Source: a virus (Duplodnaviria; Caudoviricetes). Taken from it: a stretch of DNA of 31,056 bases. The position numbers and the translations under genes are program-made. Below are positions 1-31,056 of this stretch, one piece after another; position 1 is the stretch's first letter; every line of letters starts with the position of its first letter. The DNA lies in IMG/VR virus record IMGVR_UViG_3300037423_000214, positions 1-31,056 of that record. One strand, 5' to 3'. Under the pieces are notes generated by a model that did not search any database, was not told the DNA's origin, and was given only the letters and a program-made list of their open reading frames with translations.

Positions 1-1
1 G

Positions 2-574
2 CTGGCTCCGCGTTCTGGTGGTCTTGGTGACTTGATCGTCACTGAATACCGTCCGCGCTATTCCGAAGCGACCAAGCTGAACCGTTCGTTTTCCGCTTCG
101 ATTCAAGCGGTGGCCACCACGACCGTAGGCTTGGCAACGACTTATACCGGCTTGGTGATCTCCAATCCGATCACCTCAACGATCGACATGCATCTGACCA
201 AAGCGTCGATCATGCAATCGGTGATTCAGTCCACGCAGATCGAGGCATACGCTATTGCGATCGGCTACAACTCCGGCACCAACGTTACGCACACCGCAGC
301 ATTAACGGTAAAGAACAACCTCGTCGGCTCGTCCGTAGCAGGCCAGGGCTTGGCTGATACTTCCGCAACTCTGCCGACCGCGCCGACCTATCACACCTTT
401 GTTCAGAACACTGGCACGGCGACTGCCAATGGCACCGGCTCCGTGATCGATCTTGAAGGTTCGATCATTCTGCCGCCTGGTGGTTATGCACTGTGGGTGA
501 CACCGGCTCAAGCGTCGGTTGCGGGCTTGTGGTTCAGTTTTAGCTGGCTGGAATTCCCGACTACCCAAGCTTAA
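2..574 (+). CDS. Phage structural/hypothetical protein, 5' truncated by the window edge
   Basis: Frame 2 is open from base 2 (LAPRSGGLGDLIVTEYRPRY...) to TAA at 572-574. The product is T/A/S/G-rich with beta-strand-like composition and lies directly upstream of the portal. Confidence 0.6.
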   Translation: MAPRSGGLGDLIVTEYRPRYSEATKLNRSFSASIQAVATTTVGLATTYTGLVISNPITSTIDMHLTKASIMQSVIQSTQIEAYAIAIGYNSGTNVTHTAALTVKNNLVGSSVAGQGLADTSATLPTAPTYHTFVQNTGTATANGTGSVIDLEGSIILPPGGYALWVTPAQASVAGLWFSFSWLEFPTTQA

Positions 575-584
575 TAGGTAGATA

Positions 585-3116
585 GTGCATCCAAATAAAT
601 TCCTGGGGCGGGTTCGGCAGCAAGCCAAGCCCGCCATGTCGGAATCGGAAAAGGCCGAGCGCCTTGAATCGTTAAGTGAAGTTATTGCTGGTCGCCGTAA
701 GGATTCGGTCGACGCTCGCAAAACATCCGGCATCGAAGATGTCTGGCTGAAATGCGAGGAAGCTTATCTTGGCATTGACGATGCGAACCGCCATGAATTC
801 TCCCAGGCGAAGTGGGCTAAGCCGACCAGCATCAATGGCCCAGTCACGTCCAACAAAACGCCGAAAGACGATACCAAGTCGACGGCATTTGTTCTACTGA
901 CTTCGCGTTATGTGGACTTCGCATCGGCAAAACTCGGTGAAATCCTGCTGCCGATTGACGATAAGGCATTCGCATTCTCTCCGACGCCAGACCCTGATCT
1001 GGTTGCGCAGAAAGAGGATTTAAGCCCGCTGATCGATAAGATTACCGGCCAGCCTGTCATGCGTCCGATGACGGACGCTGAAATGCAGCAGCAGGCGCAG
1101 CCGGATAATCAGTCGGCCACGATGCCGCCGATGACGCCAGTCGCTCAAGGAGCTCAGCAAATGGTCGCGAAGACCATTGCCGACCAAGCCCAAGAGCTGA
1201 TGGATAAGGCGAAAGACGCTGCAGAGAAGGCCGAAAGTCGTATCTACGACTGGATGACGGAAAGTAAATATCCGGCTGAAGTGCGCAAGGTGATCGCGGA
1301 TTCTGCGCGCATCGGTGTCGGTGTATTGAAGGGGCCGTTCCCCGAAGTAAAGAAGTCTCAAGCCGTCACCAAGAGCAAAAAAGGTATCGTCCTTGAGATT
1401 AAGGAAGAGGTTGTTCCTACTTACCGCTGGGTCGATCCGTGGAATATTTTCCCGGATGAGTCGTGCGGAGAGAATATTCATAACGGCGATGGCATCTTCG
1501 AGCGGGATTTCCTCTCGAAGAGCATGTTATCGAAGTTAAAGAAAGAGCCTTATTACCTGCCGAATCAAATTGACAAGGTATTGGAAGAAGGCCCTGGCAA
1601 GGCGCAGGCGGAAGGCAGAAATCCGCATGAGAAGAAGACCAAGAATCGTTTCGAGATTTGGCATTACTACGGCATATTGAGCCGCAAGGATTTCGAGGCA
1701 TCGGTCGGCGATGATGAGCTGATGGGTGAGCTCAAAGAAGATCAAGAAGATGTGTTTGCCATCGTATCGATGGTGAATGACACGATCATCAAGGTCATTT
1801 TGAATCCGCTCGAATCCGGCCGCTTCCCGTATCACACGATGAGCTGGTCGCGTCGCCCTGGTCATTGGGCGGGCGTTGGTATTGGCGAGAAGATCGATAT
1901 GCCGCAGCGCATGGTCAATGCATCGACGCGCGCGGTCCTGAACAATGCTGGCATTTCTTCTGGCGTGCAGATTGTTTTGGATGCTGCATCGCTTCAGCCG
2001 GCAGACAAGAATTGGCACATTACGCCAAACAAGATTTGGCTCTTGTCGGAAGAGGGGGTTGGCAAGGATGTCCGGTCCGTCTTTAATTCGATAGAGATCC
2101 CGAACGTTGTTGCCGAGTTGATGCCGATTATTCAATACGGCATGAAGCTGGCCGAGGAATCGACTGGCATTGCGTTGGTGACGCAAGGGCAAGACGGCGA
2201 CACGACGCCGCAGACCTTTGGCCAGGCAGAACTGCAGAACAACAACGCAAGCACATGGTTGCGCAATGTTGGTTACCGGTTTGACGATCAGATCACCGAA
2301 CCGGTGGTTACCGAGTCGTATGAGTGGTTATTGCTTGATCCTGAAGTGCCGGACGATGAAAAAGGCGACTTTCAGATCAATGCCCATGGATCGATCGCCA
2401 TGGTGGAGCGCGCGATTCAGGAACAGACGCTGTTGGGCTTGTTTAACGCGGCGACGAATCCAGCATACAAAATCAATCCGTCGAAGCTGTTTGAGGAATT
2501 CCTTAAAGCCAAGCGTCTTGACCCGCGCAAGATCCAGTACAGCGAGCAAGAGCAGCAGCAAATGCAGCAGCAGCCTCCGGCACCGCCCATTCAGGTCATG
2601 GTAGAGCAGGTCAAAGGCCAGAATGCTTTGGCGTTGGAAGACAAGAAGACACAAGGCGAATTAGCGCAGATCGCTGCCGAAGCCCAGCAAACACAGCAGC
2701 AGTTGCAAACTGGCGGCATGACGCCGCACATGGCAACGGCCACTGCGCAGATCGAGCGCGAGCGCATTCGTGCGGCAACCGCGGAGCGCGTGGAAGAGTC
2801 GCGCGCCCATGCGGAAGCAGCGCGCGCCGACAAGGAATATCTGATTGCGCAGCAGAATGGACAGTTCCGCCTGGAAGAAAAGCGCCTAGACCGCGAATTG
2901 AAGATTCTTGAGTACAGCGCCAAGCACAACCTCACTCTGGAGCAGGTCAAGGCCGAGCTTGCCAAGACCTCGATACAGGAAGAAACCAAGCGGCAATTGG
3001 CGGCGGCAGAAATCGAACTGGCCCAAGCCGAAGGCGACAAGGATCGTGCCGTCGACGTGCATAAGCACACGACCAGCTTAGTGCGCGACCAGATAACTAC
3101 GCCAAACACGCCATGA
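585..3116 (+). CDS. Portal protein (podovirus type) with a Q/E-rich C-terminal coiled-coil extension
   Basis: 843 aa. Portal-like motifs include G(V)GVLKGP, WVDPWNIFPD, FEIWHYYG, PYH...W...PGHWAGVGI and QRMVNASTRAVLNNA. Position is upstream of scaffold and capsid. Confidence 0.88.
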   Translation: MHPNKFLGRVRQQAKPAMSESEKAERLESLSEVIAGRRKDSVDARKTSGIEDVWLKCEEAYLGIDDANRHEFSQAKWAKPTSINGPVTSNKTPKDDTKSTAFVLLTSRYVDFASAKLGEILLPIDDKAFAFSPTPDPDLVAQKEDLSPLIDKITGQPVMRPMTDAEMQQQAQPDNQSATMPPMTPVAQGAQQMVAKTIADQAQELMDKAKDAAEKAESRIYDWMTESKYPAEVRKVIADSARIGVGVLKGPFPEVKKSQAVTKSKKGIVLEIKEEVVPTYRWVDPWNIFPDESCGENIHNGDGIFERDFLSKSMLSKLKKEPYYLPNQIDKVLEEGPGKAQAEGRNPHEKKTKNRFEIWHYYGILSRKDFEASVGDDELMGELKEDQEDVFAIVSMVNDTIIKVILNPLESGRFPYHTMSWSRRPGHWAGVGIGEKIDMPQRMVNASTRAVLNNAGISSGVQIVLDAASLQPADKNWHITPNKIWLLSEEGVGKDVRSVFNSIEIPNVVAELMPIIQYGMKLAEESTGIALVTQGQDGDTTPQTFGQAELQNNNASTWLRNVGYRFDDQITEPVVTESYEWLLLDPEVPDDEKGDFQINAHGSIAMVERAIQEQTLLGLFNAATNPAYKINPSKLFEEFLKAKRLDPRKIQYSEQEQQQMQQQPPAPPIQVMVEQVKGQNALALEDKKTQGELAQIAAEAQQTQQQLQTGGMTPHMATATAQIERERIRAATAERVEESRAHAEAARADKEYLIAQQNGQFRLEEKRLDRELKILEYSAKHNLTLEQVKAELAKTSIQEETKRQLAAAEIELAQAEGDKDRAVDVHKHTTSLVRDQITTPNTP

Positions 3117-3358
3117 CGCCAAAACCGCCGTTCGTTCTGACGAAGGATGAAAGAGACTCGAAGCTTTGGCGCAAGCTAATGAAGCATTGGGAAGAGCGTT
3201 TAACGTCGCTTCGCATACAAAACGATAGCGATAGGTCTGAAACAGACACCGCATTATTGAGGGGCCGCATTGCCGAAGTGAAGGCGAATATGGCTCTTGA
3301 TAAGGATTCACCAGCAGTAGACATCGCCGCCCCGGGTAACTGGCACGGCAAGCAGTAG
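3113..3358 (+). CDS. Small helical head-module protein between portal and scaffold
   Basis: ATGA overlap with the portal stop. 81 aa, with the pattern W..L......RL..LR..ND......T..LRGRIAE typical of the small gene after podovirus portals. Confidence 0.7.
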   Translation: MTPKPPFVLTKDERDSKLWRKLMKHWEERLTSLRIQNDSDRSETDTALLRGRIAEVKANMALDKDSPAVDIAAPGNWHGKQ

Positions 3359-3390
3359 CGACCCACGCCATTGGCGCCGGTTGTTGGTAG

Positions 3391-3412
3391 ACGAGCCCCG
3401 AGCTCGTTTTTT
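3391..3412 (+). terminator. Intrinsic terminator-like hairpin upstream of the scaffold gene
   Basis: ACGAGC-cccga-GCTCGT followed by TTTTT. Confidence 0.55.
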
Positions 3413-3428
3413 ATTTGTGGAGAAGTAA

Positions 3429-4349
3429 ATGACCCAAGAAAACCTAGCAGCAGACGAAGCACAATTTGAATCTGGTTACAGCGATGTTCCCACGGAGACG
3501 CCGGAACGCACGGAAGAGCCAGAGACAAAGCCGGAGCCTAAAGCTGAAGAGCAAAAGGCTGATGCAAACGATCCGCTGAAAGAGGTTTTCGCAAGGCTCG
3601 ATAAGTACGAAGCCAGTCAAAACAAACTTGCTGGGCATATTGGCGGGTTGACTCGCACGCAGGACGAAATCAAGCAACTCTTGGCCGCCTCGAAAAAGGC
3701 CACTGAGACTGTTGCAGATGCTCCGACCGATGCGCAGGTCAAGGAAGCCATGAAAAGCCCGCAAGAGTGGGAGTCCTTGAAAGAGGATTTTCCGCAATGG
3801 GCAATCGCGACCGAGAAGTATATGGATGCAAAGCTGGCCACGTTGAAGGCGCCGCAAGCTTTGGACCCAGCCGCCATTGAAAAAATGGTCGGTGAGCGTG
3901 TTGCTGGGCAGTCGGCAGAGATCAAGCAGGCAATTGTCAATGACACGATCGATGCCGTATTCCCTGACATGGACTGGCAGGAAGAAGTCAAAAAGCCTGA
4001 ATTCGACAAATGGATCAAGAGCGATCCTGATTGGACACCGGAAGCAGCAAATCTGGCCTCCATCAAGACAGCGCTGGCAGATCCAAATTCGGCGCTTTCC
4101 AAGTTGGTCAAGGAAAAGCCACGGTCGAATGTCACGCTCTATGTTTCTTCGAAGGTCGGCGATGTAGTCCGGCTGCTTCGTAAATGGGAACAGCATAAAG
4201 ATTCGCTTTCCCAGGCAAAAACCGAGCCGAAACAAGACACCTCCACAAGGACAAAACGATTCGCGGCAGCAGTAGCACCGCGCGGAACTGGCGGCCATGC
4301 CCCAGGCCGATCGGAACTTGACGATTTCGAAGCTGGCTACCGCAGCTAG
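3429..4349 (+). CDS. Putative capsid scaffolding protein
   Basis: 306 aa with an acidic, disordered N-terminus and helical body. The F..GY motif occurs at both ends (FESGY, FEAGY). GGAG RBS; directly upstream of the major capsid gene. Confidence 0.7.
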   Translation: MTQENLAADEAQFESGYSDVPTETPERTEEPETKPEPKAEEQKADANDPLKEVFARLDKYEASQNKLAGHIGGLTRTQDEIKQLLAASKKATETVADAPTDAQVKEAMKSPQEWESLKEDFPQWAIATEKYMDAKLATLKAPQALDPAAIEKMVGERVAGQSAEIKQAIVNDTIDAVFPDMDWQEEVKKPEFDKWIKSDPDWTPEAANLASIKTALADPNSALSKLVKEKPRSNVTLYVSSKVGDVVRLLRKWEQHKDSLSQAKTEPKQDTSTRTKRFAAAVAPRGTGGHAPGRSELDDFEAGYRS

Positions 4350-4373
4350 ATCGTCGCAACGCAATACAAAACG

Positions 4374-4395
4374 ACCCGCTTTGAGCGGGTTTTTT
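4374..4395 (+). terminator. Intrinsic terminator between scaffold and major capsid genes
   Basis: ACCCGCT-ttg-AGCGGGT followed by TTTTT. Confidence 0.75.
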
Positions 4396-4424
4396 ATTTT
4401 GTAAATTAATTAGGAGTAGTCATC

Positions 4425-5492
4425 ATGACGATGCAAACCTTTGCCCTAACCGCAGGGCGTATTAACAAGTTCAAAGGAGAGATCCTTAAGCATGCGAAAC
4501 CTTACGAAGTCCTGTCCAAGGTCGGTCGTCAGGTTCAAATGCCGCAAAACAACAGCGACACCTATGTAGCACGTCGCTTCCTGCCGTATGGCGCAACCTC
4601 TTCGGCACCGAACGTTTTCTTCCCGACCGCTACCGGCGACCGTGGCAACACGCTCGTTCAGGCGCATGTTACTCAGGAAGGCGTTACCCCGACTCCGGAT
4701 TCCATCACTCCGGTCGACATCACCGAAGTCGTTCAGCAGTATTCCTGCTTGTACGGCTTCACCGACAAGACCTATAACCTGTACGAGGATGACATCCCCG
4801 AGCAGATGAAGATCCAGATCGGCGAGCGCGTTGGCTTAGTCAACGAGATGATCGTCTACGGCAAGCTGAAGTCCTGCACCAACCAGTTCTATGGTGGCGC
4901 CGGCACTTCCCGTGCAACCGTTGCTGGTCCGATGACCTTGAACCTGCAGTCTTCTGTCGTTCGCTCCTTGATCGCCAATCACGCGATGCCGATCACCCGC
5001 CTGCTGGCTGCGTCTCCGAAGTTCGACACTTCCCCGGTTGAAAAAGGCTATTTCGCCTATACCCACTCGGATCTGGAGCGTCAGATTCGCGACCTGCCTA
5101 ACTTCGTTCCTGTTTCGAAGTATGCATCCGGCTCTCCGGAAGAAGGCGAAATCGGTTCTGTTGAGCGCATCCGCTACATCTTGTCGCCGGATTTGCCCAG
5201 CTTCCAAGATGCTGGCGCAGCAGTCGCTTCGTGGACTGGATCCGGCACCGGTTATTCGACCACCGGCACTTCGCTTGACGTCTACCCGGTCATCATCATG
5301 GGCGCTGACGCATTCAGTCAGATCGCTGTCCGCGGTTTGGACGCTCTTGACCCGACCTTCCTGCCGCCTGGCGAGAAGAGCAAGAGCGATCCGCTCGGCC
5401 AGCGTGGTTACGCCGGTACTAGCTGGTGGAAAGCCACGATGGTTGAAAACCAGTTGTGGATGGCCGTAGTGAACGTTGCTCGCCAATCGTAA
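4425..5492 (+). CDS. Major capsid protein, N4-gp56 family (HK97 fold)
   Basis: 355 aa with strong AGGAG RBS. Motifs QMPQNNSD...RR, EGVTP, GEIGSVE.IRYI, DVYP.IIMG.DAF and KSDPLGQRGY.G..WW are characteristic of N4-gp56-like capsid proteins. Confidence 0.9.
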   Translation: MTMQTFALTAGRINKFKGEILKHAKPYEVLSKVGRQVQMPQNNSDTYVARRFLPYGATSSAPNVFFPTATGDRGNTLVQAHVTQEGVTPTPDSITPVDITEVVQQYSCLYGFTDKTYNLYEDDIPEQMKIQIGERVGLVNEMIVYGKLKSCTNQFYGGAGTSRATVAGPMTLNLQSSVVRSLIANHAMPITRLLAASPKFDTSPVEKGYFAYTHSDLERQIRDLPNFVPVSKYASGSPEEGEIGSVERIRYILSPDLPSFQDAGAAVASWTGSGTGYSTTGTSLDVYPVIIMGADAFSQIAVRGLDALDPTFLPPGEKSKSDPLGQRGYAGTSWWKATMVENQLWMAVVNVARQS

Positions 5493-5501
5493 TAGGACAC
5501 A

Positions 5502-5527
5502 GGCCGGATTAGTCCGGCCAATTTTTT
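5502..5527 (+). terminator. Hairpin/terminator after the major capsid gene
   Basis: GGCCGGA-ttag-TCCGGCC followed by AA and a T run. Confidence 0.5.
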
Positions 5528-5538
5528 AGGAGCTTATT

Positions 5539-6054
5539 ATGCAGGCATCAATCAGCCAATACCTGGCCGGTATCCCAGCAGAACGTATTCAGGCGGCACT
5601 CATCCCGATTCTGAATGCGTTGGGTGACCGTCTTTCTTCTCAAACACTTACCTCTGGTGCATTGCGTATCAAAGGTGGTAGCGCATCTGCTCTTGCCCAA
5701 ACCAATGCCGCTTACTACGGCATTGCAAACGGCAAGCTGGTGACCAAAGCAACCACCACGGATATGGCGGCATTGTCCGGCACCGTGACCAATGCGAAGT
5801 ACAACGTGTTCTGCTTCTTCATCAATTCGGCAGGCACCTTGAGTACTTCGATGGGCATTCAGGCTGGAACCCTGGCCAATGTCACATTTCCGCCAATTCC
5901 GCAAGGCAGCGCAATGATCGGTTTCGTGATCATCAACCCAACCGGTACTGGCGATTTCGTCGGCGGCACTACGGTTTTGGATGACGGCACCGTCACCCCG
6001 AACGCCGTGTTCGTCAATACGGTGGGTGCCTTTGATCCCAGCATCGCACTTTAA
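5539..6054 (+). CDS. Putative capsid decoration/cement protein 1
   Basis: 171 aa, G/T/A-rich, AGGAG RBS, immediately after the capsid gene. Similar to the next ORF. Confidence 0.55.
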   Translation: MQASISQYLAGIPAERIQAALIPILNALGDRLSSQTLTSGALRIKGGSASALAQTNAAYYGIANGKLVTKATTTDMAALSGTVTNAKYNVFCFFINSAGTLSTSMGIQAGTLANVTFPPIPQGSAMIGFVIINPTGTGDFVGGTTVLDDGTVTPNAVFVNTVGAFDPSIAL

Positions 6055-6076
6055 TCAAATTTAAGGAGTAATACAC

Positions 6077-6574
6077 ATGGACGCTTTAACTCAAGTACCT
6101 ATCACGATGTGCACGATGAAATCGGCCATCGCCGCAGGCACCACCACCACCATGAGCACCACCGGCACCACCTTGTACTGCATCAAGGGCAAGGCATATT
6201 CGACGGCCGCCAAAACCAACTCGGCTTCGCCGACAACCGACGCAACGACCGGTGCCGCATTTGTGGCTCAGGCAATCGGCGAAGGTTGCGTGTACGTTGT
6301 CGGCTTGGATTCCAGTGGTGCCTTCAAAGTATCGCAAGGTTCTCGCGTTACTTTGGACGCAGCCGGTAACTTCCGCGATCTGCCGCAATTCCCGGCTGTT
6401 CCGGACACGACTTGCCCGATTGGCTATGTGCTGATTCAGTTGGCTCCGTCGACTGCTACCACGCCGGCTGTTGCCACCTGGACGTTTGGCACGAATAACT
6501 TGTCAAGCGTAACCGGTGTTACCTATACCTTCGTATCGGTAATGACTTTGCCGGATCGTCCGCAAGCATCGTAA
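6077..6574 (+). CDS. Putative capsid decoration/cement protein 2
   Basis: 165 aa, AAGGAG RBS. Shares Y.I.GK, (D/N)S.G...S.G and FP..P.....IG.V.I with the preceding ORF. Confidence 0.55.
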   Translation: MDALTQVPITMCTMKSAIAAGTTTTMSTTGTTLYCIKGKAYSTAAKTNSASPTTDATTGAAFVAQAIGEGCVYVVGLDSSGAFKVSQGSRVTLDAAGNFRDLPQFPAVPDTTCPIGYVLIQLAPSTATTPAVATWTFGTNNLSSVTGVTYTFVSVMTLPDRPQAS

Positions 6575-6596
6575 TCATAGCTCTACCGTAGTAACG

Positions 6597-6624
6597 AAAG
6601 CCCACCTAAGACGTGGGCTTTTTT
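6597..6624 (+). terminator. Intrinsic terminator closing the head module
   Basis: AAAGCCCAC-ctaagac-GTGGGCTTT followed by TTT. Confidence 0.8.
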
Positions 6625-6643
6625 CATTTCAGGAGAAGAAATT

Positions 6644-7168
6644 ATGGACGCAAAAAACGCACCGATCAGCCGGGGTCGGAAAGAAGTCAATACCGGTGAT
6701 ATGCCCATTGCTCAAAAGGGCGCTGTTGATCTTGACAATATCCAGCGCGGCGAATCGCTGATTGAGGTCGCACCGGATATTACCAAGGATGACGAATACC
6801 AAGCTGCATTGGCCTTTATGGAAGAGCCGGTCACCATTCGTATCGAAAACAATTCGAACGCAGATTTCCCGGAAACGCACGTTCCCTGCGCCGTGAACGG
6901 CAAGGGCGCTGAAGTCTTCCAAAACGGTCAATGGATTCAAATGACTTGGCTGCCGATCGGTTACCCGCTGATCGTTAAGCGTAAGTACGTGGAAGTGCTG
7001 GCACGCTCCAAGTCCGACTCCATTCGCACCCATCACGACGATGCAACGGTCGAGCGCCCGCGCAACACGCTTCATCGCCACTCTCGCTCGAACTATCCGC
7101 TGTCGATCATCGAAGACAAGAATCCCAAGGGCCATGAGTGGCTTTCTCGCGTTTTGATGGGGCATTAA
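6644..7168 (+). CDS. Hypothetical phage protein between the head and tail modules
   Basis: 174 aa with AGGAG RBS, in operon context. No function recognised. Confidence 0.75.
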   Translation: MDAKNAPISRGRKEVNTGDMPIAQKGAVDLDNIQRGESLIEVAPDITKDDEYQAALAFMEEPVTIRIENNSNADFPETHVPCAVNGKGAEVFQNGQWIQMTWLPIGYPLIVKRKYVEVLARSKSDSIRTHHDDATVERPRNTLHRHSRSNYPLSIIEDKNPKGHEWLSRVLMGH

Positions 7169-7171
7169 TCC

Positions 7172-8104
7172 GTGAACTACCTCCAGCTCGTCAACCGGTT
7201 GCGCCAGAACTGCGGCGTTTCCGGTTCGGATTTGACTACCGTTGTTAGCCAGACCGGCGAATCCCTTCGCCTGTGCAACTGGATCAATGAAGCCTGGATG
7301 GACATTCAGAGCGTTTTCCATGGCTGGCAGTGGATGCGTTCTACCGTGACTTTCCCCACGGTGAGCGCTCAGCCGACTTACACGGCGACGCAAATGGGAT
7401 TGACTGATTTTGGTAGTTGGGCGCGCGACACGTTCCGCAATTACGCCAATCCTGCCGTCACGCTCACGATTGCCTCGCCTTGTGTGGTGACTTTGTCCAC
7501 TCATGGCCTCTCAGTAGGAGATACGGTCAAGTTTTACACAACTGGTGCGCTTCCGACTGGAATCACGTCAGGCACCACGTACTACGTGGTTTCTGTGCCG
7601 AGCTCAGACACATTCACTTTCTCTGCGGCTTCTAGCGGCACCGCAGTTAATACCAGCGGTTCGCAAAGCGGTACGCACACCATCACATCAAATAACGCAA
7701 CGGTATTTGCCGGCATGAAGTCCGAGATTTTCATGCCATACATCGATTACGAAGTGTGGCGTGATGGTTACGAGTACGGCGCATTGCGTCAAGTGCAGAC
7801 GCGACCGACCGTAATCACTATCACGCCGGATAAGTCGATTGGCTTGGCGCCGTTCCCTATCGCCGGATATACGGTGCTCGGTGACTACTATCGCATTCCG
7901 ACAGAGATGTCTGGCAATACGGATATTCCAGCACTGCCGACGCAATATCACATGGCAATCGTCTACAAAGCGATGATGGCCTATGGCTCCTATGAGGGAG
8001 CATCCGAGGTTTATCAGCGCGGCGAAATGGAGTATTCGAAATGGTTGCGCCGCATACATCGTGATCGCATGCCGGAAATTATGGTTGGCGGGGCTTTGGC
8101 ATGA
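7172..8104 (+). CDS. Head-tail adaptor (tail tubular protein A / P22 gp4-like) with an inserted beta domain
   Basis: N-terminal MNYLQLVN.L....G and WINEAW.DIQ.....W.W, and C-terminal P.LP.QYH.AIVY.A, fit podovirus adaptors. The insert THGLSVGDTV.F...LPTG....TTYYV lies at about 7454-7690. Confidence 0.72.
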   Translation: MNYLQLVNRLRQNCGVSGSDLTTVVSQTGESLRLCNWINEAWMDIQSVFHGWQWMRSTVTFPTVSAQPTYTATQMGLTDFGSWARDTFRNYANPAVTLTIASPCVVTLSTHGLSVGDTVKFYTTGALPTGITSGTTYYVVSVPSSDTFTFSAASSGTAVNTSGSQSGTHTITSNNATVFAGMKSEIFMPYIDYEVWRDGYEYGALRQVQTRPTVITITPDKSIGLAPFPIAGYTVLGDYYRIPTEMSGNTDIPALPTQYHMAIVYKAMMAYGSYEGASEVYQRGEMEYSKWLRRIHRDRMPEIMVGGALA

Positions 8105-10149
8105 TGAGAATGCCGGAGAACGAGACCGAATATTTCCCGCTGCAGGGTGGTCTTGATCTTCTAACGCCGTCGATTCGCATTGCTCCTGGCAAGTGTGTCG
8201 ATGCGATGAATTACGAGCCAGAGATCAGTGGTGGGTATCGCCGCATTGATGGCTATGAGCGTTTCGACGGCCGCACGTCACCGACTTCCGCGCAGTACTG
8301 GGTTTTGCCGATGAATATCACCGGCACGATCGCAGTGAACAATACGCTGACTGGTGCAACCAGTGGCGCGACATTGAAAGTGTTGTCGATTGTCGGGTCG
8401 AACATCATTGGCGGCCGGCTATCCGGCACGTTCGTATCAGGCGAAAACATCACGATCAGTGCGGTCGTGGTTGGATCGACGACCGGCGCAGCCGTACTGG
8501 GTGGCGCGGCGACTGCCGATTTGGATGCCGATTACACCTTGCTTGCAGCGAATGATCGCCGCAATGACATCGGCAAGGTGCCAGGAAGCGGCCAGATCCG
8601 CGGCGTATGGGTGTACAAGGATGTCGTCTATGCCTTCCGCGATAACGCGCTCGGCACGGGCGGCGACATGTACAAGTCGACGACTTCCGGCTGGGTGCAG
8701 ATTTCGTTTGGCAAAGAAATCCAGTTTTCTGGCGCGACCGGACAGATTTCAGATGGCGCATCGATTACTGGCGCATCTTCGGGTGCGACAGCAACTGTCG
8801 TGCGCGCGATGCTGCGCAGTGGTACGTGGACTGCATCGGGTACCGGGACACTGATTCTTTCTGGTGTAACCGGCACTTTCACCAATGGTGAAAACATTCA
8901 AGTCGGTGGCGTGACGAAAGTCGTTGCGGCTTCGGGCTCAACCAGTATCACGCGCGCCGCCGGCGGCCGTGTCGAATGCTGCAACTTTAACTTCACCGGA
9001 TCCACGGCGACCGAGAAGATGTATGGCGCCGATGGCGTGAATCTGGCGTTTGAATTCGATGGCACGAATTACATCCCGATTAGAACGGGAATGGCGGCCG
9101 ACACGCCGACTCATGTCATTGGGTACAAGAACTATCTTTTTCTATCGTTTCTCGGAAGCGTCCAGTTCAGTGGTCTTGGCGCACCGTATTCATGGACAGC
9201 GGTATTAGGTGCAGGCGAGATCGCAACGGGCGATACGGTAACAGGATTCTTGCCGCAGGGTGGTGATAGCTCTGGATCGTCCATGGCGATCTACACCAAG
9301 AGTAAGACTTACATCCTTTACGGAACGTCGGCATCCGACTTCAAGCTTGTTTCATCGAATTGGGACATTGGATTTTCTGCATACACGATGCAGATGATCG
9401 GCAATGGCGCGTTCGGCGTAACGGCGCGCGGCGTGCAGCAAATGATCACGACGCTGCAGTACGGCGATTTTGACTATTCCAGCGTTTCGCATTTGCTCCA
9501 GCCGTTCATGGCAAATCGCCTTGGTTTGGAATGTGCATCGACGACATTGCGCACAAAGAACCAGTACCGCATGTTTTTTACTGACGGCACCGGCTTGGCT
9601 GTTGGGTTAACTGGCGACAAGGTAAGCGGCATTCTGCCTTTGAACCTTCCGGCAGTCGTGCGCTGCATTGTGACGACCACGCTTTCCACTGGAGCGGAGG
9701 TGACTTATTTCGGCTCGGACGACGGCTATATCTATCAAGCCGATACCGGCACAAGTTTTGACGGTAGCTCGATAGAAGCGTGGTTGCGTCTGGCATTCAA
9801 CCACACGAAGTCGCCGCGTTTGAGAAAGCGCTATCGCCGCGCAGTGCTGGAGTTGACCGTTGCGAATTATTCGCAGGTCAATGTCAGTTACGACCTTGGA
9901 TATGGATCGTCTCAAGTCCAGCCATCCGTAGCTGTTTTGAGCTACTTGACTGGCGGCGGCGGTTATTGGGACCAGTTCACTTGGGATCAATTCAACTGGG
10001 ATGCGCAGTTCATTCTTGACCCAACCATTCCCCTGGATGGAACCGAGAAAAACATCTCCCTTCTTTTTTACAGCAATCGGGCACAAGACAAGTCGCACAC
10101 GCTGCAGGGCGTGACGCTGGTCTATACCCCAAGACGATTGGAGCGCTAA
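8101..10149 (+). CDS. Tail nozzle / DNA-stabilization protein (P22 gp10 / tail tubular protein B-like)
   Basis: 682 aa. N-terminal PLQGGLDL..P and GYRRIDGYERFDG, beta-propeller-like middle, C-terminal P...KRYRR..LE and WDQFTWDQFNWD. Follows the adaptor with an ATGA overlap. Confidence 0.75.
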   Translation: MMRMPENETEYFPLQGGLDLLTPSIRIAPGKCVDAMNYEPEISGGYRRIDGYERFDGRTSPTSAQYWVLPMNITGTIAVNNTLTGATSGATLKVLSIVGSNIIGGRLSGTFVSGENITISAVVVGSTTGAAVLGGAATADLDADYTLLAANDRRNDIGKVPGSGQIRGVWVYKDVVYAFRDNALGTGGDMYKSTTSGWVQISFGKEIQFSGATGQISDGASITGASSGATATVVRAMLRSGTWTASGTGTLILSGVTGTFTNGENIQVGGVTKVVAASGSTSITRAAGGRVECCNFNFTGSTATEKMYGADGVNLAFEFDGTNYIPIRTGMAADTPTHVIGYKNYLFLSFLGSVQFSGLGAPYSWTAVLGAGEIATGDTVTGFLPQGGDSSGSSMAIYTKSKTYILYGTSASDFKLVSSNWDIGFSAYTMQMIGNGAFGVTARGVQQMITTLQYGDFDYSSVSHLLQPFMANRLGLECASTTLRTKNQYRMFFTDGTGLAVGLTGDKVSGILPLNLPAVVRCIVTTTLSTGAEVTYFGSDDGYIYQADTGTSFDGSSIEAWLRLAFNHTKSPRLRKRYRRAVLELTVANYSQVNVSYDLGYGSSQVQPSVAVLSYLTGGGGYWDQFTWDQFNWDAQFILDPTIPLDGTEKNISLLFYSNRAQDKSHTLQGVTLVYTPRRLER

Positions 10150-10749
10150 GTGTCAAACGACTATTTCAATCATTCAGATGGTCAACCGATCACAGGTTCG
10201 CGCGGATTGTCAGCGAACATGCGTTCTGTGTTCGATCAAATCGTCACTGGATTTGGATTATTGCCAAGTCTTTCTACGCTCTTCACCAGTAAGCAAAACT
10301 TCCTGGTCGATTCCGGCACGGCGAACGCCATTGTCATCTCTTCCCCAAGTTCGTCAATTTCAGCGATCGCCGATGGCATGGAGTTTCGTGTGCGTGTGGC
10401 GTACGCCTGCACAGGCGGTACGCCGACGGTAACGATCGGCTCTCTTGGCACATTCAATGTGACGCACGGCGATGGCACACAACTTGTCGCCAACGATTGG
10501 ACCGCGAACCAGATCGTCACGTTTACCTACTGCTCTGCAACCGCAACCTTGCAATACACAGAATGTTCGACTTCGGCGCTTGCCTTGAGCGTCGCAGCCG
10601 GCACTCCTTACGCATCAACACCTAGCAAGGTCGCTCGCGGCGGTAGCGCTGGCACGCAAGCCAACTACGCCAGAGGCGACCACACCCACGCAAGTTCATT
10701 CGAAACAGAGCGCGCTATTCGCCGGGCTCGCCTTTACCAATTCTCATAG
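10150..10749 (+). CDS. Tail fibre/spike attachment protein
   Basis: 199 aa, GTG start. DSGTANAI...GMEFRV...TGG.PTV is a tail-fibre N-terminal-like pattern, and the C-terminus has YARGDHTH. Confidence 0.55.
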   Translation: MSNDYFNHSDGQPITGSRGLSANMRSVFDQIVTGFGLLPSLSTLFTSKQNFLVDSGTANAIVISSPSSSISAIADGMEFRVRVAYACTGGTPTVTIGSLGTFNVTHGDGTQLVANDWTANQIVTFTYCSATATLQYTECSTSALALSVAAGTPYASTPSKVARGGSAGTQANYARGDHTHASSFETERAIRRARLYQFS

Positions 10750-10757
10750 GAGAAAAC

Positions 10758-11519
10758 ATGATTGACGTCACATTGCCCGGCTACTACGACGTAGCCGCGG
10801 TTTCCTTTTCCAATGCCTGGGGCACCAATGCAAAAGTCCTGGTCGATGTCTCTCCGTCGCAGATCGTTACGCTGTTATCCAGCGAAACAGCTTTCCCTGG
10901 CGAGACTACTGTGCGTCAACAGATTCTGCGCGGCGGTTCGCGTGTGATCGACGGGCTGATTTCAAGTACCGACACTGCTTCCAAGGTATTGGCGATTTAT
11001 ATCGGACAGCAATTATCTGTTTATAGTGGATCGACTGCCGGCCAGTATCTGACCGCTTACACGGCAATGGGTACGGTGACTACGACCGCAACGACTAATT
11101 CCACGATCACACGCACAACCGGCTCATTTATCACAGAAGGCTGGCAGATCGGCGACTTGGCGATGTGCTTTGGCGCCGTATCGGCCGCCAATAACGGAAC
11201 GGTCAACGTGGTGACTGCGGTCACCGGCACGACTCTCACCGTATCCGGCACGACCGGCATCTCGGTAGCTGAGACGCAGGGCGCTGGTTTCCGTGTGATT
11301 CGCGTATCTAACAGTACAGCTCGCTCTGTTGCGACGCTATCTGGCACTGATGGCTCGACGGCTGCTGTTCCCCTGATTGGCGGAACGCTGGATCCGCGCG
11401 TCGACAACAACCCTTACGGAATCATGCTTGGCCAGCGCGGCATGCTGATTGTGGCGCCCACGACCGCTGTCACCGCCACCAAGAAGATCGACGTTTCCGC
11501 TCACTTCGCACTGTACTAA
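10758..11519 (+). CDS. Virion structural protein of the tail appendage module
   Basis: 253 aa, T/G/A/V-rich, AGGAG RBS. Contains TITRTTGSFITEGW..GD.....GA..AANNG...VTAVT.TTLTV, a beta domain common in tail proteins. Confidence 0.6.
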   Translation: MIDVTLPGYYDVAAVSFSNAWGTNAKVLVDVSPSQIVTLLSSETAFPGETTVRQQILRGGSRVIDGLISSTDTASKVLAIYIGQQLSVYSGSTAGQYLTAYTAMGTVTTTATTNSTITRTTGSFITEGWQIGDLAMCFGAVSAANNGTVNVVTAVTGTTLTVSGTTGISVAETQGAGFRVIRVSNSTARSVATLSGTDGSTAAVPLIGGTLDPRVDNNPYGIMLGQRGMLIVAPTTAVTATKKIDVSAHFALY

Positions 11520-11521
11520 TC

Positions 11522-12823
11522 ATGGGAAATCCAATCACAGCAGGCTTGCCTGGTGCTGGCAATTCGACCGTCATTGACCCAAATAGCTACTATCCGATTG
11601 GCTTTGTTTTGCAAAGCCCTATCAACTTGGAGACTTTGTATCCTGGCAAATGGCTGGCGCTTGACGGGCGAGACGTAACCCGCACGCAATACGCATCTAT
11701 TTCAACGTATTATCCGATTAACGTCACCACTCCCACAGCTCGCACGCTTAACGCAACCCCTGGTCAGGTCGCGCTTGCGGCAGACACTTCTGTTTTTGTA
11801 ATGGCAGGGGCAGCAGGAACTTCTCCGCTTCAAGCAACTGGAGATAGTGGCGCTTCGTTCAGCACGTCGGCAACTTGGGGGGCTTCTACTGACCCGCAGT
11901 GCATTATCACTGCTGGCACACGTTTTGTGATGTGCGGTACTGCGGGTGACTTGACAGCGCCATACGTTGCTAATACAGGTCAGACCGCTGCAAACATCGT
12001 AGCAAAATCCAACTGGACTGTTACCACTGGCGGCTTCGTTAACAGCATCCGTCACGCGATGATCGATTGCCGCTCTCTTGGTTTGGTCGTTGGTATTCCA
12101 AGTGGCGCAACCACTTCTGTTTATACCCTAGCTGATGGTGCAACCGCCTGGACAGCAAGAACTGTTACTAGTGCTACCTATACGGATGCTGTTTGGACTG
12201 GTACTAAAGTCATCCTCTTTGGCGGTACTAACTTTATACAAACCTCCACGAATGCTACGGCATACACAGATGGATACCTACCCTTCGCGCCGAGTTCTTC
12301 TGGTTTTTCCGCGGCGTCGGATGGTAGCGGAACAGTGGTCGTTGTGGAAGGCCCGGCTTCGAGTGGCGCGTTCAACATTTGGACATCTACGGATCATGGC
12401 TCCACTTGGGGTCGTTACACCTTACCGTTAGATAGCTACACAGAAAACAACAGTGCCTCAACTATCGGCAACCATTCGCTCCAGCAAGTGCAGTATGTGA
12501 ATGACAGATTCATCATCACCACTACTTCCACAAAACTTACGCTGATGTCGAAGAACGGAAAGCAATGGTTTAACGAAAACCCTGGTGTAAGGGCCGCTGG
12601 CAATCTAGGTTCCTCTTCCGCTCCTGGTCGCATCAACGCTTACGCCTATAACGGAACAGTTTATTTCGGCATGGGTACTGGTGGTACTGGTGCCGCTCTG
12701 AGCTTTGTAGACGACACCACAAAATTCAGGTTGACGTGCACGGCTCCCCGTGTTGGCGGCTCAACCGGCGCAAACCAACCGACGAACGGCGTATCGTTCC
12801 AAGAATATATAAAGGTGGCTTAA
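11522..12823 (+). CDS. Receptor-binding/tail fibre protein: tail-collar domain plus Asp-box beta-propeller
   Basis: Collar motif PIG...WLALDG..V.R.QY at the N-terminus and TTKFRL...YIK at the C-terminus. Asp-box-like repeats (WTSTDHGSTWG, MSKNGKQW, LADGATAWT, TGDSGASF) lie between them. Confidence 0.7.
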   Translation: MGNPITAGLPGAGNSTVIDPNSYYPIGFVLQSPINLETLYPGKWLALDGRDVTRTQYASISTYYPINVTTPTARTLNATPGQVALAADTSVFVMAGAAGTSPLQATGDSGASFSTSATWGASTDPQCIITAGTRFVMCGTAGDLTAPYVANTGQTAANIVAKSNWTVTTGGFVNSIRHAMIDCRSLGLVVGIPSGATTSVYTLADGATAWTARTVTSATYTDAVWTGTKVILFGGTNFIQTSTNATAYTDGYLPFAPSSSGFSAASDGSGTVVVVEGPASSGAFNIWTSTDHGSTWGRYTLPLDSYTENNSASTIGNHSLQQVQYVNDRFIITTTSTKLTLMSKNGKQWFNENPGVRAAGNLGSSSAPGRINAYAYNGTVYFGMGTGGTGAALSFVDDTTKFRLTCTAPRVGGSTGANQPTNGVSFQEYIKVA

Positions 12824-13327
12824 ATGATTAGCTATCACAATCACCATGGATGGCTATCTAATGAGCCAATTGAAGGGCGTGAAGCGTTCATTTTTAATGA
12901 GACTGGAGCGAAGGTATTTGTTTCTGCGCCAGATGGCTATTGCGGCTCTCCAATGGTCGGCCAGCCTTGGCCGAATTGGACAGGAGATCGTTGGGTAGTT
13001 ATTGACTATTATCTGCCACCTGTTCAGCAAGATGATGAGCGAGATACAAAAATGACAGTACTCGCATTCCGCAATCGCTTTACGGCGATGGAAAAACGGA
13101 TCATCAATATTGCGTCTGTTATTGACCCCGCCGCTTCCCAAGATCATAAGAACTTTGCCGCAGATGTAAGGGCAATGCTCGATGACATCAATGCCGCGAA
13201 ATATATCGATGTCAGCCGACCAGATACACGCTACGGCGTGCAGATGTTGGAGCAAGCACAGCTAATCGGCGTTGGCCGCGCTGCTGAAATTCTCGACACT
13301 CCTATCGCAGACCACGAAAGGGCTTAA
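12824..13327 (+). CDS. Putative tail fibre assembly chaperone
   Basis: Directly follows the fibre gene. The C-terminal T.LAFRNRFT..E...A.YID....T..GV..LE...LI..GRA.EIL..P is a pattern seen in genes next to phage/pyocin tail fibres. Confidence 0.6.
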   Translation: MISYHNHHGWLSNEPIEGREAFIFNETGAKVFVSAPDGYCGSPMVGQPWPNWTGDRWVVIDYYLPPVQQDDERDTKMTVLAFRNRFTAMEKRIINIASVIDPAASQDHKNFAADVRAMLDDINAAKYIDVSRPDTRYGVQMLEQAQLIGVGRAAEILDTPIADHERA

Positions 13328-13329
13328 TC

Positions 13330-13764
13330 ATGAAAAAGCTATTGTTAGCGCTGATCATCGCGATCAGTGCGGGGACTTCTTTTGCCTGGGATTGCCCGCC
13401 TTCTGCTAGTTATCGCTGGGAGATTAACGGCGACCGCTATGCCTTGTGCATGTCAACTGACGGCGCGGACATGATGAACCTTATCATCGCCACGAACAGT
13501 GGCGGAGGATGGTCTGGAATTGGCATTGTCGACGATGACGTGACTAACGAAAAGATCATGTCATATGGGTCCATCTATAACTATTTTGCATCCAAACTTC
13601 CGAAAGCAAACGCCATTATCCAAAGTCGAATTTATGGCCAGAAGCCTTCGTTAAGCGACAAGGTAGGCGGGGTTATTTATGACCTGCCGAAGGATTTTGT
13701 GTTTGACCCGGCAGCCGGGGTATTGCGCTTCAACAAGCAGCCGCCGCTTTCCCACGCAAGATAA
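13330..13764 (+). CDS. Hypothetical exported protein (Sec signal peptide)
   Basis: MKKLLLALIIAISAGTSFA|W is a classic signal peptide. The mature part has two Cys; function unknown. Confidence 0.65.
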   Translation: MKKLLLALIIAISAGTSFAWDCPPSASYRWEINGDRYALCMSTDGADMMNLIIATNSGGGWSGIGIVDDDVTNEKIMSYGSIYNYFASKLPKANAIIQSRIYGQKPSLSDKVGGVIYDLPKDFVFDPAAGVLRFNKQPPLSHAR

Positions 13765-13766
13765 CA

Positions 13767-14219
13767 ATGGACACGCTGACCGTCGTATTCACCAAGAGAA
13801 AATGGAATCTAATCTCTTGGCTGATCCGCTGGATGCTGCCGCGCAGCCAGTTCTATCTTGCCTTGTCTTCGCATTGTCAAATTGTCGATGGCGATCACCG
13901 CATTGAAGCGCACATGCTCTACGGCGTGCGGCGTGTGCCGGCAGATGTGGCGATGGAAGGGGTTGAGCCAGTTCGCACAGTGCATTACACCGTGCCGAGC
14001 GAAGAAGATGGTCTTGCTTGGGCGCGTGATCAAGTTAAAAAGAAATATGACTGGCTGGGTGCCTTCGGCCTTGGCCTTGCGGTTGACCGCGACTGGCAGA
14101 AACCGGATGCCTGGTTTTGCTACGAATTGGCGGCTTCGGCAATTGTACATGCCGGACGCGACTGCTTCGCGGACACTGGCCACATCACAGAATCGGCGCT
14201 TTTGTCGATGAAACCATAA
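13767..14219 (+). CDS. Permuted papain-like amidase (YaeF/YiiX, C92 family)
   Basis: His motif SSHC..., IEA...GV, A..QV.K.YDW.G and Cys motif WFCYEL occur in the permuted His-before-Cys order. Confidence 0.8.
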   Translation: MDTLTVVFTKRKWNLISWLIRWMLPRSQFYLALSSHCQIVDGDHRIEAHMLYGVRRVPADVAMEGVEPVRTVHYTVPSEEDGLAWARDQVKKKYDWLGAFGLGLAVDRDWQKPDAWFCYELAASAIVHAGRDCFADTGHITESALLSMKP

Positions 14220-14248
14220 AAAACAACCAACAAAACGAAAGGGAAAAC

Positions 14249-14614
14249 ATGGCAGAACCAACTAGCACAACCGCAGCAGGCGTCGCAATTGCTGCGGGGA
14301 CGATTACTCTGACGGGCACGATTTTTGGCGTGCACTACGACGCTTTGCTCGGCGGATTTTTCGGCGGGTTGGTGTCGCTTTCCTACCTGCCGGCGGCAAC
14401 GATCTGGCGCATCGCCGGATCTGTCGGCACTTCTTCAATACTTGCTGGCTTCTTTGCGCCGATTGCCGCGGCAGCCGGTTCGAATTACTTTCCGTGGGTT
14501 GCCGGCCTCGGCGACTTCACTCGCATAGCCGCAGCCGTTGTCATCGGTCTTGTCGCACATGCCGCAATTCCGGCTGCCCTGAAGAAAATCCAGTCGTTCG
14601 GAGGAGCGCAATGA
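14249..14614 (+). CDS. Putative holin
   Basis: Start revised to ATG 14249 (MAEPTSTT...) after an A-rich leader with GGGA. Several hydrophobic segments; first gene of the lysis cluster. Confidence 0.7.
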   Translation: MAEPTSTTAAGVAIAAGTITLTGTIFGVHYDALLGGFFGGLVSLSYLPAATIWRIAGSVGTSSILAGFFAPIAAAAGSNYFPWVAGLGDFTRIAAAVVIGLVAHAAIPAALKKIQSFGGAQ

Positions 14615-14880
14615 TTGCAATGGCACTGATGGCGGTCAACTGGGTTGCTGCCCTCGTTATCCTTATTCTCGGCTTGTTCTATGCCATCAATAGGATGAGC
14701 GGCGAAACAATTCACTGCATCAGATTTGCATGGATCTGTATGACGACAGGGGCGCTATCCGTACTGATGGCGCCGTTGTTCGGATTCGCCCACCCTAGTT
14801 TTTGGCAGACCCTGATCAATGTCGGCATTGCGGTATTTTTACTCGCTGATCGTCTGCGTGGACGGAGTATTGCATGGTAA
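14611..14880 (+). CDS. Second holin-like membrane protein (about 3 TM)
   Basis: Start revised to ATG 14611 (GGAGGAG RBS, ATGA overlap). MIAMALMAVNW... has three hydrophobic stretches and a basic C-terminus. Confidence 0.65.
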   Translation: MIAMALMAVNWVAALVILILGLFYAINRMSGETIHCIRFAWICMTTGALSVLMAPLFGFAHPSFWQTLINVGIAVFLLADRLRGRSIAW

Positions 14881-15392
14881 CTCTGGAGCAGCTGGTCGCC
14901 ATCATGCCGTACTCCAGGTCGCATGCAGACCAATTCATTGACGCGCTCAACCAGGCAATGGATGAGTTCGAAATCAATACGCCTGACCGCATGGCGTCCT
15001 TTCTTGCTCAGATTGGCCACGAATCGGCCCAGCTCCGGTATGTCAAGGAACTTGCTTCTGGCGCTGCTTACGAGTGGCGCAAGGATCTCGGAAACACCCA
15101 AGAGGGTGATGGAATTCGGTTCAAGGGGCGTGGGCTGATTCAAATTACCGGCCGCACGAACTATGAACAGTGCGGCAAAGCTCTTGGCTTGGATTTGATC
15201 GCGCATCCCGAATTGCTTGAGCAGCCGGTCAACGCTAGCCGATCTGCCGGCTGGTTCTGGAAAACGCATGGCTTGAATGAGCTTGCCGATGCCGGTGATC
15301 AAGCGAAGATCACTCGTCGCATCAATGGCGGCACGAATGGTCTTGCTGATCGCATGGAACTGTTCGAAAAAGCCAAAAAGGTCCTGGCATGA
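14874..15392 (+). CDS. Endolysin, glycoside hydrolase family 19
   Basis: Motifs FLAQIGHES, DLGN...GDG.RFKGRGLIQITGR.NY, SAGWFW and ITRRINGG.NGL.DR. Confidence 0.93.
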   Translation: MVTLEQLVAIMPYSRSHADQFIDALNQAMDEFEINTPDRMASFLAQIGHESAQLRYVKELASGAAYEWRKDLGNTQEGDGIRFKGRGLIQITGRTNYEQCGKALGLDLIAHPELLEQPVNASRSAGWFWKTHGLNELADAGDQAKITRRINGGTNGLADRMELFEKAKKVLA

Positions 15393-15604
15393 AATACATC
15401 CTTTCAGCACTACTGATCGCAGTTGCGCTGTCAGGGTCTGCTGCGGTTAAGCAGCAAGATGGCTCCGTAATGCTTTCCAAGGAGGAGGTTGAAAGCTTGG
15501 CCAAGTCCTACGAGACCATGGTCGAAGAGGGCAAGCGGCAGCAAGAGCTGATCAAGGAATTGGAAAAGAAGATCGAAGCATTCGAGAAAGGTAAATGCAT
15601 ATGA
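15389..15604 (+). CDS. Small exported coiled-coil protein in the lysis cassette
   Basis: ATGA overlaps on both sides. Signal-peptide-like MKYILSALLIAVALSGSA is followed by an E/K-rich helix with a terminal Cys. Confidence 0.6.
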   Translation: MKYILSALLIAVALSGSAAVKQQDGSVMLSKEEVESLAKSYETMVEEGKRQQELIKELEKKIEAFEKGKCI

Positions 15605-16080
15605 ACTTTTCTTTCGAAGTTAAAGCGATCATCGCCGCCATTTTGCTTGCTGCAGCCATCGCATTTCTAGGATGGCTGCACCACAAAATAGACAAGGCCG
15701 GTTACGACCGCGCCATGCGCGAAGTGGCCGCAAAAGTTGAGGCAGACCGCCAGGCTAAGGAGGCCGAGATTGCCGGTGTAGGAGTTGCCTTCGCTGAGAC
15801 AGCGCAGAAAGAGCGTGTTGTAACCAAGACCATTATTCAACAGGTGGACCACTATGTACCGACTACTGATCCTTTGCTCTCTGGCGGTTTCCGGATGCTG
15901 CACGACGCCGCAGCCATCGGCAAGCCAATTGACGATACCAGCCGAATTAATGCTCAAGCCGTTACCTCTCAAGACGTTGCCCGCACCATCGCCGAAAACT
16001 ACGCCGATTGCCGATACGAAAAAGAGCGGGTAGCTGCGCTGCAGGAAATTGTACGCACATTGAATGGTAAATCGAAATAA
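15601..16080 (+). CDS. Inner-membrane spanin (Rz-like)
   Basis: N-terminal TM helix, periplasmic coiled coil, and GF.MLHDAAA and NY..C...LQ motifs. Downstream of the endolysin and hosts an embedded lipoprotein ORF. Confidence 0.75.
   Translation: MNFSFEVKAIIAAILLAAAIAFLGWLHHKIDKAGYDRAMREVAAKVEADRQAKEAEIAGVGVAFAETAQKERVVTKTIIQQVDHYVPTTDPLLSGGFRMLHDAAAIGKPIDDTSRINAQAVTSQDVARTIAENYADCRYEKERVAALQEIVRTLNGKSK
15854..16033 (+). CDS. Outer-membrane spanin lipoprotein (Rz1-like), embedded in the +1 frame of the i-spanin
   Basis: Hand translation gives MYRLLILCSLAVSGCCTTPQPSASQLTIPAELMLKPLPLKTLPAPSPKTTPIADTKKSG* (59 aa). Lipobox VSG|C, Pro-rich, with AGGTGGA upstream. Confidence 0.8.
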   Translation: MYRLLILCSLAVSGCCTTPQPSASQLTIPAELMLKPLPLKTLPAPSPKTTPIADTKKSG

Positions 16081-16089
16081 GGAAGTTAC

Positions 16090-17376
16090 ATGGCAATCAT
16101 CGCATCAGTTAAAGACAACCAGGCGCAGGTAGATCCGTACCCGATGCCGAAAATGGCTGGTCCCGATCCGTATCCGACCCCGCAAATGGCTGGGCCAGAT
16201 CCATTTCCGCAACCGCAAATGAGCACTCCAGAGCCGGTTATTGCCTATCCAAAGCCAACTATTGCAGCCGGCGGCCTGGATCATTTGCCGCAGTCGCTTA
16301 GTGTCGGTACGTCAACCGCAAGTAATGGTGCTACTACGTCAAGCACTCAGCAATCAAATCAGGCCTCTGAGACGAGCGGCAATATTTCTTCGCCAGGCGG
16401 ATCTCTGCCCGTCAATTTCCCTGCGCCTGCCGGGAATATTTCGGTTGGTAACGTCGCAGCACCCAACGCGTCGACCTATGACGCTGCGCAGCTAAACGAT
16501 CCAACCAAATGGAATGTCACGCCAGACCAGACTGTTGAAGGACGCATCAATAATCTGACAGATCCGAACAATCCGTTGATTGCGTTGGCACGTACTCGGG
16601 CAAAAGAGGAGCAGAATGCGAGTGGTAGACTCAACTCAAGCATGGCCGAGACGGCTGCCGATGTCGCCGCCTATCAAGCCGCCTTGCCGATCGCGCAGTC
16701 TGACGCAGCAACCTTCTCCAAGTCGGCTGGATACAACGCCGATCAGTCCAATCAATTTGCGGTGCATAACGTTGATTCGACCAATACATCCAGACAGTTC
16801 AACGCAGGCGAACAGAATAAGCTTTCCGGACAGAAGATGGCTTCGGATACGGCTTTGGCGCAATCCAAGCTGCAATCGGATACGAACATTGCGACTGCCA
16901 ATCTAAACGCTGGAACTGACAGAGCGAAAGCCGAGTTGCAGGCCAACATACAGCGTGAGATGGGGTACTTGGATAACCAGACCAAGATCAATCTTGCCAA
17001 TCTTGATTCCGCTACGCGCACGAACTTGGCTGAGGTCGAAGCCAATTACAAGCAATTGATGCAGTCGAATGCCTCTGCCTCTGATTTGTACCGTCAAATT
17101 ACGCAGAACATTACCAATATTTCTGGTAGCACGACGATGAACGAAGAGGCGAAGCGCACAGCGATCAATAATCAATTGGCGCTTTTGCGTTCCGGTCTTG
17201 GCATCAACGGCAAGATTAGCAATTTGAATCTGGATGATCTTCTTGATTTTAGTACGGTCGACACTGGATCAAACGGCAATTCTTCTGGTGGTGCGGCATC
17301 TATTCCGTCCAAATCATCAACAGCTACCAATGCCTCCAATCCTTATGAAATACCGTTAGGTGCCGGCGGTATTTGA
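16090..17376 (+). CDS. Putative internal virion / DNA ejection protein
   Basis: 428 aa, AAGGA RBS. Pro-rich N-terminus, SGRLNSSMA motif and an N/Q/A-rich region with 11-residue periodicity. Confidence 0.65.
   Translation: MAIIASVKDNQAQVDPYPMPKMAGPDPYPTPQMAGPDPFPQPQMSTPEPVIAYPKPTIAAGGLDHLPQSLSVGTSTASNGATTSSTQQSNQASETSGNISSPGGSLPVNFPAPAGNISVGNVAAPNASTYDAAQLNDPTKWNVTPDQTVEGRINNLTDPNNPLIALARTRAKEEQNASGRLNSSMAETAADVAAYQAALPIAQSDAATFSKSAGYNADQSNQFAVHNVDSTNTSRQFNAGEQNKLSGQKMASDTALAQSKLQSDTNIATANLNAGTDRAKAELQANIQREMGYLDNQTKINLANLDSATRTNLAEVEANYKQLMQSNASASDLYRQITQNITNISGSTTMNEEAKRTAINNQLALLRSGLGINGKISNLNLDDLLDFSTVDTGSNGNSSGGAASIPSKSSTATNASNPYEIPLGAGGI
16132..16230 (+). repeat. Three tandem 33-bp coding repeats
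   Basis: DPYPMPKMAGP / DPYPTPQMAGP / DPFPQPQMSTP. Units start with GATCC at 16132, 16165 and 16198. Confidence 0.85.
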
Positions 17377-17816
17377 TGATCACGTTTCAACGCGAAACGT
17401 TATTTGATGTCATCGAAGACATCGATCATCTTTTAAAGATTCATCATGAAGAAGTGTCTCCCTATCGGGTCGAAATCGATCCGATGTGGAGCGATTATGC
17501 CGTTCTTGAGAGGATGGGAAGATATGTTTTATTCACCGCTCGATGTGATGGCGTATTGGTTGGTTACGCAGCATTTTTCTTTAATAAGCATTTTCACCAT
17601 GCAGGGCTTACCGTTGCCATCAGTGACGTCTTGTTCCTGCATCCAGAACACCGAAAAGGAACTGGCGCAGGCATTGGTCTGATTAAGTTCAGTGAATTTG
17701 AGCTGAAGAAAATCGGCGCAACCAATATCAATTGGCACGTTCCTGAACATCTTTCCGCGGTCATGCGCCATTTGGGGTATGACCGTTTGGAAGCAGTCTA
17801 CGGCAAGAATTTATAA
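17376..17816 (+). CDS. GNAT-family acetyltransferase-like protein
   Basis: Pattern R.DG.LVGY, DVLFLHPEHRKG...G..LIK..E.EL...GA and LGY...E..Y.K. TGATG overlap with the previous gene. Confidence 0.8.
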   Translation: MITFQRETLFDVIEDIDHLLKIHHEEVSPYRVEIDPMWSDYAVLERMGRYVLFTARCDGVLVGYAAFFFNKHFHHAGLTVAISDVLFLHPEHRKGTGAGIGLIKFSEFELKKIGATNINWHVPEHLSAVMRHLGYDRLEAVYGKNL

Positions 17817-17828
17817 GGAGAGTTACAC

Positions 17829-18761
17829 ATGGCAATTGCAGCTATTGGTGCCGTTATTGCTGGAACCGCGACGGTCGTTGAAACCGTGGCGGCTGTCGGC
17901 ACGGTGTTATCAGTGGTTGGCGCGGCGACCGGCAACAAAGATTTGATGAAAATCGGCGGTGTTATGGGATTGGTCGGGGCCGGCATCGGATTAGCTGAAG
18001 GTTTGGCGAATGGCGCATCCGCCGTCGCAGAACCATTTGTTGACGCAACTGGAGCCGCAGAAGCGACCAATTCATTGGCTAATACTGCGGCTAATGTAGC
18101 GGAGTCTGGCGTTCCTGTCGGCGCCGAATCGGCAAGTGGAGTTCCCGATACGACTGGAATCGCCAGCGATACATTCAATGCTGGTAAGGATTCGCAGCTT
18201 GCCAATGAACAGATGGCCAATAGCGCTTCTCCGGATATGGCAGCCCAAGCCGATCGCACGGTGAATACGCTGGACTTGACCGACAGCTCCGGCAGTGGCG
18301 CAAGTGATTCTGCAAGCGGCACCACAAGTGACATCAATTCTGCGCCCACATCCTCCGCGCAGAATTTGGCGAGATCACAGGCTGATTTATCGGTGAAAAC
18401 GCCAGATTCCCCAGTTGCTCCAGATGCGCCGAATGCGCCAACATCGCCAGCCGATGCCGAGAAGTTAGGAACTGGCATTCAAGATTCCAAGGGATTTTTT
18501 GGCAAGACGCTGGATTTCTTGAACGACCCGAAAAACAAAAATTTGATTACGCTAGGCGGCAATGTGTTAAGCGGCATTCAAAAAGGGCAGCAATTTGATC
18601 AGCTATATGATTTGAAAGCACAAGAAAACGCACGTGCAAATCAGATGTTGGCAAATGGTAGCGCTCAGCCCGCTATCAACATCCGAGTCAATCCGAACGC
18701 AAATGTGTTCTCCAATCCAGCGCAGCAATACAACGGCATCATCCCGCGAGTAAGAGGTTAA
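17829..18761 (+). CDS. Putative internal virion / ejection protein
   Basis: AAGGAG RBS. The G/A/V-rich hydrophobic N-terminal hairpin is followed by a low-complexity S/A/D/T region, as in podovirus ejection proteins. Confidence 0.6.
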   Translation: MAIAAIGAVIAGTATVVETVAAVGTVLSVVGAATGNKDLMKIGGVMGLVGAGIGLAEGLANGASAVAEPFVDATGAAEATNSLANTAANVAESGVPVGAESASGVPDTTGIASDTFNAGKDSQLANEQMANSASPDMAAQADRTVNTLDLTDSSGSGASDSASGTTSDINSAPTSSAQNLARSQADLSVKTPDSPVAPDAPNAPTSPADAEKLGTGIQDSKGFFGKTLDFLNDPKNKNLITLGGNVLSGIQKGQQFDQLYDLKAQENARANQMLANGSAQPAINIRVNPNANVFSNPAQQYNGIIPRVRG

Positions 18762-18763
18762 AC

Positions 18764-19264
18764 ATGTTAGGAAAAACCACCAACAAGCTTCTCCAAAAAG
18801 TTGAGCAGGATGCAGAAAATGCCGTGCCAGCCGAATTGAGGTCCGCATTCCAGCGCATTTTGCAAGCTGGATTGACCATCATCTATGCGCCAGAAACGCG
18901 TGATGAATTAATGCAGGAATTGAACAAGCCTGGTGATATTGCCGAGAATATCGGCGAAGGCGCAGCTAAACTGTATGTGCTTTTGTTGAACAAATCCAAA
19001 GGCACGATGCCGCCCAAGGCAGGCGTCAAAGCGGTGACGGTTTGCATGTGCGAAGTGCTGGGATTTTTGGAAGAAGCTGGCAGAGTCAAGGTAACGGCTG
19101 ATGTCGTTGACAATGCAACCAAGGCAATGTCTGCCTATATTCTGCAACTCATGCACGTAACGCCTGACAAGATGCATCAGTATCTGCAAGCCGGCGCCCA
19201 AGCGGCCAACAAGACTCAATCTCAACCATCCTCCATCATTGCATCCGCACAGCAAGGAACTTAA
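18764..19264 (+). CDS. Hypothetical helical protein in the ejection module
   Basis: 166 aa, GAGG RBS, tightly packed in the operon. Confidence 0.7.
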   Translation: MLGKTTNKLLQKVEQDAENAVPAELRSAFQRILQAGLTIIYAPETRDELMQELNKPGDIAENIGEGAAKLYVLLLNKSKGTMPPKAGVKAVTVCMCEVLGFLEEAGRVKVTADVVDNATKAMSAYILQLMHVTPDKMHQYLQAGAQAANKTQSQPSSIIASAQQGT

Positions 19265-19266
19265 CC

Positions 19267-20526
19267 ATGTCGATCATTATGAACGCAATCGGCGGCTTTG
19301 GTGAAGGCTTGCAATCTGTTGGCAAGGATTTGCAAGATCAAGACATGGCGCAGTTAAAGTCAAATCTTGAATTGAACCGCCAAGAAGCATTGGCGCAATT
19401 CACGAATAAATTGGCGGTTGACACAGAAAACCAAAAGCGTCAATCGCAGGTTGATCGTATTGGTTCGGCTCAGAAGGACATCATCAATCAGCTTATCGCG
19501 CAAAAGGCGAACAACAAATACGATTACACGGATGAGAGTGGTAATTCCAGTCCTGCTTCGTATGATGAGTTGCCTGATGATGATAAAGCCAATCCTGAGT
19601 TTCAGCCGACCGATAAGGAAAAACAAGCGGCCTATCGTGAAGCTGCCATCAAAACAGGTGATCTTGATCCGAAAACGGTCATTTCAACTTCCAGCAAAGA
19701 AGATATTGCGGAACTTAAAAATGATGCTTATCGAGACAAGATCGCCATGTCTGAGAGGGTCGCGCAAATCGCCGCACAATCACGTGTCGACGCAATGCAA
19801 ATGCGCTTGGATGCCGAGAAAGATAAGCGAGAGAACGGAAAAATCAGCGCGTCCATTGCCACCGCAGGGCTTACCAGCGAAAACAAGAATATCGATTCTA
19901 CGACGCGCCTCATCAACACTTTGACGCGCCAAATGGCGGATCTTCAAGGCGCTAAAAATAAACCTGAGCGTGACCGCATCCAGGCTGAAATTGACGGGTA
20001 CAAGGAAGAAATCAAGGAAAGTAAGCGAAACAAATCCATCTACCTGCGTCAGCTTGGCATTACGTCGGAAGATAAGCTGCCTGAGCAAAATGATGATCAG
20101 AACGCTCCTATCGGCGTTCGTCAAAACAACCCAGGCAATCTGAGAAATCCGAACGGCACTGGCTTTCAATCGTTCAGCACGCCGCAACAAGGTTTCGACG
20201 CGCTACAAAATCAGTTGCTGCGCTATGCGCGCGGTAGCACCACTGGGAAGCCGCTCGATACCGTGCAAGACATCATCAGCACATGGGCTCCTCCGTCAGA
20301 TAACAATGACACTGCCGGCTATATCAAAGAGGTTTCGGCAAAGCTTGGTGTGGCACCAGACGCGAAGCTGAATATCGCGCAAGATCCGGATATGTTATTG
20401 AATCTTTCCAAGGCCATTGCGGACCGCGAAGTGGGTCCCAAATATGCATCCAAGTTCTATGGCGCGTCGTCGCGGTCTGCCGTCGCATCCAATAATGATC
20501 CTCTCGGAATCCGCACAAAGAGCTAA
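19267..20526 (+). CDS. Ejection protein with a C-terminal lysozyme-like (virion-associated muralytic) domain
   Basis: Coiled-coil N-terminus. The C-terminal G.RQNNPGNLR...F..F.TP..G..A...L..Y...TV..II..WAP..DNNDT..YI..V...LG is a phage lysozyme-fold motif set. Confidence 0.75.
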   Translation: MSIIMNAIGGFGEGLQSVGKDLQDQDMAQLKSNLELNRQEALAQFTNKLAVDTENQKRQSQVDRIGSAQKDIINQLIAQKANNKYDYTDESGNSSPASYDELPDDDKANPEFQPTDKEKQAAYREAAIKTGDLDPKTVISTSSKEDIAELKNDAYRDKIAMSERVAQIAAQSRVDAMQMRLDAEKDKRENGKISASIATAGLTSENKNIDSTTRLINTLTRQMADLQGAKNKPERDRIQAEIDGYKEEIKESKRNKSIYLRQLGITSEDKLPEQNDDQNAPIGVRQNNPGNLRNPNGTGFQSFSTPQQGFDALQNQLLRYARGSTTGKPLDTVQDIISTWAPPSDNNDTAGYIKEVSAKLGVAPDAKLNIAQDPDMLLNLSKAIADREVGPKYASKFYGASSRSAVASNNDPLGIRTKS

Positions 20527-20529
20527 TCA

Positions 20530-23500
20530 ATGAATATTGCTGAGTTCAAGTCGCAGTACCCGCAATATGAAGATATGTCGGACGCAGATCTGGCAGACGC
20601 ATTGCATGCGAAATATTACTCTGACATTCCGAAGTCCGCATTCTTCGAGCAAGTAGGACTCCCCGCGAAAGCCGCTGAGCCGGCATCCCCATCCTCCAAT
20701 CCCAAGATCGATACCGTTTCTAATCCGATGGCAACGGACGATCAGCCGAAGAAGGGATTATTTGACACTGCGGTAGATGCAGTCAAAGGCGTTGCTTCGA
20801 ATGTCTACGAAGGCGTCAAGCACGATCTAGGCTTCGATGAAGGCAAGTCTGTCATGGATAACCTGCCCAAGCAGGCTCCTGTAGATCGGAAGGGTACGGA
20901 CAACCCAAATCTAGGGCCGTTGCGCGCCGATTACGTCGCGCGCATGTCCCAGCAAATCAATTCTCTTCCTCTTGATCAACAAGCTGATTTATCGAAGCGC
21001 GACGATTCCGTTGGCAAAATCGCCAAAAATGTATTCGACAGAAATGCGCAAAACCAAAGCAACCAAGCTGCCGGCGTTCCAGAGAATTTAACGGATGCGC
21101 AAACCGCACAGCGCGTATTGGCGCAGGGCGGCGATGGCATGCAAGATGTCGGATTTTTTGAATCAACTGGCCGTGCAACTGGCGAAGAGTTTGCTGGATT
21201 TGGCAAAGCTATCAATCTGGCGGTCTCTGTTCCAGCCATCGTTTTTGACAAGGTGAAAAGCGCTGTCACTGGCGAGAATTCAACCGGCGCACAGGACTGG
21301 GCGTTCAAGCAATTTGTCGATCCAACACAGCAGGCAGTTGATTGGTATGCGCTAAAGCCGCAAGAGCGGCAGAATTTTGTATCGAAAGTTGGTTCTGGAA
21401 TCGGTCATTTGCTGGCTGATCTCCCGCTCATCATTGCGTCAGGCGGCACATCTGAAGCGGCACCAGCCGTTGAGGGCACGGTGAGCATCTGGAAGCATCT
21501 AGGCCAATCCCTTGATCATGGGCTTACCGCCATGCGGCCGGTTATGGTCAAGGCAGGCATGGATAAGGCCGAACAGATCCTTAACAAGGGCGGCACCGTT
21601 GAGCAAGCGATTGAGGGCGGCACGACCGCAGCGCTTTTAACTGGTGCTTCCGGTGCGGTTCCGATGTCACTGGAAGGATCACTATTAAAGCGCTTGGCGT
21701 CCGGTGTACCGGTTGGCATGGCACTTTCTGAGGTTCAAAGGCAGGCTCAAAACGTTGTCATGCCTGACAACATGCAAGAACCCTTCTCATTAGAGAATGA
21801 TCTTGTCGGTGGTGTGACTGGTGCGTTAATGGCGGGAACCATGGGCGGCGGCAATCTTCGCCCAAATCTTTCGCGCGCAGAGCTTGGCTATCGTCCGAAT
21901 CGCACGCCCATGGCAGAAGCGGTTCATGAAGCCATTCCAGATTTGCAAAGGGCTTCTGATATTCAGCCTGCGGCAGAACGCCAAGTTATCAACGCGCCTG
22001 AATCCTCGATCGCCGACATTGCAAAAGCGAAGTCCGTTGATGAGGCAATTTCTTCCGCAGTCAAATCCGTTCCAAATATCGATGCCGAAGCAGTAGGGCT
22101 CAAGGGCGATGATTTGGCGCGTCATTTGGAAGATTCCAAGACGACAATCGAAAGCGTTGCCGACCAATTGAAAGCTATTCGCCCTCTGGAAGAGGTGCGA
22201 GACCTGGATACTCCTAAAGAAGAGGAGCGTTCAGTCGTTGAGAAAAATCCTGTTGAATCTATGATGGCTCCTGAGTTGGAGCGCACTGAGCCGATGGATA
22301 TGGCGGGCGAAACAGCGCAATTCTACAAACCGCCTGGACTAGATAAGGCTATTGCTGATGGCGTCATTCCGTCTTCTGTCACGCCATTAGAATTCAAGCT
22401 AGAGCCACGCACATTGACCGAGCGCGAAAAGTTAGAACAGATGCGCAATGTCGCAGGTTTGAACAGGGCTCTTTCCGCCGAAGGAATGCAGGCCGTTACG
22501 CCAGTCTATGAACCGCCTAGTGCCAATCATGCGATTGCCCGTGCCGTTGCCGATGCGTTCGGTGCCAAGGTGCAATTCATCAGCGGGGCCAGCGGATTCG
22601 ATGGTGTTTCTCACCGCGGCATTGCCTACTTGTCCGACACCATGCAAAAGCCTGAATTGGCGATTTCTGGCCATGAGGTCTATCACGCACTTGAACAAAC
22701 TAATCCCGATCTTGCTGGGCGATTGCTGGATCAGGTCCGTGCTTACCTGCACGATAATGTGATTGAAAACCGTCAGAAGTGGGAACAGGAACAGGCAGGC
22801 AAGCCGGTTTCAGAGCGCTATGCCGCTGGCGAAGTCATGGCCGATTTGAACGGTGCCATGTGGATGGATCACCGCTTTTGGCGCGAGATGATCGAACGCG
22901 ACGAAAACCTTTTCCGTCAAGTCGCCTATCGCTTTATGGAAGTCGCGACGAAGGCAGTCGATGCGTTGACTGGATCGCGCTTTGATGCCTCTGCACTGGT
23001 GAAGGATGTAGAGGTCGTTCGTTCTTTGATTGCGCAGACTTGGGCGGAACACAACCAAGCACGGGATGCCGCCCGAAGTGAGTTTGCTGCAGAAAGATTC
23101 GAGCCGCAGTTTTCACGCGAAGAGCCAGATGTCATTATCGGGTTTCCCTTGGGCGAAATGGTGAACCATCCTGATTATCAGGCTGCCAAAGCAGGCAGCA
23201 CAGAGGCCGCTATTCGTGTCGTGCGGGATATTGTCACGCCTGAATTCATTGCCAAGATAAGGGCGCAAATCGGTGATGAAAAACCCATTATTCAGCCGGT
23301 GGCGGCGATTGAAGCGTCTGGTAAAAATCGTATTCCGTCCGTTGCTGCGGCGCGCATCGCATCAGAACTTGTCTTGCCTGTTGGTGACCAAATTGTTCAG
23401 TCAAGCAGCCCGAAGCGGACTTCCCTGCAAGGTCTTGACCGTGTTTTCAATCGACCTGAATTTGACGGCGAAGTAGAAGCGGGGAGGTCATACTTCCTGA

Positions 23501-26500
23501 TTGACGATACTGTTACACAAGGCGGCACTTTCGCTGCGTTGTCAGACTATATTGATGGCCATGGTGGTAACGTTATTGGCATGGCAGCATTGACAGGTAA
23601 GCAGTACAGTGCAAGAATTGGATTAACTGACTTAACGTTAGGGGCACTTCGTGAAAAACATGGCGACATCGAACAGCATTTCCAAGCCGCAACGGGGCGC
23701 GGATTCGACTCGCTCACAGAATCCGAAGCCCGTTATCTCGCAAGCTTCAAACCGCCTGAGTCCGTCCGAGATCGAATCCTTCAGGAAGGACAATCAGCGC
23801 ACGATCGAAATGGCGAAGCAGGCCTTTCGCAAGACGAAGTAAATCAGCCGAAGTTCTCGCGCACAAGCGAAGAAAATCCCCCGTTCTACTCCCACCTAGA
23901 ACGTCAAATCCAGCAAGCCCCCGCCAAGATCGACAACGGTCCTGCGCAGCAGTGGAAAGCCTGGATACTCTCAAACGCCAGCAAGCTCGGCATTAAGGCC
24001 GAAGAAATCAAGTGGTCCGGTATTACGGATTACCTCGATTTGATGGGAAAGCAAAAAGTCTCCAAGGAACAGATCAGCGAATACCTCGCGCAAAATGGCG
24101 TTAAGGTGACGGAGATCATCAAAGGTGAAAATCCGGAGCCTATGCGCAAAGGTCGGGAGCTCGCGGAATCGCATGGGCACGATTGGGAAAGTCTGTCGAT
24201 TGCTGATCGCCGTCGCTATACGCAGCGCGCCAATGGCCATTCCTTGGTCGAAGATATTCCAAGCGAAACCAAATATGGCAAGTACACCTTGCCTGGCGGC
24301 GAGAACTACCGCGAATTGCTGCTGACGCTGCCGAACCGCATTGGTGACAAACTCGCTGAGTTGAAGCAACGTCGTGCTGCAATCGAAGAGCCGTATCAGC
24401 GTCGCGGTGAAGACTTGCCAGAATCCGTTCTGCCGGAGTGGAAATCTCTTAACAAGCAGATCAATGAACTGCAGTCGCAAAAGCCCACCGATTATTCTTC
24501 CTCCCACTGGGACGAACCAAACATTCTGGCGCATATTCGCTTCAACGACCGCACCGATGCCGATGGCAAGCGTGTGCTGTTCATCGAGGAGCTGCAATCG
24601 GATTGGGGCCAAGAAGGCAAGAAGAAAGGCTTTAGCTCAGTAGATGCGAATAAACCCGTCGTCGTTTTCGATGCTAAAACTGGTGAAAATGTCGCTCGGT
24701 TCAAAACTGGCGCTGAAGCAGAAGCGTACATTACTCAACATGACCCTAAAATGGTGATGTTGGACTACGAAGATACTACTGCGCGCGGCGGAATCGAGAA
24801 GGGCAAAATCCCTGCAGCCCCGTTCGTCACCAAGACCGAAGCATGGCTTTCTCTCGGCATCAAGCGCATGATCCGCTACGCGGCAGAAAACGGCTATGAC
24901 CGCATTGCATTCGTAAATGGCGAGCAGTCATCTGCACGGTATGACCTGAGCAAGCAGGTTTCAGATTTGACCGCGAAGAAGTGGGACGACAGCGGAAAGG
25001 TCGGAATTACCTTCACCGACAAAAACGGTAATACCCATGTGGCTGGCGAGTTCAAACCCGATGAGCTTGAGGGCGTGATCGGCAAAGATATGGCAAACAA
25101 GGTCATTGCCGACTTGTCGGATGCGTCTGATGGAACAGTAAAAAAATATTCCGGCCTTGACCTGAAAGTCGGTGGCGAAGGCATGAAAGCCTTCTATGAC
25201 AAGATCGTGCCGCAGACTGCGAATGAAGTGCTGAAGAGGCTTGGCGGCGGGAAGGTCGATTCGTCTATTATCAAGACCGGCAATGCGCCTGACCATGTTG
25301 TTGCTCAATATGCAGACCAGCCGGACCATCCGTTCACAAAGGCTCAACGGTCAACGAATCTCGGCTTCGACATCACGCCAGAGATGCGCGACCAGGCTAT
25401 GCAGGGCCAGCCATTATTCTCGCGCACTGATCAAACACAAGAGCCAACCGAGCGCCTGACTGATCGTGCCTCTGCCAAACTCTCTGAGTTCATGAAGGTG
25501 CCGAAAGAGTTTATGTCAGACTTGAAGCTTCTGACGGTCCCGATGGCGGAAGGGACAGATGTTGCGCGCAAGATGGCCAAGGACTACGCCAACCAAGAAC
25601 GCAAGGCGCAATGGCAGTGGACTAAGTTCGACGAGATTCTGAAAAAGAACTTCAGCGAAGAGCAGCGCCGTCGCATGTGGGAAGCTGCTGACCAGGAAAA
25701 CGATTTGCGTCGTGAAGGCCGCACCTCTGATACTGATGGATTGAACAGCCTGACGCCTGAAGAGCGCGAAACCGTCGAAACTTTGCATGCTTATGGAGAA
25801 GCGCTGATTCAGCGTGCGCGTGACAATGGTATGTTCGAAGGCGAGGGTGTGCCGTATTGGACGCCACGCATGGCGGTCATGGTCAGCGAATCAGGCGAAT
25901 ATACACGCCCGAAATCAGGTGGTGAGGGCGCCAGCGGCGATGTCGGCCGCAATATCACGACTTCCGCATCGAGCCTGAAGCACCGGAAATATCTGACCAG
26001 TGCTGAGACTGAAGCTGCCATGAAGGTTCGTTTGGCCGAAGAAGGCAAGGAAGTGCAGCTTGTGCGCGACATTCGTACCATGCCCATGGCCATGGCGAGA
26101 CTTGAGCGTGCGATTGCAGGGCGCGAGTTGATCAACCAGATCAAGGCGCTCGGCACCGCCACGGGCCGCGAGTTGGTGACGAATGCAGAAGGACCAGGAT
26201 TCTTCACAATCGACCATCCTGCATTCAAGTCTTGGCGCCCGAAGTTCGTGGAAGAGGATGGCCGCATGGTGTCGGCGCGCGATCAGAGCGGCGAGATGAT
26301 TTTCGAGAAGTCACCCCTGTACATTAGCAATGAGTTCAAGGGGCCGCTGAAAGCCGTCATGTCGGTCAAGCCGAATGCCGTTTATCAGGGCTTAATGACG
26401 CTCAAATCCAAGTCCATGGGTCTGATCATGTACTCCCCGATCATCCACAATGCAGTGGAGTGGGGCCGTGCGATTCCTGCGATGGATACTAAGGGAAAGC

Positions 26501-27996
26501 TGACTCTTGGAATCTATACCTACGTCACTGGCAACAAGGCCAAGAATACGCCGGAAGTCATGCGCGAGGCGATCGATCATGGTTTAGTGCCGATCGGTGG
26601 TCGCGGCGCGCATATGGACATCACCGGAATCATGGACGATCCGACGCTTGAAGTCGGCCGTAGCTGGACAGCCAAGGCATTGGCCGCACCGGTATCGTTG
26701 ATTTCTGAACGTGGCGCACTGCAGGTCAAGAAAGCTGTAGACGCTGCCGGCAAGTTCTGGCACGAGACGCTTCTATGGGATCGCGTGGCCGACCTGCAAA
26801 TGGGCTTGTATGTCTCCATGAAAAATAGCCTCATCAATAAGGGCATGGCTGAGAACGATGCCGCTTACATAGCCGCCCATTTTGCGAACCGCTATGCCGG
26901 CGCGTTGCCGCGGGAATCGATGTCGGAAGGTGCACGTCAATTCCTGAACCTGACACTGTTCTCCCGCACCTTCACCATGGGCAACTTAGGCGCCATGAAG
27001 GATATGATCGCAGGCTTGCCAAAAGACGTGCAGGCGCAGATCAGAATGTCGAGCGGCGAGCTCGCTTTGCAGGCGGCGCAGAGTTTCGCGCGCAAGAAAG
27101 CGATTGCCACGTTTATTATTGACGTCGGCTTGATGTACGTAGCAAACTCGATGTTCCAGGACTGGCTGGAAAAGCAGCGTGGCGACAAGACCTGGACACA
27201 GATCGCCCAAGGCTACAAGGATCGTTATGGAAAGTTGGCAGATAAATTGGCCAAAGATCCTGTAGCCGTTCTGGCGCATCCGTTCAATTCACTGGAAAGC
27301 CTGACTTCTACTGGTGAGAATGAGCCCGGCAAGGAAGAGCGTATCAAGTGGGGCGAAGATTCGACCGGCACGAATATTTATGTCCGCCTGCCGACCGGTA
27401 AGATTGGCGAGGAATTCGCCAATTATGCCGACTTTCCGACTGGCACAATGAAGCAGTTGAAAGCCAAGTTCTCTACCTTCCTACGTCCGTTGTATGAGAC
27501 CGTGACCAATGACAAGGGCGCCGGCCAAAAGGTCTATGATGACAGCAAGGATGCGTCGACTGCCAAGAACATCGGCAAGGTCGTCGTCAACTTCCTGAAG
27601 GCCCAGGTGCCCAGCGATCAGATTGTGGCGGCTTATGATCTATCCACAGGCCACGGCGACGAAATGGATGTCAAGAAGATTGTCGGTCCGTTGTTCGGTC
27701 TGACGTTTAGCAAGGGCGCTCCAGGCGGTCCTGCTGTGGGCGAGATGTATTCCGAAGCGCGGGAACATCAAAACAAAGTCACGCAAATCATGCCAGACGT
27801 GAAACGCGCATTGAAGCTTGGTGACGAGGACAAAGCGCGGGAATTGCTGGAGTCGGTTGATATGACGTCGAAGGAGATCAACACGGTCATTCGCCATATC
27901 GAATCGCCAGAGACAAGACTATCGATGGGGGCGATGAAAAATTACCAGCGCCATGCCACGGAAGAATCAAAAGAGCGGATGCAGAATTACAAGTGA
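20530..27996 (+). CDS. Giant internal virion 'polyvalent' protein: HExxH metallopeptidase, ComF-like phosphoribosyltransferase, GNAT-like domain and LPD38-like C-terminus
   Basis: 2488 aa. HEVYH at 22672-22686 with a downstream E (AGEVMAD); PRPP-binding motif FLIDDTVTQGGT at about 23491-23529; LFIEELQSDW at about 24577-24606; C-terminal YVRLP...LRPLYE..TN. Confidence 0.8.
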   Translation: MNIAEFKSQYPQYEDMSDADLADALHAKYYSDIPKSAFFEQVGLPAKAAEPASPSSNPKIDTVSNPMATDDQPKKGLFDTAVDAVKGVASNVYEGVKHDLGFDEGKSVMDNLPKQAPVDRKGTDNPNLGPLRADYVARMSQQINSLPLDQQADLSKRDDSVGKIAKNVFDRNAQNQSNQAAGVPENLTDAQTAQRVLAQGGDGMQDVGFFESTGRATGEEFAGFGKAINLAVSVPAIVFDKVKSAVTGENSTGAQDWAFKQFVDPTQQAVDWYALKPQERQNFVSKVGSGIGHLLADLPLIIASGGTSEAAPAVEGTVSIWKHLGQSLDHGLTAMRPVMVKAGMDKAEQILNKGGTVEQAIEGGTTAALLTGASGAVPMSLEGSLLKRLASGVPVGMALSEVQRQAQNVVMPDNMQEPFSLENDLVGGVTGALMAGTMGGGNLRPNLSRAELGYRPNRTPMAEAVHEAIPDLQRASDIQPAAERQVINAPESSIADIAKAKSVDEAISSAVKSVPNIDAEAVGLKGDDLARHLEDSKTTIESVADQLKAIRPLEEVRDLDTPKEEERSVVEKNPVESMMAPELERTEPMDMAGETAQFYKPPGLDKAIADGVIPSSVTPLEFKLEPRTLTEREKLEQMRNVAGLNRALSAEGMQAVTPVYEPPSANHAIARAVADAFGAKVQFISGASGFDGVSHRGIAYLSDTMQKPELAISGHEVYHALEQTNPDLAGRLLDQVRAYLHDNVIENRQKWEQEQAGKPVSERYAAGEVMADLNGAMWMDHRFWREMIERDENLFRQVAYRFMEVATKAVDALTGSRFDASALVKDVEVVRSLIAQTWAEHNQARDAARSEFAAERFEPQFSREEPDVIIGFPLGEMVNHPDYQAAKAGSTEAAIRVVRDIVTPEFIAKIRAQIGDEKPIIQPVAAIEASGKNRIPSVAAARIASELVLPVGDQIVQSSSPKRTSLQGLDRVFNRPEFDGEVEAGRSYFLIDDTVTQGGTFAALSDYIDGHGGNVIGMAALTGKQYSARIGLTDLTLGALREKHGDIEQHFQAATGRGFDSLTESEARYLASFKPPESVRDRILQEGQSAHDRNGEAGLSQDEVNQPKFSRTSEENPPFYSHLERQIQQAPAKIDNGPAQQWKAWILSNASKLGIKAEEIKWSGITDYLDLMGKQKVSKEQISEYLAQNGVKVTEIIKGENPEPMRKGRELAESHGHDWESLSIADRRRYTQRANGHSLVEDIPSETKYGKYTLPGGENYRELLLTLPNRIGDKLAELKQRRAAIEEPYQRRGEDLPESVLPEWKSLNKQINELQSQKPTDYSSSHWDEPNILAHIRFNDRTDADGKRVLFIEELQSDWGQEGKKKGFSSVDANKPVVVFDAKTGENVARFKTGAEAEAYITQHDPKMVMLDYEDTTARGGIEKGKIPAAPFVTKTEAWLSLGIKRMIRYAAENGYDRIAFVNGEQSSARYDLSKQVSDLTAKKWDDSGKVGITFTDKNGNTHVAGEFKPDELEGVIGKDMANKVIADLSDASDGTVKKYSGLDLKVGGEGMKAFYDKIVPQTANEVLKRLGGGKVDSSIIKTGNAPDHVVAQYADQPDHPFTKAQRSTNLGFDITPEMRDQAMQGQPLFSRTDQTQEPTERLTDRASAKLSEFMKVPKEFMSDLKLLTVPMAEGTDVARKMAKDYANQERKAQWQWTKFDEILKKNFSEEQRRRMWEAADQENDLRREGRTSDTDGLNSLTPEERETVETLHAYGEALIQRARDNGMFEGEGVPYWTPRMAVMVSESGEYTRPKSGGEGASGDVGRNITTSASSLKHRKYLTSAETEAAMKVRLAEEGKEVQLVRDIRTMPMAMARLERAIAGRELINQIKALGTATGRELVTNAEGPGFFTIDHPAFKSWRPKFVEEDGRMVSARDQSGEMIFEKSPLYISNEFKGPLKAVMSVKPNAVYQGLMTLKSKSMGLIMYSPIIHNAVEWGRAIPAMDTKGKLTLGIYTYVTGNKAKNTPEVMREAIDHGLVPIGGRGAHMDITGIMDDPTLEVGRSWTAKALAAPVSLISERGALQVKKAVDAAGKFWHETLLWDRVADLQMGLYVSMKNSLINKGMAENDAAYIAAHFANRYAGALPRESMSEGARQFLNLTLFSRTFTMGNLGAMKDMIAGLPKDVQAQIRMSSGELALQAAQSFARKKAIATFIIDVGLMYVANSMFQDWLEKQRGDKTWTQIAQGYKDRYGKLADKLAKDPVAVLAHPFNSLESLTSTGENEPGKEERIKWGEDSTGTNIYVRLPTGKIGEEFANYADFPTGTMKQLKAKFSTFLRPLYETVTNDKGAGQKVYDDSKDASTAKNIGKVVVNFLKAQVPSDQIVAAYDLSTGHGDEMDVKKIVGPLFGLTFSKGAPGGPAVGEMYSEAREHQNKVTQIMPDVKRALKLGDEDKARELLESVDMTSKEINTVIRHIESPETRLSMGAMKNYQRHATEESKERMQNYK

Positions 27997-28130
27997 TCGT
28001 AAATAAATAGTCCAATCGCCGCACCGATGATGGTCAGCAAAGCATAACCAACCAAGCTGGCTCGCTTGTGCAGGAGCCAGTAGCTTATGCCGGCAATGCA
28101 GAACATCAGCAAGGCAGTGAGTGTTTTCAA
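27987..28130 (-). CDS. Putative 47-aa two-TM membrane protein (not in the ORF track)
   Basis: Hand translation gives MKTLTALLMFCIAGISYWLLHKRASLVGYALLTIIGAAIGLFIYDHL*. TTG start with no clear RBS; fills the gap between the giant gene and the HNH gene. Confidence 0.45.
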   Translation of the reverse strand: MKTLTALLMFCIAGISYWLLHKRASLVGYALLTIIGAAIGLFIYDHL

Positions 28131-28145
28131 TTATCGAGGAAGTTC

Positions 28146-28448
28146 ATGCGTTCAATTTTCGTTTTGTTGCTCATCATTCCGCAATTCGCATTTGCTCAAT
28201 GCAATCCGCCGCGCGACAAGTACGGGCACATCAAGCGCAGTAAGACCGTGCTGTCACATTTCCGCAAAACCGTGCCATGCCCGGCGACCGGCAAAACGGG
28301 CAAGCGTTGTGCTGGCTACGTCATTGATCACATCAAACCACTCGCATGCTGCGGATCTGATTCCGTCGACAACATGCAGTGGCAGACCGTTGCCGAAGCC
28401 AAGGCGAAGGATCGCTGGGAGCGCAAGGCTTGCGGCGCAAGCGACTGA
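28146..28448 (+). CDS. HNH-like endonuclease with an N-terminal signal peptide
   Basis: Start revised to ATG 28146 (GAGGA RBS). Signal peptide MRSIFVLLLIIPQFAFA|Q; HNH-type core YVIDHIKPLACCGSDSVDNMQWQT; six Cys. Confidence 0.72.
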   Translation: MRSIFVLLLIIPQFAFAQCNPPRDKYGHIKRSKTVLSHFRKTVPCPATGKTGKRCAGYVIDHIKPLACCGSDSVDNMQWQTVAEAKAKDRWERKACGASD

Positions 28449-28470
28449 TATATCGACGATCTTTACTATA

Positions 28471-28710
28471 TCAATTCTCCTTGTTCTGCTTGTCGATCCA
28501 GGCTTTAACTTTTTTCTCCATTGTTGAGTAAGCCAGTTCGCGCGTTACGCCCCATGCTTCGCCAAGAGAGGTATTTGATTGATGATCGACAGTTTTATCG
28601 CCGTCATCGGACAATTGATAAAGATAATTGAGTTTGGCGACGTAGCTATAGTTGCTACCAATTGGATTGTCTAATTTTTCGACTTTGATTGAATAATCAA
28701 ATTTTTTCAT
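28471..28710 (-). CDS. AT-rich hypothetical protein, weakly HicB-like
   Basis: 79 aa with GGAAGAG RBS, visibly AT-rich. G..WG.T.E.A......V..WI resembles the HicB N-terminal motif. Confidence 0.6.
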   Translation of the reverse strand: MKKFDYSIKVEKLDNPIGSNYSYVAKLNYLYQLSDDGDKTVDHQSNTSLGEAWGVTRELAYSTMEKKVKAWIDKQNKEN

Positions 28711-28728
28711 TTCTCTTCCCGTGCCTTG

Positions 28729-28758
28729 ATTTTAATCACTGCCAATATTGCCAGTCGA
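28729..28758 (-). promoter_or_regulatory. Candidate sigma70 promoter with an overlapping palindromic operator
   Basis: The minus strand reads TCGACT-N18-TAAAAT. The near-perfect 18-bp palindrome ACTGCCAATATTGCCAGT lies at 28738-28755. Confidence 0.35.
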
Positions 28759-28787
28759 ATCATACACTTGTCGGCGGCTTTGCCTGG

Positions 28788-28822
28788 TTATCCACAGATT
28801 CATTCACAGGAATTGTGGATTG
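28788..28822. promoter_or_regulatory. Cluster of three DnaA-box-like 9-mers
   Basis: TTATCCACA (28788-28796, consensus), TCATTCACA (28800-28808) and inverted TGTGGATTG (28814-28822). Confidence 0.55.
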
Positions 28823-29003
28823 AGCGAGTTACGTGATCAAGGACAGTCACGACCTTTTGCTCGAATATCTGCGTTATTGTGACCTCATGCCCAGGATTGA
28901 TTTTCATGATAACCCTTGTGGCGTCAGAGGAAATTTCTACAGGTTCGCGCAGGCTGTATTCTTTCCCATCATGCGTGATCGATCTCAGGATTGTGCTCAT
29001 CAT
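28800..29003 (-). CDS. Hypothetical protein
   Basis: 67 aa, GAGGA RBS, overlaps the stop of the upstream - strand gene. Confidence 0.55.
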   Translation of the reverse strand: MMSTILRSITHDGKEYSLREPVEISSDATRVIMKINPGHEVTITQIFEQKVVTVLDHVTRSIHNSCE

Positions 29004-29476
29004 TCCTCCTTAATCACTTTGGTGCCGGCCTTAATAATCGCGCCAGGATCGCTTGATGCGCTCCATGTAGCGCCTACTGAAAAAGCTTTTCCTTCGCCTG
29101 TAGATTGCAAAGGAGAGGAAGCTTCCGATCTTACCGCCTCCCACTTGCAACCCAAAGACGTGCCGCTTTTCATGAGCTTGCCGTCAATCCATTTGTAGAT
29201 GGACCCGCCCACAATTGCGACACCTTGCATTGGCCGACTTAAAAATTCATCGGCTTGCTTTTCTCTGAACGCTTCTTTCTCGGCCTCGGCTTTTGCTTCT
29301 TCCTCTTCCGTGGTTGTGAATTGATATTCACCACCATTCAAGGCTGAGCAAATGGTAATGGCATTCTCCTCGCTAAAGCATTCGCAGATCGATTCCGAAT
29401 CATCCTCTGTATCAACGATGGTATGCGTAAAGCAGCAATGGCCGCTCTCCGATTTCCTGGTGATTTTGTAACGCAT
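29000..29476 (-). CDS. Hypothetical phage protein
   Basis: 158 aa, GGAGGA RBS, coupled to its neighbours. The N-terminal segment S.S.HCCF..TIVDT...ICECF....A..IC.ALN is Cys-rich. Confidence 0.7.
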   Translation of the reverse strand: MRYKITRKSESGHCCFTHTIVDTEDDSESICECFSEENAITICSALNGGEYQFTTTEEEEAKAEAEKEAFREKQADEFLSRPMQGVAIVGGSIYKWIDGKLMKSGTSLGCKWEAVRSEASSPLQSTGEGKAFSVGATWSASSDPGAIIKAGTKVIKEE

Positions 29477-29844
29477 TATTCCTCCGTATCCGGCACTTCA
29501 TGGCCGAACGTTTTGTAGATGTATGCGCGCATTGCCGCGATGAGTGGAGTTGGGCCAATGCCAATCCTGTTTTCCTGCAGGATCTCATCCTCGCAATACG
29601 CAGCCCAGCCTTCCAACCCTGGCGCAGGCCCGTTTAAGTCAATTATCTCGCGCTCGATGATCGGGCCGCCATATGCCCAGTTCGACGAATATTCTTTTAT
29701 CGTTACCCACTTCGATGCAGCGATAAGGCGTTGCATATCATCCGCTCTCACCATCGGCCGGCCGTCGATCAAAGTCGGGGTTAGCCCTTCAGCTTTCGCC
29801 ACCCAGTAATCAAGCCTCGCGCCGGTCAGTTCGGATACCTTCAT
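29476..29844 (-). CDS. DUF2591 / NinX-like phage protein
   Basis: Pattern MKVSELTG..LD.WVAKAEG...YSSNW..GGPIIERE.I.L...G.TPLIAAMRA.....FG.EV. The start at 29844 overlaps the upstream stop. Confidence 0.8.
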   Translation of the reverse strand: MKVSELTGARLDYWVAKAEGLTPTLIDGRPMVRADDMQRLIAASKWVTIKEYSSNWAYGGPIIEREIIDLNGPAPGLEGWAAYCEDEILQENRIGIGPTPLIAAMRAYIYKTFGHEVPDTEE

Positions 29845-30125
29845 TGCTCGCCCAAGCATTCAAGCGCCTCGTCGATCGCCACATCCAAATCATAATGGAC
29901 GATTTGATATGAGCCGATAGGCGTATCCGGATAGAACGTCAATTCGATGATCGTGTCAGTTTCGATGATTCGCTGCCGAACGTCATCCGGGATATTTGGC
30001 GGGCACTCCCATCGCGCGATTTCGCCAAGCTTTTCTTGTGGTGATTGGTAATAATCGCGATGCTCGTTGACGGTCAAAAATACGCCGCATTTACAGCGTT
30101 CCAGTAGTGTCTTGAGCTTGTCCAT
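29841..30125 (-). CDS. Hypothetical phage protein
   Basis: 94 aa, AAGGA RBS, first gene to the left of attP. Confidence 0.7.
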   Translation of the reverse strand: MDKLKTLLERCKCGVFLTVNEHRDYYQSPQEKLGEIARWECPPNIPDDVRQRIIETDTIIELTFYPDTPIGSYQIVHYDLDVAIDEALECLGEQ

Positions 30126-30142
30126 ATTTTCCTTTTTCGCAT

Positions 30143-30193
30143 AAAAAAACCCACCGCTAGATTAGAAATTGTCTAATATCCAGTGGTGGGTTT
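30143..30193 (-). terminator. Long imperfect hairpin with a U tract downstream of the tRNA fragment
   Basis: The minus strand reads AAACCCACCACTGGATATTAGA-CAATT-TCTAATCTAGCGGTGGGTTTTTTT. Confidence 0.65.
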
Positions 30194-30210
30194 ACATACA
30201 GACGAAGCTG

Positions 30211-30223
30211 TAAGTATTTGATT
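30211..30223 (-). promoter_or_regulatory. IHF binding site
   Basis: The reverse complement AATCAAATACTTA matches WATCAANNNNTTR exactly and lies 4 bp from the att core. Confidence 0.7.
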
Positions 30224-30227
30224 CGAT

Positions 30228-30275
30228 TGGTCGGGGCGGCGTGATTCGAACACGCGACCCCTTGCACCCCATGCA
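30228..30275 (-). mobile_element. att core: 3' 48 nt of tRNA-Pro(GGG)
   Basis: The minus strand reads TGCATGGGGTGCAAGGGGTCGCGTGTTCGAATCACGCCGCCCCGACCA. This is the anticodon loop, the T arm (GCGTG-TTCGAAT-CACGC), the acceptor 3' strand and CCA; the 5' half is absent. Confidence 0.9.
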
Positions 30276-30400
30276 GAGCTATATCGGATGGAAACGCACG
30301 ACTGGTGCGGGTTTGCCGTTTGTGTGTCTAATATACAGTGCTTTTTCATTTACCTTGCATGCCCCATAAACTGGGGTTTCGTGGGTTCAGATTAGACAGA

Positions 30401-30757
30401 TTAATGCCAGTACAGGGCAATCTTTGTATCGTCCGGCAGCTCCTGCAAATACGACCATGCAGCTCGATTTCTTTGGTCGCCGACCACATCGTCATGGTGC
30501 TCAAGGTGCCTCAGCTCGCCAGCCAGCACATACCTTAATCGGTCCCCGTATGGCGTTTCGATGGTCAAGCCGTAATGCGGCTCCTCGAACTTGTCATCCC
30601 TGCTGAGGTAAGACGAGAAGTTATCGGGGGCTAGCCGAATGTTGCTGCTTTCAATCTTGGCAATATCCTGAAACAGATCTGGCGCGCGGCCAAGGGGCAA
30701 AATTGTGAAGCTAAAGTACGGGCCGTCAAACGGCAAAAGTTTGAGGTCAACTCCCAT
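30401..30757 (-). CDS. Hypothetical protein between the integrase and attP
   Basis: Start revised to ATG 30757 (AAGGAG RBS overlapping the integrase end); 118 aa. Confidence 0.7.
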   Translation of the reverse strand: MGVDLKLLPFDGPYFSFTILPLGRAPDLFQDIAKIESSNIRLAPDNFSSYLSRDDKFEEPHYGLTIETPYGDRLRYVLAGELRHLEHHDDVVGDQRNRAAWSYLQELPDDTKIALYWH

Positions 30758-30759
30758 TG

Positions 30760-31056
30760 CTACTCCTTCCATGGCAATTTCATGTCAATCTCGGACAGCT
30801 CCGGGATCACGTCTTTAATGTAGATTTCGCTGGTCTTGCTCGATGTGTGCACCAGGCGCTTGCGAATCTCGTCCTTCTCCTCGCCGGTCCTCGCGGCGTC
30901 AGTGGCGGCCAGCGCACGCAAGTCGCGGAACTGGATGCGTTCCTCTGGTGGCGAATCCTTGTCGATTCCGAGCCTGTCGCGCGCGCGGTCCCACATCGAG
31001 AATAACCCCGATTTCGTGTAGGCGCCGCCTTTCCGAGTGCAGAATAGGTAAGGGCT
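30760..31056 (-). CDS. int: Tyrosine recombinase/integrase, C-terminal part (truncated by the window edge)
   Basis: The frame is open from the window end: SPYLFCTRKGGAYTKSG...W...IQFRDLRALAATD...LVHTSSKTSEIYIK. It has box II-like xDLR, LxH and the catalytic Tyr, and sits next to the att core. Confidence 0.85.
   Translation of the reverse strand, partial: SPYLFCTRKGGAYTKSGLFSMWDRARDRLGIDKDSPPEERIQFRDLRALAATDAARTGEEKDEIRKRLVHTSSKTSEIYIKDVIPELSEIDMKLPWKE

Follow-up and report, generated by a model that had tools for sequence, protein, structure and literature searches.

A giant phage protein of 2488 aa is built of modules joined by a short recurrent tag, an aromatic residue followed by Ser and Arg or Lys. 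It is the ORF translation of 20530..27996 (+ strand) in the window, that is, the whole 31,056-nt stretch of viral DNA analysed here, whose IMG/VR record is only about 52% complete. Relatives gain and lose whole modules at the tag, the residue after the aromatic is specific to the lineage, and the catalytic residues of a zinc peptidase embedded in the same protein are intact. From sequence comparison we propose, with a probability of about one half, that the tag is a self-cleavage site of this peptidase, probably cut between Phe and Ser after ejection.

Gene context and module composition

The giant-protein gene closes a podovirus-like structural block and is preceded, on the same strand, by genes for portal, major head, adaptor, and transglycosylase; its product is likely an ejection protein. 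The transglycosylase-bearing gene directly upstream (19267..20526, + strand), which has no [FY]S[RK], likely encodes a partner ejection protein. From the gene position and the proteomics of phi24B gp47, an LPD5/LPD1/MuF-C protein of 2811 aa that was detected in virions and is a proposed ejection protein (bioRxiv 10.64898/2026.04.10.717836), we infer that the giant protein is packaged and delivered with the DNA. Its N-terminal region (aa 1–619; 20530..22386, + strand), also present in relatives, is Gly/Ala-rich and then becomes a low-complexity linker. It has mildly hydrophobic segments near aa 221 (hydropathy peak 1.6) and aa 287 (1.3), and may have a membrane role.

The following region (aa 620–856; 22387..23097, + strand) carries HEVYH at aa 715–719. 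In 139 aligned relatives, H715, E716, and H719 were conserved in 100% and E768 in 99%. The predicted structure (pLDDT 91) placed HExxH and the third Glu (E768) each on a helix, with three strands (model residues 61–83) preceding the HExxH helix. The top fold matches, lethal-factor-like and Pro-Pro endopeptidases, had middling Z scores of 5.2–6.7, and all six matches with Z ≥ 5, at that middling level, were zincins or zincin-fold domains. These nearest solved folds differ in being separate secreted enzymes with 3–14% identity to the peptidase, and so middling a match to Pro-Pro endopeptidases says nothing on specificity. Foldseek with the same model returned nothing at E ≤ 0.001, a sequence search of solved structures nothing useful, and a protein atlas search only unnamed clusters (0.83–0.84). 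The ligand set and the modelled fold identify the region as a zincin-like metallopeptidase (MPTase) of the gluzincin kind, with predicted proteolytic activity.

The PRTase module (aa 868–1090; 23131..23799, + strand) matched phrog_22413 with E 4e-64 and Pfam PF00156 only below the cut-off (E 4e-4). The IEELQSDW module (aa 1118–1630; 23881..25419, + strand) is widespread, with 1801 shorter homologs among 8000 scored. It had no match in a PDB sequence search, in Foldseek at E ≤ 0.001, or, for GNAT and LPD families, in Pfam. The top four VIA matches of its model (Z 8.1–8.9) comprised the ICL2/Rv1916 domain and the GNAT toxins TacT2 and AtaT; GNATs filled most top positions, with 126–149 residues aligned at an rmsd of 3.5–4.0. 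The model suggests that this module likely combines a GNAT-fold core and large inserts. The C-terminal core (aa 1631–2488; 25420..27996, + strand) is conserved in relatives, of which 286 were found among 8000 scored, with 42–77% identity among the 120 matches listed. A Pfam search with the core, LPD families included, and a search among cultured phages gave no match.

The 2488 residues bring together peptidase, PRTase, predicted GNAT-fold module, and core, domains of disparate biochemistry. Relatives that share this core contain ART-PolyVal, PBECR5, LPD1/3/5/37, MuF-C, InPase, ParB, and GGDEF, as do, with ParB in the form of DdrB-ParB, the proteins described by Iyer 2017 (PMC5512222). An earlier sequence-only reading, of a polyvalent-type protein, is supported. 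Built of swappable modules, the late protein belongs to the phage polyvalent proteins, a known kind (Iyer 2017, PMC5512222).

The tag at three module borders

The sequence-only reading had placed three PxFSR motifs at the borders between peptidase, PRTase, IEELQSDW module, and core, and all three lie there. Junction 1, EPQF|SR (from aa 858; 23101..23118, + strand), is in coil just past the last peptidase helix, and the pLDDT of the predicted structure drops from 87 to 61 across the motif. Junction 2, QPKF|SR (from aa 1106; 23845..23862, + strand), is outside the fold, with pLDDT <50. At junction 3, QPLF|SR (from aa 1627; 25408..25425, + strand), PLF forms the end of the ordered module; the block has a predicted pLDDT of 77 and disorder begins two residues past the Arg. 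Alignment ends agree with these borders: the starts of relatives cluster at aa 626 (4 matches), 864 (6), and about 1112 (18), the ends of peptidase alignments cluster at aa 841 (4 matches), and matches to the IEELQSDW module stop at about aa 1630–1650.

The tag is a recurrent motif at domain borders, and its proposed location in exposed linkers held for junctions 1 and 2 but for only half of junction 3. GxPLF, the first half of junction 3, is conserved across the whole IEELQSDW family, even where the module is the last in the protein, and may have a structural role. A fourth FSR, at aa 2144, is part of an LFSR (aa 2143–2146; 26956..26967, + strand) within the conserved core, nearly invariant in relatives and away from module borders, and a weak RPNLSR occurs at aa 444. 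For the window protein alone, 60% of 300 shuffles contained some AxBCD pattern three times; such a single-protein chance test is not informative, and a motif triple within one protein is weak evidence.

Relatives exchange modules at the tag

In relatives, FSR recurred at junctions but the leading Q/E-P was not a family consensus. The motif is looser than first worded: hydrophobic-aromatic, then Ser-Arg/Lys, with F/Y and R/K interchanging freely. Among 120 core relatives, [FY]S[RK] occurred near module breakpoints in 33/113, compared with 15.0 expected (z 5.2), and seven control motifs gave z of −1.7 to 2.0. In 111 proteins chosen by peptidase the value was 122/251 against 41.5 expected (z 13.9), with z at most 2.9 for eight control motifs. 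Exact swaps were seen between close relatives: P0013 has PLF|S..DIRY|A where P0011/P0012 have PLF|T (+203 aa), P0016 has PLL|S..DIRT|K where P0020/P0026 have PLL|K (+195 aa), and P0049 has DIRY|SQD where P0056 has TQQ|SQD (+407 aa). Both breakpoint sets and these whole-module swaps confirm that domain gain and loss in homologs maps to the tag.

Unrelated folds (IEELQSDW, ART-PolyVal, LPD1, PRTase, and peptidase) end in the tag, which is 3.55 times as frequent as expected downstream of the peptidase and 1.59 times upstream, and nearly absent from the other late genes of the window. In the low-complexity N-terminal half, some five large indels (counted by eye) lay away from the tag. A strict tag stood within 70 aa of the peptidase end in only 29/127, and a profile built on three other module families placed 24/121 peptidase ends and 2/7 PRTase ends above the 95th percentile. 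A clade without HExxH has recurring joints of a different kind, LFEDExRY.

Stand-alone homologs of the PRTase module exist, and none of 57 near-stand-alone PRTases has the tag in its tail. Twenty-one of the 57 start with [MV][SAT]KR, 13 residues ahead of the domain, and in 14 of 33 embedded copies the tag stands 12–13 residues ahead of it. This shared register fits a cut before Ser.

A lineage code that follows the peptidase type

In 18/20 lineages, unrelated modules of one protein had the same residue after the aromatic (permutation mean 10.4, p 2e-5). This residue was Gln in all eight proteins with an [AR][DN]xS[TS]xxHE peptidase (counted by eye), and with the GHExxH type of the window it was Ser in 22/31 and Gln in 0/31, a split by peptidase type that is confounded with lineage. 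The underlying table missed HExxxH-type peptidases, and its 'none' row carries no meaning. In raw counts, a core-proximal tag was present in 21/66 proteins with HExxH and 1/54 without, and across 11 independent pairs, too few events for a firm result, co-occurrence of peptidase and tag was not significant beyond kinship (median p 0.69–1). The best apparent counterexample to the link, P0009, which has five tags but lacks HExxH, was removed when a peptidase was found in an overlapping upstream frame (L158:9063-10034). Because the catalytic residues are intact and the junction code follows the peptidase type, cleavage by the protein's own peptidase gains indirect support.

Discussion

We propose that the giant protein is likely packaged and ejected as one piece, and that its own zinc peptidase then probably cuts the aromatic-Ser-Arg/Lys tag at each joint, likely at Phe|Ser. 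The cuts would split off, from an N-terminal part of 93 kDa, a PRTase of 27 kDa beginning SREEPD, a predicted GNAT-fold module of 58 kDa beginning SRTSEE, and a core of 95 kDa. Modules would be swapped without DNA homology, and selection would keep only in-frame joins with a readable tag. Several points argue against self-cleavage: the nearly invariant LFSR of the core, the possibly structural GxPLF, the lack of a kinship-independent link between peptidase and tag, the LFEDExRY clade, the sparse strict tag at peptidase ends, the N-terminal indels that ignore the tag, and, among known systems, the uncut N4 virion RNA polymerase (vRNAP) and the active E229A mutant of ArdC.

More tentatively, self-cleavage may belong to a general 'protease plus address' code, in which the zincin of each lineage reads the residue after the aromatic and tagged enzymes are plug-in payloads. 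The address would be Ser-Arg here, Gln with ADxST-type peptidases (as in P0338), and perhaps xx-Gly-Gly elsewhere; release of the payloads would fall within the first minutes of infection, while new modules would be retuned to the code of the host protein.

Polyvalent proteins with a zincin-like MPTase hub are likewise giant late proteins joining MPTase and PRTase, and autoproteolytic domain release was predicted for them, with an analogy drawn to RNA-virus polyproteins (Iyer 2017, PMC5512222). The available text of that report names neither a junction motif nor a cut site nor a lineage code, and the core and IEELQSDW module of the window protein differ in matching no Pfam LPD family. Some relatives of the window protein carry modules of phi24B gp47, in which LPD38 is named where our protein has its core; its authors suggest peptidoglycan as the peptidase target, and the available text gives no processing sites (bioRxiv 10.64898/2026.04.10.717836). 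N4 vRNAP (gp50) is also a giant ejection protein with a membrane N-terminus, linkers, an HExxH domain, and a helical C-terminus, but it was solved at full length, uncut with its HExxH domain, is modelled as tethered, and bears a single fixed enzyme instead of shuffled modules; no cleavage is reported in the available text (PMC13434306). Phage P1 DdrB and plasmid ArdC are MPTase-bearing proteins of invasive elements (PMC5512222, PMC7213743), though neither appears as a string of tagged modules. DdrB is reported to be processed before packaging (PMC5512222). ArdC is transferred as an intact protein, and the E229A mutant retains full activity in conjugation (PMC7213743). As described, the N4 and ArdC zincins lend self-cleavage no support. 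PTXU04 gp25 was rejected as a model for the window protein, as it has no HExxH.

The tag might instead be read but left uncut, as a docking, unfolding, or pausing signal for passage through the tail channel or refolding of one tethered chain. Selection at every joint and the lineage code would be explained no less well than by cleavage, an LFSR within the core would be harmless, and N4 vRNAP offers a precedent, modelled as beads on a string anchored after ejection (PMC13434306). We nevertheless regard it as rather unlikely: it leaves unexplained the invariant general base E716 and a code that follows the peptidase type, and the other late genes of the window are almost free of the tag. Cutting by a different enzyme, either a host protease or a phage protease beyond this fragment, is decidedly unlikely. 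The incompleteness of the record, the non-significant co-occurrence in independent pairs, and the patterned joints of the HExxH-less clade speak for it; however, no HExxH protein was found in 15 other window ORFs and no protease family match across 30, peptidase and tags reside within one protein, and the code varies with peptidase type.

The tag might also be a by-product of gene capture: a stand-alone gene would have brought along its former M-S-K-R start, which came to lie next to the natural end of a fold (xPLF, DIRF). GxPLF is intrinsic to the IEELQSDW family, and stand-alone PRTases have MSKR starts in the same register. A by-product would require hydrophobic-aromatic ends on many unrelated folds, and the next residue switches jointly at all joints of a protein, which makes this very unlikely. 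Least credible is a reading in which modules are swapped through DNA microhomology at the tag, as the sequence-only reading had also suggested, and in which the peptide is incidental. Swaps do map to the tag, and junctions 2 and 3 do share a 20-nt stretch (16/20 bases, 80% identity), but the gene contains at least 60 repeat families of similar size, this one among them, and it is no better than dozens of chance repeats. The Ser codon agreed in 5/11 junction pairs, compared with 2.2 expected; synonymous codons overall agreed in 16/34 versus 12.8 (only 4 genes), swapped modules share only 3–5 residues at joints, and F/Y and R/K exchange freely. The sliding-clamp motif is QL[SD]LF. By eye, a sliding-clamp motif was rejected for the three window sites, which have no Gln five residues from the end, as was an internal translation start, since K, R, or Q often precedes the aromatic.

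A literature search found no paper naming a processing site or showing a cut in polyvalent proteins. What is new here is probably a set of candidate cut sites for the processing step predicted in 2017 (Iyer 2017, PMC5512222). For autoprocessing, the tag supplies exact candidate bonds, predicted product sizes, and a catalytic mutant; Gln is a second code usable for a specificity swap, and the same tag is carried by a cultured phage, Shewanella phage vB_SbaS_Y11, at aa 1882 and 2395 of its protein WIF21962.1. If the tag is uncut, a selected joint signal in ejected proteins still calls for explanation. The tag also gives a rule by which unannotated giant proteins of phages can be divided into functional units, the widespread IEELQSDW module among them.

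A giant polyvalent protein in the late gene block

The virus record (31,056 bases; completeness about 52%) has a podovirus-like late block in which portal, major head protein, adaptor and lysis genes and a transglycosylase-bearing gene are followed by a giant ORF (20530-27996, plus strand) encoding 2488 aa. Its size and its place after the transglycosylase gene suggest that the product is an ejection protein. By all features testable here, it is a polyvalent protein, a family defined by Iyer 2017 (PMC5512222). A small GNAT acetyltransferase gene (17373-17816) also lies among the late genes.

Used as a search query, the core (aa 1631-2488) found 286 relatives out of 8000 scored. The 120 listed, which include the window protein, share the core and differ in their middles. 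Hits on the window protein had start clusters at residues 626, 864 and 1112, for the peptidase (about aa 620-856), the PRTase (aa 868-1090) and the IEELQSDW module (aa 1118-1630), respectively. The sequence-only reading had placed EPQFSR, QPKFSR and QPLFSR at the module junctions, and all three were found there, at aa 858, 1106 and 1627. They are weak evidence by themselves, because some AxBCD pattern occurs three times in 60% of 300 shuffles of the protein. A fourth FSR (aa 2144) lies inside the core, as part of a nearly invariant LFSR (26956-26967). This LFSR and, after the Gly/Ala-rich region, a weak RPNLSR (21859-21876) are possible extra sites.

Structure models were consistent with the module borders drawn from relatives. 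The expectation that the motifs lie in linkers held for junction 1, a coil right behind the last peptidase helix, and for junction 2, which is disordered; at junction 3 it held only in part, as PLF forms the ordered end of the IEELQSDW module and disorder begins just after. This module (23881-25419), without a Pfam family, probably has a GNAT fold at its core, with inserts (structural matches up to Z 8.9; a lead only), and is a candidate new acetyltransferase-fold effector family. It turns up very often in metagenomes (1801 shorter homologs among 8000 scored for the module) and has a set of invariant residues: His, Asn, Arg and E-x-Q-S-D-W. Many 650-750-aa proteins (P0279-P0360) carry it with GxPLF at the C-terminus, after which comes a Gly/Ala tail of 15-30 aa that is conserved, closes with acidic and basic residues and may serve as a packaging tag; in P0268, P0281, P0301, P0311 and P0329 the module ends in F-x-x-G-G.

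The tag marks module breakpoints

In the comparison that the sequence-only reading proposed, the motif, generalized as the tag [FY]S[RK], lay near breakpoints among homologs more often than expected. For 33 of 113 cases in the core family (15.0 expected) and 122 of 251 among 111 long proteins chosen by peptidase (41.5 expected), the distance from the tag to an alignment breakpoint was 20 aa or less. Scrambled and substituted control motifs reached z of at most 2.9; all z values of this comparison count related proteins as independent and therefore overstate certainty. The left half of the tag differs by module (GxPLF, DIR[FY], GVA[LM][FY]); Ser followed by Arg/Lys makes up the right half. By eye, the 39 close pairs aligned showed roughly seven separate gains or losses of modules on or beside the tag, of which three were in clear register. 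Some five large indels in the low-complexity N-terminal half lay away from it. The cultured Shewanella phage vB_SbaS_Y11 has the tag after LPD1 and ART in a 3372-aa polyvalent protein annotated 'methyltransferase' (L165:3074-13192).

Other joints were also seen. In the N-terminal half of P0056, EG[LF]NL repeats flank an inserted GNAT module (aa 954-1070), away from the tag. A clade without the zincin motif (P0061, P0071, P0078, P0082, P0084, P0094, P0106) has L[LF]E[DE]ExRY joints on both sides of modules, either the tag in eroded form or another code. Short core relatives (P0039-P0048 and the like) have a core-proximal L[NH]xG[LI]xP or close variants, a pattern present in 12 of the 54 proteins lacking HExxH and in 2 of the 66 that have it.

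Possible linkage of the tag to the peptidase

H715, E716 and H719 were invariant and E768 was 99% conserved (139 aligned of 150 relatives examined), and the closest folds to the peptidase model were gluzincins, with middling Z. In 114 proteins, the tag was enriched 3.55-fold on the downstream side of the peptidase and 1.59-fold on the upstream side. Within the core family, enrichment was 2.68-fold for the 57 long proteins that have HExxH and 1.2-fold for 17 that lack it, and the tag occupied the core-proximal joint in 21 of 66 with HExxH versus 1 of 54 without. On the tree, peptidase-tag co-occurrence (11 independent pairs) gave no significance. In P0009, the main exception, the peptidase is encoded in an upstream frame that overlaps (L158:9063-10034); the giant gene there (L158:6988-16519) is split over three overlapping frames, through either assembly error or real frameshifts.

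The best reading, to which we give a probability of about 0.5, is putative self-cleavage: the protein's own peptidase would cut each tag between Phe and Ser. In the accessible text of the sources, MPTase autoprocessing is predicted (Iyer 2017), zincin cleavage of a fused polyprotein is suggested for crAss-like phi14:2 (preprint), and phi24B gp47 is present in virions (bioRxiv 2026); the same portions of PMC9503650, PMC11879866 and PMC9144972 added no cut site. Two cases count against simple self-cleavage: N4 vRNAP was solved whole, HExxH domain included (PMC13434306), and the ArdC E229A mutant is fully active in conjugation (PMC7213743). Less probable readings are that the tag is a signal that stays uncut and, lower still, that another protease cuts it. 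No paper naming the motif was found in the literature searched, which mostly excludes subscription journals; the supplementary alignments of Iyer 2017 may show it.

The putative bond and the shared address

Stand-alone PRTase starts, N-end stability and swap registers favour Phe|Ser as the putative cut bond. None of 57 near-stand-alone PRTases had the tag in its tail, and 21 started with [MV][SAT]KR exactly 13 residues ahead of the domain, a position at which embedded copies read F-S-R-R. Without its Met, such a protein would start like the putative cut product. The one case checked, at L167, is a genuine gene, with an in-frame stop shortly before its start; it lies immediately behind an integrase-like gene in Thiolinea disciformis (L167:2848-4711). 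Some of the others may be fragments, and they probably form a single clade. In bacteria, N-terminal Ser is stabilising and Phe and Arg are not. The register of module swaps likewise runs between the aromatic and the following residue. Gene capture could yield the same register.

A DNA microhomology joint is not supported as the explanation of the tag, although microhomology may occasionally help: between tag sites of one gene, synonymous codons agreed at 16 of 34 positions versus 12.8 expected (the 4 of 95 non-redundant genes with at least two sites), and swapped modules had 3-5 residues in common at their ends. Junctions 2 and 3 do share the DNA match that was claimed, yet dozens of chance repeats in this gene match at least as well.

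Twenty-six proteins had an IEELQSDW end plus an ART or LPD1 end, 20 of them after near-duplicate removal. The residue following the aromatic was identical at both ends in 18 of the 20 (permutation mean 10.4, p 2e-5), five agreeing on a residue other than Ser (Gln in three, Arg, Glu). Thus, unrelated folds of one protein share an address, which an accident of fold ends does not predict. Gln followed the aromatic in 8 of 8 proteins with the [AR][DN]xS[TS]xxHE peptidase (by eye), and of 31 with the window-type GHExxH peptidase, 22 had Ser there and none Gln; in these sequences the address appears to track peptidase type, a comparison confounded by lineage. We conclude that the tag is a genuine family feature, under selection and widespread.
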